Shown: positions 1 through 64,000 of the stretch, in pieces
Position numbering within the stretch: the first letter of the stretch is position 1
Layout: the number at the start of each line of letters is the position of its first letter
From: Candidatus Micrarchaeota archaeon
GTDB lineage: Archaea > Micrarchaeota > Micrarchaeia > Anstonellales > Anstonellaceae
Reading direction: 5' to 3'
NCBI GenBank assembly: GCA_026413965.1
Contig: JAOAJY010000002.1
Span: 12,273-76,272 of the forward strand
Length of the DNA stretch: 64,000 bases
Program-made: the position numbers and the translations under genes
Notes under the pieces: model-generated
What the model saw: only the letters and a program-made list of their open reading frames with translations
Database searches by the model: none
Told to the model about the DNA's origin: nothing

Positions 1-2903
1 GCGAAAGCCTTCTGAAAAGGATAAATTCTGAGCTTGGGATTGGCAAAGTTAAGGCTGCGCGCGTTGTGGATATTTACACTATTGAGGAGGATTTGAGCCA
101 GCAGGAAAAAGAGCAGATTGGGCAGGAGCTTCTCTCCGACCCTGTTATACAAGACTTTTCGGTGGATGCCCCTCTTATGGGCGCATCCGAAGGCGGATTC
201 TCATATGCCATCCATGTTGGCTTCAAGCCCGGCGTGAAGGACAATGTGGGGGACACAAGCAAGGAGGCAATAGGCGAGCTTTTGGGAAAAAAGCTTTCAG
301 GCGGAGTCTACACTTCAAAATGCTTTTTGCTTTGGGGGGAATTGGATTTTCAGGGCGCAGAAAGGATTGCCCTTGAGCTTCTGGCAAACCCCCTCATACA
401 CCGGTTTGAGATAAAAACCGCGCAGCAGTTCGCAAGCTTGGGATTTGCGGCTTTTGCGCCAAAAGTTGAGGCGGTTGGCGGCGGGCTGGTCTCTGAGATT
501 GACCTGAATGTTTCAGACAAGAAGCTTTTGGAGATATCCAGGCGAAGGCTTCTTTCCTTGTCTATTGAGGAGATGAGGCGCATAAGGGATTATTACGCAG
601 ACCCGGACACTATTGCGGCAAGAAAGCAGATGGGCATGCCCCTTGCGCCCACTGATGTGGAGCTTGAGGCAATAGCCCAGACTTGGTCCGAGCACTGCAA
701 GCACAAAATATTCAACGCAAAAATAGCCTACAAAGACGGGAAGAAAAAGAAGGCGATAAATTCGCTTTTCAAAACTTACATAAAGGCAGCAACCGAAAAG
801 CTTGCGCGCAAGAAGAAATGGCTGGTCTCAGTATTCAAAGACAATGCAGGGATTTTTGAGTTCGTGCCAGGCTGGAATGTCGCCATGAAAGTGGAGACCC
901 ACAACACGCCCTCTGCGCTTGACCCGTATGGCGGCGCGCTCACAGGGATACTGGGCGTAAATAGGGACGTGCTTGGCTGCGGGCTTGGGGCAAAGCCAAT
1001 CTTCAACACCGATGTGTTCTGCTTTGCGCCGCCAGACTACCAAGGCAAAATACCGCCCAGGCTTTTCCATCCCAGAAGGGTGATGGAGGGGGTGCGCGCA
1101 GGCGTGGCAGCAGGAGGGAACGCCAGCGGAATACCCACAATCAACGGCGCGCTGTTTTTTGACGAAAGCTACCTTGGCAAGCCTTTGGTTTATTGCGGCA
1201 CAGGAGGGCTGATGCCCTCTGAGATAGCAGGAAGAAAGACTCATGAGAAGGGAGCAATGCCAAAAGACAGGATTTTCATGGCAGGCGGGAGGATTGGCAA
1301 GGACGGAATCCACGGGGCGACTTTCTCCTCAGTTGAGCTTCATGAGGGCTCTCCTGTTTCAGCTGTCCAGCTTGGCGACCCTTACACGCAAAAGAAATTG
1401 GCTGATTTCCTTTTGGAGGCAAGGGACTTGGGGCTTTTCAATGCGGTCACCGACAACGGCGCAGGCGGCCTTTCCTCCTCAGTAGGAGAGATGGCGCAAT
1501 CGTGCGGAGGCTGCATTTTGCACCTTGACCGAGCGCCTCTCAAATACCCTGGGCTTGACCCATGGGAGATTCTGCTTTCAGAGTCCCAAGAAAGGATGAC
1601 GTTCGCAGTCCCGCCTTCAAAGGCAGGGGAGTTTGTCCAGCTTGCGAGGCTGAGGAACGTGGAGGTTTCGGATTTGGGCGAGTTCAACTCCTCTGGCTTC
1701 ATGCATGTGAAGTATGGGGCAAAGACAGTTGCTTATTTGGACATGGATTTCCTGCACAACGGGCTGCCGCAGATGGAGCTTGAGGCTGAGGCAAGCCCAA
1801 GAAAGCTTTCAGAGCCGCCTCCCATCTTGTCATCAGACCCCAAAGAAGACCTGCTCTCTCTCCTTTCGCGGCCCAACATACGCTCAAAGGAATGGATAAT
1901 CCGCCAGTATGACCACGAGGTTCAAGGAACCTCTGCGGTGAAGCCTCTGTGCGGAAAGAACGCAGAGGGGCCGTCTGATGCGGCGGTGATAGTTCCGCTG
2001 CCTCAGAGAAAAGAAGGCTTGGTGGTTTCAAATGGGCTTTGCCCAAGGCTTTCTATGCTTGATGCTTACCAGATGGCTGCAAATGCGGTGGATGAGGCAG
2101 TCAGGAACTTTGTTGCCGCAGGGGGAAGCTTGGAGAGAGCCTGCGCCCTGGACAATTTCTGCTGGCCTGACCCCGTCTATTCTCCGGACAATCCGGATGG
2201 CAAGCACAAGCTCGCCTTGCTTGTGCAAGCCTGCCAGGGCCTCCATGACGCCTGCATGGCTTACGGCATTCCGCTAATATCCGGAAAAGACAGCATGAAA
2301 AATGACTACCGGCATGGGAAGTGGAAAATATCAGTCCTGCCCACCCTTTTGGTGAGCATGGTGGGAAGAATAGATGATGCGTCAAAAGCAGCTACGACCG
2401 ACTTCAAAAGCCCAGGAGACCTGATTTATCTTCTCGGGCTGACCAAAGACGAATTGGGAGGCTCGGAATACTATGCGATGAAAGGAATCCTTGGCGCCAA
2501 TTTCCCCAAGGTTGATTTCAAAAGGAACGCCAAGCTTTACAGGAAGCTGGAGGCTGCAATAAAAAGAGGCATGCTGGCTTCCTGCCATGACTGCTCAGAG
2601 GGAGGGCTGGCGGTTGCGCTCGCGGAATCCTGCATGGGCGGCATGCTTGGCGCCCAGATAAGCCTGGATGGAGCTTTGGGCAAGATGGTCCCATCGCATT
2701 TCCTATTCTCCGAATCTGCCGGCAGGTTTGTGGTCTCTGTCAAGAAGGGCAAAGAAAAAGCGTTTGCGAGGCTCATGCGCAAAGTGGGATGCTTCAGGCT
2801 GGGCAGGGTTTCTGAAATCAAGCAGCTTCACATAACCTATAAAGGAAAGCCTATTGTTTCTGCAGGAGTGGGAGAGATGCTTGAGGCTTGGAAGAAGTGG
2901 TGA
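1..2903 (+). CDS. purL: FGAM synthase II (PurL) with N-terminal PurS-like repeats; 5' end lies outside the window
   Basis: The track ORF 66..2903 (945 aa) stays open in frame back to nt 3 (ESLLKRINSELGIGKVKAARVV-DIYTIE), so the true start is upstream of the window. PurL/AIR-synthase-type motifs are present: TWSEHCKHK, VETHNTPS, DNGAGGLSS, SGKDS. The first ~120 residues resemble PurS (HVGFKPGVKDNVG...LLANPLIHRFEI). Confidence 0.9.
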   Translation, partial: ESLLKRINSELGIGKVKAARVVDIYTIEEDLSQQEKEQIGQELLSDPVIQDFSVDAPLMGASEGGFSYAIHVGFKPGVKDNVGDTSKEAIGELLGKKLSGGVYTSKCFLLWGELDFQGAERIALELLANPLIHRFEIKTAQQFASLGFAAFAPKVEAVGGGLVSEIDLNVSDKKLLEISRRRLLSLSIEEMRRIRDYYADPDTIAARKQMGMPLAPTDVELEAIAQTWSEHCKHKIFNAKIAYKDGKKKKAINSLFKTYIKAATEKLARKKKWLVSVFKDNAGIFEFVPGWNVAMKVETHNTPSALDPYGGALTGILGVNRDVLGCGLGAKPIFNTDVFCFAPPDYQGKIPPRLFHPRRVMEGVRAGVAAGGNASGIPTINGALFFDESYLGKPLVYCGTGGLMPSEIAGRKTHEKGAMPKDRIFMAGGRIGKDGIHGATFSSVELHEGSPVSAVQLGDPYTQKKLADFLLEARDLGLFNAVTDNGAGGLSSSVGEMAQSCGGCILHLDRAPLKYPGLDPWEILLSESQERMTFAVPPSKAGEFVQLARLRNVEVSDLGEFNSSGFMHVKYGAKTVAYLDMDFLHNGLPQMELEAEASPRKLSEPPPILSSDPKEDLLSLLSRPNIRSKEWIIRQYDHEVQGTSAVKPLCGKNAEGPSDAAVIVPLPQRKEGLVVSNGLCPRLSMLDAYQMAANAVDEAVRNFVAAGGSLERACALDNFCWPDPVYSPDNPDGKHKLALLVQACQGLHDACMAYGIPLISGKDSMKNDYRHGKWKISVLPTLLVSMVGRIDDASKAATTDFKSPGDLIYLLGLTKDELGGSEYYAMKGILGANFPKVDFKRNAKLYRKLEAAIKRGMLASCHDCSEGGLAVALAESCMGGMLGAQISLDGALGKMVPSHFLFSESAGRFVVSVKKGKEKAFARLMRKVGCFRLGRVSEIKQLHITYKGKPIVSAGVGEMLEAWKKW

Positions 2904-2938
2904 TTGCCTTGGCAAAAAGCCAAAAAGTCTCGGTTTGG

Positions 2939-3736
2939 ATGAAAAAGGGCGCAGACACCCAAAAAAAGCCAAAATGCCTGGTCCTTTCAGGCTTCGGCTT
3001 GAACTCCGAGGCTGAGCTTGCGCATGCGTTCTTTCTTGCAGGAGCAGAGCCGCGCATAATCCATTTCTCAGACATATCCTCAGGAAAAGCCAGGCTTTCT
3101 GACTATGAGATATTCGCCATACCAGGAGGCTGGTCCTTCGGGGATGACATAGCCTCAGGAAAGGTGCTTGCCAACAAGCTCAAAAGCACCTTCCGCAACC
3201 AGTTTGAGGAATTTGCCCTGTCAGGAAAGCCAATCATTGGGATATGCAACGGTTTTCAGGTTCTAGTCAAGCTGGGCGCCCTTCCCAACCTATCATCCGA
3301 TTTCAAGCAGCAGGCAACCCTCGCAGGAAACGCAAGCGGCAAGTTTGAGGACCGGTGGGTTTATCTTAAGCCCCAAAAAAGCGTGTGCAAGTATTTCGAG
3401 GGCGTGCCTTTTGTCCTCTGCCCAGTGAGGCATGGGGAAGGCAGGTTTGTGGCTCCAAGCCATGCAATCTCCGAGATGGAGAAAAGAGGGCAGGTGGTCT
3501 TGAAATACGTGGATGAGAAGATGGAGGAGGGAGGCTATCCGATAAACCCAAACGGCTCAGCCAAAAGCATCGCAGGCATATGCGACAAGACAGGAAAAAT
3601 TTTCGGGCTCATGCCGCATCCTGAATGCTCGGTCTTGCGCTTCCACTTCCCAAGATGGCCTGAGGGCATAACTTATGAGAAAAACAGCCTTAGGTTTTTT
3701 GAAAACGTGGTCAAAGCAGGAAGGGAGCACCTCTGA
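2939..3736 (+). CDS. purQ: FGAM synthase I, glutamine amidotransferase subunit PurQ
   Basis: Class-I amidotransferase motifs GICNGFQVL (Cys nucleophile), HGEGRF and MPHPE. It directly follows purL. The track ORF starts at a TTG (2888) that overlaps purL; the first ATG is at 2939. Confidence 0.9.
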   Translation: MKKGADTQKKPKCLVLSGFGLNSEAELAHAFFLAGAEPRIIHFSDISSGKARLSDYEIFAIPGGWSFGDDIASGKVLANKLKSTFRNQFEEFALSGKPIIGICNGFQVLVKLGALPNLSSDFKQQATLAGNASGKFEDRWVYLKPQKSVCKYFEGVPFVLCPVRHGEGRFVAPSHAISEMEKRGQVVLKYVDEKMEEGGYPINPNGSAKSIAGICDKTGKIFGLMPHPECSVLRFHFPRWPEGITYEKNSLRFFENVVKAGREHL

Positions 3737-4432
3737 TTATGACATGGTGGCGTCTAGGCAGTTGAGGATTATCGGCTTTGCTCCGTATTGCTTTTTTGGG
3801 ATTCCTGGCTTTCCGTCAATTATCTGCCTGTAATAGAATGTGACCGGAGGAAACTCAATCCAGCTTTTAATCTCAGGCACCTGAGAATCTGGTATTGCCA
3901 TGAGGCAGACTGCTTTCGGATTATATGGGCCATGGCCAGCAATGCCGTGTAAGACATTGTACCCCACGGTTATTTTCTCGCCAGGCGCGATGTAAATCCG
4001 ATCGTTTCTTTCTTGGAACCCTGTGCCATGCGGAGGGCCGACATATGCAATATAGGATCCAAGGTACTCTGGGCTGAAGTAAGCCCATGCCTTGCTTCTT
4101 ACCCCTTCCTCAGGATCTCCTTCATTATTCACATTTGCCTCCTTTGAGATTGCCAAAAGCTCAATTGTATAAGGCCCGTTGTTCTGCAAAACAAATTTCA
4201 CTCCCCCGTTGTTTTCAGGTCCTCCCAAAGTTGCATAAGCATACGCAGTTCCATCCACTATTGCAATCGGAGTCGCGGATCTCCAATAAGCCTGGTATTC
4301 TGCTCTTGCCGCATCTGAAGCCATGCCTGGAAAGAAAGCAAGAAGGGCAACTGAAACCAAGGCAATCACAAGCACAATTGAAAGAAGAACCAAGTATTCT
4401 GTCCCGCCTTGCCCAAAAGACTTCCCCTTCAT
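3737..4432 (-). CDS. Archaeal type IV pilin-like protein (class III signal peptide)
   Basis: From the internal ATG the N-terminus reads MKGKSFGQGGTEYLVLLSIVLVIALVSVALLAF: a short basic leader, a Gly cleavage context, Glu shortly after the putative cleavage site, then a hydrophobic helix. No other domain was recognised. Confidence 0.6.
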   Translation of the reverse strand: MKGKSFGQGGTEYLVLLSIVLVIALVSVALLAFFPGMASDAARAEYQAYWRSATPIAIVDGTAYAYATLGGPENNGGVKFVLQNNGPYTIELLAISKEANVNNEGDPEEGVRSKAWAYFSPEYLGSYIAYVGPPHGTGFQERNDRIYIAPGEKITVGYNVLHGIAGHGPYNPKAVCLMAIPDSQVPEIKSWIEFPPVTFYYRQIIDGKPGIPKKQYGAKPIILNCLDATMS

Positions 4433-4477
4433 GAGGGCATTTGGCAATAATGCATTTTTATAGATTTCCAAAAAAAG

Positions 4478-4630
4478 CGCTCCCATCGGGATTGCCAGGT
4501 TTTCCTTTTGAACCCGAGTTAAAGCCTTTCTCCAGCATTCCGAACGCTGTGAGAGGGCTCCGTCCTTGACCGGGTTGTCCGGCTTGCAAGCGCACAGTCG
4601 CGCTTGAGTCAGCCACTAGACTATGGGAGC
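4478..4630 (-). tRNA. tRNA-Glu(CUC) interrupted by three insertions (D-loop 43 nt, anticodon loop 37/38 22 nt, T-loop 15 nt)
   Basis: Minus-strand read: GCTCCCA-TA-GTCT-AGTGG[43]TCAA-GGAC-G-GAGCC-CTCTCA[22]A-GGCTT-TAAC-TCGGG-TTCAAA[15]T-CCCGA-TGGGAGC-G. Removing the three inserts leaves a 73-nt cloverleaf with all stems paired and anticodon CTC. There is a TATA-like box at about -28 and a T-run immediately 3'. Confidence 0.75.
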
Positions 4631-4652
4631 GCGAATTGGATTAGGAGAGAAA

Positions 4653-4662
4653 CCAATAAAAA
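4653..4662 (-). promoter_or_regulatory. TATA-like box for tRNA-Glu
   Basis: TTTTTATTGG on the minus strand, centred about 28 nt upstream of the tRNA 5' end. Confidence 0.5.
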
Positions 4663-4675
4663 CAAAATCGGGAGC

Positions 4676-5218
4676 CTAGGTTTCTTCCTCAAAAGATTTC
4701 GACAGATGCTTTGAGGAGATTTCCTGCATCTTCTCATAGGCTTTGTAATACCTCTGGGTTGCTTTGTAAAGGACGGCAGATATGCCAGCAAGAATGAAGC
4801 CTGGAAGCATTTTTGGGCTGCTGAATGCCTCAAGCGCCTCCCCTTTGGAGAAGCTCAGCAGCCCAGAGAAAAGAAAAGAGCACATGCCGGCATAAGCGGC
4901 TAGGAAAGCCGCCTCAAGCCTGTTTCTTGTGCGAACAAGGCTTCTGCCCAAAACAAAGAAATCCTCCACCAGCCTTTTTTCCTCCAAAGCCTCCATCTTC
5001 AAAATTTCCTGCGCATCCTCCTTGCTTATAGGCTGGGCTTTCCTTTCTGCCTTCCTTTCAAGCTCAGAGAACTTTTTCTCAAAAGCCTGGTACTCTTTGT
5101 ATTCCCTGAAAAATCTGCTCTTCACGCTTTCCTTCCCCAAATCCATGAATTTTCTGAAGCTTTCTGCCATCTGCCTTTTGGCTTTCTGGGCATTCACAAA
5201 ATTCCCTCCTTCCTGCAT
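4676..5218 (-). CDS. Hypothetical membrane protein
   Basis: 180-aa ORF with a charged, helical N-terminal half and two hydrophobic segments near the C-terminus (AAFLAAYAGMCSFLFSGLLSF, MLPGFILAGISAVLY). No family was recognised. Confidence 0.5.
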   Translation of the reverse strand: MQEGGNFVNAQKAKRQMAESFRKFMDLGKESVKSRFFREYKEYQAFEKKFSELERKAERKAQPISKEDAQEILKMEALEEKRLVEDFFVLGRSLVRTRNRLEAAFLAAYAGMCSFLFSGLLSFSKGEALEAFSSPKMLPGFILAGISAVLYKATQRYYKAYEKMQEISSKHLSKSFEEET

Positions 5219-5295
5219 CCATGCTGCTTTTTTTTATTATCACCATTGAGGACAGACTCGCAAGGTTTTGGGCGCGAAGCAAAGCGAAAGCTTTG

Positions 5296-5407
5296 CAACG
5301 TAGGGGGCTTTTCGGATATTCTTAGCGCCCCTCAACAAACCCTTAGGTTGCATGTTGGGGGTGAGCCCTCAGGGGGCTTTCCGGTTATTCTTAGCGCCCC
5401 CTAGGGA
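5296..5407 (-). repeat. 112-nt tRNA-trailer element, copy A (directly 3' of tRNA-Ala)
   Basis: The reverse complement, TCCCTAGGGGGCGCTAAGAATAACCGGAAAGCCCCCTGAGGGCTCACCCCCAACATGCAACCTAAGGGTTTGTTGAGGGGCGCTAAGAATATCCGAAAAGCCCCCTACGTTG, matches 13176..13287 at 106 of 112 positions. It begins at the nucleotide after the tRNA discriminator. Confidence 0.9.
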
Positions 5408-5542
5408 TGGACTCGGGGGGATTGGCGGCTGTGCCAGAAATTCTGGCAAAGCTTTCGAACCCCCAGCCTCCTGCATTACGGAAGGCTGCTTTTTTCAGGC
5501 AGCCTTTGCCATGCAGGCGCGCTACCGTTGCGCCACAAGCCC
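5408..5542 (-). tRNA. tRNA-Ala(GGC) with two insertions (anticodon loop ~31 nt, T-loop 32 nt)
   Basis: Minus-strand read: GGGCTTG-TG-GCGC-AACGGTA-GCGC-G-CCTGC-ATGGCA[intron]-GCAGG-AGGCT-GGGGG-TTCGAA[32]T-CCCCC-CGAGTCC-A. A G3:U70 pair (the alanine identity element) is present, and the anticodon is GGC. Segment lengths sum to 135 nt. Confidence 0.8.
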
Positions 5543-5545
5543 AAA

Positions 5546-5770
5546 TCAAGATGGAGAGATGTAAATCACAGAGTCGCCTCGCACAAGCACTGTCCCTATG
5601 CCTCGCTTGACTTCTCCGTCCTTCAGCTGCTCTGCTTTCTCAAGAACCAAATTCATATGCACATCATAGCTGACCATGATGCCCCTAAGCTCGGTTCCGC
5701 CTTTCAGCCCCACTATCACTGTGTTGTTGAGCGCGCCATTGAGCACATCAAAAGGTCTTTTGTCAGGCAT
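5546..5770 (-). CDS. Sm-like (LSm/SmAP) RNA-binding protein
   Basis: 74 aa with Sm1/Sm2 motifs ([26 protein letters not shown]...[11 protein letters not shown]). The stop codon lies 3 nt from the 5' end of tRNA-Ala. Confidence 0.9.
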
Positions 5771-5834
5771 TTTCCCTACCTCCTAAAAAAACAAACTTGC
5801 AATTTGAACCCAAATGTTTTAAACATCTACCTAC

Positions 5835-7475
5835 ATGTTTTGCGCTGGTGGGCAGGTGGCAGAAGAATTCAGCGAAAAGGAAAAAGCCATTCTTTCCCAA
5901 TTTTGCACCAACACGGACTCTGATGTGTTTGCCCTCATAAACCTTCCGGAAGTGGTAAAAGGCGCGCTTTTTTCCAGATATTCCCGCTCATCAAAATCCC
6001 TGCGCAGGCTTCTTTTGGACGAGTTCATTCTCAATCCAGAGTCCGGCTTTGAGGCTATTGTGGGCGAGGCCAAAAGCAGAGGAGAGTCTCAGCTTATCGC
6101 CATAAAGAAAGCGGAGGAGTTTTATGACCGGGTGCTTGTGGGATACGGGGATGATTCGGTGGCTGAGCTTGGGGGCGCCCACCTTGCCGCAGAGAACATC
6201 TCCAACCTTGCCACAAAAGCGATGCAGGACAGCAGGATAGGAATCTCGCCGCTTGAGAAATCCACCCGCTATGTCTTCTTCGACCAGAAGGAAAGCGGAA
6301 ATTACCGCTACTTGCGGGAGCAGAGAATAATGGAATCGCGCTTTGCCGATGATTATCTTCAAGCCTGCGATTTGCTTTTTGACACATACTGCAAGCTCAT
6401 ACCTGAAGTCTCGAAAATGCAGCAGGAAAAATTCCCGCGCCAGGAGGATGTGAGCGAGAGGGCGTATGCCTCGACCATAAAAGCCAAGGTATGCGACATT
6501 TTGAGGGGCATCCTTCCAGCCTCCACCCTCACCAACGCGGGCTTTTACGGAAACGGCAGGGCTTTTGAGTACATGCTTGTCAAGATGTACTCCTCTCCTC
6601 TTGTCGAGGTCCGCCTGCTTGCCTCAAAAGCCCACCATGAGCTCTCCAAGGTCATCCCCTCGTTTGTCAAAAGGGCAGACGACAAATACGGAAAGGAGCA
6701 GCAGGAATACTTGGCTGCAAGCAGGCAAGAGGTTGCACGCCTTGCCGAAAAATACAGCTCTTTGGGGAAAGCCAGGGAAGAGGCGGCTTCGGTTCAGCTG
6801 GTGGATTTTGACGATGGAGCGGAAGACAAAGTGGTCGCTGCCATCCTGTTTCCCCATCTTCACGCCAGCCTGAATGAGATAAGAAGCGTGGTGGCTTCCT
6901 TGGGCATGGATGAGAAGATCAGGATAGTGGAGGCTTACGTGGGAAAGCGCTCCAACAGGAGGCACAAGCCAGGCAGGGCTTTTGAATCCGCATACTGCAC
7001 ATTTTGCATAACCGGCAATTTCGGCATGTACAGGGACTTGCACAGGCACAGGATTCTCACGCAGGAAAGGCAGCTTCTCACCACCAAGCATGGCTTTGAC
7101 ATGCCTGCTGAGCTTGCAGGCACAGGGCTTGACAAGCTGGTGCAGGAGGCGGTGGCGGCGGCAGATGAGGCTTATTCCCGCATCTGCCAAGAAATGCCTT
7201 ACGAGGCGCAATATGTTGTGCCCCTTGGATGCAGGATGCGCTGGTATGCCAAGATGAATCTTAGGGAGGCTTACCATTTCTGCGAGCTTCGCTCCATGCG
7301 GCAGGGCCATCCGGACTACCGGAAAGTCGCCCAGCAGATGCACAGGCTTCTTTCCAAAGCCTTCCCCCTTCTTGCGTCAGGCATGAAATTTGTGGATTAC
7401 TCTGAATACGATTTTGAGAGGCTGGAGGCAGAGAAGAAGATAGACAGGAAGCTCAGCCAGCTTAGGCAGAAATGA
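5835..7475 (+). CDS. thyX: FAD-dependent thymidylate synthase ThyX-like, tandem-domain form
   Basis: 546 aa, about twice the usual ThyX length. The C-terminal half carries a ThyX-type signature (CTFCITGNFGMYRDLHRHRILTQERQ). The N-terminal half keeps ...EKSTRYV but lacks RHR. Confidence 0.6.
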   Translation: MFCAGGQVAEEFSEKEKAILSQFCTNTDSDVFALINLPEVVKGALFSRYSRSSKSLRRLLLDEFILNPESGFEAIVGEAKSRGESQLIAIKKAEEFYDRVLVGYGDDSVAELGGAHLAAENISNLATKAMQDSRIGISPLEKSTRYVFFDQKESGNYRYLREQRIMESRFADDYLQACDLLFDTYCKLIPEVSKMQQEKFPRQEDVSERAYASTIKAKVCDILRGILPASTLTNAGFYGNGRAFEYMLVKMYSSPLVEVRLLASKAHHELSKVIPSFVKRADDKYGKEQQEYLAASRQEVARLAEKYSSLGKAREEAASVQLVDFDDGAEDKVVAAILFPHLHASLNEIRSVVASLGMDEKIRIVEAYVGKRSNRRHKPGRAFESAYCTFCITGNFGMYRDLHRHRILTQERQLLTTKHGFDMPAELAGTGLDKLVQEAVAAADEAYSRICQEMPYEAQYVVPLGCRMRWYAKMNLREAYHFCELRSMRQGHPDYRKVAQQMHRLLSKAFPLLASGMKFVDYSEYDFERLEAEKKIDRKLSQLRQK

Positions 7476-8235
7476 ACTGCCCGCTTTTGAGCCCGAAATA
7501 TTCCCCCAAAATGCTGCCTGCAAGCCATCCTGCTATCGCCGCTGCCATGCCCACAAGAGCCATCTCAAAGCCGCTTTTCCACCAGCTTCCGACAGTTATC
7601 TTTGCTTTGTATGCCCCGACCGCAAAAAGCGCAGCAGTGGAGAGGGCAAGAGATAGCCCTACTGCCTCGCCCACGGGCGCAAATATGAATGGAATGAGAG
7701 GAAGAAGGGAGCCTAATATCGCAGAAAAGCCCACCAGGGCTGCTGAGCGGAGAGGCTCGCCTTTCTCCACAGGAGATAGGTTCAGCTCCTCGCTCATCAT
7801 GAAAGAAAGCCAAAGCTGCTTGTTGGAGGTTATGGCTTCAACCGCCTGCTTCAGCCTCTTTCCGCGCAGCCCCTTTTTCAGGTAAATCAGACGGACCTCC
7901 TCGCGCTCTATTTCAGGGAGGTTCTCTATCTCCCATTTCTCCTGCTCAAGCTCTCTCCTGTAATGGTCCTGCTGCGCCCTTTTTGAGGAGTAAGCCACTG
8001 CGGACATGGAGATGGACTCTGCGAAAGTTGCCACCAGCCCAGCCACCAGCACGAAAAAGCCGCTTGAAGTTGCGGAGGCAACCCCAAGCACAATGCCCAG
8101 CACGTTCACCAAGCCATCCTGCCCTCCCAGTATGATTTCCGCCAGGATTCCAGAAGGCTTGCTTTTCCTCTCCTCCTCCATATGCTGCTGGACTTTCCTG
8201 CTAAGCTCTGCCAAGTCCCGTTTTTTTGGCGGCAT
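7462..8235 (-). CDS. VIT1/CCC1-family iron/manganese transporter
   Basis: GGQDGLVNVLGIVLGVA motif, a central charged helical region, and C-terminal TM helices typical of the VIT1 family. Confidence 0.75.
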   Translation of the reverse strand: MPPKKRDLAELSRKVQQHMEEERKSKPSGILAEIILGGQDGLVNVLGIVLGVASATSSGFFVLVAGLVATFAESISMSAVAYSSKRAQQDHYRRELEQEKWEIENLPEIEREEVRLIYLKKGLRGKRLKQAVEAITSNKQLWLSFMMSEELNLSPVEKGEPLRSAALVGFSAILGSLLPLIPFIFAPVGEAVGLSLALSTAALFAVGAYKAKITVGSWWKSGFEMALVGMAAAIAGWLAGSILGEYFGLKSGQFISA

Positions 8236-8243
8236 GAGAGCAC

Positions 8244-9425
8244 CTATATTGCCTTCAGCCTGCGCCCCACTCTCTCAAATGCCGCAAGAGCGTCCTCAAT
8301 GTCCTCTTTTTTGTGCGCTGCGGTTATCATGGTGCGTATCCGCGCCTTGTCTTTTGCCACCATGGGATAGACTATGGGCAGCGCAAACACCCCCTCCTCA
8401 AAAAGCTGCCTGGAGAATTCCTGGGCAAGCTTGCTTTCCCCAAGCATGACAGGGGTTATTGGCGTTTGGCTTTCGCCAATGTCAAAGCCAAGCTTTTTCA
8501 GCCCGCGCTTCCATTTCTTCGCGTTGCGCCAAAGCTTGCGGACAAGCCGGTCGTCTTTCTCCAAAAGCTCAATTGCTGCCTTGCAAGCCGCGACAGTGGC
8601 AGGAGGCGCAGAGCCGGACAGCAGAAAAGAGCGCGCTTTGTTCTGCAGAAAATCATAGAGAGCCTGAGAGCCTGCCACATAGCCCCCCACCACGCCGAAG
8701 GCTTTTGAGAAGGTCCCCATCTCAACCTCAATTTTTCCCTCAAGCCCAAAATGGGAGACTATGCCGCGCCCATGCTCCCCAAGCACCCCGTCGCCGTGGG
8801 CGTCATCCACATAAACAAAAGCGCCGTGGCTGTGCGCAAGCTTTTCAATCTCGTCAAGAGGGGCAATGTCGCCATCCATGGAGAATACGCCGTCGGTTAT
8901 CACCCAGATTTTCTTGTAGCCTTTTGAGCTTGCCTCTTTAAGAATCCTCTCCAAGTCCGACATGTCCTTGTGCTTGTATATTGCCCGCTCGGCTTTGGAG
9001 AGCCTCACCCCGTCAATTATGCTTCCATGGTTCAGCTCGTCTGAAATCAGCAGGTCCCCTTCCACGCCAAGCTGCGGCACTGAGCCCTGGTTGGCAGCAA
9101 AGCCTGTCTGGAAATAAAGGGCGGCTTGCGTTCTCTTGAAGCGGGCGATTGCCTTCTCAAGCTCAAGGTGCAGATCCATGGTGCCTGCTATTGCGCGCAC
9201 TGAGCCTGAGCCTGCGCCATGCGACCGGACCGCCGCAATGGCGGCTTTCTTGAGGGCCTTGTGCTCAGAAAGCCCAAGGTAGTTGTTGGAGCAAAACATT
9301 ATGACGTCCTTCCCATCCACATTGCATCTTGGCCTGCTCCCTCCTGCAAGCCTCCTGAGCTTCCAGTCCAGCCCCTTTTCCCTAAGGGAATTCACCTCTG
9401 ACTCAAGGTATGCGTCAAGATTCAT
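8244..9425 (-). CDS. PLP-dependent alpha-oxoamine synthase (2-amino-3-ketobutyrate CoA ligase / 8-amino-7-oxononanoate synthase family)
   Basis: SNNYLGL, DELNHGSIIDG, DDAHG and GTFSKAFG (PLP-binding Lys) motifs. The start is set at the internal ATG (MNLDAYLESE). Confidence 0.85.
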   Translation of the reverse strand: MNLDAYLESEVNSLREKGLDWKLRRLAGGSRPRCNVDGKDVIMFCSNNYLGLSEHKALKKAAIAAVRSHGAGSGSVRAIAGTMDLHLELEKAIARFKRTQAALYFQTGFAANQGSVPQLGVEGDLLISDELNHGSIIDGVRLSKAERAIYKHKDMSDLERILKEASSKGYKKIWVITDGVFSMDGDIAPLDEIEKLAHSHGAFVYVDDAHGDGVLGEHGRGIVSHFGLEGKIEVEMGTFSKAFGVVGGYVAGSQALYDFLQNKARSFLLSGSAPPATVAACKAAIELLEKDDRLVRKLWRNAKKWKRGLKKLGFDIGESQTPITPVMLGESKLAQEFSRQLFEEGVFALPIVYPMVAKDKARIRTMITAAHKKEDIEDALAAFERVGRRLKAI

Positions 9426-9528
9426 GCTACACCTCTGCAGACACATCAGCAGCAAGATTAAAACGCCTATCGGCATCGGCAAGCAGCTTTGCCTAAATAT
9501 TTAAACTGCTCGCGGCAGAAATTTTGCG

Positions 9529-10323
9529 GTGCATATGCTCCATTTCATAAGGTTTTTTTCAGGCGGAGGCAAGCCGACCATCCTTTTCCGCAGCGCAGAG
9601 GGGCTGGGAGGGCATGAGCTTGAGGCAGGAAAGCGCCACAGGCTTGCCTTTTCAGACAAGCGCGCGTGCGTGGGATTCCGCTCGCCCTCTTCCCTTGCCC
9701 CCTGCCCCAACCACGCGGTCAATGTGAAGCAGTGCCCTGCATGCGCCCTGCTTGACATATCAAAAGCCTATACAGTGGGGGACTTCACAGGCCACCCTGA
9801 GCTTTATGAGAAGGCAAAGGAGGAGGAATACTGCCTTTATCTTGCTGGCTTTGGGGAGGACATAATCAAATGCGGAGTCACAAGGGCAGAAAGATTTGAG
9901 GAGCGCATGCGCGAGCAGGGGGCGGATTTTGGCTGCATGATTGCGTCCCAAAAAGGGCCTGACGGAATTTATGGCGCCGAGGCAGCAATACAGGCGAGGT
10001 TCAATTTCGCCAATTCTGTCCGCATGGAGCAGAAGATGCGGAGGCTTGATTTTGACGCGAATTTGGCAAGGGAGAACTTCAAAGCCGCGGTGGAGATGGT
10101 GAGAGGCTCAGGATGCCTGCCGGATTTCTCCCCAAAGATATTGGAGCTATCCGCATTTTACCCCAGAGCCTCTTGCCCCCAAAGAGCCGGATTTGTGGAT
10201 GGGAAAATACTTGGGGCAAAAGGCGAAATACTTCTTTTTGAGGCAGAGGGAGGAAGGCAGATGGCGGCAAACATGCGCCAGATGATTGGGCTTTTTTTTG
10301 AGCCAAAAGAGCCCTACCTGTAA
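9529..10323 (+). CDS. Hypothetical protein, possibly DUF2797-like (Cys cluster plus GIY-YIG-like core)
   Basis: 264-aa ORF with CPNHAVNVKQCPAC followed by YCLYLAGFGEDIIKCGVTRAERFEERMREQG. The family assignment is from memory only. Confidence 0.4.
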   Translation: MHMLHFIRFFSGGGKPTILFRSAEGLGGHELEAGKRHRLAFSDKRACVGFRSPSSLAPCPNHAVNVKQCPACALLDISKAYTVGDFTGHPELYEKAKEEEYCLYLAGFGEDIIKCGVTRAERFEERMREQGADFGCMIASQKGPDGIYGAEAAIQARFNFANSVRMEQKMRRLDFDANLARENFKAAVEMVRGSGCLPDFSPKILELSAFYPRASCPQRAGFVDGKILGAKGEILLFEAEGGRQMAANMRQMIGLFFEPKEPYL

Positions 10324-11039
10324 GGGATGTATTTTTTGTATTTCAGGAATTTGCGGAGAACGGAATTGGGCATGTGCGTCATGATTTCCAAGTTGGCGTA
10401 ATACTCTATGGAGCTTATTGTCCCGCCTTTGAACATTCTGCGGGAGGAGGTGATTACGTGCGTTTTTGGGCAGAAGACCACCTTGCCTATCTTGTGCAGC
10501 CTCCGCGCCATCGCGCCATCCTCAAGAGGCTTGTTGGGGAAGCCGCCGACCCGCATGAAGTCCTTTTTCCGAATCACGCAATTGAAGCCCTGAAGCTCCC
10601 CTATCCCCAGCCTGCCTAAAAGGTGGAGGTACTTGTTTGAAAGCGTCTCGATTATGCGCAACGCATTGGTGTGCCGGTCAAACTTGAACGCGCAGGAGAG
10701 GCCTGAGATTCTCCTGTCCTGCATCGCCTGATAGACAACATCAAGATAATTGGGCGGGATTATGGTGTCTGCGTCAATGAAAACCAGCAGCCTGCCTTTG
10801 GCTTTCTTCGCCCCCTCGTTCCTTCCAGCCCATATGCCGCTTTTTGGGCTCACCACAATCTTGTCTGCGTATTTGGAGGCAATCTTCAAGGTCCGGTCCG
10901 AGCTTTTTCCGTCTGCGACTATCAGCTCAAACCTCAGGCGCGTCTTTTGGGACTTTATTGAGCGAAGCGTCCGCTCTATGTATTTCTCCTCATTCAGCGC
11001 AGGCACAATGAAAGATGCGTCAATCCTACTTGAGCTCAT
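10314..11039 (-). CDS. Family 2 glycosyltransferase
   Basis: SFIVPALNEEKYIERTLRSIKSQ, ADGKSSDRT and FIDADT (DxD) motifs. The start is set at the internal ATG (MSSSRID), which overlaps the upstream GT4 gene by 14 nt. Confidence 0.8.
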   Translation of the reverse strand: MSSSRIDASFIVPALNEEKYIERTLRSIKSQKTRLRFELIVADGKSSDRTLKIASKYADKIVVSPKSGIWAGRNEGAKKAKGRLLVFIDADTIIPPNYLDVVYQAMQDRRISGLSCAFKFDRHTNALRIIETLSNKYLHLLGRLGIGELQGFNCVIRKKDFMRVGGFPNKPLEDGAMARRLHKIGKVVFCPKTHVITSSRRMFKGGTISSIEYYANLEIMTHMPNSVLRKFLKYKKYIPYR

Positions 11040-12165
11040 CGTAAAACCTCCCCACTTTTGAAGCGACAATGTCCCATGTGAATTCGCGCAGCACGCGCTT
11101 GCGAGCCTCCTTGCCGATGCGCAGCGCAAGCTTGCGGTCAGAAAGAAGAAGGCATATGCTCTCATGAAGCTGCCGCGGGCTTGCGGGCTCTGCCAGGATG
11201 CCGGATTTCCCATGCTGTATTATCTCCTTCAGCCCGCCAATCCTGCTTCCGATGCAAGGCTTTGCGCATCCCATTGCCTCAAGCATGGCTATTCCGCAAG
11301 GCTCGTAAAGCGAGGGAAGGACAAACAGGTCGATTGAATTGTAAAGCCCGGCAAGGCTTTTGTCGGTTATCCTGTTGGAGATGAAATGGATGTTGACTCC
11401 GTTCGCTTTCGCCTGCGCCCTCAGCCTGTCTTTCAGCGGGCCTCTCCCCAAAATCACCAGCCCTGCGTCTATTCCCCTCATGGCATCCACAAGATGGTGC
11501 AGCCCCTTTTGCGGAAGGAGGCGGGCGTTGCTGAAAACAACAGGCAGCTTCACCTCATTTTCGGCAAAATACTCCATCCACTCGCGGCTCGGCTTTGCCG
11601 GCCTGTAGAACCTTTCGTCAATCCCGTTGTATATCACCTTGGTCGGCTTGCTGAAGCCTTTCGGGAGAGTCATGTCCAGCGTGTCCTGGCTGACGCCCAT
11701 CACCCCAGTGCACATGCGCATGAGCCTCTTTGCGAACCAATCATCCCAAAGGCAGCCGAAGAAATCAGTCATGAGGTCTATGCCCACCGGGCGGGAGTTG
11801 TGCAGAGTGAGGAAAAGCTTCTTGCCTCCGTCAACTGCCAGCTTGCCAATATCCGGCCCGAAGACGAACCGGTTGTGTATGTGCATGGCTTCAGCTTTCG
11901 CAAGCTCCCTTCTTATGTCCTGGACAAGATTGGGCATTATGGGCATGGGCGGAGGCAGGGGATGAGGCAGGCTGTAGAGTATCTTCGCTGGGGTGCGGAC
12001 CACCCTCATGCCAAAAATCTCCTCTTGCGGCTCGGTGTTTTGCATCTGGGCCGCAAGCACTGTTATCGCGTGCTTTTTCGCAAGCCTTTTCCCCACCTCA
12101 AGGATGTGCTTTTCTGTCCCGCCAGGGTAGGGGTAAAAAAAAGGATTCAGCATCAAAATATCCAA
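11026..12165 (-). CDS. Family 4 (GT-B) glycosyltransferase
   Basis: N-terminus FYPYPGGTEKHILEV and a C-terminal EPCGIAMLEAMGCAKPCIGSRIGGLKEII (E-x7-E type) motif. Confidence 0.8.
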   Translation of the reverse strand: MDILMLNPFFYPYPGGTEKHILEVGKRLAKKHAITVLAAQMQNTEPQEEIFGMRVVRTPAKILYSLPHPLPPPMPIMPNLVQDIRRELAKAEAMHIHNRFVFGPDIGKLAVDGGKKLFLTLHNSRPVGIDLMTDFFGCLWDDWFAKRLMRMCTGVMGVSQDTLDMTLPKGFSKPTKVIYNGIDERFYRPAKPSREWMEYFAENEVKLPVVFSNARLLPQKGLHHLVDAMRGIDAGLVILGRGPLKDRLRAQAKANGVNIHFISNRITDKSLAGLYNSIDLFVLPSLYEPCGIAMLEAMGCAKPCIGSRIGGLKEIIQHGKSGILAEPASPRQLHESICLLLSDRKLALRIGKEARKRVLREFTWDIVASKVGRFYDELK

Positions 12166-12177
12166 CCAAACACCCTT

Positions 12178-12984
12178 TCAAAGAACCTCTGCCCCTCTTC
12201 CTGAAACTTCTGCCTCAAGGCAAAGCCGGGGCTTTCTTGCCGAAACTATTCTGCTTGCGGAAAAAAGAGTCTTGCCAAGCATCGCCATGCTGGCATGAGG
12301 ATTTGCATCCAGCTCGCCTTTGCACCAATCAGCAAGCCCTGTGTTCTGCGCAAAGCTTCGTGAGGCGGAGATGAATCCTTCCCAGCTTCTTTGCGAAAAC
12401 AAACGGTCAAGCGCCTTTTTGCCATGGAAATTTACCTTTCTTTTCCACCCTTTTTGGAGTATCACAGAGGAGGTCTTTATGGGCGAAAAGAATGCGAAGT
12501 GGGCTTTTTTCCCCTCTGCCTCAATCCTTATCGGCTTTTCCCCCACTCTTCTGAGGGCAAGCAGCCCCCCAAGCGAGGCAGCATCAGCCCCGGAAAGCCC
12601 GGTTCCGCACTCCACTTCGCAGTCATGCGCTATCTTCACGCACTGGCTTCTTGGAAAGCCGCAGCCCAAAAGCTCATTCAAAGCAAGCGAGAGCGAGAGG
12701 GCTCCTGCTGCGCTCATCCCAAGCCCGTAGCCTATTGGGACAGCTGCCTGGTGCCTCACCTCGAGCCGCAAGCTTCCTGCGTGCTTTTGGAACTTTCTTA
12801 TGACCGCGCGCGAAACTTTAGCCAAGCTGCGCTTGCCGTTTATGAAAATCTTTCCGCTGGGGCTTTCTGAAACCACAGTGGTCATGCCCTTGCTTATGCA
12901 AAAGCCTGCTCCTGCTGCGTCTCCCTTCTCTATTGTGAATATGCCTGTTGCGTAAGCGGGGCAGAATGCCGAGGCTTTGCGCAT
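12178..12984 (-). CDS. GHMP-family kinase, archaeal pantoate kinase-like
   Basis: GHMP phosphate-binding motif VPIGYGLGMSAAGALSLSLAL and an N-terminal AFCPAYATGIF as in COG1829 pantoate kinases. Confidence 0.6.
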   Translation of the reverse strand: MRKASAFCPAYATGIFTIEKGDAAGAGFCISKGMTTVVSESPSGKIFINGKRSLAKVSRAVIRKFQKHAGSLRLEVRHQAAVPIGYGLGMSAAGALSLSLALNELLGCGFPRSQCVKIAHDCEVECGTGLSGADAASLGGLLALRRVGEKPIRIEAEGKKAHFAFFSPIKTSSVILQKGWKRKVNFHGKKALDRLFSQRSWEGFISASRSFAQNTGLADWCKGELDANPHASMAMLGKTLFSASRIVSARKPRLCLEAEVSGRGAEVL

Positions 12985-13037
12985 GGTTGAACTCCTCTGA
13001 AAATGCATTTAAACTTAAACCCCTGCCCTCCTTAACC

Positions 13038-13048
13038 ATTTAAATATT
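13038..13048 (+). promoter_or_regulatory. TATA-like box for tRNA-Val
   Basis: ATTTAAATATT centred about 29 nt upstream of the tRNA 5' end. Confidence 0.5.
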
Positions 13049-13071
13049 GCCAATTAGAAAACCAAAGGTTT

Positions 13072-13175
13072 GGGCCCATAGTCGAACGGCATTTTCCAGA
13101 AGGCAGGTGCCCGGCAATGGTTAAGACGTCTGCTTGACGTGCAGAAGACTGGGGGTTCGATTCCTCCTGGGCCCA
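13072..13175 (+). tRNA. tRNA-Val(GAC) with a ~30-nt insertion in the D-loop
   Basis: GGGCCCA-TA-GTCG-AACGG[insert ...CCCGGCAATGG]TTA-AGAC-G-TCTGC-TTGACGT-GCAGA-AGACT-GGGGG-TTCGATT-CCTCC-TGGGCCC-A. D-loop plus insert is 39 nt and the gene totals 104 nt. Confidence 0.8.
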
Positions 13176-13287
13176 TCCCTAGGGGGCGCTAAGAATATCC
13201 CAAAAGCCCCCTGAGGGCTCACCCCCAACATGCAACCTAAGGGTTTGTTGAGGGGCACTAAGAATAACCGAAAAGCCCCCTGCGTTG
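13176..13287 (+). repeat. 112-nt tRNA-trailer element, copy B (directly 3' of tRNA-Val)
   Basis: It starts at the nucleotide after the discriminator A and matches the reverse complement of 5296..5407 at 106 of 112 positions. It contains two direct sub-repeats, AGGGG(G)C-[18-nt A-rich loop]-GCCCCCT, flanking a 44-nt core that is identical in both copies. Confidence 0.9.
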
Positions 13288-13318
13288 AAAACTTTTCCAA
13301 AATAAGAATGCAAAAAAT

Positions 13319-13837
13319 CTATCGGCTTTCTTTTCTGTATTCCTCAATTGCGTGCCGTGCAAGCTTTTCCATCATCTGCCGGTCTTTGAAAAACTGCTTT
13401 ATCATCTCGTAGGCTGCGCGGCCGTTGGCCTTCAGCTTGCCGCCTTTGGAATCCACAAGCCCAGCGCGCGAGATGCCTCCTATTGGGTCCAAGCATCTTT
13501 CTTCAAGCAAGCCTCCGTCCTTTTCTTTCAGCATGCGCTTGCCTACTTCCTTTGCCCTGGCTATAAGCTCCTTGAGGTTTGCGCGCACAAGGGTTTCTGC
13601 TGCCTGATTGCCCCAGTCGCACAGCCGGACATACCGTTTCCCATCCACCACTGCTACAGTTGCCTGGCGGAAATCTTTTTTCAGGCGAGCCTTTATCATG
13701 CCGTCTTCTTCTGAAAGCTTTATCCCCCTGGGCTTTTTGCGCGCAGGCTTCATCAAGTCCTCATTCAAGACCTGCTCAAAGGAAGAGAGGTGCCTGCTTG
13801 GGGGGCTGGGAATTCGCGCGCGCTTTTGCCTCATCAT
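13319..13837 (-). CDS. Hypothetical basic protein downstream of dnaG
   Basis: 172 aa from the internal ATG (MMRQKRAR), beginning 6 nt after the dnaG stop. Lys/Arg-rich. No family was recognised. Confidence 0.5.
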   Translation of the reverse strand: MMRQKRARIPSPPSRHLSSFEQVLNEDLMKPARKKPRGIKLSEEDGMIKARLKKDFRQATVAVVDGKRYVRLCDWGNQAAETLVRANLKELIARAKEVGKRMLKEKDGGLLEERCLDPIGGISRAGLVDSKGGKLKANGRAAYEMIKQFFKDRQMMEKLARHAIEEYRKESR

Positions 13838-13842
13838 GCCAA

Positions 13843-15150
13843 TCACGTTTTGGTGTATATCAATACCGTCTGCGGCTTGCGGAAGACATTGCCCAGCTTT
13901 ATGCCCACAAGGCATGCAACCTTCTTGTTTTCAGACAAATCAGCAAGCCTTTGGGTTATTATCCCGTCAAATACAATGGCATAGACCTCTTCTTGCTCCT
14001 CCAGGCTTTTTATCATGTCCCTCACAGGCATCTCTTTGATGACTTCCAGCTGGGAATTGTAAAATCTTGCCCTAAGGGTGTTCTCAAGCTCCTCCAGGCT
14101 TGCCAGAAGCTGGGGCGGAACCTCTGAAACTTGCAAGGATGGGGCAGGAGCCTCCTCGCGCGCCTCAGCAGGCGGGATTGGCACCTGCACTTCTTCTTGC
14201 AAAGAGGAAGGCGCTGCTGGTGGGGAAGCAGGAGAGGAATAAGGCTTCTGCTCCTCATACCTTCTTCTCTGCCTTTCCTGGCTTTCGTACCTTTTTGCAG
14301 CCTTCCTGTCATTTTCCTGCTTCTCTTCCTTTCCTGCCTGCTCAAACGGGACTTTTGCCCGGAGGCATTTGATAAGCTCCTTTCTTGAAAGCTCCTCAAC
14401 CTCCTTTCCATCAGGCGCCCTGGCGACAAAATCAATGTCTGCCACCCTGGCAAGCTCGTTGAGGATTATGTCTCCCCCCCTGTCGCCGTCCAAAAACACG
14501 GTGACTTCTTTTTCTCGGGCAAGCTTGGCTATGGTGCTGGTGATGTTGGCGCCTCCCACCGCCACCACGTTGGTGATGTCGTTTTTCAGGAGGTTGAGCA
14601 CATCAGCCCTGCCCTCAACAATTATTATGGAATCCTGCTTTTCTATCGCAGGCCCGCAGGGGAGCCTCTCAGGTCCATATTCTTCAATTTCGGCAATCTT
14701 GACCTCTTGGCGGACCATCTCAGAAATCTCCTTGCTTTCCGGTATCTCATTTGTGAGCAGGCTTTTGAGCAGGCTTTTTGCCCGGTCAACAAGCACTTTT
14801 CTTTTCGCGTTCCTGGTGTCCTCTATCTTCTCAACAGATATCCTGGCTTCGCAGGGGCCTACCCTATCCACTGTCTCAAGCGCAGCTGCAAGTATGCAGG
14901 TTTCCACCATGTCCAATGATGAAGGCAGCTTTATCTTTCCGCTGCTTCTGCCTCCTCTTGGCTGAAGGTCCACCTCAATCCTGCCAATCCTGCCGTTTTT
15001 CTGCAAGTCCCGAAGGTCAAGCTCGTCTCCAAGCAGCCCCTCGGTCTGGCCAAAGATGGCTCCAACCACATCAGGCTTCTCCACCAATCCGTCTATCTCC
15101 ACATTCGCATACACAAGGTACTTGACTGTGTCAATGTAAGTTTTTCCCAT
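13843..15150 (-). CDS. dnaG: Archaeal DnaG-type primase (Toprim domain)
   Basis: N-terminus MGKTYIDTVKYLVYANVEIDGLVEKPDVVGAIFGQTEGLLG, typical of archaeal DnaG. Toprim core IIIVEGRADVLNL...VFLDGDRGGD. Confidence 0.9.
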   Translation of the reverse strand: MGKTYIDTVKYLVYANVEIDGLVEKPDVVGAIFGQTEGLLGDELDLRDLQKNGRIGRIEVDLQPRGGRSSGKIKLPSSLDMVETCILAAALETVDRVGPCEARISVEKIEDTRNAKRKVLVDRAKSLLKSLLTNEIPESKEISEMVRQEVKIAEIEEYGPERLPCGPAIEKQDSIIIVEGRADVLNLLKNDITNVVAVGGANITSTIAKLAREKEVTVFLDGDRGGDIILNELARVADIDFVARAPDGKEVEELSRKELIKCLRAKVPFEQAGKEEKQENDRKAAKRYESQERQRRRYEEQKPYSSPASPPAAPSSLQEEVQVPIPPAEAREEAPAPSLQVSEVPPQLLASLEELENTLRARFYNSQLEVIKEMPVRDMIKSLEEQEEVYAIVFDGIITQRLADLSENKKVACLVGIKLGNVFRKPQTVLIYTKT

Positions 15151-15522
15151 ATTTTCACCTTCGCAAAACAAGACTCACGGCTTCAAGGTTGTGGTTGCAG
15201 CTGGCAGCTAGCCTAGGCATCAAAGCAGGCGACTGCTTGCCTGCAAATCCTGGCAGAAAGCCATGCTTTCCATCAAGCCCAACCTCAAAAAGATTGCAGC
15301 CCTTGCCAAAATCAAATGCCTGCAGCCTTGCTGCCGGCATGGCAACAATGAGCATGAATCTTTATGACAACCTCCGCACAAGCGGAGCCGTGAATCTTCT
15401 GATGTGCGGTGCGCTGTTGACAGGGGATTCATCGCTTAATGCTCCTGCTGCCATCCACGCACAGCATATCCCTTATGGCTTGATGGCTATATAAACCTTG
15501 CCCTGCAGAAGGCGCAGGAGCC

Positions 15523-16398
15523 TCAATCCTGCTGGCTTGCAGGCACCTCGGCTGCAAACACTCTCTCTGCGCTTCTTCCTTCTGCATCCTCCACCCTTAC
15601 AACAAGCTTTATTTTTGGCGGCAAGTCTTGGGAAGGAAGAGGCATCCCATAAATGCGCCCGTCAGAGTCAAATTTCAGCCCATAAAGGTAGTCTTTCGTG
15701 GAATATGTGTAGGGCGGAACGCCGCCTGATGCTTTGAATTGGAAAAAATATTCCTTTCCAGGCACAATTGGCGGAAGGAAATGGCCGCTTTCGAAGTGGA
15801 GCCCAAAGCTGCCATCTTCTGCTGTCATGTTGCAGGCGACCATCAGCTTCCGGGCGCTTGCCTGCGTCCCCTCGCGCGGAACTCCCATGGGGACAAATGG
15901 GTCTTCCTTCCGGTAAGAAATCTGCACGCTTGCCTTCTCTTTCTCTCCAGGAACGCAGCCAACAGGCTCTGGCATCTCTATTCCCACAAGCTGCCGTTTG
16001 CCATTGGGAGCAAGCACAGGCCCCACTCTTCCTGTAAAGGCATCGCAGATTGAGGAAGGCTGCTGGCCGTCTATCTGCATTCCGGTTATTGAATATGTTC
16101 CAATCCAGACATTTTCCATCTCCAAGACATACCCGTTGCTGCTTCCTCCGCATGGCGAGGCTTGGGGGGTTTTGCTTGCGTAATGTATCCTGAAAGGCAC
16201 AGCTTGGGTCGACCAAAAGACTGCAGATTCTGACGAGCCGGTTTCATCATAAATCCAGGTGGCTATCGCAGGCACATATATCAGCGCGTTTATGAAAGAA
16301 AGCACAACTATCATGATTAGCGCAAATATTATGCCATAAATGCTTATGTCAAGCTCATTTTCCAAGCGGCTTTGCATCGCAAGGCATTTTTGCGCCAT
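15523..16398 (-). CDS. Secreted pilin/adhesin-like protein with an Ig-like (GGxPPY) C-terminal domain
   Basis: From the ATG at 16398 the protein starts MAQKCLAMQSRLENELDISIYGIIFALIMIVVLSFINALIYV (a short leader, then a hydrophobic helix). The C-terminus YFFQFKASGGVPPYTYS...DSDGRIYGMP resembles a putative-Ig/cadherin-like repeat. Confidence 0.5.
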   Translation of the reverse strand: MAQKCLAMQSRLENELDISIYGIIFALIMIVVLSFINALIYVPAIATWIYDETGSSESAVFWSTQAVPFRIHYASKTPQASPCGGSSNGYVLEMENVWIGTYSITGMQIDGQQPSSICDAFTGRVGPVLAPNGKRQLVGIEMPEPVGCVPGEKEKASVQISYRKEDPFVPMGVPREGTQASARKLMVACNMTAEDGSFGLHFESGHFLPPIVPGKEYFFQFKASGGVPPYTYSTKDYLYGLKFDSDGRIYGMPLPSQDLPPKIKLVVRVEDAEGRSAERVFAAEVPASQQD

Positions 16399-16470
16399 CC
16401 TTATTATTTCTAACTGGCTCCAAGAAACCCATTTAAGCTTTTTTCCTCCAAAAAAGTTAGGTGTGTTTTT

Positions 16471-16830
16471 ATGGAAAAAGCAGTGAAGAATGCGAAGAAT
16501 GAGGAAAGGAACAAAGCCTATGGCTTTGAGGACAGGGCAAACAGGATAGGGATTTCCCATTTTTACTCGCGCATCCTCAACCGGGATATTGCCGTATTGT
16601 CATCCGACAACAAGAAAGGAGAGCCGGTCACCATATTCGGCGAAGCAGTCTCATTTGGAATGCCTCTCCCGAAAGCCAAGCTTGAGGAAAACGAGTGGCA
16701 GCTCAAGGTGACGCACTCCAAAGACTATGTGTATTATTGCGTCTACATAAAGCTTCCAGAGCTGGTTGAAAGTGAGGCTAAAAAAATCCTGACAGATAAG
16801 GCAAAAAGGCAAGACCTTGGCTCACGCTAG
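16471..16830 (+). CDS. Hypothetical protein
   Basis: 119-aa ORF with an ATG start, divergent from the adhesin-like gene. No motif was recognised. Confidence 0.4.
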   Translation: MEKAVKNAKNEERNKAYGFEDRANRIGISHFYSRILNRDIAVLSSDNKKGEPVTIFGEAVSFGMPLPKAKLEENEWQLKVTHSKDYVYYCVYIKLPELVESEAKKILTDKAKRQDLGSR

Positions 16831-16997
16831 TTGCTTTTGAAAATGTAGTATGCCAACACAAGGGCAATCAAGCCAAGCAGGACTCTGGAATAAGGCATAT
16901 AGGGCAAAGTTATGTCCACGCTTATTCCTAAGACAGGCATGAGCACCTGAAGGCCAATCAGAAAAAGCATCCCTGCAATAAAGCTTCTCAACTCCAT
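16827..16997 (-). CDS. Small two-TM membrane protein
   Basis: MELRSFIAGMLFLIGLQVLMPVLG...VLLGLIALVLAYYIF gives two hydrophobic helices. The start is chosen at the internal ATG. Confidence 0.4.
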   Translation of the reverse strand: MELRSFIAGMLFLIGLQVLMPVLGISVDITLPYMPYSRVLLGLIALVLAYYIFKSN

Positions 16998-17069
16998 TTT
17001 CCCACAGGCTAATTTTTGGAGCCTCATTTTAAAAGCTTTGATTTTGAATTTTTATGGGAGGTGGGAAGA

Positions 17070-17606
17070 ATGGAGATAAAAGTTGGGCAGTGCATGACCA
17101 TAGGGGTGTATACTCTTCCTGCTGACAAAACCGTCCAGGATGCCTCAAAGCTTCTGAAAAAAACCGGAGTGGGCTCGGTGATAATCACGCAAAAAGGGAA
17201 AGCAAAAGGAATAATCACTGAGAGGGACATTGTCTGCAAAGTGGTTGCCGAGGGCAAGGACCCAAAGAAAGTCAAGCTCAAGAACATAATGAGCAGGCCC
17301 TTGAAGGTGATAAAAGCAAGCGACACGGTGGAGACTGCTGCTTCTGCCTTGCGCGCCAACAAAGTCAAGCGCCTTCCTGTGCTGGACAAGAAAGGCAGGC
17401 TGGTTGGCATAATAACAGAAGGGGACCTGCTTCGCGTTTATCCAGGGATTGTGGATGTGATTTTGGAGACTGCAAGCCTGCGCGACTCCAAGCCAAATGA
17501 GTACATGGCAGGCGTTTGCGCAAGCTGCGGCTGCTTTTCCGAGGAGCTTCGCATGGACCAAGGAAAGCTCAAATGCGACGAGTGCATAGAAGAGTCCGAA
17601 ATTTGA
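17070..17606 (+). CDS. CBS-domain pair protein with C-terminal zinc ribbon
   Basis: Two CBS repeats (GVGSVIIT...GIITERDI and RLPVLDKKGRLVGIITEGDLL) are followed by CASCGC...CDEC. GGAGGTG lies upstream of the ATG at 17070. Confidence 0.8.
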   Translation: MEIKVGQCMTIGVYTLPADKTVQDASKLLKKTGVGSVIITQKGKAKGIITERDIVCKVVAEGKDPKKVKLKNIMSRPLKVIKASDTVETAASALRANKVKRLPVLDKKGRLVGIITEGDLLRVYPGIVDVILETASLRDSKPNEYMAGVCASCGCFSEELRMDQGKLKCDECIEESEI

Positions 17607-17607
17607 T

Positions 17608-18342
17608 TCACGAAAGCAAACCCACTATCGCATAAGCCAGAATCAGCCCTGCGGCAACCCAGGCAACCGCATCCCTTGGCTTTCCGTGGGCAAAGGCATC
17701 AGGCAAAAGCTCAAACAAGGTGACAAAAACCATTGCGCCTGCGGAGAAAGAGAGCGCCAGCGGAGCGATTGCCGAAACTGCCGAGAGGGCAGCATAGCCC
17801 AAGGCAGCTGCGGCTGCCTCAACTGCGCCTGAGAATGACCCCCATAATATCGAGTCCTTCTTCCTCACCCCGTAAGCGATAAGCGGAGCGGACACCACCA
17901 GCCCCTCTGGGAAATCCTGCGCTGCGATTGAAAGCGAGACCAGCCAGCCAAGCTGCGAAGAGGAGGCAAAAGAGGAGGCTATTGCAAAGCCTTCAGGAAT
18001 GTTGTGCAAGGTTATCGCGCCTGCTATCATAAGGGCCTTCTTCTCATGCCTGCCAATTCCTTGCTTTTTGAGGGCAGCATGGGCATGCGGAATCGCCCTT
18101 TCAAGCAAAAGCATGGCAGCCATGCCTGCGGCAAGGCCCATCAGGGTTTCCTGCATCCCTGACGAGGAGTATGAGCTTTCCAGCATCTCAATTGAGGCAA
18201 AAAGCATCACTCCTGATGAGAAGCTGAGCAAAGCAGCATGCTCTTGCCTGCCAAGCTTTCCTGCGAAAGCCAAGCAAGCCGCCCCAGCAGAAGTTGCCAA
18301 AAAAGCCAAAAGAGCCCCAAAAAACACAGGCGGGATTTCCAT
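17608..18342 (-). CDS. ZIP-family divalent metal (zinc) transporter
   Basis: HNIPEGFAIA and QDFPEGLVV motifs. Multi-TM protein of 244 aa. Confidence 0.8.
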   Translation of the reverse strand: MEIPPVFFGALLAFLATSAGAACLAFAGKLGRQEHAALLSFSSGVMLFASIEMLESSYSSSGMQETLMGLAAGMAAMLLLERAIPHAHAALKKQGIGRHEKKALMIAGAITLHNIPEGFAIASSFASSSQLGWLVSLSIAAQDFPEGLVVSAPLIAYGVRKKDSILWGSFSGAVEAAAAALGYAALSAVSAIAPLALSFSAGAMVFVTLFELLPDAFAHGKPRDAVAWVAAGLILAYAIVGLLS

Positions 18343-18395
18343 AAGCTTGGGCTTGCGAAGGCATGATTATTATTTTTTTGCTGCATGCTTTTCCC

Positions 18396-18782
18396 ATGGC
18401 GCTTGGGACCTACCGCAAAGGGGCGCGGGCAGAGCGCGAGCTTGTCCATTTTTTCTCAAAAAATGGCTTTGCGGTGATAAGGGCAGCAGGCTCAGGGGTG
18501 AATTCAATTTCGCCTGACCTTCTTGCGTTCAGGCAGGCGCGGCAGTATGCTATAGAATGCAAAGCCTGGGACTCAGGCAGGCTTTCATTTGGCAAGGAAA
18601 AAGTGGAAAAGATGAAGGAGTGGGAGGATGCCACAGGCATAACTTATCTTATAGGATGGAGGCTTCCGCGCCAAGGCTGGCTGTTTTTTCCGCCTCACGT
18701 GCTTGAGGAGCAGGAAAAGTCATTCTCAATCTCGCTTGAGAAAGCAAAGCTGGCGGCAAGAAAGCTTGAGGAGCTGCTTTAG
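18396..18782 (+). CDS. hjc: Holliday junction resolvase Hjc
   Basis: GTYRKGARAERELVHFFSKNGFAVIRAAGSG...SPDLLAF...YAIECKAW matches the archaeal Hjc nuclease core (E...D...E-x-K). Confidence 0.85.
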   Translation: MALGTYRKGARAERELVHFFSKNGFAVIRAAGSGVNSISPDLLAFRQARQYAIECKAWDSGRLSFGKEKVEKMKEWEDATGITYLIGWRLPRQGWLFFPPHVLEEQEKSFSISLEKAKLAARKLEELL

Positions 18783-18808
18783 GGAAGGCGGTTGCCAAAT
18801 TGCGCTTA

Positions 18809-18868
18809 GGCAGATGATGAGAAGTGCGACTCGGATTTGCGGTGAAGAGGTGACTTGACTCTGATGCC
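18809..18868 (+). ncRNA. C/D-box sRNA candidate (2'-O-methylation guide)
   Basis: GGCA-G-ATGATGA(C box)-11 nt-CGGA(D')-6 nt-GTGAAGA(C')-12 nt-CTGA(D box)-TGCC. The terminal GGCA/TGCC stem, the box order and the 11-12 nt spacers fit archaeal C/D sRNAs. D' and C' each differ from consensus at one position. Confidence 0.6.
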
Positions 18869-18979
18869 CAATTTCAGCCTCATTTTGCCTGGCGGCAAAT
18901 GCCGCGAAAGGAAGGGCTGCGCAATCTCCGGGCAATTCTTCAAGCCCAGGAAAAAATAGAAACTGAGGATGCGCCAGCC

Positions 18980-19195
18980 TCAGTTGTCTCTCATAGGGGG
19001 GAAGCCTATGTGCGCAAGAAGCTCATTTTTCTCTTTCTTGGAAAGCTTGGAGTGGCGCATTATTCCCTCTTTGAATATCCTTTTGTAGTCTTCTGCCTGC
19101 GCAGAGGACCACTCGTTCCTGCTGTGCCTTTGCTCCTGCAATGCCAAATGGCGGTTCCAAGCCCTCAATATCTCATTTTTCACTTCTTCGCTCAT
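18980..19195 (-). CDS. Hypothetical small protein
   Basis: 71-aa charged ORF with an ATG start. No motif was recognised. Confidence 0.35.
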   Translation of the reverse strand: MSEEVKNEILRAWNRHLALQEQRHSRNEWSSAQAEDYKRIFKEGIMRHSKLSKKEKNELLAHIGFPPMRDN

Positions 19196-19303
19196 TCACC
19201 TCACCTAAATGCGAAAGCCTAAGCAAGTCAATGCAAAGCGCTTGGCATAAGCCTTGAAACCTATCAAAAGGCGCAAGCTAGCTTATGGATAATCAAATTT
19301 AAA

Positions 19304-20425
19304 TTACTTTTTGCTTTGCACAAGCCGCAATCCCCATGCGGCAAAAGCAACCTCTGATATTGCGAAGGCGCCAAATAGGGCAAGATAGCCGTAGCTTGAG
19401 GCTATGAATCCTGCGGCTGCTGTGGATATAATCATTGACACATATGCAGGCGTGTTGACCAGCGCAAGCTCGGTGGCGCGCTTTTTGCTGCCTTTTATCG
19501 CAAGGTAGTTTATTTCCTCCCAAAGCACGCCCAAAAAGCCGTCTCCTGCCGCCATAATCAGGAAGAATATTGGGATGGCAGGCTTTCCAAAAGCCAGCAT
19601 TCCTGCTATGCCTGCCACAAACCCCAAAGCCCCAAAAAAGGCGGAGTGCTGGCTTGAGATTCTGGCGTGCGAAAGGATGTGGAGCATAATCCCGTTGGCT
19701 GCAAAATAGGCAAAATACAAAATCCCTATTTCAGACAGCGTAAAGCCCTGCAAGCTGAGGTAAATGGGCATGAGCATGTACACCATAGGCACATAAATCC
19801 AGCTTCCAACCGAAAGCACCAAGGCAGCCTCATAAAAAAGCTTTCCCTTGCCTCTTAGCGAAAAGTCAGAAAGGCCGGGCTTCTCAGCCGCTTTGTGCAG
19901 ATTTTTCAACTGCAAGGAGGAAAGAGCCATATAAAATGAAAGGCAAGCCATGGCTGAAAGCATCAAGTCAAATCCCGAGACAGCCGCAAGAGCCCAGACC
20001 GCCACTCCTCCTGCCGCATTGTAAAGCAGCCTTCCTGAAAGAAGAGAAGATGAGGCATAATGCTTCCTGTGGGGCTCAAGAGCCATCACAGATATCCGGT
20101 TCACCGAGAAAATCAGCGATTCCCTCAGCCCATCAAAAATCTTGCCTGCGGCAAACCAAGCCGGGCTGCTTCCCACAAGATAGCAAACCGATTGCAGAAG
20201 GTTGCAGCAGGCATTCCCAAAATAAACTGCCCTCTGGCCTGCAAAATCAGCAAGCCATGCGCCAGCCAGCCTCACCGCCAATTTGATGAAAGGGGAAAGC
20301 GAAAAGGCAATCCCTATTTCCGCAACCCCTATCCCCCGAGACTGCATCAGCAGAGGGATGAGCACAGTGGTCATGCCTGCGATGAAGGCATCCAGGAAAT
20401 TCAGGGTGTAAATCCTGCGAAGCAT
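19304..20425 (-). CDS. MFS-type transporter
   Basis: 373 aa with about 10-12 hydrophobic helices and a central loop, giving an MFS-like topology. Confidence 0.6.
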   Translation of the reverse strand: MLRRIYTLNFLDAFIAGMTTVLIPLLMQSRGIGVAEIGIAFSLSPFIKLAVRLAGAWLADFAGQRAVYFGNACCNLLQSVCYLVGSSPAWFAAGKIFDGLRESLIFSVNRISVMALEPHRKHYASSSLLSGRLLYNAAGGVAVWALAAVSGFDLMLSAMACLSFYMALSSLQLKNLHKAAEKPGLSDFSLRGKGKLFYEAALVLSVGSWIYVPMVYMLMPIYLSLQGFTLSEIGILYFAYFAANGIMLHILSHARISSQHSAFFGALGFVAGIAGMLAFGKPAIPIFFLIMAAGDGFLGVLWEEINYLAIKGSKKRATELALVNTPAYVSMIISTAAAGFIASSYGYLALFGAFAISEVAFAAWGLRLVQSKK

Positions 20426-20455
20426 GCGCTAACTTGGAAAGAAAAAAGTAAAAAG

Positions 20456-21031
20456 CTAGAACAAATCCAGCCCAAACTTCTCAGCGGTTGTTCGGATGTT
20501 TTCAATCCTCCTTTTCCCAAGCGAGTCGTTTCCTTTGCAGGCTTGCCAAAGCTCAGAAAGCAGCTTTTTTGTTGCTTTAAGGTTGCCATTTTTTCCGTCA
20601 AATACATACTGGTCGGCTTGCCCTGTCGCCACAAGGTCAAGCCCCTTAATGAATCTCCCCAGCGCTTCCTTATCCTTCGCCTCCAATGATTCTCCTTCTC
20701 TTAGTTTCTTCAGGCATCCTGATATTCTTTCTATGGAAAGCCTTGAGGCAAGTCTTTCCCGGGAGTCAATAGGCGCTGAAAGCCTGGCTTTGAAGCTCAT
20801 TCGCTCCGACTCCATGCGTGTTGCTGTCAAAAGGGAATCTCTCAGACACTCTATTATGCTTTGGATGGTTTTTGTGTCTTTAAGGATGGAGCAGTCTGCA
20901 TTGCGTTCTGCTTGTGCTTCCAAAAGAGGCTCTTTTTTCTGCAAAGGTGCGCCTCTTTTTCCTTCCATCCGCGCCTGCTTTTCTCCTTCTGATTCTGATA
21001 AAGAAACATTCCTGCGACTCAAAAACACCAC
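20456..21031 (-). CDS. Hypothetical protein
   Basis: 191-aa ORF with normal composition. The overlapping plus-strand ORF 20496..21050 is Ser/Leu-rich and shadow-like. Confidence 0.45.
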   Translation of the reverse strand: MVFLSRRNVSLSESEGEKQARMEGKRGAPLQKKEPLLEAQAERNADCSILKDTKTIQSIIECLRDSLLTATRMESERMSFKARLSAPIDSRERLASRLSIERISGCLKKLREGESLEAKDKEALGRFIKGLDLVATGQADQYVFDGKNGNLKATKKLLSELWQACKGNDSLGKRRIENIRTTAEKFGLDLF

Positions 21032-21111
21032 CTCTCAACTAACTTGTTAATTACAATTTTTATACGTATCCATTTTTATATACCCATTTGCTTGCTGGCG
21101 CCATTAGTCTG

Positions 21112-21121
21112 ATTTTTATAT
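21112..21121 (+). promoter_or_regulatory. TATA-like box for tRNA-His
   Basis: ATTTTTATAT centred about 30 nt upstream of the tRNA. Two further ATTTTTATA copies at ~21056 and ~21072 may serve the divergent gene. Confidence 0.5.
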
Positions 21122-21146
21122 CCATCTTGCATAAATTTGATTCTGT

Positions 21147-21218
21147 GGCCACGGTGGTGTAACGGTAGCACGGGGGCCTGTGGAGCCCTTAGCCCGAGTT
21201 CGAGTCTCGGCTGTGGCC
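21147..21218 (+). tRNA. tRNA-His(GUG), uninterrupted, with encoded G-1
   Basis: G(-1)-GCCACGG-TG-GTGT-AACGGTA-GCAC-G-GGGGC-CTGTGGA-GCCCT-TAGC-CCGAG-TTCGAGT-CTCGG-CTGTGGC-C. G-1 opposite C73 is the His hallmark. Confidence 0.9.
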
Positions 21219-21284
21219 CTGCTGTCTGCGCTAAAGCTTAGGCGCCTGGCAAAATCTCTTAAATCTCACAGGTGAAATTCTTCC

Positions 21285-21887
21285 ATGAAGGCTCCGGTGC
21301 TTCTGGTTTTGCTGCTTGCGGTGGCAGTCGCAGTGGCATTCTTCATCTTCTCCAAGCCCTCCTACCCTCTCACAGAGGAAGACGCCAAGAAGTATTTCAT
21401 GGAGGACCTTGCGGAAAAATATCCGGATGCCGATGTGCGGGAGATAGTTGAAATAATCTCGCTTAATTCAAGCGATGGCGCTCATTTTTACCAGCTTAAG
21501 GCAAGGGTGACTCGCGGCCTTCACACACCCTGCCCTGAAAGGCTGGATGTCCATTATGACTATCCGCCCAAGAATTTCATAGCCCAGCCTCCTGCCTACA
21601 TCACAAAAGGCTGCAAAATCTGCATAGGGGTGGAAAAATGCGTGCTTGCTTTTCCAGAGGAGGCAATAATCGCCTCGCACACCTACAGCGGAGCCGAAAG
21701 CGTCGCCTCCTTCATCAGGCAGCACTCCGACGCAAAGCCGAATGCAAAGTTCATGGAGAGCTTCAGGGGGTTTTCGGACGTGTGGCTGGTCAGCTGGTCC
21801 TCTGAATCCTCGGGCAAGTCCTACTTGGTGGTCCTCTCAAAAACCCAAAACAAAATCCTCTCAGTCGAAGAGCTTCAGCCTGCCTGA
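21285..21887 (+). CDS. Hypothetical secreted or membrane-anchored protein
   Basis: N-terminal hydrophobic anchor MKAPVLLVLLLAVAVAVAFFIF and several Cys residues in the ectodomain. Confidence 0.55.
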   Translation: MKAPVLLVLLLAVAVAVAFFIFSKPSYPLTEEDAKKYFMEDLAEKYPDADVREIVEIISLNSSDGAHFYQLKARVTRGLHTPCPERLDVHYDYPPKNFIAQPPAYITKGCKICIGVEKCVLAFPEEAIIASHTYSGAESVASFIRQHSDAKPNAKFMESFRGFSDVWLVSWSSESSGKSYLVVLSKTQNKILSVEELQPA

Positions 21888-23647
21888 AATGAATAATAGT
21901 ATTCTCCTGCCTCCTTCTGCTCCCTGTCCAAAGCCGAGCCGGGCTTGTTTATCCTAGGCCTTTTGGAGTCCTTGTCCCTCCTCAATGTTATCCCCACTGA
22001 GCGAAGGAAGCGGTTCATTCCCTCCCTTTTTTCGCATGGGGCGAAAGCCGCCCCTTCCTTGCCAGGCTCGCCCTGGAAAACCACCATCCTGGAGGAGATT
22101 GCGTCAAGAAGAACCAAGTCGTGGTCAATGACAAATGCGCATTTTTTCGTTCCGCTTATGGCAGACTGCAAAAGCGAGGCGAACTCCAGCCTCTGCTCAA
22201 TGTCCAAAAATGCGGAAGGCTCGTCAAAAAGGTACAGGTCTGCCTCTTTCGACAGCGCAAGGGCTATAGCCACCCTCTGAAGCTCCCCGCCTGAAAGCGA
22301 GGATATCTTCTTGTCCATCAGGCTGTTGATGGCAAGCCTCCTTCTAGCCTGCTCCAAAATGAAGGCGTCCAAGCCTTCCTTCCCCAAAAGGCTTCTGACT
22401 TCCTCCTCGCCCTCAGCCTTGACATGCTGCGGCTTGTAGGAAACCCTAAGAAGAGAAAGCACCTCTGCGTTGTCCGGCTTTTCCGCCCCTGCAATCATCC
22501 TCAAAAAGACGCTTTTTCCAAGCGCATTCTCCCCCAGAATGCCTATGATTTCTCCCTCCATTATGCTTCCAGGCTCGCAGCGGAAGCTGAAGCGCGGATA
22601 GCTTTTGCTCAAGGAAGGGTAGGAGAATCTCGCCTGCGCTTTTGCCTGCGGCGCAGAGGCGCAGGAGAACTCAATCTTATGGTCCCTGAACCTCACATTC
22701 TCATCAGTCAGGAACCCTTCCAAGTATTCGTTTATTCCTGCCCGCGCGGACTTCACTCCTGACACCACCCCATACGCATTCTCCTGGCCGTAGAATATGT
22801 GCACATAGTCTGAAAGGTAGTCAAATATCGCCAAGTCATGCTCCACAACCACCACGCTTCTTTCCTCAGAAAGCTTTTTGAGGGCGTGCGCGGCAGAAAG
22901 CCTCTGCTTTATGTCAAGATATGCGGCAGGCTCGTCAAAGTAGTAAAGCTGGGCGTCCTTGCAGTATGCTGCCGCAATGGCAAGCCTCTGAAGCTCGCCT
23001 CCAGAAAGCTCCCCAACATCCTTGTCCAAAATCCGCTCCAGGCCAAAAAGCTTCGTGGCTTCCGCTGCAGCCTTGCGCTCGTCATTTTTCTCCAAAAGCT
23101 CACGCGCCTTGCCTTTGAAGGCTTCCGGTATTTTGTGTATGTTCTGCGGCTTGGCTGAGATTTTGAGCTTGCGGTCTGAAAGCATGCGGAAGTGGTTTTG
23201 CAGCTCAGGCGGCAGCCTTCTGCAAATCTCCCGCAACGGGCGGCTCTCTCCAAACTCCGCGAAATTCGGCTGCAGCTGCCCTGCCATCAGCTTGAGCGCA
23301 GTGCTTTTCCCAATCCCGTTTTTGCCTATCAGCCCCACCACCCCGTTTTGCGGAAGCGGCAAGCCATAGAGCCTGAAAGCATTGATCGCATACTGGAAAA
23401 TGGGAGCCTGCATCTCGGTTGCGAGGTTGATGATGGTTATGCAATCCACCGGGCATTTTTTCGGGCATATGCCGCAGCCGGTGCAAAGCACCTCGGATAT
23501 GACAGGATAGCCGTCAGCATCTACGACAACAGTCTCCTCGCCCATGCGCACTCCAGGGCAAACTTTCATGCATATGTAGCCGCACTTTTCCTTTATGCAC
23601 TTCTGCCTGTCGATTATGGCTATCCTGGTCTTGCCCATAAGCTCCAT
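21875..23647 (-). CDS. ABCE1 / RNase L inhibitor-type ribosome-recycling ABC ATPase
   Basis: The N-terminal 4Fe-4S ferredoxin pair (CGYICMKVCP and CTGCGICPKKCP) is followed by two ABC cassettes (GKNGIGKST, LSGGELQR; GENALGKS, LSGGELQR). The start is set at the internal ATG (MELMGKTRIAIID). Confidence 0.9.
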   Translation of the reverse strand: MELMGKTRIAIIDRQKCIKEKCGYICMKVCPGVRMGEETVVVDADGYPVISEVLCTGCGICPKKCPVDCITIINLATEMQAPIFQYAINAFRLYGLPLPQNGVVGLIGKNGIGKSTALKLMAGQLQPNFAEFGESRPLREICRRLPPELQNHFRMLSDRKLKISAKPQNIHKIPEAFKGKARELLEKNDERKAAAEATKLFGLERILDKDVGELSGGELQRLAIAAAYCKDAQLYYFDEPAAYLDIKQRLSAAHALKKLSEERSVVVVEHDLAIFDYLSDYVHIFYGQENAYGVVSGVKSARAGINEYLEGFLTDENVRFRDHKIEFSCASAPQAKAQARFSYPSLSKSYPRFSFRCEPGSIMEGEIIGILGENALGKSVFLRMIAGAEKPDNAEVLSLLRVSYKPQHVKAEGEEEVRSLLGKEGLDAFILEQARRRLAINSLMDKKISSLSGGELQRVAIALALSKEADLYLFDEPSAFLDIEQRLEFASLLQSAISGTKKCAFVIDHDLVLLDAISSRMVVFQGEPGKEGAAFAPCEKREGMNRFLRSVGITLRRDKDSKRPRINKPGSALDREQKEAGEYYYSFQAG

Positions 23648-23793
23648 ATCAATCCTTCCTGCTTTGCGCTTCTTCGCTTTTATTCCTGCCTTCTTGAAAA
23701 AAAGGGAGAAGCCCAATTTCTTGTTGGAATTAGTGTAAATACAAGATATATTTAAATAGGCTTGCTGGCAAAATCAAAAGATTGGGGAGGAGA

Positions 23794-25179
23794 ATGGAGC
23801 AGCTTCAGCCACAAGGAAAGCAGGCGCCGGCTTCAAGCTCAAGCACTCCTTGCAGAGGGGCGCTGCAGGAAAGCAAAAGGGCAAGCGCATTCATGAAAGA
23901 GCATCCCCTTTCAAGCAGGTTTCTTGCGGTTGCAGACTGGGGGCAATCCCCCTGGAAAATACAGCACATAGTCTCCGAGGCGGTGCTTTGCTTTGAGAGG
24001 AACTCCTCTGACCCTGAGAAAAGAAAGATAGCCGCGGACGTGTATGCAACAATCAACCTTCGGATTGAGGCAGCCAAGGAGCTTTACAGCTCCATCCTTT
24101 CTGAAAACGGCGAGAAGTCTGAGATTGCTGCCAAGCTGCGCAACGACATTTCATTCATGGAGAACATGCGCAACGTCATTGATGCGCAGGTCAATGGGCT
24201 GATATCCCGGCAAAACAGCTGGAAGAAGCGGGCAGAGGATGTGCAGAAAAGATACGATGAGCTTATAAGGATGAAAAGCTGGTGGGACAACGTCCGCTCC
24301 AGATTTCCATGGGTGTATATTCCGGTTGGCGTTGCGGCAGGCGCAGTCGCCTCCTGGTTCACTGACGGCTGGAACGCCGCCACCAGCCTCACGCAATACC
24401 TGTTCCATCTTGCGCACGGAAGCAAGCTCATTTTGGACAGCATGAAGGCGATAGTGGATTTTGCATTCGGGGCAGCAAGCGCGGCAGCCGGGGCGCTTGC
24501 CGCAAGCAAAGCCGCAAAATCCGCCTGGGCGCAAAGCCTTTGCGATGCGCTTGCAAAGCCAAAGGAGGAGATCAAAAAGCGCCTCCCAGCGATAGGCGGT
24601 TTTGCTGGGGCAGCTGCAGGGCTTTTGGTTTTCGCCTCAGGAGCGCTTGATGGCGCCATTTCGTTTTTCAGGGAGGTTGCGCAAAAGCTCCACACAGACC
24701 CGCAGATAGACAAATTCATAGACCCAATAGTCAAGCTTGGCTGGAATTTGGGAGGCATGTTCTTCTTTGGCTGGTTTTTGCAGAAAATGGACCAGAAAGC
24801 ATTCGCAAGGAAAGAGAGGCTTCTGAATGAGTGCGAGGCAAAGCAGCTTGAGATAGTCAATGAGGAGAAGGTTTTCCGCAGGAAGATAATTGCCATAATA
24901 AAGCAGAAGGCAATAGAGCTCCATGCCAAATACGGCTACTTCGCCGAGCTTGACAAGGAGGATGTTGAGGCTCTGCGCCTTGCCGAGGCAGGCGACTGGC
25001 AAGCCCTCAACGCTTTGCACAAGGAAAGGATGAGGAGAATATTCAAAGATGAGAACATCCCAGACGAATACCTAGCTGGCGCAGAAGCCGACTCCCGCTC
25101 CACAGACTTGGTGGTGCAATCCCCGCAATCAAAGCCCAGCCCCCAGCAGCAAAGCCAGAAAGAAAAGGATGATGGCTGA
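23794..25179 (+). CDS. Hypothetical membrane / coiled-coil protein between ABCE1 and Pelota
   Basis: ATG at 23794 preceded by GGGGAGGAG. There are helical, charged N- and C-terminal regions, four Gly/Ala-rich hydrophobic segments (e.g. WVYIPVGVAAGAVASWF, LPAIGGFAGAAAGLLVFASGAL) and a Q/S/P-rich tail. No family was recognised. Confidence 0.6.
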   Translation: MEQLQPQGKQAPASSSSTPCRGALQESKRASAFMKEHPLSSRFLAVADWGQSPWKIQHIVSEAVLCFERNSSDPEKRKIAADVYATINLRIEAAKELYSSILSENGEKSEIAAKLRNDISFMENMRNVIDAQVNGLISRQNSWKKRAEDVQKRYDELIRMKSWWDNVRSRFPWVYIPVGVAAGAVASWFTDGWNAATSLTQYLFHLAHGSKLILDSMKAIVDFAFGAASAAAGALAASKAAKSAWAQSLCDALAKPKEEIKKRLPAIGGFAGAAAGLLVFASGALDGAISFFREVAQKLHTDPQIDKFIDPIVKLGWNLGGMFFFGWFLQKMDQKAFARKERLLNECEAKQLEIVNEEKVFRRKIIAIIKQKAIELHAKYGYFAELDKEDVEALRLAEAGDWQALNALHKERMRRIFKDENIPDEYLAGAEADSRSTDLVVQSPQSKPSPQQQSQKEKDDG

Positions 25180-25217
25180 AAGGGGGATTTTTAATTTGCT
25201 TCTTTCCTTGAATAACC

Positions 25218-26258
25218 ATGCGGATAGGCAAGCAGGATGTCAAGGAAGGGGAGATTCGCCTTACCCCTGAAAATACCGAGGATTTGTGGCACATAGATAG
25301 GCTGCTTTCGCCAGGGGACCGCATACTTGCCGCATCTTTCAGGAGGTTCAAGGCAAATGAGGGCGATGCTGGGGAGAAGAAAAAGGTCACTTTGAAGCTG
25401 CTTGTGGAGAAGGCGGAATTCTCAAAGCACGCGAACCGCCTGCGCGTCACCGGCAAGATACTTGAGGGCACTCCTGAGGAATATGTCCAGATAGGCTCAT
25501 ACCACACAGTTGACATTGAGGCAGGCTATCCTGTCTCCATATTCAAGGACAAATGGCTTTCGCACCATCTTGCGCGCATAAAGCAGGCGATTGGCGAGAC
25601 CAAGAGGCCAAAAATAGGCATGCTTGCGATGGACGAGCACAAAGCCATCTATGCCACCCTGCGCGGCTACGGAGTGGAATATGAGCTTGAGCTGGAGAAT
25701 TCAGCAAGCAAAAGGGACGGAAAATTTGAGGAGAAGACCTTGGCTTTTTTCGAGCAGATAATAAAGAAGCTGCAATCCTCTGAGGCAAGCAAGATAATAG
25801 TGGCAGGGCCTGGCTTTGGAAAGGAGAACCTCATGAAGCTGATAAGGCAAAAATTCCCTGAGCTTTCCAAAAAGCTGGTGCTGGAGCACTGCTCTTATGC
25901 CGAAAGGTCAGGCATAAACGAGCTTCTGAAAAAAGGAGTGGTCAGCAAGATTTCGCAGCAGGAGAGGGCAGAGCGCGAGCTTATGCTGATGGACAAGTTC
26001 TCAGCCGAGCTTCGCAAGGGCTCAGGCCTTGCGGCATACGGCATAGAGGAAGTCCGGCAAGCCGTCTTGTCCTCCGCAGCCTCCATCCTCATGGTGGTCG
26101 ATGAGCTTCTGCGGAGCAACAAGCAGGTTGAGGAGATTGTGGAGGAAGCTGAGAAGCGCAAGATTGTAGTAGCGATTTTCTCCCATGATTCTGATGGCGG
26201 GCGGGAGCTTTCAGGATACGGAGGCTTTGCTGCTTTGCTGAGATTCAAAATAAGCTGA
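25218..26258 (+). CDS. Pelota (Dom34) mRNA surveillance / ribosome rescue factor
   Basis: N-terminus MRIGKQDVKEGEIRLTPENTEDLWHIDRLLSPGDRI plus eRF1-like central and C-terminal domains. 346 aa. Confidence 0.9.
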   Translation: MRIGKQDVKEGEIRLTPENTEDLWHIDRLLSPGDRILAASFRRFKANEGDAGEKKKVTLKLLVEKAEFSKHANRLRVTGKILEGTPEEYVQIGSYHTVDIEAGYPVSIFKDKWLSHHLARIKQAIGETKRPKIGMLAMDEHKAIYATLRGYGVEYELELENSASKRDGKFEEKTLAFFEQIIKKLQSSEASKIIVAGPGFGKENLMKLIRQKFPELSKKLVLEHCSYAERSGINELLKKGVVSKISQQERAERELMLMDKFSAELRKGSGLAAYGIEEVRQAVLSSAASILMVVDELLRSNKQVEEIVEEAEKRKIVVAIFSHDSDGGRELSGYGGFAALLRFKIS

Positions 26259-26326
26259 GGCCTTGGGCAGACGGCAGCTTCCGGTCGGGTGACTCCGCCT
26301 GCTGCCCATCTGCCTCAAGCGCGAAG

Positions 26327-26635
26327 CTATCTTTGGTCCAAAGGAAATCTCCCTGGCATTTCCGGCAATCCTGCTTTTGCGATGGCTCTCCAGACAGTCA
26401 TGTGCGAGACGCGCATGGCGTACGCAACCTCCCTTACAGGCATGCCCTCTTTGTAATAAAGCTCAACTGCCATTGAGATTTCTTCTGGAGTAAGCTTTTT
26501 CGGCCTTCCAGGCAATCTCTCATATTCCCTTCTCACATTCCTCACCTCATTTTCTTTTTCTTTCCCTGCCGAAAGCCAAAAAGCAAAAGCGCGGCAGGCA
26601 TGGAAGTCAGGGGGCCAAAGCAGTTTGCCAGCCAC
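26327..26635 (-). CDS. Stand-alone Hin/resolvase-type HTH (HTH_7-like) protein
   Basis: GRPKKLTPEEISMAVELYYKEGMPVREVAYAMRVSHMTVWRAI resembles the C-terminal DNA-binding domain of serine recombinases. No catalytic domain is present. Confidence 0.55.
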   Translation of the reverse strand: MAGKLLWPPDFHACRAFAFWLSAGKEKENEVRNVRREYERLPGRPKKLTPEEISMAVELYYKEGMPVREVAYAMRVSHMTVWRAIAKAGLPEMPGRFPLDQR

Positions 26636-26645
26636 CTCAGCCCAA

Positions 26646-26666
26646 GCCTATTTGGGACAAATAGGC
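26646..26666. promoter_or_regulatory. Perfect 9-bp-arm palindrome upstream of the HTH gene
   Basis: GCCTATTTG-GGA-CAAATAGGC, 11 nt upstream of the ATG at 26635. Confidence 0.4.
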
Positions 26667-26797
26667 GCAAGAAGGGAAAAGTGGATGCTAGCTGCAAGCG
26701 GAAGAAGCTTCTGCCTGTAGCCAAGCGCCACCATGCTTTCCTTTTCTTTCTGAGAAATATATATATCTTTGTATCAATTTTGCAGGCAAGCCTTGGG

Positions 26798-27751
26798 CTA
26801 TTTCACCATAAGAAGCTGGGCAAGAAGCGCCTCTATCTGAAGCATTTCGTTTGCCCCCTCAACCAGCCTGAAGTTGTACTCGCCAATCTTGTCAAGTATG
26901 AGCACCTTTTCCCTCTCAGAAACAGGCAGGAAATCCACTGCCTTGTACATCTGCAAAAGGACATCCTCTCCTGACATGCCATACTCAAGCATGAGCTTGT
27001 GCAGCCTCTTTCTTGCCTCCAAAAACTTTTTTGAGAGGGCAAGCTCCATCATCTCCTTTATCTCAGCAGGCTCTGCCCTGCTTGAGCTTTTGTAGACCAG
27101 CTCAGGGGTTATCTTCTCGGAGTGCAGCGCAGCTGCCTGCAAGGCGTTGATCGCCCTGCGCATGTCCCCTTCTGATACGTAAAGGATTGCCTCAAGCGCC
27201 TGCTTCTCAAGCTTGAGCCCTTCCTCTTTGGCTATCCTCTCCACCATCTGGGAGCACTCCTCAGCAGAAAGAGGGCGGAAGCGGAAGACGCTGCAGCGGC
27301 TTTGTATCGGCTCTATTATCTTTGAGGAATAATTTGCCGAAAGGATGAACCGTGTGACATTCACGTAAAGCTCCATGGTCCTCCTCAGCGCATTTTGGGC
27401 ATCGCTTGTCAGGGAGTCTGCCTCATCCAAAAATATTATCTTGAAGGGCGCCTGCGCAAGCGACACCGTGCGCGCAAACTCCTTTATCTTTCCCCTCACC
27501 ACATCAATGCCCCTCTCATCTGAGGCATTCAGCTCCAACAGGCTGTCCCTGTAATCCTCTCCGTAAATGTCCCTTGCAAGCGCCAAGGCAGCGGTGGTCT
27601 TTCCTATCCCGGGCGGCCCTGCAAAAAGCAGGTTGGGCATGTTTTTCTGCTTGGCGTAGGCTTTGAGTATCCCCACAATCTCCTTTTGCCCAACAATCTC
27701 AGACAGGCTTTTTGGGCGGTATTTCTCGGTCCAGGGAATATATTCATCCAT
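26798..27751 (-). CDS. rfcS: Replication factor C small subunit
   Basis: [18 protein letters not shown] (Walker A), LDEADSLT (Walker B) and SRC motifs. 317 aa with no intein. Confidence 0.92.
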
Positions 27752-27826
27752 CCTTTCTCCTCCTGTCCTACTTGCAGCTACAAATACTTATATAGTTTTA
27801 CCAGCGCTAATTTGCAGGCGAAAGCT

Positions 27827-28159
27827 ATGGGCAAGGATTTGGCGATTTCCGCTGGCGTGTCGGCGTTTGCGGTTGCCCTAGCCAGCGCCACGCCGCAGCT
27901 TTCTGGCTCCTCTCCACTTTTCCTGCTTTCCTGGCTTGCCCTTTCATTTTCTGGACATTTTGCCCTTGATGCGATGGCCAAGGCAGGGCTTTCCAGGATG
28001 GGCTGCGCGCTGGCTTTCGTTTCGGCAGTCGCCTCTGCCTGGCTTGCTGTTTCCATCCTCTCAGGCTCAGCCTCCAAAATCCTCTCCTTCGCGCCTCTGG
28101 CAGCCTGCCTTTGCGCGCCTGCAGCCGCGTTTGCGGTTCGAGACGCTTTTGAAAGGTGA
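27827..28159 (+). CDS. Small hydrophobic membrane protein
   Basis: 110 aa from the ATG at 27827, Ala/Leu/Ser-rich with 3-4 TM helices. Confidence 0.4.
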   Translation: MGKDLAISAGVSAFAVALASATPQLSGSSPLFLLSWLALSFSGHFALDAMAKAGLSRMGCALAFVSAVASAWLAVSILSGSASKILSFAPLAACLCAPAAAFAVRDAFER

Positions 28160-28165
28160 TTTTGC

Positions 28166-31100
28166 GTGCATGACCAAGTGAAGCTGGAGCAGGAAGTGCT
28201 TTCATTTTGGAAAAAAGAAAGAATCTATGAGATTGCCAAAAAGGCATCAGAAGGCGGCAAGCTGTTTTATTTTTGCGACGGCCCTCCTTATGCGACCGGA
28301 CAGATTCACCCAGGGACCGCATGGAACAAGTGCATGAAGGACGCAGTCTGCAGGTACAAGAGGGCCTCTGGCTTTTGCGTCCGAGCCCAGCCAGGCTATG
28401 ACACGCACGGGCTTCCGATAGAGGTGAAGGTGGAGCAGGAGCTGAAGATTTCCAACAAGCGCCAGATTGAAAAGCTGGGCGTGGAGAAGTTCGTGGAGAA
28501 ATGCAAGTCATTCGCCACGCAATACATAGGCATAATATCTTCGCAATTCGAGCGCTGCGGGGTATGGATGGACTTTGGCAGCCCCTATATCACCTACACC
28601 GACTCCTACATAGACGCCTCATGGAAGACAATAGAGGCTGCGCACCAGAAAGGGCTTCTTCACGAAGGAGTCTATGTGGTGCCATACTGCAGCAGGTGCG
28701 AGACCACCCTTGCCAACTATGAGCTTGAATACGGGGAGCAGACCGACCCGTCCATCTACGTGAAATTCAAGTCGCTTGAGGCGGAGAACGAGTATTTCAT
28801 AATCTGGACCACCACTCCTTGGACCCTTGTCTCCAACATGGCGATAATGGCGCACCCGATATACTCTTACGCCAAGGCAAAGGTCGGGCAGGAGACTTGG
28901 ATAGTGGCAAAGGAGCGGCTGGACCACTTGATGGAGCTTGTGGGGCAGCCTGCCGCAATTTTGGGCGAGATTTCAGGAAAGAAGCTTGAGAAATCCAGAT
29001 ACGAGCACCCCTTGAAAGGGAAGATAGGCAAGGACTGCGAGCGGAAGGTTGTGCTTTCAGACGAGTTTGTCAGCTTGGAGGATGGGACTGGGCTGGTGCA
29101 CTGCGCCCCAGGCCACGGCCCTGAGGACTTTGTGATAGGCAAGCGGTTTGGCATAGAGATATACTCGCCCATAGACTCTGCCGGGAAATTCACAAGCGAC
29201 TCAGGGGCGTACCACGGGCTGCATGCAAGGGAAGCCTCAGCGAAAGTGATAGAGGACTTGAAGGCAGCAGGCGCGCTGGTGCATGAAAGCAAGGTTACGC
29301 ACCGCTACCCCCACTGCTGGAGATGCAAGACGCCGCTCATTTTCATAGCCACCAACCAGTGGTTCATCGCGATAACCAAGCTCAAGGACCAGATGCTTTC
29401 CCAGATAGAGAATTGCGAGTGGCACCCTCCATTTGCCAAGACCCGCTTCCGCGAGTTTGTGGCTTCTGCCCCTGACTGGTGCATCTCGCGGCAAAGATAC
29501 TGGGGCATTCCGCTTCCGATATGGAAGTGCGGCTCCTGCGGGCACATAAAAGTGGTGGGCTCAGCCTCGCAGCTTCCGAAAATCCGCGAGCTGCACCGCC
29601 CATTCATAGACGAGGTGAAGTTCAAGTGCAAAAAATGCGGCTCAACCGCCCACAGGGTTCCTGACATACTTGATGTGTGGTTTGACTCAGGCAACGCTGT
29701 GTGGGCCTCGCTTTCTGAGGAGGAGAGGAAAAGGCTCCAAAAGACAGACTTCATAGTGGAGGGGAAGGACCAAACACGCGGCTGGTTCTACTCCCTGCTT
29801 GGCTCAGGGGTGGTGCTCAACGGCGAGATACCCTACAAAAGGCTTCTTATGCACGGCTTTTTCGTGGATGAGAAAGGCGAAAAGATGAGCAAGTCCTTGG
29901 GCAACTTTGTCCCGCTTGAGCAGATAGTGGACAAGTACGGGGCTGACGCCTTCAGGCTCTGGTCTCTCTCAAACACTGTGTGGGATGATTTGAGGTTCAG
30001 CTGGGCTGAGGTGAAGGAAGCCCACCGCTCGCTTGGGACAATCTACAACCTCGGGCAGTTCCTGCAAAGGTTCTGCTCAAGCCCGCACAAGCCGGTCCTC
30101 CCAGAAGATTCTGAGCTTGCGGTGGAGGACCGGTGGCTGCTCTCCAGGCTGTCTGCCACCATATCAGAGTGCACTGAGGCATTTGAGGGCTACAATCTCC
30201 ACGCTGCCGCCAAAGCCGCCAGGCATTTCCTGCTTGAGGACATAAGCCGCTTTTACATGAAGCTTGCCAAGCAAAGGATTGATGAGGAAGGGCCTGGCTG
30301 CCCTGCCATGGCTGTATTGTACCACTGCATTCTTGAGGGGCTCAAGCTGCTTTCCCCGATAGCCCCGTTCATATCCGAAAGCATCTACCAGTCATTTTAC
30401 AAAAAGCGCGAGCGCAAGGAGTCCATAAGCCTATTCCCATGGCCATCCGCAAGCAAGAAGCATCAGGACGCATTGCTTGAAAGCCGGTTTGAGATTGCGC
30501 GCAAAATATCTGCAGCCATCGCAGCAAGCAGGCAGAAGGCAGGGCTGCCTTTGCGCTGGCCGCTTGAGGAGGCAAGGGTGGTATCAGATTCCACCGAGAT
30601 TCTCTCCGCAGTGGAGCATCTTTCGGCGACCATAGAGGCTCTGTCGAATGTGAAAAGCGTAAGGATATCCAGGCAGCCGAAGACAGAGTTCCTGGTCCAG
30701 ATAAACAAGGCAAAAGTGGGGGAGGCTTTCAAGAAGGAGTCGCCGCAGGCAATCGCGGCAATAGAGAGCATGCCTGCAGAAAAGCTTGCCGAGTGGCTAG
30801 CCAGCGGAGGCAAGGGGCTTTTGGCAGGCGGAAAATACCCAATCACCCCTGAGATGGTTAAGGTGGAGGCGAAAGCCGAAGGCTTTTCGACAGCTGAATT
30901 TGAAGGAGGCAGGGTTTATCTTAAAACCGAGATGAAAAAAGAGCTTTTTGAGGAGGCGATGGTGCGTGAGGTTGCGCGAAGGGTGCAAATCATGCGCAAG
31001 GAGCAAAAGCTTGTGGAGTCCGACAAAATCTCCCTGCACATTCAGCTTGAAGACAAGGAGCTTCTCTCCATCCTCAAAAGGAGGGAAAAGGAGCTTGCCT

Positions 31101-31207
31101 CCCAAGTGAATGCTGAGCTGGTTGGCTTTGGGCGCTCAGAAGGATTTGCCAAGGATTGGGAGATAGGCGAATCCCAAGTCCGAATCTCCATCCAGAAAAA
31201 AAGCTAA
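28166..31207 (+). CDS. ileS: Isoleucyl-tRNA synthetase
   Basis: Class I motifs PPYATGQIHPGTAWNK (HIGH-like) and KMSKS, an editing (CP1) domain, and Cys clusters. 1013 aa. The start is a GTG at 28166. Confidence 0.92.
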   Translation: MHDQVKLEQEVLSFWKKERIYEIAKKASEGGKLFYFCDGPPYATGQIHPGTAWNKCMKDAVCRYKRASGFCVRAQPGYDTHGLPIEVKVEQELKISNKRQIEKLGVEKFVEKCKSFATQYIGIISSQFERCGVWMDFGSPYITYTDSYIDASWKTIEAAHQKGLLHEGVYVVPYCSRCETTLANYELEYGEQTDPSIYVKFKSLEAENEYFIIWTTTPWTLVSNMAIMAHPIYSYAKAKVGQETWIVAKERLDHLMELVGQPAAILGEISGKKLEKSRYEHPLKGKIGKDCERKVVLSDEFVSLEDGTGLVHCAPGHGPEDFVIGKRFGIEIYSPIDSAGKFTSDSGAYHGLHAREASAKVIEDLKAAGALVHESKVTHRYPHCWRCKTPLIFIATNQWFIAITKLKDQMLSQIENCEWHPPFAKTRFREFVASAPDWCISRQRYWGIPLPIWKCGSCGHIKVVGSASQLPKIRELHRPFIDEVKFKCKKCGSTAHRVPDILDVWFDSGNAVWASLSEEERKRLQKTDFIVEGKDQTRGWFYSLLGSGVVLNGEIPYKRLLMHGFFVDEKGEKMSKSLGNFVPLEQIVDKYGADAFRLWSLSNTVWDDLRFSWAEVKEAHRSLGTIYNLGQFLQRFCSSPHKPVLPEDSELAVEDRWLLSRLSATISECTEAFEGYNLHAAAKAARHFLLEDISRFYMKLAKQRIDEEGPGCPAMAVLYHCILEGLKLLSPIAPFISESIYQSFYKKRERKESISLFPWPSASKKHQDALLESRFEIARKISAAIAASRQKAGLPLRWPLEEARVVSDSTEILSAVEHLSATIEALSNVKSVRISRQPKTEFLVQINKAKVGEAFKKESPQAIAAIESMPAEKLAEWLASGGKGLLAGGKYPITPEMVKVEAKAEGFSTAEFEGGRVYLKTEMKKELFEEAMVREVARRVQIMRKEQKLVESDKISLHIQLEDKELLSILKRREKELASQVNAELVGFGRSEGFAKDWEIGESQVRISIQKKS

Positions 31208-31743
31208 ATTTCAAGCTTCTTGAGCTTCTCCATAAGCTCAAGCATCCTCATGAAAGCCTCTTCCTTCTCTTTCCTGCTCACTTCCTCAAACACCTCAAAG
31301 CTGACTGGCGCATCTTTTCTTCTTGGCCACTCGGCATCTTTCCTTATCCAGTATTTGCTGCCGTCTTTTGAGCGGACCATGATGACCCTTCCGGCAGGCA
31401 TCCTCTCTATCCTTCCAAGCTCATTTTCCGCAAGATTCCCCAGCCACTCCTCAAATTCCTTTTTCTGAAGCGAGCTTAGCAGCCACCTGTTCTTCATCAT
31501 CGCAGTCATCCTTGCTTTCTGTATCTGCATGTCCAGCTCCCAGATTTTCATGAAGCCCTCCCTAATCTTCTCCTTCTGCTGCTGATCCAAAGGCTCCTTC
31601 ATCAGCGGACCAAGCTTCTCCTTGTAGGCTATGTGGTGGCAAGGGTCGTTGAATTCCAAAATGGCGGCTTTCTGGAAGCTCATCCTTTTTCCTTCAAGAA
31701 TGACGCTCTTGCCTGAAACTTTGTATTCTCTCCAGCCTGCCAT
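31204..31743 (-). CDS. Hypothetical protein
   Basis: 179 aa from the internal ATG (MAGWREY). The longer track ORF would overlap the enolase start. Charged and helical, with no recognised family. Confidence 0.45.
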   Translation of the reverse strand: MAGWREYKVSGKSVILEGKRMSFQKAAILEFNDPCHHIAYKEKLGPLMKEPLDQQQKEKIREGFMKIWELDMQIQKARMTAMMKNRWLLSSLQKKEFEEWLGNLAENELGRIERMPAGRVIMVRSKDGSKYWIRKDAEWPRRKDAPVSFEVFEEVSRKEKEEAFMRMLELMEKLKKLEI

Positions 31744-31803
31744 AGACCAATTTGGCAGACTTGCTTTTTTAAACCCAAATCCCGATTCTTTTTCGGTGAT
31801 GGC

Positions 31804-33060
31804 GTGTCCAAGATAGTCCGCGTGGTTGCGCGAGAGGTGATTGATTCGCGCGGCAACCCGACGGTGCAAGCTGATGTCTTTTCCGAAAAGGGCTTCGGCA
31901 GGGCTGCTGCCCCGTCAGGGGCTTCCACAGGCAAGCACGAGGCAGTGGAGCTTCGCGACGGCGGAAAGAGGTTTCATGGCAAAGGCGTGCTGAATGCTGT
32001 CAAGAATGCCAGCCAAAAGATAGCCAAAGCCATCAAAGGCATGGAGGTCTCTGACCAGCAAGCCATAGATTGCGCCATGATTTCGCTTGACCAGACGCCC
32101 AACAAAGCCAAGCTTGGGGCAAATGCCACCACCGCGGTTTCGCTTGCGGTTGCGCAGTGCGCGGCAAGCGAGGCAGGCTGCGGGCTTTACCGGATTCTCA
32201 AAGGCAAGAAGCTTCTTCCTGCCCCCATGCTCAATGTGATAAACGGCGGCAAGCATGCCTCAAACGGGCTGGCGGTGCAGGAGTTCATGGTTTTTCCAGC
32301 AGGCTTCAAATCGTTCTCCGAGGCGATTCAGGCAGGATGCGAGATTTACCATTGCCTCAAGCGGAAAATATCCGCAAAATATGGCAAGGGGGCGGCTGGG
32401 CTTGGCGATGAGGGCGGCTTCGCGCCCCCATGCAGCAGCACCCGCGAGGCGCTTGAGCTTCTGGAATGGGCAATCTCCGAAAGCGGCTACTCCAAGAAAG
32501 CCTGGCTTGCGATAGATGCCGCAGCCTCCTCTTTCTACAGGCGCGGGGCATATCAGATAGATGGCAAAAGCCTCTCTGCTGGCCAGCTTTTGGACTTTTA
32601 CCTTTCGCTTTCCAGGGAGTTTAGGCTCGCAAGCATAGAGGACCCCTTCCACGAGGAAGCTTTCGAGGATTTCGCCCAGCTGCGCAAGAGGCTTTCTGGC
32701 AAAGCGCAGGTTGTCGGCGACGACTTGTTTGTCACAAACTCCTCGCGCATCAAGCAGGGGATAGGGCTGGGTTCTGCCTCCGCCCTGCTTCTGAAAGTCA
32801 ACCAAGTGGGGACATTGACCGAGGCTTTGGAATCCGCCTCCTTGTGCATGCGGAACGGCATGGGGGTCATAGTCTCCCACCGCTCAGGAGAGACTGAGGA
32901 CTGCGCGATAGCCGACATAGCCGTAGGGATTGGCTGCGGGCAAATCAAGGCAGGCGCGCCTGCCCGCTCAGAGAGGGTGGCGAAATACAACCGGCTTCTG
33001 CAGATTGAGGAGGAGCTTCCCTCAGGCTCATTTGCCGGGCGCAAAGGCTTGGCTTTTTAA
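31804..33060 (+). CDS. eno: Enolase
   Basis: SRGNPTVQADV, SGASTGKHEA, DDLFVTN, KVNQVGTL and SHRSGETED motifs. Confidence 0.95.
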   Translation: MSKIVRVVAREVIDSRGNPTVQADVFSEKGFGRAAAPSGASTGKHEAVELRDGGKRFHGKGVLNAVKNASQKIAKAIKGMEVSDQQAIDCAMISLDQTPNKAKLGANATTAVSLAVAQCAASEAGCGLYRILKGKKLLPAPMLNVINGGKHASNGLAVQEFMVFPAGFKSFSEAIQAGCEIYHCLKRKISAKYGKGAAGLGDEGGFAPPCSSTREALELLEWAISESGYSKKAWLAIDAAASSFYRRGAYQIDGKSLSAGQLLDFYLSLSREFRLASIEDPFHEEAFEDFAQLRKRLSGKAQVVGDDLFVTNSSRIKQGIGLGSASALLLKVNQVGTLTEALESASLCMRNGMGVIVSHRSGETEDCAIADIAVGIGCGQIKAGAPARSERVAKYNRLLQIEEELPSGSFAGRKGLAF

Positions 33061-33083
33061 GCATGAGGAAAGAATGCTGATGC

Positions 33084-33491
33084 ATGTTTTTGCCGCAGGA
33101 GGAAAGCAAGCAGTTCTCCCTTGTCTCCGCCCTTTTCACCATCTCTTTTTCTGTCCTTCTTTTCGTGGGCTGCCTATCAATGGTCTTCGCGAATTTTTCT
33201 CTTGGGGCTCTTCTTTTTTTTCTCGGCCTTGCGCTTGTGGCAGGAAACGAGTATATGCTTTTGAGCAAGGGAGCCAGCCGCCCCTTCCCACAGGCTTCCG
33301 CATCATCTGGCATTGAGGGGCTTGTTCTATTTTCGCTTGCCTCATTCTCAGCTGCTGCCGCAATCGCCTATGCGCACTACCTTGCCTATGGGGGCAGCGA
33401 CAAAGCAATAGTGGCAATCGCATGCGGGCTTTTGGCTTCAGTGGTGAAGATAGCCTCAGCCAGCCTGCAGTTTTTCCTCAGGGAAAAATGA
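33084..33491 (+). CDS. Hypothetical membrane protein
   Basis: 135 aa with four hydrophobic helices. Confidence 0.45.
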   Translation: MFLPQEESKQFSLVSALFTISFSVLLFVGCLSMVFANFSLGALLFFLGLALVAGNEYMLLSKGASRPFPQASASSGIEGLVLFSLASFSAAAAIAYAHYLAYGGSDKAIVAIACGLLASVVKIASASLQFFLREK

Positions 33492-33575
33492 GGCATGCAT
33501 GCCAAGCCTCTTTGGCTTGCGCTTGCACAAAATCCGACGCGGCTTTTTTCCGGCAAAAACAAGGCAAGCTTATCT

Positions 33576-33893
33576 TCACTTCATCTTGTACTGCTTTTTT
33601 ATCCCCACTTCCTCATGCTCGGCAGCGTCCTTCAGCTGCTCTATCAGGAACCCCATCAGCGTCTTGCTCTCAGGCGCGCCTATATACACATTTGAGCGCC
33701 AAGCCCACTGCGAGGCAAGCAGGCTCTTTTCCCCTTCCCTGCCTATCTCATACCCAGTGGCTATAACCATAAGGTAAGGCCTGCCCTTCATCTCCTCCAT
33801 CAGCTTTTCATTTAGCTTGGAGGCTATTTCCCCCAGCCTTTTCTCCTCGCTGAACCTCTCTTTTTTCTCCTCGCTTTTCCCATCTTCAGGCAT
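33576..33893 (-). CDS. Hypothetical protein
   Basis: 105 aa from the ATG at 33893, which lies 38 nt downstream of the tRNA-Asn 3' end. No motif was recognised. Confidence 0.4.
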   Translation of the reverse strand: MPEDGKSEEKKERFSEEKRLGEIASKLNEKLMEEMKGRPYLMVIATGYEIGREGEKSLLASQWAWRSNVYIGAPESKTLMGFLIEQLKDAAEHEEVGIKKQYKMK

Positions 33894-33931
33894 AAGACAA
33901 CCTCCAAAGCCGCGCCAAGAAGGCAAGCCAG

Positions 33932-34004
33932 CGCCCCGGGCAGGATTCGAACCTGCGACCTATGGATTAACAGTCCACCGCTCTACCAGCTGAGCTACCG
34001 AGGC
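33932..34004 (-). tRNA. tRNA-Asn(GUU), uninterrupted
   Basis: GCCTCGG-TA-GCTC-AGCTGGTA-GAGC-G-GTGGA-CTGTTAA-TCCAT-AGGTC-GCAGG-TTCGAAT-CCTGC-CCGGGGC-G (73 nt). Confidence 0.9.
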
Positions 34005-34005
34005 A

Positions 34006-34112
34006 TGCCACAGGCCGGATTTGAACCAGCAACACATCGGTTTCAGAGGATGCTGAGCGCAGGCTCCTGCAAATCTTCAGCCGATTGCTCTCCCAGGTTG
34101 AGCTACTGTGGC
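34006..34112 (-). tRNA. tRNA-Phe(GAA) with a 33-nt canonical (37/38) intron
   Basis: GCCACAG-TA-GCTC-AACCTGGGA-GAGC-A-ATCGG-CTGAAG[33]A-CCGAT-GTGTT-GCTGG-TTCAAAT-CCGGC-CTGTGGC-A (107 nt). Only 1 nt separates it from tRNA-Asn. Confidence 0.85.
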
Positions 34113-34135
34113 TCAGCTTGGTTTGTGGGTAAAAA

Positions 34136-34146
34136 CGTTAATAAAG
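34136..34146 (-). promoter_or_regulatory. TATA-like box for the tRNA-Phe/tRNA-Asn unit
   Basis: CTTTATTAACG on the minus strand, centred about 29 nt upstream of tRNA-Phe. Confidence 0.45.
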
Positions 34147-34557
34147 CTAAACACTGCCGCCGAGAATCCTCAGCCTCTCTTTCATCATGCACTTGTCCAT
34201 CACCACAAGAAGCCCGGCGGATTCAGCCTTCTGCGCAGCCTCCGGGCTGACCACTCCCTCCTGCATCCACACCGCCTTCGCGCCAATCTCTATCGCCTGC
34301 TCCACAATCTCAGGCGCAGCAGAGGGCTTGCGGAATATGTCCACAACCTCCACTTTCTGCAAGACAGAGCGCAAGTCAGGAAAGCTTTTTTTCCCCAGCC
34401 ATTCGCTGATGCCAGGATTGACAGGAACCACCTCGTATCCGCTTTCCATCAGATGCTTGGCGACCGCAAAGCTTGGGCGCTCAGGGTTGTCTGATATGCC
34501 CACTATCGCTACAGATTTCATGCCGAGTATCTTCCTTATGGTCTCCTCCTCATTCAT
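34147..34557 (-). CDS. CoA-binding domain protein (YccU/YneT-like)
   Basis: VAIVGISDNPERPSFAVAKHLMESGYEVVPVNP is a Rossmann-like CoA-binding motif. Confidence 0.8.
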   Translation of the reverse strand: MNEEETIRKILGMKSVAIVGISDNPERPSFAVAKHLMESGYEVVPVNPGISEWLGKKSFPDLRSVLQKVEVVDIFRKPSAAPEIVEQAIEIGAKAVWMQEGVVSPEAAQKAESAGLLVVMDKCMMKERLRILGGSV

Positions 34558-35687
34558 GCCCTCACCAGCCTCAAAATCTCCTCATGCGGAGCATCCGCCC
34601 TTATGGCTGTGGGGCAAAAATGCGTCCGCGAGGCTTTGTAGCCAGCATCCCGAAGGCTCTCAATTGCCTTCTGGATAGGGATTATCGGGCGCAGGGTTTT
34701 TTTTGCAAGCGTGTGCAAATCCCAGTAGAAGCATGAGCCGACCGCAAGCTCCTCATTTATCGCGCCCAAGATTTTCCCAGCCTCCTCCCAGCCATGCAGC
34801 CCTCTTTCTTTGTTGAGCGAAAGCATCTTTTGGGCAATTTTTCTGTCCCAAAGCTCTCCCAGGTGCATGGGGCCTGCAATCTGAAGGGCTCCTGCGCAAG
34901 AGGGGCAGCGCTTGCCTTCCGGAAATCTTTCTGCCTGCCTCCAGCAGCAGGAAGGGCAGTAGGAGACAAACCCCAAGGATTTGATTGAGGAGGCTGCCTT
35001 CTGCGCGCCTTTTTGGACCAGAAATACAATCTTTATGTAATGGCGGTGCGAAAGGGTGAATATCGGGGTGGCTGAGAGGCTGAATGGGGCGAACTCCATC
35101 GCTGTCCTGCCTATAAGTATTCTTGCGGCATTCTCATGGCAAAATTCGTTGTTGAGCGGATTCGCTCCGTAATTTTTCAGGCATGCCAAAAGGTGCGCGC
35201 CGCACAGGACCGGCATGTCTGTCGCAGTGACGGAAAAATAGCTCTCCTTTGCCTTATGCAGCATATGGGCTGCGTCATGCAGGAAGGGCTGGGGAGAGCC
35301 GAACGGGTCCAGCTCAAGAAAATCAAAGGAATTTTCCCGCATGAACTTTTTGGCGTCTGCCCTGCTCACCTTGCACTCCAGATTGTTGAGCTTGGCATTC
35401 TTCCTTGCGCATGCGGCTGCCTTCTGCGAAATGTCTGACAGCGAAAGCTCATCCACATTGCGGTTCTCCAGCTTGTACCTTATCCCCCTTGCTCCGGTTG
35501 CGCACATCACATCCGCTACCGAAATCCTCTTGCCAATCGCGCCTGCGCAAAGGCTGGTCAAGTCGCGGCAGAGGCGCATGTGGGGGTTGTAGAAAACCCC
35601 GCCGCAAATCCTGATTTTGGCTTTGCCTTCCTCAATTTCCTGCCTGCTTCCCACGCTTGTCTTTTTGGATAAAGGGATAAAAACCAT
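34554..35687 (-). CDS. trm1: tRNA (guanine26-N2)-dimethyltransferase Trm1
   Basis: FYNPHMRLCRDL, SAM-binding VADVMCATGARGIRY, DPFGSP, and a C-terminal Cys cluster (CPSCC...CPSC). Confidence 0.85.
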   Translation of the reverse strand: MVFIPLSKKTSVGSRQEIEEGKAKIRICGGVFYNPHMRLCRDLTSLCAGAIGKRISVADVMCATGARGIRYKLENRNVDELSLSDISQKAAACARKNAKLNNLECKVSRADAKKFMRENSFDFLELDPFGSPQPFLHDAAHMLHKAKESYFSVTATDMPVLCGAHLLACLKNYGANPLNNEFCHENAARILIGRTAMEFAPFSLSATPIFTLSHRHYIKIVFLVQKGAQKAASSIKSLGFVSYCPSCCWRQAERFPEGKRCPSCAGALQIAGPMHLGELWDRKIAQKMLSLNKERGLHGWEEAGKILGAINEELAVGSCFYWDLHTLAKKTLRPIIPIQKAIESLRDAGYKASRTHFCPTAIRADAPHEEILRLVRA

Positions 35688-35704
35688 TGCTCAGTAGCAT
35701 CCTC

Positions 35705-36955
35705 ATGGATGTTTTGCTCAGGCGCTCCATAGTGTCTGGAAAGTTCAAGCCCCCTCCCTCTCCTGCTGCGGCGCACAGGGCGCTTGCAGCATGCTCCCTT
35801 GCGTATGGCCAGTCTGTCATCGCCAACCTGCCTGAAACCCAGGATGTGCAAGCCACAGTTTCCGCCTGCAATTCCTTCGGGGCAGACATTCTGGTCCAAA
35901 ACGGAGTTGCGGACATTTTCGGGGCAATGGAGCTTGATTTCCCTCCAATCCTTGACTGCCAGCAGTCCAACACCACCCTCAAGCTGATGCTCCCTCTGGC
36001 TTGCCTTTCAGGCAAGAAGGTGGCTTTTTCAGGCTCAGGCAAGCTTGCTCAGCAACTTCAGGCGCCATTCTGCGCTTACCTGCAAAGCCTGGGAGCAAAA
36101 GCAGAATGCCCTACTGGCTGCCTGCCAATAGAGGTGCAAGGCCCAATAGCCAAAAGCGAATTGGTGTATTTCGCCGAGCTTGGCTCGCAGCTTCTTTCAG
36201 GAATCCTGCTTGCCTCCCCATTCTCGCCTGAGGCGGTGGAGATTGGCATAGAGGGCGAATTTTATGGCTGGGAGCATGTGGAGGCAACCAAAATGATAAT
36301 GGAAGCCTGCGGCATAAGGTTCCAGGCATTCCAGAAAGACTTCATAATAGTTGAGCCTGGGCAGGACTACTCAGCAAGCACGCAGCTTGAGGTTCAGCCC
36401 AGCCTTTACCTCTCCTCCTTCCTTCTTCTGGCGGGCGCTCTTTTGGGCAAGGTTGAGGCAGAAGGCAGGATGCCTCAGGAAGAGGCAGGCAGATTCAAGC
36501 AGATTCTGGAGTCATTTGGAGCGCATGCCATTTTGCATCAGGAAAGCTTCTCAGCCTCAGCTGGCTCCCTTTCAGGCGCAAGCTTCCTTGCCCCTCAGCT
36601 TGGCGAATTCCTTCCGCATGCCCTTGTGCTCTCTGCTGCCTCTGAGGGGCAAAGCCGATTTGAGGGAATGGCTGCCTTAAAGCCGCGCATGAGAAGAAGG
36701 GCAGGCATAATCGCAAGGCAGCTTTCCAGGATGGGCGCAATGGTTGAGGAAAGCGGAAACTTGCTGGAGATTGCAGGCGGAAAGCTCAAGGGCGCGCAGC
36801 TTGATGCCGAAGGCGACCCTGCCGCAGCCATGGCTTTGTGCTCTGCCGCCTTGTTTGCCTCAGGGCAGTCAAAGCTTTGCGGCGCAGAATGCGCGCTTGA
36901 GTCTTTTCCTTCCTTTTTCAAGGAGCTGTCTTCCCTTGGCGCCATTGTAAGATGA
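35705..36955 (+). CDS. EPSP-synthase-fold protein (AroA-like) whose active-site residues appear substituted
   Basis: Collinear with AroA: GKFKPPPSPAAAHRALAACSLAYGQSVIANL, GSQLLSGILLASPF and DPAAAMALCSAALFA. PPSPAAAHRAL replaces PGSKSxxNRAL, and DPAAAM replaces DHRMAM. The first ATG is 35705; the track TTG is at 35687. Confidence 0.6.
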   Translation: MDVLLRRSIVSGKFKPPPSPAAAHRALAACSLAYGQSVIANLPETQDVQATVSACNSFGADILVQNGVADIFGAMELDFPPILDCQQSNTTLKLMLPLACLSGKKVAFSGSGKLAQQLQAPFCAYLQSLGAKAECPTGCLPIEVQGPIAKSELVYFAELGSQLLSGILLASPFSPEAVEIGIEGEFYGWEHVEATKMIMEACGIRFQAFQKDFIIVEPGQDYSASTQLEVQPSLYLSSFLLLAGALLGKVEAEGRMPQEEAGRFKQILESFGAHAILHQESFSASAGSLSGASFLAPQLGEFLPHALVLSAASEGQSRFEGMAALKPRMRRRAGIIARQLSRMGAMVEESGNLLEIAGGKLKGAQLDAEGDPAAAMALCSAALFASGQSKLCGAECALESFPSFFKELSSLGAIVR

Positions 36956-36997
36956 CTGCTTGCGCTAAGGGCGGTTTTTGCTTCATCATGCTTTTGC

Positions 36998-37072
36998 CTA
37001 CAAGTCCCCTACGCGCCTCTTCATTTTGCGCTTGAGCCTCTTGCGCCTTTTTTTGAGCCACTTCCACCGCAT
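36998..37072 (-). CDS. rpl41e: Ribosomal protein L41e (24 aa; not in the ORF track)
   Basis: The minus strand encodes [24 protein letters not shown], which matches the hyper-basic L41e pattern ([21 protein letters not shown]). An in-frame TTG at 37111 would add [13 protein letters not shown]. Confidence 0.7.
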
Positions 37073-37231
37073 TCGGCCCTTCTTTTTCCATTTCCTAGGT
37101 CTTGCTCCCAATAAGTCACCTGAAGGCTTTTTGTTGTGTGTCTATTTGGGCAATACGATTATAAAGCCATTCTTTGGAGGCAGCCGAAAGAAAGTGTTTA
37201 AAATTGTTTTAAGGTGAATTTTAGGGGGAAA

Positions 37232-38716
37232 ATGCTTGCCGAAAAAAAGCAGCTCATAAGCAGCGCTGCCTCTGCCTGTTCGCCCAGAGTCCGGTCCGGA
37301 TTTTTCAAGTTCCACCAAGCAATGGAGGAAGCCGGGTTCGGGCTTGCGCGGCATGAGTTCCAAAAAGGGCTTTTGATTTATGACAGGGGGCTGGATTCAG
37401 ACGGCATCCCGAATGGAAAGTCCTGCTATTCGGTTTTTGCCTGGCTGGGAAAAGGCTCCATGCTTTTGAGGTTCCAAAATCCAGACAGCTCGCCTTCGGC
37501 TTTCTTCCTCCTGCCGCATCAAATCTCCAACCTGCACATAGAGACTCTTTTCACTTCCTATTCAATAGAGCGGCTGGTTGCCAAAATAAAGGAGAATTCG
37601 GCGAAAAAGCCGCCTCACCATTATTTCCTTGCCCTGCACGACCACATACGCTATGTGGATGGGAGCGATTTGGCGGCAATGAATTTTGACGACGGGCTGA
37701 GCGATTGGAAGACCATGATTTTGCACAAGAAAGGCGAAAACATAGACTTTGACTTCGGCTCCTCCTGCCATAACCATTTCCCTCTGGAGCAGATGAAGGC
37801 AATTGGGCAGCTTGAGGGGATTTTGGGCATCAGCAAAGGGGCATCAGTTGAGCTGACCATGCCTTTCTCAAAAAAATCCACCAACGGCCCCCACCATCTG
37901 CTTTGGTTCTCCAGCTTTGAGGCAGCAAAGGAGTATCATGACAAGTTCCTCTCAAAAAGAATATACAAGTACCCCGCATATGCGCCAGATGCTTCGCCAA
38001 AGAGGCTCAAAAAAGAAAACCAGCGGCTGCGCCAGGAAGGGCTTTTGGCTGTCGGCATAGCCCACCCTGCCTCAGGCTTGCGCCTTCCTGTTTTCGGGGT
38101 GCCTCCTGTGGGGCTTTTGGACATGGCGGCAGAAGGCATCTACCCTCTTGATTATGTCTTCGGCTACGTGTCAGAATACGCAGACAGCGTGGCAGGGTTC
38201 AACTCCCTTGCAGGCAAGGACATCAGAAAGTTCGCCAACCCATCCGAAGGCAGGCGCATGCTTGAGCTTGTGGAAAAGTGGGGCGCTGGGGGCAATCTTT
38301 TCCCCAACGCGCTGAACATGGCTTTCTCGCTTGAGATGAAAAGCCGCTTCGGCACTGCAGTGCATGCGGACAACGACACGCACAACTTCCACCTATTCCG
38401 CTTCAAGCACACCATCCACGGCTACGGTAAAATACGCACGGTTTTGGATGCCTCTATTCTTCCCTCATTCAGCCAAGGCTCAAAGCCCACCGTGCAGCAG
38501 GTGGTGGAGGCTTTCCGCTTGCCTGGCATTAGAGCCGCCATAATTCCATTCATCCCGTATTCTCCTGCCGAGGCGGACATTGCCAAGGCAAGAAGGAATG
38601 AGGCCCTTCTGCAGAAGGCAGAGGATTTTGCCTCAGAGCTTTGGTTCCACCTCACCAGCACCATCCCGAAAGTGCTGTCGGATGTCAAGACAAGGCTTGC
38701 AGGGCTTTTCCACTAG
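37232..38716 (+). CDS. Divergent PHP-domain metal-dependent phosphoesterase (putative)
   Basis: PHP-like His/Asp motifs occur in order: LHDHIRYVDGSD, SSCHNH, GIAHPASG, VHADNDTHN. An N-terminal extension of ~130 aa has no recognised family. Confidence 0.45.
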   Translation: MLAEKKQLISSAASACSPRVRSGFFKFHQAMEEAGFGLARHEFQKGLLIYDRGLDSDGIPNGKSCYSVFAWLGKGSMLLRFQNPDSSPSAFFLLPHQISNLHIETLFTSYSIERLVAKIKENSAKKPPHHYFLALHDHIRYVDGSDLAAMNFDDGLSDWKTMILHKKGENIDFDFGSSCHNHFPLEQMKAIGQLEGILGISKGASVELTMPFSKKSTNGPHHLLWFSSFEAAKEYHDKFLSKRIYKYPAYAPDASPKRLKKENQRLRQEGLLAVGIAHPASGLRLPVFGVPPVGLLDMAAEGIYPLDYVFGYVSEYADSVAGFNSLAGKDIRKFANPSEGRRMLELVEKWGAGGNLFPNALNMAFSLEMKSRFGTAVHADNDTHNFHLFRFKHTIHGYGKIRTVLDASILPSFSQGSKPTVQQVVEAFRLPGIRAAIIPFIPYSPAEADIAKARRNEALLQKAEDFASELWFHLTSTIPKVLSDVKTRLAGLFH

Positions 38717-38946
38717 CCTCTCTTCATCTTCCGCAAGGCATCAATCAGCCCATGCGCGTAGTTTATGCAGCCGAAAGCGGTCACAAAGTCCTTCTTTGCA
38801 AGAAAATACTTGGCATCCTCGCAATATCTCCTTGCCAAATCCAAAATCTCCCTGTTCTGCTCGCTCTCCTCAATTTCCTTGGCATTTTGGTAAAACTGGA
38901 TTATGTCCGACTCAATCCGCTGCCGGTCGCTTTCTTTTTTTGCCAT
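38713..38946 (-). CDS. DUF357-like small protein
   Basis: 77 aa with a C-terminal FVTAFGCINYAHGLIDAL pattern typical of archaeal DUF357. It overlaps the Bud32 gene by 1 nt. Confidence 0.5.
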   Translation of the reverse strand: MAKKESDRQRIESDIIQFYQNAKEIEESEQNREILDLARRYCEDAKYFLAKKDFVTAFGCINYAHGLIDALRKMKRG

Positions 38947-39515
38947 CAGCCCCTCTCCATGTATCTTGCCCTTTTCTCTATCTCCAAAACCAAGCGGGCA
39001 GCCTCTTTGCTTCCGCCAAGCTTGGCATAAATTTGCGCAAAGTCCTTGCCTTGCTGCCCCAAGGATTTTTTCATGACCAAAACATCTGTCGCCTTGTCCT
39101 CAGGGTCGCATGAAATGAAGCCCAAGCCAAAGTCAATCACCGCCATGCCCTGCCGCGTGAGCATCAGGTTCGCAGGCGTGTAGTCTCCGTGGATGATGTC
39201 CAAGGAGTGCAGCTTCGCAAGGATTCTTGCAGCCTCAACCACATGGCGCCGGCTTATCCTGCCAGGGCAGCTGTTGAGCATCCTGCCCGCCAAGCGCTTC
39301 ATGCAAATGGAATAATCGCTGACATGATAGACTGTGGGGCAGAGGACTCCTGCCTCCTTGGCTTTGGCAAGAAGCCGAGCCTCTCTTCTTGTCCTGCTTT
39401 TCCTTATGCTTGAGTCAAGCTGCGGGTTTCGGTATTTTTTCTGCAGCCTGGTTTTCTGCACAGCAGGCAAACCCGCGAATGTTGCAGGCGAAATGACCGC
39501 CTCTGCTCCCTTCAT
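38946..39515 (-). CDS. bud32: Bud32 (Kae1-associated) atypical protein kinase, KEOPS subunit
   Basis: Small RIO-like kinase: TRREARLLAKAKEAGV, IIHGDYTPANLML, VIDFGL. It is not fused to Kae1. Confidence 0.85.
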   Translation of the reverse strand: MKGAEAVISPATFAGLPAVQKTRLQKKYRNPQLDSSIRKSRTRREARLLAKAKEAGVLCPTVYHVSDYSICMKRLAGRMLNSCPGRISRRHVVEAARILAKLHSLDIIHGDYTPANLMLTRQGMAVIDFGLGFISCDPEDKATDVLVMKKSLGQQGKDFAQIYAKLGGSKEAARLVLEIEKRARYMERG

Positions 39516-39524
39516 GGCTCTTCC

Positions 39525-40157
39525 CTAAAGGCTTATTGCGCTGAACCCCAAGAAAGAGAATGCGAATGAGGCCAGCCATATCCGCCAGTCCCAAGCAAGG
39601 ACTTTGCTTCCGTCAAGGGGGAAAATGGGGAGCAGGTTGAACATGGCAAGCCCCATGTTTATCCACGCGCCATGCATGGTGACCGTGGCTATTATCACAT
39701 TGTCATAGAAAAGCAGGTATCCGGCAAAGAATATTCCTGCCAAAAGCCAGTTCATCGCAGGCCCTGCAAGCGAGATTATCCCATTTTCCCTTCTGCTTAT
39801 GTGCCTCATTGAGTAAAGGTAGACTGCGCCTGGGGCGATGAAGAGCGGAAGGCGGAAGCCGAATATCTGCGGCACAATTGCAAGCCCGAGGGCAAGGGCA
39901 AGCCCAAGAGGCCAAGCCCTGAATCTTGCCTTTGCCCCATATTTCAGCCCGTAGTACTTGTGCGCCATCTCATGCAAAAGAAAGCCGCTCCCTATGGTTA
40001 TTATGTAGGTTGCCATGAGGAAAATGAAGCGCGAGGGCTCAATTGACAGCCCTGCTGTGGCAAACGTGAGCGCAAGCGAGATTGCCAAAATTGAGACCAA
40101 AATCTCAAATCCTTCCTCTTTTCCAATGTGCATATGGACCATTTTCCCACCGCTCAC
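39525..40157 (-). CDS. M50-family site-2 metalloprotease
   Basis: HEMAHKY (HExxH) within a TM helix, plus NLLPIFPLDG downstream. Confidence 0.85.
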   Translation of the reverse strand: MSGGKMVHMHIGKEEGFEILVSILAISLALTFATAGLSIEPSRFIFLMATYIITIGSGFLLHEMAHKYYGLKYGAKARFRAWPLGLALALGLAIVPQIFGFRLPLFIAPGAVYLYSMRHISRRENGIISLAGPAMNWLLAGIFFAGYLLFYDNVIIATVTMHGAWINMGLAMFNLLPIFPLDGSKVLAWDWRIWLASFAFSFLGFSAISL

Positions 40158-42325
40158 CTATACATGAGATTGCCGTCTCCTTTCGCGAATTTCTTTATCT
40201 TCTCAACATAAGATTTGGTCACAGAGGGCTTGACTGCGCTGAGGGCAGACTCAAAATCCTGGGCAGTCACCTCCTCGACATCCACGCTTCGCCTTATGGC
40301 AGCCATGCCTGCCTCTCGGCAGACATTCTCCAAGTCGGCTCCTGTGTAGCCTTCAGTCTTCTTGGCTATCTCCTGCAAATCCACATCTTTTGCAAGAGGC
40401 ATGGCGCGCGTGTGTATTTTTATTATCTCCAGCCTTGCCTTCTCATCAGGCGCAGGTATCTCAATTATCCTGTCAAACCTTCCTCCTCTCATGAGGGCAG
40501 GGTCCAGTATGTCTGGCCTGTTGGTCGCGCCAATCACCACCACATTCTTCAGCCCAGTCAGCCCGTCCATCTCGGTAAGCAGGGTGTCCACCACCCTTTC
40601 AGCCACCCTGTTCCCCTCATCCACGCTTCCCCTGTAAGGGGCTATGGCATCTATCTCGTCTATGAATATCACGCAGGGCGTAGCCATCCTGGCTTTCCTG
40701 AAAATCTCGCGGACCGCCTTTTCGGACTCGCCAACCCATTTTGAGAGCACCTCTGGGCCTTTGATGGAGATGAAATTCGCCTCAGTCTCGGTAGCCACCG
40801 CCTTGGCAAAAAGCGTCTTTCCAGTTCCAGGAAGCCCTACAAGCAATATGCCTTTGACCGGCCTTATGCCAATCCTGCTGAAAACCTCGGGGTTTTTGAG
40901 CGGAAGCTCAACTGCCTCCTTGAGCTCCTTCTTGACATTCTCCAATCCGCCGATGTCTGACCACCTGACGTTGGGCTTTTCCAAGAACACCTCGCGCAAG
41001 CCTGAGGGGCGCACCTCGCGAAGGGCGTTCATGAAGTCCTCGCGCGTCACTTTCAGGTTGTCCAATATCTCTGAGGGTATGAACTCCTGCTCCAAGTCAA
41101 TCTTAGGCAATATCCTGCGCAAAACCTTCATCGCCGCCTCCTTTGTCAGCGAGGATATGTCCGCTCCTGTGTAGCCATGGGTTATTGCGGCTATCTCCTC
41201 AAGCTTCACGTCTTCTGACAATGGCATGGAGCGGGTGTGTATCTGCAGAATCTCCAGCCTCGCCGAGCGGTCAGGCACGCCCAGCTCAATCTCCCGGTCA
41301 AACCTTCCGGGCCTTCGCAATGCAGGGTCTATGGAGTTGGGGCGGTTGGTTGCGCCAATCACAATCACCTGCCCCCTTGCCTTCAGCCCGTCCATCAGCG
41401 TCAAAAGCTGGGAGACCATCCTGCGCTCAACCTCTCCTGTGACTTCTTCCCTTTTTGGGGCTATGGCGTCAATCTCATCCATGAATATTATTGAAGGCGC
41501 ATTCTCCTCAGCATCCTTGAAAATCTGCCTCATCTTCTCCTCAGACTCGCCCACGAATTTGCTCACAAGCTCAGGCCCGCCTATGTGTATGAAGTTCGCC
41601 TCTGATTCGGACGCCACTGCGCGGGCAAGCAGGGTCTTTCCTGTTCCAGGAGGCCCGTAAATGAGCACGCCTTTGGGCGCCTCTATGCCCAGCCTCTCAA
41701 AAAGCTCAGGGTGGCGCAAAGGAAGCTCCACCATCTCGCGTATCTTCTGGACCTCTTCTTTCAGCCCTCCTATGTCCTCATATGATATGGTGGCAATCTG
41801 CGCGCTTTCCTTCTCAGGCGCCTCTTTGAGCACAAGCTCAGTGTTCTCATTGACAATCACAATTCCTGCAGGCTGCACCATCGCCGCAACCAGCGGGAAA
41901 GAGGTTCCGAAAACCCCTATGAAAATGGTGTCTCCGCGCGTTATCGCCCTGCCAATCATCTTCTTTTTCACAAACTGGTCAAAGCCAGGCGAGTATTTCA
42001 TCGGCTGGGTAGGAGCAAGGACCACTTTCTTTGCCTCCTTGAGCTCTGCCTTGCGCACCACTATCTTGTCCCCCAAGCCCACTCCTGTGTTTTGCCTGAG
42101 GTAGCCGTCCATCCTTATTATGTTCAGCCCTTCGTCTTGCGGATGGGCTTGCCAGACCAGCGCCGCAGTGCTTCGCTTGCCTTTCAGCTCCACGATATCT
42201 CCGGTTGACACGTCAAGCTCCCTGCGCGCCCTGGAGTCTATCCTGACCAAGCCCCTGCCAACATCATTTTGCAAAGCCTCAGCCACTTTCAGCTCAATGC
42301 TTTTGCCTGCCATGAAAATCGCCAC
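40154..42325 (-). CDS. cdc48: Cdc48/VCP-type AAA+ ATPase
   Basis: N-terminal double-psi barrel (VRIDSRARRELDVSTGDIVELKG) and two AAA modules (GPPGTGKTLLA...DEIDAI and GLPGTGKTLFA...DEIDAI). Confidence 0.92.
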   Translation of the reverse strand: MAIFMAGKSIELKVAEALQNDVGRGLVRIDSRARRELDVSTGDIVELKGKRSTAALVWQAHPQDEGLNIIRMDGYLRQNTGVGLGDKIVVRKAELKEAKKVVLAPTQPMKYSPGFDQFVKKKMIGRAITRGDTIFIGVFGTSFPLVAAMVQPAGIVIVNENTELVLKEAPEKESAQIATISYEDIGGLKEEVQKIREMVELPLRHPELFERLGIEAPKGVLIYGPPGTGKTLLARAVASESEANFIHIGGPELVSKFVGESEEKMRQIFKDAEENAPSIIFMDEIDAIAPKREEVTGEVERRMVSQLLTLMDGLKARGQVIVIGATNRPNSIDPALRRPGRFDREIELGVPDRSARLEILQIHTRSMPLSEDVKLEEIAAITHGYTGADISSLTKEAAMKVLRRILPKIDLEQEFIPSEILDNLKVTREDFMNALREVRPSGLREVFLEKPNVRWSDIGGLENVKKELKEAVELPLKNPEVFSRIGIRPVKGILLVGLPGTGKTLFAKAVATETEANFISIKGPEVLSKWVGESEKAVREIFRKARMATPCVIFIDEIDAIAPYRGSVDEGNRVAERVVDTLLTEMDGLTGLKNVVVIGATNRPDILDPALMRGGRFDRIIEIPAPDEKARLEIIKIHTRAMPLAKDVDLQEIAKKTEGYTGADLENVCREAGMAAIRRSVDVEEVTAQDFESALSAVKPSVTKSYVEKIKKFAKGDGNLMYR

Positions 42326-42397
42326 CGCATATTCTATACTACAGCCCTAAAAATGCCTCAAATATTTATAAATGACTTGCCCTGGCTGGCTTGTAGG

Positions 42398-43639
42398 CTA
42401 AAATTCGCCAAGAGTGGTCTGCTTATCCTCAGCAGGCTCGCCTTCCCAAAATATGATGATTTTTCCGTATTCCCCGTCATAGCCTGCAATCTTTCTCACC
42501 CTGCCTTCCTCCACCCGCCTCAATGCTTCGGCAACCCTTCTTCCAGCCGCTTTTTCAACCTCTTTTTTTTCGGCATGAAGCGCCGCAAGCTCGCTTCCAA
42601 ATTGCCTCACCAGCCTGAAATACATCTCATCAACTGCCTGCGATGAGGGCTTTTTGCCCAAAGCCTCGCCCAAAAGCTCCTTGAGGGGCACAAGCGACTC
42701 AAAAGGCACGGCATTCTTTGGCACAAAGCCAGCAGGCCTGTCGGCAAGCTGCTCCACCCTGCTCATCACTCCTATGGTGAGGGGCTTTTTGCAGACAGGG
42801 CATATCCCTTTGTGCTCCTTGGTCTGCTGCGGGGAAAAGCTCACCTTGCATGCCCGATGACCGTCAAAATGGTATTTCCCCTCCTCGGGGTAAAATTCAT
42901 ACGTGCAGGCAAGCTTGCGCTTCTCCTTGTGCCTGATTGCGTCATAAAGCTCGTCATAGGTTATCCTGTCAAGCTCAAACACATTGGCTTCCCTGCCTAT
43001 TTTCTCAGGCGAGTGGGAGTCGGAGTTGGAAAGAAGCTGGAGATTGTCAAGCTGGGAAAGCCTCCAATTCATGGCAGGGTCTGAGGAAAGCCCAGTCTCA
43101 ATAGCATAAATCTTCTTCTCATATTCCCCAAAGCACTCCTTTATGGAATCAAAGCCGCTTGCTGAGCCGAAAAGGGAGAACCACGGAGTCCATGCGTGGG
43201 CAGGCACAACCAGGTTTTTCTCAGAAACCTCAAACACAAGCTCGCACATCTCAGCTGCGCCCATGCCAAATGTGGGCCTTCCGTCAGCCCTCAGGTTGCC
43301 TCTCTTGCCAAGCGCCTCGTTTATCTGGGCAGCCACCTCAAGCGAAGGCGAGAGGATGACCAAGTGTATCCTTCTTGTTTTCCCATCCTGCGAGTATACG
43401 CAGGAGACTTCGGATGAAAGGCAAAAAAGCGTTTTCTCATGCTCCAAAAACCCCAAGTCCGTCTCAATGGCTTTCTTCTCAAGCTCTGAAAACCATTCAG
43501 GATGGGTGAAGTCTCCGGTCCCAACTATGCCTATGCCTTTCAGCTTTGCCCACTGCGAAAGGCTCTCCAAATCCATTGCCTGCGAGGTTGCCCTGGAGTA
43601 TTTGGAATGTATGTGCAAATCCGCCACAACTCTTGCCAA
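42398..43639 (-). CDS. Endonuclease Q-like PHP-domain nuclease (TIGR00375 family)
   Basis: N-terminus ADLHIHSKYSRATS, a central HAWTPWF, a zinc finger CPVCKKPLT, and a length of ~410 aa, as in Pyrococcus EndoQ. Confidence 0.65.
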   Translation of the reverse strand: MARVVADLHIHSKYSRATSQAMDLESLSQWAKLKGIGIVGTGDFTHPEWFSELEKKAIETDLGFLEHEKTLFCLSSEVSCVYSQDGKTRRIHLVILSPSLEVAAQINEALGKRGNLRADGRPTFGMGAAEMCELVFEVSEKNLVVPAHAWTPWFSLFGSASGFDSIKECFGEYEKKIYAIETGLSSDPAMNWRLSQLDNLQLLSNSDSHSPEKIGREANVFELDRITYDELYDAIRHKEKRKLACTYEFYPEEGKYHFDGHRACKVSFSPQQTKEHKGICPVCKKPLTIGVMSRVEQLADRPAGFVPKNAVPFESLVPLKELLGEALGKKPSSQAVDEMYFRLVRQFGSELAALHAEKKEVEKAAGRRVAEALRRVEEGRVRKIAGYDGEYGKIIIFWEGEPAEDKQTTLGEF

Positions 43640-43690
43640 TTCCCTCCCCGCCCTTTTTTTCCCGCCACAATTAAAATACTCTTATGCTTC

Positions 43691-44797
43691 ATGCAATCCA
43701 TGGCAAACCTGTTCAGGCAAATCCGCGAGGAGAGGGGGCTTTTCAAAGACGAATCCGCGCTTCTTCCTGATTTCCTTCCTGAGGAGCTTCCAGGCAGGGA
43801 AAGGGAGATGCGCGAGCTGGCGTTCTGCCTCAAGCCCGCTGCAGAGGGCAGCCAGCCGCGCCATGCTGCCTTGGTCGGCCCCCCAGGCACAGGCAAGACT
43901 TCCTCAGCAAGGCTTGTCCTCAAGCATCTTTGCGAATACAGCAGCCGCCCGCTGGCAATCTACATAAACTGCTGGGAAATCCCCTCCCGCTTCGGGGTAC
44001 TTTCAGCGATTGCCGACGCTTTGGGCGAGCCCATGCCCAGGCGCGGCATTGCAGCAGACGAGATTTTTTTGCGGGTGGTGGAGATAGCCAAGAAGGAAGG
44101 CAGGGTGCCAGTCATTGTTTTGGATGAGGCAGACAGGCTGGTCGCCCAGCCTGGAGGGGAAAAGGTGCTGTATGACTTGTGCAGGGCAGGAGAGGTGCAG
44201 TCCCTCAAAACCGGCGTGGTCGCCATAGCCAATGACGAAAGCTTCTCCGCCAAGCTTGATGCGCGAATACGCTCCTCTTTTCCGCAAAGCGTGCTTTCTT
44301 TCAAGCCTTATTCCATGCCGCAGCTCAAAGAGATTGCGGGGCAGAGGGCAAGGCTGGCTTTCTTTGAAAGCGCAGTCCATCCAGACGTGGTGCCGCTTTG
44401 CGCTGCGATAGCCTACAAAAACGGAGGGGATGCCCGCTTGGCCCTCTCCCTTCTTTTCTCTGCTGGCAAGATTGCGGAAAGGGAAAACGCCTCCTGCGTC
44501 AATGTTTCCCACGTCCGCCAGGCGCAGCCATCCGCCATACCAGCCTCCAAGACAAAGGCTGAAAGGGCGGTTTTTGGCATGGATGCTCTTGACCAGGAGA
44601 TAGTCAAGGCAGTCAAGGAGGCAGGCAAGGGCGGGATTGAGTCAGGCAGGCTCTACCAGCTGCTTTCAGGCATCGCAAAAGAGCGCGCGATAAGAGGAAG
44701 GATAAAAAGGCTTGAGGAAAGCGGAGTGCTCTCATGCCAAGACATGCAGCTCAAGCATGGCAGAAGCAGGATGATAAGGCTCAAGGAGCCCAAATAG
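43691..44797 (+). CDS. cdc6: Orc1/Cdc6 replication initiator
   Basis: LPGREREMRELAFCL, GPPGTGKTS (Walker A), VLDEADRL (Walker B) and a C-terminal winged helix. ATG candidates are at 43691 and 43700. Confidence 0.9.
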   Translation: MQSMANLFRQIREERGLFKDESALLPDFLPEELPGREREMRELAFCLKPAAEGSQPRHAALVGPPGTGKTSSARLVLKHLCEYSSRPLAIYINCWEIPSRFGVLSAIADALGEPMPRRGIAADEIFLRVVEIAKKEGRVPVIVLDEADRLVAQPGGEKVLYDLCRAGEVQSLKTGVVAIANDESFSAKLDARIRSSFPQSVLSFKPYSMPQLKEIAGQRARLAFFESAVHPDVVPLCAAIAYKNGGDARLALSLLFSAGKIAERENASCVNVSHVRQAQPSAIPASKTKAERAVFGMDALDQEIVKAVKEAGKGGIESGRLYQLLSGIAKERAIRGRIKRLEESGVLSCQDMQLKHGRSRMIRLKEPK

Positions 44798-44835
44798 CCC
44801 CGTTTTTCCTTCTGCTTGCTGCAAAAAGGCAAAAA

Positions 44836-46092
44836 TCACGCCAGCCTTTCCTTCACCTTCCTTATTGCCTCCTCAACCCCCAAAAGCTCCTCCTTGCCGC
44901 TCTCCAAATCGCGCAAGGTGAGCTTTCCTGCCGCTGTCTCCTTTTCCCCCACAATGGCTATGAATGCGCAGCAGCCTGACGCAAATTCCATCTGCTTCTT
45001 CAGGCTCCTGCTGTTCAAGTCGGTGTGCGCCACTATCCCTGCTGCGCGGAAAGCCGAGGCGATCCGGATGGTTTGCGCATAATGCTCATCTGCTGTGCAG
45101 GCGACAAATACTCCACCCTTTGCCCTCTTCCCTTCCTTCATCAGCGAAAGCAGCCTCTCTATTCCAAGCGAAATGCCGACAGCATAATCCCCTTGCCCAT
45201 AAAGCCCAAGCAGCCCGTCGTACCTGCCTCCGCCAGCCACGCTTCCAATCCCCTCCCCAAGCTTTATCTCAAAAATGGGGCCGGTGTAATAATCCATGCC
45301 GCGGACAAGGGCCAAGTCAAGCTCAATTTTTATGCTTCTGCCGTACTCCTGCGCCAGACTGATTATTTCAGAAAGAGACTCTGCTGCCTCTGGGCAGTGC
45401 TCCTCCGCAAGCTCCAGGCGCTGCTTTTCAGTGGCGCTTTTCTCCATGCTGCCCAAAAAATCAATGAACATTTCTTGGCTTTTTGGATCCGCGCCGCCTA
45501 TCTTTGCAAACTCCTCAATCATCTGCTGCCTGCTTATCTTGCCTCTCTTGTCAAGAAGCCTAAGCAGGCTGCTTTCCTTGCCCGGAAGCATGCTTTGGGC
45601 TATCTTGAATGCAAGCCTGCGGTCGTTCAAAAGCACAGTTGCGCCGCAGAAGCCCAAAGCAGATATCGCCTCATGGGCGCATGCTATAAGCTCCGCCTCT
45701 GCCCTCATCGAAGATGAGCCTATTATGTCAGCGTCAGCCTGGTAGAATTCCCGGAACCTTCCCTTCTGCGGCTCCTCCCTTCTCCAAACAGGCCCAATGC
45801 AGTATCTTTTGAAAGGCTTTCTGAATGTGTTGGAGGAGACCACCCTGGACAGAGGCACTGTCAAGTCAAACCGAAGGGCGTGCTTGCCGTCATCTATCCT
45901 GAAAATCTGCCCCCTTATCTCCTCGCCGCACTTTTTCTCCAGCACCTCAGCCATTTCCATGGCAGGAGTGTCCATGGGGACAAAGCCGTATTTCCGGTAA
46001 ATTTTCTTTATTGCCTCAATTGCCCTCTCCCGCCTATCCATCTCGTCAGGCAGGAAATCCCGCATTCCTTTTGGGGCAGAGTATTCTGCCAT
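44836..46092 (-). CDS. hisS: Histidyl-tRNA synthetase
   Basis: PKGMRDFLP and class II motifs (FRIDDGKHALRFDLTVP, YCIGPVWRREEPQKGRFREFYQ, GGGRYD). Confidence 0.92.
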   Translation of the reverse strand: MAEYSAPKGMRDFLPDEMDRRERAIEAIKKIYRKYGFVPMDTPAMEMAEVLEKKCGEEIRGQIFRIDDGKHALRFDLTVPLSRVVSSNTFRKPFKRYCIGPVWRREEPQKGRFREFYQADADIIGSSSMRAEAELIACAHEAISALGFCGATVLLNDRRLAFKIAQSMLPGKESSLLRLLDKRGKISRQQMIEEFAKIGGADPKSQEMFIDFLGSMEKSATEKQRLELAEEHCPEAAESLSEIISLAQEYGRSIKIELDLALVRGMDYYTGPIFEIKLGEGIGSVAGGGRYDGLLGLYGQGDYAVGISLGIERLLSLMKEGKRAKGGVFVACTADEHYAQTIRIASAFRAAGIVAHTDLNSRSLKKQMEFASGCCAFIAIVGEKETAAGKLTLRDLESGKEELLGVEEAIRKVKERLA

Positions 46093-46096
46093 GCAT

Positions 46097-46429
46097 TCAT
46101 CTCGCGTTTGAGCTTATCCACTCTTTCAAGGCTTCCTTTCCCGAGGCTCCCACACGGTTGGCAACCGCTTTCCCGTTCTTGAACAAGATGAGGGTAGGTA
46201 TGGATGATATGCCGAATTTTTCGGCAAGGTCCGGCTGCTCATCCACATTCACCTTGCAAAATTTGACATTCTTCATCTCAAGCGAAAGCTGGTCTATTAC
46301 CGGGCTCAGCATCCTGCAAGGGCCGCACCATGGAGCCCAGAAATCCACAAGCACTGTCCCGCTTTTTGTTTCCTTCTCGAAATTCTCAGAGGTAAGCTCG
46401 ACCATAAATCCACCCCTCTCCTTCTTCAA
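46097..46429 (-). CDS. trx: Thioredoxin
   Basis: WAPWCGPC active site. 110 aa. Confidence 0.92.
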   Translation of the reverse strand: MKKERGGFMVELTSENFEKETKSGTVLVDFWAPWCGPCRMLSPVIDQLSLEMKNVKFCKVNVDEQPDLAEKFGISSIPTLILFKNGKAVANRVGASGKEALKEWISSNAR

Positions 46430-46449
46430 TCAAAAGTTAAATAAACGCT

Positions 46450-46959
46450 TCATTTCCCCTCAGGCTGCGCTGCGCCTGCGTTCTGCTCGTTTCCAGAGCC
46501 TGCGCCCCCAAAATACATCCTGAATTTCGGGGTGGTGTGCAAAGACTTGGTCCTGCCGTCTTTTTTTTGCGCGACAAATCCCTTCTGCACAAGCTCTGCG
46601 ACGTCCTGGTATATTCCAGAGCCAAGCTTGCTTGCAAGAACAGACTTTCTTATCCCCTCGTTTTTGGATATGTAGGCAAGAGTCCGGAGGGCATGGCGGG
46701 AAATCTCCCCCTGCTGGGCAAAATCCTTGACATGCTGCGCATACTGCGGCTTGAGCCTCATGTAGTATTTCCCATCCTCAAGGGCAATCTCAATGGAGCT
46801 TCCTGATGACTCATACCTGGCCCTCAGAGAATCCAGGCGCTGGTGTATGTAGCCTGGAGCAGCCACTCCTATGAGCTTGCCAAGCTCAGAAGCCGCAAGG
46901 GGCCTGCTGCTCATGAAAAGCGCAGCCTCAATTATCCTTTCTGCTTCCTTCTCCTCCAT
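46450..46959 (-). CDS. scpB: Segregation and condensation protein B
   Basis: IEAALFMSSRPLAASELGKLIG and tandem winged-helix organisation. Confidence 0.8.
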   Translation of the reverse strand: MEEKEAERIIEAALFMSSRPLAASELGKLIGVAAPGYIHQRLDSLRARYESSGSSIEIALEDGKYYMRLKPQYAQHVKDFAQQGEISRHALRTLAYISKNEGIRKSVLASKLGSGIYQDVAELVQKGFVAQKKDGRTKSLHTTPKFRMYFGGAGSGNEQNAGAAQPEGK

Positions 46960-46964
46960 CCTGC

Positions 46965-47732
46965 TCAGCCTCCTGCATCTTTCACCCTTATGAATATCTC
47001 GCCGAAAAACTCCTCCTGGAAAATCGACACTTTCCTCGCCTGCGCAAGATGAAGCAGCGGAAGGAGAGTGGAGATCACCTCCTCCGCATCATAAGAGCGC
47101 AGGATGCTTGAGAAAGTGGCAAGCCCCTCAGAGTCGCGCGCCTCAAGAAGCCTCTGGTGGATTTCCTTCATCTTCTCCTCAATGTCAAATTCAGGAAGCT
47201 GTATGTTTATCACAGCCGGTATCTCCACCCTGCTTGCCCTCTCCTCCCTTTTTTTCTGCTCCTCAAAAACCTTCTCCATCGCAAGCAGAAGCTCATCCAA
47301 AGTCACCATCCTTTTTGGAGGTATCCTGGTCTTAAGCTCAAGCATAGGGATGACTTCAGGCTCTCCCCCCTCCTCTGGCACATATGTCTCCTCCACCGGA
47401 ACTTGCTGCTCCTCCTCAAATTTCAGCGCCTCTGACTTGAAGCGTATGAGTATGGCAGCCGCAAGTATGAGGTTGGCTGGGACGCGCAAATCCAGCATCT
47501 CCATGTTGCGTATCCTTTCAATATAGCCTGAGGCGATTTCCACAATGTCAATGTTCCAAGGGTCAAGCTGGCGCGAAGCCACAAGGTCCAAAAGCATCTC
47601 TCTCCATGTGGGGAATTCCACTATCTTCTCCAGCCCCATCTTCCCTTTTCCAGCAGCCTCTGCCATCTCCTCTTCTGCCAAATAAGCCTCTTCTGAGCCC
47701 TCGCTTTTGCCTCGGCTGCCCTCAAAGCCCAT
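46965..47732 (-). CDS. scpA: Segregation and condensation protein A (kleisin)
   Basis: LDPWNIDIVEIASGYIERI...ANLILAAAILIRFKS, followed by a C-terminal winged helix. Adjacent to scpB. Confidence 0.8.
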   Translation of the reverse strand: MGFEGSRGKSEGSEEAYLAEEEMAEAAGKGKMGLEKIVEFPTWREMLLDLVASRQLDPWNIDIVEIASGYIERIRNMEMLDLRVPANLILAAAILIRFKSEALKFEEEQQVPVEETYVPEEGGEPEVIPMLELKTRIPPKRMVTLDELLLAMEKVFEEQKKREERASRVEIPAVINIQLPEFDIEEKMKEIHQRLLEARDSEGLATFSSILRSYDAEEVISTLLPLLHLAQARKVSIFQEEFFGEIFIRVKDAGG

Positions 47733-47844
47733 CCTTTCCCCTCTCCCATTTTGCCATCTATTCCTTTTATTCTTGAGCCATTTTAGAGGTGCCTTCTCTT
47801 CATGTTTTACATAGATTTAAAATCTGTACCCATCTTTTTATTTC

Positions 47845-48657
47845 ATGGAGATTACAGAGGAACAAAAGATGATAGAGGTCCTTGAAAAAAAGTATTTAGA
47901 CAATTTCGAGGCTTTTTTGGTTAAAAATCGGCAATGGTTTCTTGATAGGTTAAAGTCTAAAAATGAGATTAAAAAAGATTGGTTAAAGTCATTCAAGGAA
48001 ACCTGCAGAAGAAATTACGAAAACTCGTCCGAATTGGACACAGGTGCAGAAAGAGTAATTCACAATCTATTCGGGCGATACTCTGAAGAATCTGTGTCAA
48101 AATCTAATGAGTACAAAAAATTGCTTGCGGTTAATTCTTGTCCTATAGGCTCGGATTTAATGTTTGAGACTGACGAAGCATTGATACATATCGAAGTAAA
48201 AACTGCTACGGTTTCAAATAAATCAGATTTTGGAGGTAAAATTCAAATTTCAAAAAACCAGACCACCTATTCTGTAGATAAAATTGCAACTGGTAGAGCA
48301 TACAAATTTAAGCCTTCATTGCCAACTATTTATTCAAATAATAAAATTTGTTTAACTTATGTAATTCAAATTATACATAAAAATGAGGAGGATCTACCAC
48401 AGATTATATTTTTACTTTGTATCCCTAATGGACTATTAAGTTCCATCTATAAAGATGAGAATTGTGCATTGGCAGGAAAACAAACAAAAAAGTTAAATCG
48501 CCTTGGTTCAAGAGGAGATATAAGATTTTTTTATAAGAATGCGCAACGCTTTGAAACTCTTGAAGGGAAACCAAGTAGAATAAAAGTAATTCATCCGTAC
48601 TCATACACAAAAGAATTACTTAAAAAATTTTTAGGTGTTGAGTCTATAGAACCTTAA
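47845..48657 (+). CDS. Putative type II restriction endonuclease (PD-(D/E)xK)
   Basis: GSDLMFETDEALIHIEVKTA fits D-x(n)-E-x-K. It is convergent with the methyltransferase and overlaps it by 14 nt. AT-rich codon usage. Confidence 0.55.
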   Translation: MEITEEQKMIEVLEKKYLDNFEAFLVKNRQWFLDRLKSKNEIKKDWLKSFKETCRRNYENSSELDTGAERVIHNLFGRYSEESVSKSNEYKKLLAVNSCPIGSDLMFETDEALIHIEVKTATVSNKSDFGGKIQISKNQTTYSVDKIATGRAYKFKPSLPTIYSNNKICLTYVIQIIHKNEEDLPQIIFLLCIPNGLLSSIYKDENCALAGKQTKKLNRLGSRGDIRFFYKNAQRFETLEGKPSRIKVIHPYSYTKELLKKFLGVESIEP

Positions 48658-49864
48658 TCTCAGCACATCTCTTTTGAATTATTCTAAGAAATTCTTTTTG
48701 CATTTCTATTCCAATAGACCTTCTTCCAAGCTCTTTTGCTACTTTTAATGTTGTCCCACTGCCAGCAAAAGGGTCAAACACAATATCGTTTTTGCGTGTG
48801 CAGGATAAAATTGCCCTTCTTGGAAGCTCATCTGGAAATATCGCAAAATGCGCATCCTTCAGTTTTCCAGTCGCAAACTCCCATACATCTCCAGGATTTT
48901 TGCCGTTCTCATGGGATTTTACTGTTTGCAATACATAATGCTCTTCAGTCATTATTTTGTCATATTTGTCATCGGCAATGCGCAATATCTCTTTTAGTTT
49001 GAGCCAATCGGATGGCTTCGGCAAACATCTTCCACCCCTATCTGTCCTAAACCAATGTCCTGCAGTGTCTTTATAGCCGAATATCTTATCTATTTCCTCT
49101 GTTGTTATACCGACTTTATTTTTATGCTCTTTTATGAACTTTATTATTTCAAGTTCCAAATCTGCCCCAATTTTGTGTTTTCTTTGCCGTGAGTAAAACT
49201 CCCCATATACAGAAATTCTTGCTCCAGGAGAAGCGCCCATATTGAGCCTTTTAGCATTTCTGAATTTTCCATTATATTCATTTTTTTCAAATTTCAATTC
49301 ATCCTTCATTTTTTCGTATTCTTCAATAGATAATGTAAGTGGCAAATCGCTTTTCCGCAAAAGCGGTCCTTTATGCGGAATTCTTACAGCATCCAAGTTG
49401 AAGTAATATTCTGGAGCTAAATAATTTTCAGTATTTTTCGCAAAGAAAAATATTGGCTCATAAGTATTAGCAAATCTGTCTTTTATTGACGATGGCATAG
49501 CATTTATTTTATGCCATATAATCACATTTCTTATTACCCATCCCCTATTCTGCATTTCAATTGCTAATTTAAATGGTATCATCTGCAAATTTTTCTTGAA
49601 ATACTTGTCCCCTATATTCAAAAAATAAGCTCCATTATCAGCCAAAATCCGCCTTATCTCATCCCCTAACCTTGCCATCTTTCTGATATACTCATCAGGA
49701 GTATTTTCATTTCCAATCTGACCGATTTCGCCATAATCTCGTTGCTGCCAATAAGGTGGAGATGTAACAACAAGATTTACTGATTTGTCTGGCAACTCCT
49801 TTATTCTTTCAAAAACATCTCCAAGCAAAATCAAAGGGGTTTCATCATCAGGAAGTTTTATCAT
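48644..49864 (-). CDS. Beta-class N4-cytosine/N6-adenine DNA methyltransferase (SPPY type)
   Basis: Motif IV VVTSPPYWQQRDYG lies near the N-terminus and motif I FDPFAGSGTT near the C-terminus (N6_N4_Mtase order). SPPY favours m4C. Confidence 0.85.
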   Translation of the reverse strand: MIKLPDDETPLILLGDVFERIKELPDKSVNLVVTSPPYWQQRDYGEIGQIGNENTPDEYIRKMARLGDEIRRILADNGAYFLNIGDKYFKKNLQMIPFKLAIEMQNRGWVIRNVIIWHKINAMPSSIKDRFANTYEPIFFFAKNTENYLAPEYYFNLDAVRIPHKGPLLRKSDLPLTLSIEEYEKMKDELKFEKNEYNGKFRNAKRLNMGASPGARISVYGEFYSRQRKHKIGADLELEIIKFIKEHKNKVGITTEEIDKIFGYKDTAGHWFRTDRGGRCLPKPSDWLKLKEILRIADDKYDKIMTEEHYVLQTVKSHENGKNPGDVWEFATGKLKDAHFAIFPDELPRRAILSCTRKNDIVFDPFAGSGTTLKVAKELGRRSIGIEMQKEFLRIIQKRCAEIKVL

Positions 49865-50019
49865 TTTAATACCTCTCGTCTCCTGTTTTTACGAGGTTTA
49901 TCCCAGTATGCGCTCTTACATTTTGGACATAAAATCGGATATGTTGGTTTTCGAGGTATCCATTGGTGGTAGCATCTTTCACATCTGTATCCATCAATCT
50001 CTATTTTAACTTTCGCCAT
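49861..50019 (-). CDS. 52-aa zinc-ribbon protein translationally coupled to the methyltransferase (not in the ORF track)
   Basis: The minus strand encodes MAKVKIEIDGYRCERCYHQWIPRKPTYPILCPKCKSAYWDKPRKNRRREVLK*. It has CxxC-14-CxxC and a basic tail. Its TGA stop overlaps the methyltransferase ATG (ATGA). Confidence 0.6.
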   Translation of the reverse strand: MAKVKIEIDGYRCERCYHQWIPRKPTYPILCPKCKSAYWDKPRKNRRREVLK

Positions 50020-50199
50020 ATTTTTATTTTATAATGTATTATTTATAAATTATTACTTTTACAAATATTAACTAAAGGATGTATTAAGAGTGGCAGCATT
50101 CTTTGAGGAAAGCAAGGGCAGGTAAAAGCGCAGAATAAGGAAATATTTTTCATTATTAGGTTATAAATACCTGCGCCAAATATTACCGGAGAGGTTTTT

Positions 50200-50694
50200 A
50201 TGGAAAAAAAGTCCATTGAGCAGATAACAGACGAGGCAATCTCGCAGGGCGGCTATCTTGCGCTGGTGTATTTCGATTTGCATGCCAAAAGCGCAGAGGA
50301 GGTCAAAAACCTGATGGTTGGCTTCATCGGCAAGCTCACAAAAGAGAAAGGCGTGGTTTATGCTGTTGGGGAGATTGACAAGCCCATGGAAAAGGACGGA
50401 GTCTTCTCCACATGGGCAGAGGTGAAGCTTTTGGCTGAGGACTTCGCCACTCTTGCCAGAATCTCTGCCCAGTACTCGCCAATAGGGGTGGAGATACTGC
50501 GCCCAGAAAAAGTTTCCCTCACGCTGGGGGAGGCGCAAGGCATACTGCTGGACATTTCGCAGACCTCGCAGAGCTTCACCCGCATGATAATGGAGAGAGT
50601 GCTTTCCAAGCAAGAGGCTGAGGAATACCAAAAGAAAATGCTTTCCCGCGCCGAGCTTGGGAAGAAGCTTTTGGAGAATGCCAAGAAGGAGTGA
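50200..50694 (+). CDS. Hypothetical protein upstream of the KaiC-like gene
   Basis: 164-aa ORF ending 5 nt before the KaiC-like ATG. No family was recognised. Confidence 0.5.
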   Translation: MEKKSIEQITDEAISQGGYLALVYFDLHAKSAEEVKNLMVGFIGKLTKEKGVVYAVGEIDKPMEKDGVFSTWAEVKLLAEDFATLARISAQYSPIGVEILRPEKVSLTLGEAQGILLDISQTSQSFTRMIMERVLSKQEAEEYQKKMLSRAELGKKLLENAKKE

Positions 50695-50698
50695 AAAG

Positions 50699-51427
50699 AT
50701 GGAAAGCGCCCGCGTCAAGTCAGGCATCCCTGGGCTTGACTTTATGCTTGGGGGAGGCTTCCTGCGCAACAGCGTCGTGGCTGTTGCAGGCGGGACAGGC
50801 TCAGGCAGGACGATTTTTGTCTCCCAATTCCTCTACAAGGGGGCTGAGCAAGGCGAGCCTGGGCTGTTTTTGTCATTTGACCAGCAGAAGGACTCAATCT
50901 ATTCCCAGCTTGCCTCCTTCGGCTGGGATTTCTTGTCGTTTGAGCGCAAGCAGAAAATCGTGTTTATTGAATATCCGCAAAACGAGCTTTCTGCTTTTCC
51001 AGAGCAGGAGTCCGCCATACATGACTTGATAAACACCCTTGGGATAAGAAGGGTGGTGATAGACTCCATCACGCCTTATGCCTTGATGTTCCCATCCCAG
51101 GAGGAGAGAAGGCTGGCCGCCATGCGGCTGGTGAATGCGGTCAAAGGCTGGAAGGTGACTGCGCTCATCTCATCAGAGACAGCCCACACAAGCCATGACA
51201 GCTTCCCCCACACACTTTCAGGGGTGGAGTCCTTTTGCGACGGCTTCATATACATATCTTTCATCAGGGAAAAGGACAGGCGCAGCAGAGCCATTGAGAT
51301 AGTCAAGATGCGCGGCTGCAAGCATGAGCATGAGATGCGCCCAGCGCACATAGGGGAGGAAGGCTTTTTTATAGGGAAGCCTGAGGATGGCAAGCCTGCG
51401 CGAAAAAAGGTAGTTCTTGATGGTTAA
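50699..51427 (+). CDS. KaiC/RecA-superfamily single-domain protein with a substituted ATPase site
   Basis: SGIPGLDFMLGGGFLRNSVVAVAGGTGSGRTIFVSQF: the Walker A reads GSGRT, not GSGKT. FLSFDQQ sits where KaiC-type proteins have FEE. Walker B-like VVIDSI is present. Confidence 0.7.
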   Translation: MESARVKSGIPGLDFMLGGGFLRNSVVAVAGGTGSGRTIFVSQFLYKGAEQGEPGLFLSFDQQKDSIYSQLASFGWDFLSFERKQKIVFIEYPQNELSAFPEQESAIHDLINTLGIRRVVIDSITPYALMFPSQEERRLAAMRLVNAVKGWKVTALISSETAHTSHDSFPHTLSGVESFCDGFIYISFIREKDRRSRAIEIVKMRGCKHEHEMRPAHIGEEGFFIGKPEDGKPARKKVVLDG

Positions 51428-52502
51428 TGCTGGCATAGACCCCTGGTCATCAGAGCAGCAGATAGACTACTCTCGGCTATTTGAGGAGTTCGGAATGTCA
51501 AGGATGGACAGGGGGATTTTGGGCAAGCTTGGTTTTCATCTTGCGGAAAGGGGCATTCTTTTCGCCCACAGGGATTTGGATTTGTGGCTGAAAGAAGCGG
51601 AGGAGGGGCAAGAAGTGGCTGTGATGTCAGGCATCAAGCCATCATCGGAGTTCCATCTTGGAAGCAAGCTCACAGCGGACGAGCTGGTGTTTTTCCAGAA
51701 AAAATTCAAGGCCAAAGTCTTTTACTGCATAGCAGATTTGGAGGCATACGCGGACAACGGCATCCCGCTTGAGCAGTCGCATGAGACTGCGGTCTCCAAC
51801 CTTGCTGATCTGCTGGCGTTGGGGCTGGATGAGAAGAACGCCCACATCTACAAGCAGTCCGAGGAGAAAAGGGTCATGCAGATGGCTTACATATTCTCCA
51901 AGCGTGCCACGCCTGCCATGCTTCGCGCAATATATGGGGAAAGAAGCCTCTCGCTTTATTTTGCGGCGCTTGCGCAAGTGGGCGACATCCTTCTGCCGCA
52001 GCACAAGGATTTCGGGGGCCCAAAAAGGGTGCTGGTGCCTGTGGGCGCAGACCAGGACCCGCACATAAGGTTCGCAAGGGACATAGCGTTCAAAGAAAGG
52101 CTGGTCCAGCCATCGGCAGTCTACCACAAGATAATCAGAAGCCTGAAAGGCGAAAGCAAGATGAGCAAAAAAGACCCATCCTCCATGCTTTCGCTTTCTG
52201 ATTCCTTGGAGGATGCCCGAAAGAAGCTGATGGCTTCCTTTTCAGGCGGCAGGGATACTGCTGAGGAGCAAAAGAGGCTCGGCGGGGACGTAAGCAAGGA
52301 CATGCTTTATGAGGTGATGAGGTTCCATTTCGGCACAGACTCCCAGCTTGAGCAGATGCGCCAAGATATGGAGAGCCGCAAGCTGCTCACAGGCGAATAC
52401 AAGCAGAAGTGGGTGCCTGCCATACTAAGCTGGCTTTCTGAGCACCAGGAGAAGAAAAAGAGGCTTTTGCCAAAAGCAAGGAAGATTCTTGAGGAATCCT
52501 AG
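51420..52502 (+). CDS. trpS: Tryptophanyl-tRNA synthetase (archaeal/eukaryotic type)
   Basis: IDPWSSEQQIDYSRLFEEFGM, a HIGH-like region (GIKPSSEFHLGS) and KMSKKDPSS (KMSKS). The ATG at 51420 overlaps the upstream gene by 8 nt. Confidence 0.85.
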   Translation: MVNAGIDPWSSEQQIDYSRLFEEFGMSRMDRGILGKLGFHLAERGILFAHRDLDLWLKEAEEGQEVAVMSGIKPSSEFHLGSKLTADELVFFQKKFKAKVFYCIADLEAYADNGIPLEQSHETAVSNLADLLALGLDEKNAHIYKQSEEKRVMQMAYIFSKRATPAMLRAIYGERSLSLYFAALAQVGDILLPQHKDFGGPKRVLVPVGADQDPHIRFARDIAFKERLVQPSAVYHKIIRSLKGESKMSKKDPSSMLSLSDSLEDARKKLMASFSGGRDTAEEQKRLGGDVSKDMLYEVMRFHFGTDSQLEQMRQDMESRKLLTGEYKQKWVPAILSWLSEHQEKKKRLLPKARKILEES

Positions 52503-53494
52503 CCCAGCTTGTTTTTCGCTCTTGCTATTCTTGGTACAAAGGCGCAGGCGACCGCTGCTTCAATCTGCTCCCTCCTGTGCATGGCTCCATCTGAGAACCA
52601 GCCCAAAGCCCCCTGCTTCCACCCTATCTTCTCCACCCCTGTGGCTTTCCTGAGGGCTTCTGACAAGTCGCTTCCTTCCGCCTTTATCATGCGCACTATT
52701 TTCTCAGGCACCACAAAGCCCATCCCAGTCCCGTATGTCTCCTCCTCTCCGTCATACACGCATGCCACTGTGACATCCACATGCTTCCCTTTGACAAGGC
52801 TGGAAAAAAGGCCTGACTCCATCCCAATGGAATAGTCGCACTTCCCTCTTGCCCTCTTCCATGCGGCATGCGCTCGGTTGGCTGCTCCTTCGGCTGTCTC
52901 TTGGTTGAAAGGATGGGCGGGCACGCCTGAATTTTCGGCGTGGTATTGCAGCCTGAATTTTTCGCCGAAAATCTTCCTGAGCGCCAAGGCAGCGCCTTGC
53001 ACCTTTGTGGGATTCTCGGTGGCAAGCTGTATCTCAAGAGGCTTTGCCAGCCTGCCTGAAAGGTCGGTTTTGCCCTCGTAAATCGCTGCGCAGGATATTT
53101 TCCTCAAATCCTCCCCATATGCAAGGGGCACAGATATTATCTTGAGCAAAGGCAAGCCCTTCTGCCTGCGCATCCTGTTTATTTTTTTTGCTGCAGCCTC
53201 AGTCTCCTGGCTCACTATTATGCAGTCTGCCTCAGCGATGCTGTCTGCCCCTCCAATCTCATCATCTATCTTCACTATTTCCGCCCTGCCTGCCATGCCC
53301 ATCAAGCCAAGCTCCTTTTTTAGCCCTGCGAGCCTTTTGTGGTAAGGCAAAGAGGGGTAAAGCTTGCGCCTTCTGACATAGCTGTCTGAGGTCAAGCCTA
53401 TGGTTATCTTTTGGCATTTGGCGCACTCTGCCAAGAGCCTGCGGTGCCCCTCATGGACATAAGTGAAGGTCCCTCCCAGTATGCAGTGCCTCAT
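52499..53494 (-). CDS. Fusion of a cytidylyltransferase-fold PPAT-like domain with a YjjX-type (DUF84) ITP/XTP pyrophosphatase domain
   Basis: N-terminal GGTFTYVHEGHRRLL (archaeal PPAT, H-x-G-H). C-terminal AENSGVPAHPFNQETAEGAANRA...IGMESG (YjjX/NTPase_I-T). Start at the ATG at 53494. Confidence 0.65.
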   Translation of the reverse strand: MRHCILGGTFTYVHEGHRRLLAECAKCQKITIGLTSDSYVRRRKLYPSLPYHKRLAGLKKELGLMGMAGRAEIVKIDDEIGGADSIAEADCIIVSQETEAAAKKINRMRRQKGLPLLKIISVPLAYGEDLRKISCAAIYEGKTDLSGRLAKPLEIQLATENPTKVQGAALALRKIFGEKFRLQYHAENSGVPAHPFNQETAEGAANRAHAAWKRARGKCDYSIGMESGLFSSLVKGKHVDVTVACVYDGEEETYGTGMGFVVPEKIVRMIKAEGSDLSEALRKATGVEKIGWKQGALGWFSDGAMHRREQIEAAVACAFVPRIARAKNKLG

Positions 53495-53499
53495 CCTGC

Positions 53500-54861
53500 T
53501 CACCACGAATATCTCATCCCAAAAAGCTCGTGAAGGTATGCCATAAGGAACGTGAATCCTATGAAGAATGGATAAACCCACATAAGAAGCACCAGGGGCA
53601 GCATGTGCCGCGGCTGAGGCTCGGTGTTGGATATCTCAAAGCTTTTCACCAAAAAATAAGTCCAGATGGAAAGCGAGAATATGCCCAGTATCCAGCTGGA
53701 TTGGAAAACCAGCAGCCCCTCTCCCCAGTTTGTGGCAGCTGCGGCAATCCCAGCAGGCAAATTGGCTGCAAAGGGCGCCAGCCAGTCAAAGACTCCCCTG
53801 CTCCAGCTCATCAGCGTCCAAGCCATGAAAAGCGCCGCGAAAAAGCCTGAGCCCAGCGTGGTGGGCAGGATGAAAAGCCCGAATTGCCCGTATTTTGGGT
53901 TGAAGAAAAGGTCGATGTATTTCAGGATGTTCATCACTCCTCCCCTGTACCACCTCAGCCTCTGGCGGAAAAGCTTCCTTAGCGTTGCAGGCACCTCTGT
54001 GAAGACTTGCGTCTCATGGCATGCCCTTATCTTATAGCCGTTCTTCTGCAGCCTCAGCGCAATCTCCATGTCCTCAGTCAGGTTCTGCTCGTCAAACCCG
54101 CCAAGGCTCAAAAGCACGTCTTTGCGGTAAAAGGCAGTGGGCCCTGGGGTGACGTAAAGCCCGTCTATGCTTGCGATGGTACGGAAAAAGAACCCGAACG
54201 ATATCCAATACTCTATCTCCTGTATCCTTTGGAGAAGGGTTTTTGGTCGGCTGACGCAGACGAAAACCACCACAGAGGCGACCTTGTCGTCTTCGTAAAA
54301 GTGCTTGACTGCTTTCTGCAGAGCATCCTTTTGCGGGTATGTGTCAGAATCGATGCATGCCACAATTTCCCCTTTGGCGTGCCTTATTGCGTAGTTGAGC
54401 GCAGAGGCTTTGCCGCGGTTTTTCTCGTTGCGAAGAAGGGTTATGCCCTTCTCATTCTTCAGCTTCTCATAGGAGCCGTCAGTTGAGCCGTCATCCACCA
54501 CTATTATGTCAAAAGTCCCGCTGTACTCCATTTTTTTGCATGCAGCAAGGCATTCGAATATCGTGTCCCCAGTGTTGAACGATGGGACCACCACGGTGAC
54601 ATGCGGGTATTTTTTTGGCTCAGGCAGGATGGGCTCGGTTCTTGCCCCCTCCAGCCACATTATCAGGTAGGCTGAGAAAATGAAGAGGGTGAGGATGGTG
54701 TATCCTATGAAGATTATCTGATAGGATATGGACAAAAAGACAAAGACTGCAAGCGCTACCAGAATCATTCCGATTATTGCCAGCTCTTTCCTCTCAGGTA
54801 TGTGGATTGTGGAGCGGCGGTATTCCTTTTTCCCACTTTCCAACTGCTCACCGACCCTCAA
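53500..54861 (-). CDS. Processive family 2 glycosyltransferase (cellulose/chitin/PNAG-synthase-like)
   Basis: VVVPSFN, VVDDGSTDGS, IDSDT, TEDMEIALR and QRLRWYRG (QxxRW), with N- and C-terminal TM helices. Confidence 0.8.
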   Translation of the reverse strand: MRVGEQLESGKKEYRRSTIHIPERKELAIIGMILVALAVFVFLSISYQIIFIGYTILTLFIFSAYLIMWLEGARTEPILPEPKKYPHVTVVVPSFNTGDTIFECLAACKKMEYSGTFDIIVVDDGSTDGSYEKLKNEKGITLLRNEKNRGKASALNYAIRHAKGEIVACIDSDTYPQKDALQKAVKHFYEDDKVASVVVFVCVSRPKTLLQRIQEIEYWISFGFFFRTIASIDGLYVTPGPTAFYRKDVLLSLGGFDEQNLTEDMEIALRLQKNGYKIRACHETQVFTEVPATLRKLFRQRLRWYRGGVMNILKYIDLFFNPKYGQFGLFILPTTLGSGFFAALFMAWTLMSWSRGVFDWLAPFAANLPAGIAAAATNWGEGLLVFQSSWILGIFSLSIWTYFLVKSFEISNTEPQPRHMLPLVLLMWVYPFFIGFTFLMAYLHELFGMRYSW

Positions 54862-55505
54862 TCTTTGTCGAATGCTGCCTCTATCTGCCAGTCTGCCTGC
54901 AGGCCAAAAAGGACGGTCTTGTCGTCAATCACCAGCGCAGGCACTTGCGTTATGCCGTGGCGCCTGACAAGCGCATTCAGGAAAGGCAAATCCGCATCAT
55001 GCGGGAAGGCGAAGACACGCAGATTGGGGTGCTTTTCCCTCAGCGCGTCAAGTATCTTGCCTTGCGCGGCGCACTCAGGGCAGCTCTGCTTTATTTTGTA
55101 GAAGAAAAGGATGGTGGTGTGGCTGTTTTGCGCGCAGTATTTTTCTGCAAGCCTGAGGTTTAGGTAAAGGGCGGCATTGGAGAGGTAGTACTGGTTCCTT
55201 ATTTTCTCATACTCCGCATTGAGTATGTTGCTTTGCTCATACTGCCTGATTTTTTCGGCAAGGAGGTATGCCTTGTTCGCCTTGCTTTCGGTCGCGGTGG
55301 CGAAATAGGAGCAAAGCTCCGCCTGGCTTCCGATTGTCTGCGAGTAGAGGAACATCAGCCTTTCAGACTCAAGCTGATAAGAAAGCTCATCCAGCTGGCT
55401 GCGAAGCTCTGATGCCCTCATGGAGTCAAACTGGCTGATGAAAAAAAATCCAAGGAAGGTGAGCGCGACTGTTAGCAGGGCCGCTTTCAGGTATGGACTT
55501 GCCAT
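54858..55505 (-). CDS. Membrane-anchored thioredoxin-fold protein (CPEC)
   Basis: N-terminal TM (KAALLTVALTFLGFFFI), a helical region, then YKIKQSCPECAAQGKIL...VPALVIDD. It overlaps the GT2 gene by 4 nt. Confidence 0.6.
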   Translation of the reverse strand: MASPYLKAALLTVALTFLGFFFISQFDSMRASELRSQLDELSYQLESERLMFLYSQTIGSQAELCSYFATATESKANKAYLLAEKIRQYEQSNILNAEYEKIRNQYYLSNAALYLNLRLAEKYCAQNSHTTILFFYKIKQSCPECAAQGKILDALREKHPNLRVFAFPHDADLPFLNALVRRHGITQVPALVIDDKTVLFGLQADWQIEAAFDKD

Positions 55506-55521
55506 GTTTTCCCTCTTTTGC

Positions 55522-56979
55522 CTATGCTTTGCTTCCGCCCTTGCTTTCCTCCCACATCTTTCTTATAAGCGAGCGAAGCTCGTCTCTCTTTCGCTCAAAT
55601 TCCTCCTCTTCCTCCTTTGTCAGCTTTATCCTTTCTATGAAATTAGATGGGCTGGCAGGAGCGCTGATTTGGGCTTGCTCCTCCTCTCCAGAGCTTGCCA
55701 CTGCCATGCTCCCTGCTTCCATCTTGATTAGCTCCGCCTCCTTAAGAAGCCCCTTAAGCTTGTCCTCAAGGATTTTCTGCTCTCCTGAAATCTCATTGAC
55801 AACCATAATGATTTTCTGCAGCTCCTCCGCCTCGCCTGATTTTTCCCACTGCCGCATCTTCTCAATCGCCTTCTTGCGCTCCTCTATCCTGCCAAGCGCA
55901 TTCTTCTCCAGCAAAGCAAGCTCCTCTCCTGCCCTGCTTATCTCTTCATATATGCTGACATACTCCTCCTTTGCCTGCTGAATCATGCTGCTTATTTCCT
56001 TTTGCCGCTCCGCCTCTTGGGCAAGCTGCGCCGCCTGCCTCTTCACCAAAGCCAAGGCATCAGAGAGGCTGTCGCTTATTTTCCTTTTCTGCCTGCTTAT
56101 GTCCTCCTCAATTCTCCTGATTTCAGCAAGCTTTTTCTTTGCGCCAGCAAGCCCGCCGCCCTCTGCCGCCAGGCTATCCATCTTCTTTTCGGCTTCAGCC
56201 AACCTTTTTGACACATCTTTTTGCTCTTCCAAAAGAGCCTCTATCGCGCTTATCATCTCCTCCTTTTGCGATTTGATTGCGGCAAGCTCCGACCGGATTT
56301 CCGCTATGCTCTCCTCCTCTTTGCCTTCCTCCACAGCTTTCCTCAGCTCTTTGACCTGCCGCTCAAGCGACTCCGCAAGCTGCTTGGCGTCCTCCATCTG
56401 AGTCTTTATGGTGGTCTCAAAATTGCGCAGGACCGCCATGTCTCTCTCGCTTCTTTTTGGGTCCATCGCTTCCGCTTTGCCGATCTTTTTTTCTATGGCG
56501 CGCAGCTTCTCCTGCAGCCCCTCCAGCTTTTGCTTGCCTGAATTTATTGCGGTTTTGTACTTTTCAGCAACCTCCTCAAGCTGGCGCCCTATTTTTTCAG
56601 CATCAACAGGAAGCTCATCCGGCTTGCTTATGGCTTGCAGCTGCTCCCTTATGCTTTTGAGCTCTGCCCCTCCTTCCTCAACTTTCGCAAGAAGCCGCTC
56701 CACCTCTTCTTTGGCATGCTCAGCCTTCTCCTCAAGCTTGCCGCTTCTTTTGCTCACATATTCGCTTGTGGGCTCTTGCCAAACAAGATAGACCTTTGTC
56801 AGCTTGTACTCTACCCTAATCAGCCCCTCTTCCTCAAGGACATGCGCCCAGTCCTCAATTATCCTAAGCGGCTGGCGAAGCTCTTTTGCGGCAGCCGCTG
56901 CCTCCAGCCTTCCCCTTTCTTTGACCAGGCGGATCAGCTGGTCCACTCCTGTTGATATGAAAAGGTCATCCAAAGGCAT
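55522..56979 (-). CDS. Long coiled-coil protein with an N-terminal winged-helix-like module
   Basis: The N-terminus GVDQLIRLVKERGRLEAAAAAKELRQPLRIIEDWAHVLEEEGLIRVEY is followed by ~400 aa of E/K/A/L-rich heptad-like sequence. Confidence 0.6.
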   Translation of the reverse strand: MPLDDLFISTGVDQLIRLVKERGRLEAAAAAKELRQPLRIIEDWAHVLEEEGLIRVEYKLTKVYLVWQEPTSEYVSKRSGKLEEKAEHAKEEVERLLAKVEEGGAELKSIREQLQAISKPDELPVDAEKIGRQLEEVAEKYKTAINSGKQKLEGLQEKLRAIEKKIGKAEAMDPKRSERDMAVLRNFETTIKTQMEDAKQLAESLERQVKELRKAVEEGKEEESIAEIRSELAAIKSQKEEMISAIEALLEEQKDVSKRLAEAEKKMDSLAAEGGGLAGAKKKLAEIRRIEEDISRQKRKISDSLSDALALVKRQAAQLAQEAERQKEISSMIQQAKEEYVSIYEEISRAGEELALLEKNALGRIEERKKAIEKMRQWEKSGEAEELQKIIMVVNEISGEQKILEDKLKGLLKEAELIKMEAGSMAVASSGEEEQAQISAPASPSNFIERIKLTKEEEEEFERKRDELRSLIRKMWEESKGGSKA

Positions 56980-57062
56980 GCATTAGCGTTCAAATCCAAT
57001 CCTTATAAAGATTTGTGCGGTAGTCCTATTCGTAAAACATTGCTTTTGCAGCGAGGAAACTT

Positions 57063-58289
57063 ATGCCAAATTCCGATTTTGACATCAGGCTAAAGCGCGA
57101 ATCCCGCACATCTTTGCAGGCATACCGAGACCAATCCCTCCTGCAAAGAAGGTTCGGGGACGTGGCAGTCAAGCTGTACAATCTCATAGACAGCGGAAAG
57201 ACTGCCTCTGAGCTTATGGCGCAGCTGAAAATAAGCGAAGAGCAGTTCATGCAGATACTGGAGTTCATGAACAACAACGCGATGGTCAGCGTGGTGCAGG
57301 AGGCTCCGCAAGAGGGGAAAGCCGCCGCAAGGCAAGCTCCGCCTGCAGGCTCAGGCGAGCCTGGCGGCCAGGAAGGGGAGGAGGGGCAGGAAAAGCCAGA
57401 AAGCCCTCCAGCAATATCTCCTGAAAAGCTCTCCCCGCTTGAAAAGGCAATTTTCGAAAAGTATGGAGAGATAGGCGTCAGGATATACAGCATGATAGAT
57501 GGCGAAAAGACAGCCGAGGAGATACTCAAGCAGACCGGAGTTTCTGAGGCAAAGCTTGTGGAGATTCTTGAGTTCATGGACCAGCGCGGTATAATAAAGC
57601 TGGAAAATCCAAGCGAAGCAAAGCAGCAGGAGAGCCCCTCTGGCCAAAGCCCTGAAACTGAAAGCCAGACGGAAGAGCCGGCGCTGGAGCCTCGCTTCAA
57701 GCCTCTGATTGAGGAGGAGCCAGAGGAAAAGCCCTTTGTCCCTCCAAAGCCGCCCCCCAAAAAGCCTCCTGAGAAGGAGCAGAAGCATGAGGAGGAAGTT
57801 CCTGCGGAAGAGATAGTGATGGTGGATGTCCCTTCCATAAACAAGCTTTCCATTATGCAGCATGCTCTTTTTTTCGCTGAGCTTTCCACAAAGTTTGACA
57901 AGAAAGCCAAAAGCCTGATGGATTCTGTGGATGGGCAGAAGGATTTCATAGACCTCTCCCTTTCAACAGGCCTTTCGCTTTACGAGATAGATGCGATAAT
58001 GGCTTACTTTGGGAAAAAGGGATTCCTTTCATTCAGGCAGCTTAGCCGCGAGGAGATAAAGAAAAAGTACGGAGAGGACGGGTTTGCCATCTACAAAAGG
58101 TTTGGGAGGGACGGGCTGCTTTTGTATGAGATGATTGGCAAAGAGGCTTCCTTGCGGGACATAATAGTCAAAAGCAAGCTGGACCCTGACCGAGCAATTG
58201 ACATATTGATTTTCATCCACAAAGTTTTGGGCTTGGACATACCGATAGACAGGAACGTGATTTACAGGCAGCTTGGGCTCAAAAAATGA
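57063..58289 (+). CDS. Protein with four winged-helix-like repeats joined by P/E-rich linkers
   Basis: The repeats include VKLYNLIDSGKTASELMAQLKISEEQFMQILEFMNNNAMV and VRIYSMIDGEKTAEEILKQTGVSEAKLVEILEFMDQRGII, plus two more degenerate copies. The linkers are P/E/K-rich. Confidence 0.6.
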   Translation: MPNSDFDIRLKRESRTSLQAYRDQSLLQRRFGDVAVKLYNLIDSGKTASELMAQLKISEEQFMQILEFMNNNAMVSVVQEAPQEGKAAARQAPPAGSGEPGGQEGEEGQEKPESPPAISPEKLSPLEKAIFEKYGEIGVRIYSMIDGEKTAEEILKQTGVSEAKLVEILEFMDQRGIIKLENPSEAKQQESPSGQSPETESQTEEPALEPRFKPLIEEEPEEKPFVPPKPPPKKPPEKEQKHEEEVPAEEIVMVDVPSINKLSIMQHALFFAELSTKFDKKAKSLMDSVDGQKDFIDLSLSTGLSLYEIDAIMAYFGKKGFLSFRQLSREEIKKKYGEDGFAIYKRFGRDGLLLYEMIGKEASLRDIIVKSKLDPDRAIDILIFIHKVLGLDIPIDRNVIYRQLGLKK

Positions 58290-58385
58290 GCCTCAGTTCC
58301 TCAGGCACGAAAGCATGAATCCTTCTGCTTTCAACAGGAGAAAACGCCTCAAAAAATTGAGCCTCAGTTCCTCAGGCGCGAAAGC
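58278..58385 (+). repeat. Two copies of a ~37-nt direct repeat, 70 nt apart
   Basis: CTCAAAAAATGAGCCTCAGTTCCTCAGGCACGAAAGC (58278..58314) versus CTCAAAAAATTGAGCCTCAGTTCCTCAGGCGCGAAAGC (58348..58385). Copy 2 ends in the hairpin GGCGC-GAAA-GCGCC. Confidence 0.8.
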
Positions 58386-58816
58386 GCCATTCTCTCAATC
58401 CCAAGCTCAGCCTGATAGTACTTGCCTATTTTTCTGCCAAGCTTGCTCAGCCGCGCTCTTCTTGCCTTCTTTAAGGCAAGCCTCTTTCGGAGCTGAGGAA
58501 GGGGGATTTTGCTTTTTGCCACAATCAAAAAATCCCCAGGGTCCCTAACTCCGACTTTCCTTGCGGCTGAGCTGAAATTGGTCTCTGATGCAAGGAAAAG
58601 CATGGCTTCATTCGGAAGCCTGGAGGATATGTTCTTTCCCTCGCCAAATGCTTTCTGCGCCAAAGCCAGCGCAGCCTCCAGCTCTTTCTGCGTGCCTGCC
58701 GCATCCGGGCGAAGAAGGAGGGCTGGGAAATCCTTCGCCCTGCTGACAAGCTCGCTTGCGCTTTTCAGCCCAGAGGAGCATCTGAGCACCATCATAATGG
58801 GAACAAGGCAAGCCAA
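58364..58816 (-). CDS. cgi121: Cgi121-like KEOPS subunit (putative)
   Basis: 150 aa. NISSRLPNEAMLFLASETNFSSAARKVGVRDPGDFLIV parallels the archaeal Cgi121 core (ILVRASGQRQIHEAIKIIGAKDG-like). The call rests on a remembered pattern only. Confidence 0.5.
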   Translation of the reverse strand: MACLVPIMMVLRCSSGLKSASELVSRAKDFPALLLRPDAAGTQKELEAALALAQKAFGEGKNISSRLPNEAMLFLASETNFSSAARKVGVRDPGDFLIVAKSKIPLPQLRKRLALKKARRARLSKLGRKIGKYYQAELGIERMALSRLRN

Positions 58817-58896
58817 AGTTTATTATCTGCGCCCATCGGCCATGAAACATTTAAAAACACCTGCCAAGATAAAGCCTTATCAAATGGAGGGAATTT

Positions 58897-59277
58897 ATGG
58901 AGAATTATCACGGCCCATCAGGCTCAACCATCAAAGGCACTGGAGGAAAAAGAGGAAGGCAGAGCGACAAGAAGCTGCGCTTTGTGGGTGGAGCCTTCAC
59001 AGCAACCAAAATAGGCAAATCCGATGTGCGCGCAATAAGGAAAGGAAGAGGAGGCTGCAGGAAGGTCAAGCTTAAGATAGCGCGATTCGCCAACGTGCTG
59101 ACAAAAGACGGCATGAAGAAGGTGGCGCTGCGCACAGTCCTTGAGACTCCTGACAACAGGCACTACGCAAGGCAAAACATAATAACCAAAGGCGCGATTG
59201 TGGACACTGAGATAGGTAAAATAAAGGTCACCAACAGGGTTGGGCAGGACGGAGTGGTCAACGGCAAGCTCCTCTGA
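58897..59277 (+). CDS. rps8e: Ribosomal protein S8e
   Basis: GGKRGRQSDKK, TPDNRHYARQNIITKGAIV and a length of 126 aa. There is a TATA-like CATTTAAAAAC upstream. Confidence 0.9.
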   Translation: MENYHGPSGSTIKGTGGKRGRQSDKKLRFVGGAFTATKIGKSDVRAIRKGRGGCRKVKLKIARFANVLTKDGMKKVALRTVLETPDNRHYARQNIITKGAIVDTEIGKIKVTNRVGQDGVVNGKLL

Positions 59278-59278
59278 C

Positions 59279-60448
59279 TCAAGCCAGCATCATGATTGAC
59301 GGCAGGATTATGATGCCCATCAGGTGTATTCTTCTTACTCCAAGAAGCGGCGGCAATATTCCTATTGCTGCTGCTGCGCAAAAGACCACCAGCCCCTTCC
59401 AGCCGCACACCGCCATTATGGCAGCTGCAAGATAAGCCAGCATCAAAAGCCCGAATTCCTTTGAGCCCAAAGCCTGCATCTGCGCAAGCTTTTTTGCTGC
59501 TTTCAGAAGAATCACGCCTGCCAGCCCCATTGATGCAAGCAAGACTCCCAAAAGGGCAGGCAGCTGCGGCGCCTGAAGCTGCGCCACTTCCTGCATTATG
59601 GCGATAGAGCCCTCTCTTGCTTTTCCGATTGACATAAGCGCGGCAAATGAGAAGACGGCGTGCGAGGCGGCTATTGAGGAGACAAGCGCAAGGAATTGCT
59701 TTGGCTTGGCAGGCGGGAGTAAAATTGAGGCAAACGCCGCTATTTGTGCAGGCGCAGCCATCCCTGGAAGCAGATCCGAAAGCATGCCGAATGCTGCCCC
59801 AACAAAAACAAACGGGAGGAAATCCAGCTTGGTTTTGGTGATTCTTTGCGCAGAAAGCCACCTTTGCGACCCAGCCGAAAGGATTATGCCGCTTGCCGCA
59901 AAAAGCCCGGAGAAGGAAGGGAAAAGCGGGTCCTGCATCCCCAGCCTAAGCGTGGCGAGCCCCAAAAGGCCAGACAGCAAAAAGACAAAGGCAGCAAGCA
60001 GTATTTTTTCCGCCTTTTTCTCCTGCATGGCAAGGAAAATAGAGGCTGCTGCCAGCATGGCTGGAATAAAGGGCTCAATATTGCTGTATATTGCAGGAAG
60101 CGCCACCAGCGCAGCCGGGAAAAAAAGAGCTGAGGAGAGGGAGGCAATTAGGGCAGAAAGCACGCAGACTTCTATAGCCTCTATCCCTCTGCCTTGCATG
60201 GTCATCCTGTGGCCTGGCAGGGCGCAAGCCGCAAGCTGGCTGTCTGGCACTGAAAGGAAAACTGAGGGAAAGAACGAGAATATCAAATGCGCCCCAAGCG
60301 CAGCCACAACCACATACGCGAAAAGTTCATGGCTGATTTGGGCAGCCGCAAGAGTGGAGGCTATGGTGTTGGAATGGATGCCTGGTATAAGCCCGGACAG
60401 CATGCCAAGCAGCAGCCCTGCAATGACTGCCAAGATGGGCAAAACCAA
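59279..60448 (-). CDS. DUF112 / TctA-like integral membrane protein
   Basis: GLIPGIHSNT N-terminal motif and ~10 TM helices. Confidence 0.6.
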   Translation of the reverse strand: MVLPILAVIAGLLLGMLSGLIPGIHSNTIASTLAAAQISHELFAYVVVAALGAHLIFSFFPSVFLSVPDSQLAACALPGHRMTMQGRGIEAIEVCVLSALIASLSSALFFPAALVALPAIYSNIEPFIPAMLAAASIFLAMQEKKAEKILLAAFVFLLSGLLGLATLRLGMQDPLFPSFSGLFAASGIILSAGSQRWLSAQRITKTKLDFLPFVFVGAAFGMLSDLLPGMAAPAQIAAFASILLPPAKPKQFLALVSSIAASHAVFSFAALMSIGKAREGSIAIMQEVAQLQAPQLPALLGVLLASMGLAGVILLKAAKKLAQMQALGSKEFGLLMLAYLAAAIMAVCGWKGLVVFCAAAAIGILPPLLGVRRIHLMGIIILPSIMMLA

Positions 60449-60452
60449 TTCC

Positions 60453-60788
60453 TCACCGGACCGCCAGCTTTTCAGCCTCCAAATACCTTCGCCCCATGTA
60501 TTCCTTCACCCTCCCCACCACAGACACCTGCCTGCCTTGGGAAAGCAGCCTTGCCGAAGGGATGTTTTGGTGGCGCACGCTTATGCAAACCCTGTCGCAA
60601 AGCATGAATTTCCCGGAAGTGAGGTTTTCGGCTGCCCCCTCAATTTCCACCAATGAGTTTTCCTCCGAAACCATGGCGCCAGCCACGCTTGTTTTCTCCG
60701 GGCTTTCGGACAGGGCAAAAAGCAAAGCTATGCCCACCAACGCAACCAGCGCAGACGCCGCGGCAATTCTTCTTTCATCTGCCCACAT
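60453..60788 (-). CDS. Membrane-anchored OB-fold protein
   Basis: An N-terminal TM (AAASALVALVGIALLFAL) is followed by an OB-fold-like VEIEGAAENL...VSVVGRVKEYMGRRYLEAEKL. Confidence 0.5.
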   Translation of the reverse strand: MWADERRIAAASALVALVGIALLFALSESPEKTSVAGAMVSEENSLVEIEGAAENLTSGKFMLCDRVCISVRHQNIPSARLLSQGRQVSVVGRVKEYMGRRYLEAEKLAVR

Positions 60789-60825
60789 GGCATAAGGTTT
60801 AAAATCGCAAGATTAAAACCCTATC

Positions 60826-62103
60826 ATGCCGCTTCTCATAAAAAGGGCAACTTTGCTTTCCGGAAAAAAAGCAGATGTGCTGCTCCAAGACGGGAAAATC
60901 TCCAAAATAGCCCCGCAAATCAGCTTTTCAGGGGACAAGCTTGACGGCAGCGGAAAGCTCCTTTTGCCAGGGCTGATAAACACGCACACCCATGCGGCAA
61001 TGAGCCTTCTTAGGGGCTTGGCTGAGGACATGCAGCTTTCCGATTGGCTCAAAAAAGTATGGGCATATGAGCGCATAATGTCTCCTGCTTCGGTGAGGGC
61101 TGGGGCTGAGCTTGCCTGCCTTGAGATGCTGCAAAGCGGCACAACCTGCTTTTCAGACATGTATTTCCACATGGACGAGGTCGCCTTGGCTGCCAAAAAA
61201 AGCGGCATCCGCGCGGTCTTAGGCTACGGCATGATAGACCTTGGGGATGCCAAAAAGAGGAAAAGCGAGCTTGCCTGCGCCGAGCGATTCATAAAAGAAT
61301 GGAACGGCAAGGCAGACGGGCGGATATCCTGCTCAGTTGCTCCGCATTCAATCTACACCTGCTCTGCCGAGCTTCTTTTGCAGTCGCGCCAGCTTTCTGA
61401 AAAATACTCTCTGCCTATGCACATCCACCTCTCTGAGACAAGGGCAGAGGTCTTTGACTGCCTAAAAGAGAAGAAGGCAAGGCCGGCATACTACCTTGAC
61501 AGGCTGGGCGCAATTTCAGAAAAGATGGTTGCTGCGCACTGCGTGTGGCTGACCAAGGAGGAGGTGCGCCTTCTTGCTCTCCGCAAAGCCTCTGCCTCCC
61601 TCAACCCAATCTCCAACATGAAGCTTGCCGGAGGCTCTGCCGCCCCAATGCCTGAGATGCAGGAATTTGGGATGAATGTGTCAATAGGCACAGACGGCCC
61701 TGCCTCAGGCGGCTCTTTTTCCATGTTTGACGCCATGAGGACTCTTGCCCTGCTGCAGAAAAACCAGAGGTGGGACGCAAGGGTGGCAAAGGATTCTGAT
61801 GTTCTGCAGGCGGCAACTTTGGGCGGGGCGAGGGCGCTGGGCGTGCCGGCTGGCCAGATAAAAGAGGGCGCGCTGGCAGACCTCATTCTTCTTGACCTGC
61901 GCGCATCCAACCTGATGCCTGCGCATTCCCTTTGCGCAAACGTGGTCTATTCTGCCCATGCCGGCAATGTCACTGATGTGATTGTGGATGGGAAGGTTGT
62001 GGTTGAGAGCCGCAGGGTGCTTGCCTTTGATGCTGATAAAGTGGCGGAAAGGGCAGCAAAGGAAGCCCAGAGGCTTTCAGACAAGGCTAGTGCCTTATCC
62101 TGA
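60826..62103 (+). CDS. mtaD: Amidohydrolase, 5'-methylthioadenosine/S-adenosylhomocysteine deaminase-like
   Basis: PGLINTHTHAAMSLLRGLAEDMQLSDWL, HLSET and IGTDG motifs (metal-dependent deaminase). Confidence 0.75.
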   Translation: MPLLIKRATLLSGKKADVLLQDGKISKIAPQISFSGDKLDGSGKLLLPGLINTHTHAAMSLLRGLAEDMQLSDWLKKVWAYERIMSPASVRAGAELACLEMLQSGTTCFSDMYFHMDEVALAAKKSGIRAVLGYGMIDLGDAKKRKSELACAERFIKEWNGKADGRISCSVAPHSIYTCSAELLLQSRQLSEKYSLPMHIHLSETRAEVFDCLKEKKARPAYYLDRLGAISEKMVAAHCVWLTKEEVRLLALRKASASLNPISNMKLAGGSAAPMPEMQEFGMNVSIGTDGPASGGSFSMFDAMRTLALLQKNQRWDARVAKDSDVLQAATLGGARALGVPAGQIKEGALADLILLDLRASNLMPAHSLCANVVYSAHAGNVTDVIVDGKVVVESRRVLAFDADKVAERAAKEAQRLSDKASALS

Positions 62104-63055
62104 TTCTGGTGTGCGCATGGGGTATCCCTGCCCCAACCTTCTGGACAACTTTGGTGGCAAGCATGCACCCTATCTTGGCGCTCCCAAGAGCGGTGTAGCC
62201 TCTTGAAAGCCCGTAGAGGACTCCTGCTGCATAGGCATCTCCTGCGCCCGTGGTGTCTATCACCCTTGCCGAAAGGGCGGCTATCTTGTGCTGCCTTCCT
62301 TGCAAAAACAGGCGCGAGCCTCCTGCCCCCCTTTTGAGATATACCGGGATTTCCGGCTTAAGCAGGCGCATTTTCTTTTCGGCTCCTGCCCCAAAAAGAG
62401 CCTCAGCCTCCTCCTCATTCATGAAAAGCACATCGGCGTATTTCCTTATCGCAGGCAATATCTCGCCCTTCCTTTTTCTTGCCATGGGCGCATTTTCCAC
62501 CGATATTGCGACCTTTTTGCCCTCTTTTTTGGCAGCCTCAAGATACTTGCGCGCCAGCTTTGAGACAGGTCCGCTGCAGCAGAGCGTTATTGAGGTCAAA
62601 AAGAAAATCTTGGAATTCCTCAAAGCCAGCCTTTGGGGCTGGCTGCAGCTTTCAGACACTCCCAAGTGCGCGCAGAAAGTCCTCTGCCCGTCAGGGGTCA
62701 CAAGGGCAATTATCCTGCCTGTCTGCCCTTTTTTTCGCGAAAGGAAAGAGGCAATCCCGCACTCTGCCAAATTGGACTCAAAAAATGCCCCGTCCGGATC
62801 GCTGCCAACCGTTCCCTGAAAGCCAGCAAATCCGCCCAGGGCAGAGAAGCCCTCGCACACATTCCTCGCGTTGTCGCCTGGGTATTTGTGCATTATCTTT
62901 CCCCTAATCATGCTTTCGATTTCAGCAAGCTTGCTCCTTGGGAAAAAGTTGGTGGCTCCTTTTTCCAAGCAAAGCTTCCGCAAGGCGCTTTCTTCTGCCT
63001 TGGCGAAAATGTCAATAACAGGCGTGCCAAGCGCAAATAGGTCCATGCCCTTCAT
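62087..63055 (-). CDS. PfkB-family carbohydrate/nucleoside kinase
   Basis: C-terminal DTTGAGDAYAAG and N-terminal glycine-rich PfkB signatures. 322 aa. Confidence 0.8.
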   Translation of the reverse strand: MKGMDLFALGTPVIDIFAKAEESALRKLCLEKGATNFFPRSKLAEIESMIRGKIMHKYPGDNARNVCEGFSALGGFAGFQGTVGSDPDGAFFESNLAECGIASFLSRKKGQTGRIIALVTPDGQRTFCAHLGVSESCSQPQRLALRNSKIFFLTSITLCCSGPVSKLARKYLEAAKKEGKKVAISVENAPMARKRKGEILPAIRKYADVLFMNEEEAEALFGAGAEKKMRLLKPEIPVYLKRGAGGSRLFLQGRQHKIAALSARVIDTTGAGDAYAAGVLYGLSRGYTALGSAKIGCMLATKVVQKVGAGIPHAHTRIRIRH

Positions 63056-63180
63056 TTCTGCCTTGGGGTAAATATTGGTTTGCTTTTTTGCTGCCTTCTT
63101 TTTTCTCCCATGCCAACCATTTTAAACAATCAAGGCGAAGAACTCTATCAAAGCCTTGGCTGCAAAAGGGTGGAGAGCAT

Positions 63181-64000
63181 ATGGTTGAGCAGAAGAAAAA
63201 GGAATCAAGAGAGGGCATGATAGATTCTTATGTTTTTGACAACGAAGGCATCCAGGTTCTTGCGAAGATATCCGCAAAGCCTGGGCAGTATGTGCCGCTT
63301 TATGAGATTAGCGTGCGGGAGCTTTCAGAAGGCACAAGGCTGGTGCTCAACACCCTGAAAGGCGAGCTGATCACCACAGTCAAGCTTGACATCACCGAAA
63401 TAATGGACCCCAAGAAGCGCGACGATGTCAAGAAAAAGTTTGAGCAAAGGGCGCATTTTCTCTTGGGCAAGCATTTCCCCACGCTCTCGGAAGCAGACAA
63501 GAAAGTCCTGACTGCCTATCTTATCCAAAATTCGCTTGGCCTAGGCGAGCTTGAGCCTCTTATGCATGATGAGCATCTTGAGGAGATTGCCATAAACTCT
63601 TCGGCTGAGCCCATATGGGTTTACCACAAAAAATACGGCTGGTGCAAAACCAACGTCCATCTCAAAAGCGAGGAGGCGATATTTGACATCGCCTCAATGA
63701 TAGGAAGGAGGATAGGCAAGCAGATAAATGTGCTCAATCCTGTGATGGATGCGCACCTTTCAACAGGGGACAGGGTGAATGCCACCCTTTTTCCAGTCTC
63801 CTCGTTCGGCAACACCATCACCATCAGGAAATTCTCAAGAAACCCATGGACCATACCCTACCTGATAGAGCTCAACTGCATCTCCCCGCAGCTTGCGGGC
63901 CTGATATGGCTGTGCATCCAAAACGAAATGTCGCTTTTGGTTTCAGGCGGGACCGGCTCCGGAAAGACCTCATTCCTCAACGCAATCGCCTGCCTCATCC
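63181..64000 (+). CDS. FlaI/PilB/VirB11-type secretion ATPase (type IV filament assembly); 3' end lies outside the window
   Basis: An ORF from the ATG at 63181 is open to the window end (not in the track). It contains LGLGELEPLMHDEHLEEIAINS, DRVNATLFPVS and Walker A SGGTGSGKTS. A TATA-like CATTTTAAAC lies upstream. Confidence 0.85.
   Translation, partial: MVEQKKKESREGMIDSYVFDNEGIQVLAKISAKPGQYVPLYEISVRELSEGTRLVLNTLKGELITTVKLDITEIMDPKKRDDVKKKFEQRAHFLLGKHFPTLSEADKKVLTAYLIQNSLGLGELEPLMHDEHLEEIAINSSAEPIWVYHKKYGWCKTNVHLKSEEAIFDIASMIGRRIGKQINVLNPVMDAHLSTGDRVNATLFPVSSFGNTITIRKFSRNPWTIPYLIELNCISPQLAGLIWLCIQNEMSLLVSGGTGSGKTSFLNAIACLI

Follow-up and report, generated by a model that had tools for sequence, protein, structure and literature searches.

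The window, that is, the whole 64-kb stretch of DNA analysed here, carries two copies of a 112-nt element, each of them placed at the 3' end of a tRNA gene. Copy B (13176-13287, plus strand) follows a tRNA-Val(GAC) gene with a 34-nt insertion in its D-loop (13072-13175, plus strand), which gave a full-length match of 48.5 bits to the Rfam tRNA model and whose anticodon loop, TTGACGT, we read from the sequence. Copy A (5296-5407, minus strand) follows a tRNA-Ala(GGC) gene (5408-5542, minus strand) that contains two introns, one in the anticodon loop (5476-5506) and one in the T-loop (5422-5453), as established by exon comparison and ARAGORN. Because of their introns, ARAGORN misses both genes. 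When the two introns are taken out of tRNA-Ala(GGC), the program reports tRNA-Ala(ggc), and the joined exons show no difference from the tRNA-Ala of L017, an intron-less gene at one of the related loci described below.

In each copy the element begins immediately behind the tRNA discriminator A (at 5407 and 13176 for copies A and B, respectively), and both copies stand directly after ...CCA. There is no T-run between tRNA and element in either case, and a T4 follows copy B. Three other tRNAs of the window have no copy. The element as a whole is a repeat unit tied to tRNA 3' termini, a point that the first-pass annotation of this DNA had missed.

Regarding the surroundings, the neighbours in the window are ordinary housekeeping genes (PurL/PurQ, LSm, ThyX, VIT1, an aminotransferase, glycosyltransferases, pantoate kinase and DnaG), and approximately 50 of its ORFs, scanned with Pfam, gave no match to an integrase, a transposase, another recombinase or a Cas domain. 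Two of the encoded proteins have 100% identity to proteins from a 'Candidatus Micrarchaeota archaeon' MAG with the locus tag N3F07_, and the nearest relatives bear the label Anstonellaceae. Searches of Pfam, NCBIfam and PHROGs with the ORFs adjoining copy A gave no match. A type III toxin-antitoxin layout (repeats, hairpin, gene) was rejected because copy B, opposite a convergent gene, has no downstream gene on its own strand and the relatives do not conserve the gene that follows copy A. We also looked for origin repeats upstream of Orc1/Cdc6 (42.3-43.5 kb) and found nothing convincing there.

Anatomy of the repeat

A repeat search of the window returned the element and its margins as two inverted repeat arms of 136 nt (5286-5421 and 13162-13297) that are 90% complementary. 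The first-pass annotation had closed the element too early: its true 3' limit lies about 10-17 nt further, at ~13297 for copy B and ~5286 for copy A. Judging by the repeat arms and by the alignment of the two copies, copy B then spans 13176-13297 on the plus strand and copy A 5286-5407 on the minus strand, and each of them consists of 1.5 tandem units plus a common 3' flank.

Counted from the base after the discriminator, the basic module reads TCCC..TA, then an A-G5/C5-T hairpin with a free loop, and then GAGGGYTCACCCCC. In copy B, hairpin 1 (13181-13212, plus strand) has the form A-GGGGGC / 18-nt loop / GCCCCC-T, with its stems at 13182-13187 and 13206-13211. It is followed by GAGGGCTCACCCCC (13213-13226, plus strand), the sole part of the core kept across species, which comes after the hairpin in L008 and in L014 tRNA-Val t2 and, in a weaker form, in L014 tRNA-Ala. 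The variable 3' part of the spacer, AACATGCAACCTAAGGGTTTGTTG (13227-13250, plus strand), is poorly conserved in comparison with L008. Hairpin 2 (13251-13281, plus strand), with the form (A)GGGGC / 18-nt loop / GCCCCC-T, opens the truncated second unit. The corresponding features of copy A lie on the minus strand at 5372-5401 (hairpin 1, GGGGGC / loop / GCCCCC) and 5303-5331 (hairpin 2). Just 3' of copy A, reading of the sequence and alignment revealed a third, A/T-richer hairpin, GCAAAGC-TTTC-GCTTTGC (5279-5296, minus strand), which is kept in L008 and degenerate in copy B (13287-13297). A small ORF in the core, with its ATG at 13230, was discarded: none of the three in-frame differences between the two copies is synonymous, and the ATG is missing from L008.

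The two direct G/C-clamped sub-repeats reported earlier for each copy (GGGGC-18 nt-GCCCC(C)) are indeed present, 69 nt apart and around a common core. As hairpins they measure 31 nt, share the same orientation and are 90-93% identical, and the 28-nt sub-repeat has four instances in the window at two mismatches or fewer, where 100 shuffles gave an expectation of 0. The stems had been put at 6-7 bp, which holds for hairpin 1 with 7 bp (A-GGGGGC/GCCCCC-T) and is too generous for hairpin 2, with only 5 clean bp.

Over the 112 nt, the alignment of copies A and B differs at element positions 23, 26, 27, 82, 92 and 107 and nowhere else, in agreement with the six differences first listed, and the 44 nt between the sub-repeats (13212-13255) are the same in both. 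All six differences fall, as had been claimed, in the loops or after the last stem (36 loop nt and 7 tail nt of the 112). If they were independent, the chance of this would be (43/112)^6, or ~0.003; they probably are not, because positions 26 and 27 are adjacent and positions 23 and 92 make up a loop swap. Sequence comparison bore out this swap, in which the TAACC and TATCC loop variants are exchanged between the first and second hairpins of the two copies. The exchange between sub-repeats suggested on that basis fits a tandem repeat with a variable number of units, 1.5 here versus 2.5 in L008. Inside one genome, copies are 95-100% identical.

Related loci in the Anstonellaceae

Since direct pattern scans of public collections gave chance matches only, we fetched the relatives' loci by synteny, through the neighbouring proteins; what was sampled in this way are the tRNA-Ala and tRNA-Val loci. 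Exact-pattern scans for the sub-repeat in genome, metagenome and viral contig collections produced one match, by chance, in the coding sequence of a Bacteriovoracaceae ABC-ATPase, and the core and generalised motifs matched only by chance in genome, metagenome and viral collections. In viral contigs, nothing was found for the core, for the generalised hairpin+GAGGG..CACCCC motif or for CCCTAGGGGGC..CCCCCTNAGGG, and the L017-type left end had a single chance match, in a high-GC phage gene. Likewise, blastn in distant mode against phage and plasmid records gave no match, and no full-length parent element was found in the collections searched.

The closest relative's locus, L008, encodes a ThyX with 79-80% identity, and between this genome and that of the window fourfold-degenerate sites are only 43-44% identical. 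It has the order LSm - tRNA-Ala - element - GTTGCAAAGCTT flank in common with window copy A. At this orthologous tRNA-Ala, the L008 element comprises three hairpins and two spacers, which amounts to 2.5 identical 67-nt units. Near-unchanged between both genomes are the left end TCCCTAGGGGGC, the C-run with TGAGGGYTCACCCCC, the next G-run and the 3' flank hairpin, and overall the stems, the foot motif and the 3' flank hairpin are ~95% conserved. By contrast, just 3 positions of the 19-nt loop agree, so the loops are unrelated, and there is no more than a loose resemblance in the 3' part of the spacer. According to this alignment, the element is not a fixed design of two hairpins around a core; it is 1.5 units of a ~69-nt tandem repeat made of a G5/C5-clamped hairpin and a spacer. 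The A-rich loop that had been called conserved is so within this genome only, and the supposedly invariant 44-nt core is invariant just between two recent copies, its first ~14 nt alone persisting across species. The G/C clamp fared better as a conserved feature, being kept in all related Anstonellaceae modules.

The tRNA-Val at L003, which belongs to the same MAG as L008, has no element. Copy B is therefore a secondary copy of the tRNA-Ala array, whose ancestral locus is that of copy A, given the synteny with L008, and it includes ~15 nt of the 3' flank of that array. Near-identity within a genome, set against 43-44% identity at fourfold sites between genomes, would fit recent activity or homogenisation. 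Presence of the module is patchy on a wider scale as well. At tRNA-Val the window carries the module and L003 does not. At tRNA-Ala it occurs in the window and in L008 but not in L015 or L009, where a T-run comes directly after the tRNA.

Other members of the family carry related modules together with pieces of tRNA genes. In L014 and L007, tRNA-Ala is followed by TTAGGGGC-loop-CCCC..AGGTCACCCC, and tRNA-Val by two modules with partial tRNA-Val copies between them. The 3' terminus of tRNA-Val is present in L014 in three copies (the genuine one, an exact one and one with 81% identity, as a 21-nt repeat), and the L014 module that most resembles those of the window, CATAGGGGGC-loop-GTCCCCCTAAGGGTTTCACCCCC, lies exactly between the second and the third. 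The position taken in the window by the 3' part of the spacer, 13227-13250, is occupied in relatives by a decayed tRNA 3' terminus, as in L014 by a 21-nt copy of the tRNA-Val terminus. The L017 and L019 loci have an intron-less tRNA-Ala and then a 205-nt hairpin-rich insert starting with TCCCCTAAACCCCGAGGGGGC; downstream of the insert in L017 there is an exact 14+36-nt partial tRNA-Ala with a 51-nt intron still inside, and the sister contig L018 breaks inside the T-arm of the partial tRNA-Ala. L004 has one module after tRNA-Val and a second one, framed by 16-nt direct repeats, ahead of the tRNA-Val promoter. The left end and hairpin of this second module (CCCTAAACCCCGRAGGGGGC..GCCCCCTCC) recur nearly unchanged behind the tRNA-Ala of L017. 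Runs of T5-T7 come after the L014, L004 and L017 modules.

Every related Anstonellaceae module has the clamp A-G(4-6)...C(4-6)-T, in which the G-run and the C-run correspond in length. Of the 15 A-G4-7...C4-7-T hairpins present in 151.5 kb of non-redundant clade DNA, 12 belong to modules in tRNA flanks, and a covariance model built from the modules matched tRNA trailers only. One could argue that the core itself derives from a tRNA end. Its similarity to the 3' end of tRNA-Ala is not significant in the window (p=0.25, by shuffling), so we keep the idea of a decayed tRNA-Ala 3' end only tentatively, on account of the relatives. The same comparison is marginal for L008 (p=0.04) and L004u (p=0.017).

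The duplicated tRNA parts around the relatives' modules have the appearance of footprints left by recombination into tRNA genes. Taken together, the link to tRNA termini, the patchy presence, the near-identity within a genome as opposed to near-saturated neutral divergence between genomes, and the tRNA-fragment duplications of the relatives point to a small, duplicative module without coding function that is linked to recombination at tRNA 3' ends. The element is most likely one of a group of very small non-coding insertions that occur at the ends of tRNA genes in the Anstonellaceae (Micrarchaeota, DPANN archaea).

Folding and alternative explanations

In the predicted minimum free energy structure of both copies, the first G-run closes on the last C-run around a central CCCCCAACA/UGUUG(A)GGGG hairpin, with energies of -38.7 and -41.0 kcal/mol. 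The corresponding z-scores against dinucleotide shuffles, -1.7 and -1.6, are not unusual for the composition. The two local hairpins on which the earlier description of the element was centred are not the predicted optimum: forcing them costs 1.4-3.8 kcal/mol, and in the ensemble they reach probabilities of 0.2 (hairpin 1) and 0.01-0.15 (hairpin 2). The alternative folds proposed at the same time do exist in silico, as competing pairings within those 1.4-3.8 kcal/mol. Among six aligned modules, RNAalifold retained the clamp hairpin and a small GGG/CCC hairpin. The test for covariation, which had been suggested as a check of the stems, yielded none (0 double changes in 7 clamp pairs of these six modules), because the stems are invariant. 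In a search of the window against Rfam 15 only tRNAs scored, and nothing was obtained on the element even at E<=10. What is conserved is thus the sequence of the clamp and of its feet; RNA pairing is not demonstrable. The element is most likely not a folded regulatory RNA, and it is no new class of structured RNA.

Several more specific candidates were discarded along the way. On reading the sequence, we saw no consensus boxes of a C/D box or H/ACA sRNA, a K-turn, a BHB motif, an ORB/origin repeat or an integron attC site. A tRNA-like minihelix was rejected as well, given that the candidate T-arm-like pairing, AGCCC/GGGCU, is lost in L008 (UUCCC/GGGUU).

A host-functional, structured 3' trailer of tRNA-Ala and tRNA-Val has to be weighed against the recombination module. 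Such a trailer would act in cis as a terminator or insulator that stops read-through into the downstream gene, serve as an element for 3' processing or stability, or be released as a stable small RNA on tRNA 3'-end trimming. Transcription should enter the element, which has no T-run before it; T-runs come after the modules. Compared with L008, conservation reaches ~95% in the stems, in GAGGGYTCACCCCC and in the 3' flank hairpin, at a distance where fourfold sites have fallen to 43-44% identity. Such conservation in spite of near-saturated synonymous sites, a point against a mobile origin, could equally mean a function at the level of the host. Besides, all six differences between copies A and B spare the stems and the core, and the consensus fold retains the hairpin in 6/6 aligned modules. 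Against this, the element is absent at orthologous tRNAs (tRNA-Val in L003, tRNA-Ala in L015 and L009) and at three other tRNAs of the window, its loop is wholly replaced between sister species, and its number of units varies. The lack of covariation, the z-scores of -1.6 and -1.7 and the lack of an Rfam match do not favour a structured RNA either, and duplications of tRNA fragments, as seen around the related modules, would not be expected from a processing signal. On balance, we consider a host function rather improbable, although it is the main competitor of the explanation favoured below.

The near-identical hairpins in the same orientation around a short core also bring to mind the ends of a transposon. 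Under this explanation, the element would be a relic of the MITE/PATE kind derived from IS200/IS605, or of the REP/BIME kind, with the hairpins as left and right subterminal ends for a Y1 transposase working on single-stranded DNA and with insertion 3' of a short target such as CCA. It is a mechanistic variant of the mobile reading. At the ends of IS200/IS605 elements, similar hairpins lie in direct orientation. Both copies of the window stand after ...CCA, and the element is multi-copy and non-coding, with a conserved clamp and free loops. The approximately 50 window ORFs that were scanned contained no match to a Y1 transposase or TnpB, and 18-nt loops are atypical for the IS200/IS605 family. 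L008 has three equally spaced hairpins and the modules of L014, L004 and L017 have single ones, so the two apparent ends are merely tandem units. Moreover, duplications of 16-50 nt flank the modules of the relatives, and peel-and-paste transposition makes none. We regard a hairpin-end transposon as a quite unlikely source of the element.

The first description of the element implied a third explanation, an RNA switch in which mutually exclusive pairings of G- and C-runs would toggle the trailer and regulate something. The sequence does alternate G- and C-runs, and its competing folds are 1.4-3.8 kcal/mol apart. Their energy is no better than that of shuffled sequences, Rfam has no match, and the loops and most of the core vary across species, with no conserved loop resembling a ligand pocket; copy B, facing a convergent gene, would have nothing downstream to regulate. 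A switch is in our view very unlikely.

Finally, a CRISPR-like mini-array would consist of two 31-nt palindromic repeats on either side of a 38-nt spacer, with a period of 67-69 nt. Repeat length, spacer length and period are all within the CRISPR range, and the explanation is nevertheless effectively refuted. L008 has one and the same "spacer" throughout (100%), and copies A and B also share theirs; the first 14 nt of this "spacer" are kept across species where the interior of the "repeat" is not (3/19 versus L008); the "spacer" has no match in viral contigs; and there is neither a Cas domain in the ~50 window ORFs scanned nor an Rfam CRISPR-DR match on the element.

A tRNA-linked module and its relation to known systems

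To the explanation that we favour we give about an even chance: a miniature non-coding module, linked to the 3' termini of tRNAs, that multiplied through unequal exchange, reached a second tRNA by copying and is borne as a pre-tRNA trailer. Entry would take place by recombination at the 3' part of the tRNA, which rebuilds the tRNA and leaves the displaced terminus downstream as a decaying duplicate; such duplicates are seen in the relatives, and the window copies presumably entered by the same route. Unequal exchange or slippage between the hairpin repeats could then produce tandem growth and shuffle the loop variants, to give 1.5 units in the window and 2.5 in the closest relative. A later step in this genome would have been the copying of the tRNA-Ala array, along with ~15 nt from its 3' flank, to the terminus of tRNA-Val. 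Having no protein-coding capacity, the module must rely for its persistence on a recombinase encoded elsewhere, and the conserved clamp and feet may be what the mobilising machinery recognises; we infer, in particular, a trans-acting recombinase that recognises the clamp. The module would be transcribed as the 3' trailer of the pre-tRNA and lost at tRNA 3'-end trimming, a removal that presumably makes it tolerable. It would thus be carried passively. Size speaks against this explanation: a length of 50-70 bp is far below that of any integrative element known to us, and we know of no established mechanism that moves so small a piece.

A bolder version of the favoured explanation holds that these are active, non-autonomous hairpin elements of 50-70 bp that home to the 3' termini of DPANN tRNA genes, rebuild the tRNA end and displace the old one. 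We find this version unlikely. If such homing did occur, it would be a direct source of tRNA fragments and possibly of the non-canonical tRNA introns common in these lineages, and a recombinase would recognise the G/C-clamped hairpin as its site.

The consequences depend on which explanation is true. If the mobile reading is, Micrarchaeota tRNA genes would be hot spots for previously undescribed, very small insertions that leave behind hairpins and partial tRNA copies. This would bear on the origin of disrupted archaeal tRNA genes (those with multiple introns, fragments or split genes) and would offer concrete loci for testing a Sugahara-type integration model in DPANN genomes. If the element instead has a host function, we would be dealing with a structured pre-tRNA trailer specific to one lineage, and its general interest would be modest. 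The partial tRNA copies of the relatives are of the kind that inflates tRNA counts, and repeats like these break assemblies, as in contig L018, which ends in the T-arm of tRNA-Ala. The element is restricted to its lineage, and it gives a handle on how DPANN tRNA genes gain fragments, and possibly introns.

Several known systems share part of this layout. CRISPR mini-arrays and solitary repeat units have comparable ~31-nt palindromic repeats, ~36-38-nt spacers and period; unlike in them, the spacers of the element are identical, conservation falls on the 5' end of the spacer and not on the repeat interior, and both cas genes and a leader are lacking. Integron attC sites are recognised as structure rather than sequence. 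The element is like them in its tandem hairpin sites with conserved feet and highly variable centres, and differs in having no IntI gene, no cassette ORFs, spacers of only 36 nt and no match to the RYYYAAC/GTTRRRY boxes. As in tRNA-linked sRNAs (the tRNA-C/D box dicistrons of Nanoarchaeum, or mascRNA-type RNAs), it lies immediately 3' of the tRNA with no terminator between, and would thus be freed by tRNA 3'-end processing; in contrast to them, it has no C/D or H/ACA boxes and no Rfam match and is not conserved at orthologous tRNAs.

The resemblance to MITEs/PATEs and REP/BIME elements extends to the short, non-coding and multi-copy nature of the element, its conserved stems, free loops and hairpins in direct orientation, and its concerted evolution within the genome. 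It is set apart from these by the linkage to tRNA 3' ends, the fixed 67-69-nt period, the flanking duplications of 16-50 nt in the relatives and the lack of a cognate transposase in the 64-kb window.

In archaea, plasmids and viruses integrate into tRNA genes, leaving a reconstituted tRNA and a direct repeat, and the att copies may differ in their intron (PMC3293823); partial tRNA genes that arise from such integration are common in archaeal genomes (PMC9897764). In comparison with the attL/attR footprints of SSV- and pNOB8-type integrases, according to the model of Sugahara et al. 2012 (PMC3293823), the module differs in having no integrase or cargo, in an insert of only ~50-200 nt, in the G5/C5-clamped hairpin beside the tRNA and in its tandem amplification, and the window copies have no significant duplicate of the tRNA terminus. 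Like those footprints, the element is situated at the tRNA 3' end, the modules of its relatives lie between the true 3' part of the tRNA and a duplicate of it, whether exact or decayed, and in one case, L017, the rebuilt tRNA is without the intron and the displaced copy has it.

tRNA genes and the hairpin module

The two window tRNA genes followed by the hairpin module, a G/C-clamped hairpin plus spacer starting on the first base after the discriminator, are both enlarged. tRNA-Ala(GGC) (5408-5542, minus strand) contains two introns, one of them within the T-loop, while tRNA-Val(GAC) (13072-13175, plus strand) has a 34-nt insertion in the D-loop; ARAGORN called neither gene in the window. Among the syntenic loci of Anstonellaceae relatives, the two-intron form of tRNA-Ala is also found in L015, the closest relative (L008) has the anticodon intron alone, and the gene is intron-less in L017 and L009. 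An LSm (Sm-like) gene (5546-5770, minus strand) ends 3 nt ahead of the tRNA-Ala start. Because this linkage is retained in all relatives fetched (L008, L009, L014, L015, L016 and L017), our results suggest that LSm and tRNA-Ala are co-transcribed. The window also contains two tRNA genes arranged back to back (33931-34004 and 34006-34112, both on the minus strand). A single base separates tRNA-Phe(GAA), the upstream member, which has a 33-nt intron, from tRNA-Asn(GTT). Neither of their trailers contains the hairpin module.

tRNA-linked sites in the relatives

In L017 (9221-9330 and 9508-9586), an exact partial copy of tRNA-Ala (positions ~26-73) lies 205 nt beyond the intron-less gene and retains a 51-nt anticodon intron. 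Its sister L018, a 168-kb contig from a different sample, breaks off at its start exactly within the T-arm of this tRNA, which hints at population heterogeneity at the site. Only one module was found elsewhere than at a tRNA 3' end: a 66-nt hairpin module in L004 (1780-1870; the same in L005 and L006). It occupies the interval that separates the pantoate kinase start from the tRNA-Val promoter, and direct repeats of 16 nt, TCTAAACCCATTTAAA, which take in the TATA-like box, border it on both sides. The archaeal RNase P RNA was located in L014 (7837-8138, plus strand) and L017 (2568-2811, minus strand), adjoining an intron-lengthened tRNA of ~180 nt (L017 2283-2462). The trailer of this tRNA begins TCCTATTCCCTTAGCG, a start that recalls the left end of the hairpin module.

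Other features of the window

Regarding other direct repeats, a 34-nt pair (58281-58314 and 58352-58385, 94% identical and 71 nt apart) includes the palindrome GAGCCTCAGTTCCTCAGGC and is located where an ORF that matched no family ends. The repeats at 40334-40571 and 41159-41396 (71% identity, spaced 825 nt) reflect nothing more than the paired AAA domains of one CDC48-type ATPase (40154-42325, minus strand). Upstream of an Orc1/Cdc6 homologue (43502-44797, plus strand), ~850 nt showed neither an AT-rich unwinding element nor clear origin-recognition repeats. Finally, a sharp low-GC island (47800-50200; 30-37% versus about 52%), neighboured by ScpA/ScpB and a KaiC-like ATPase, contains an N6/N4 DNA methylase (48644-49864, minus strand) and a 270-aa ORF without a family match. 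The island probably represents a restriction-modification pair that was gained by horizontal transfer.
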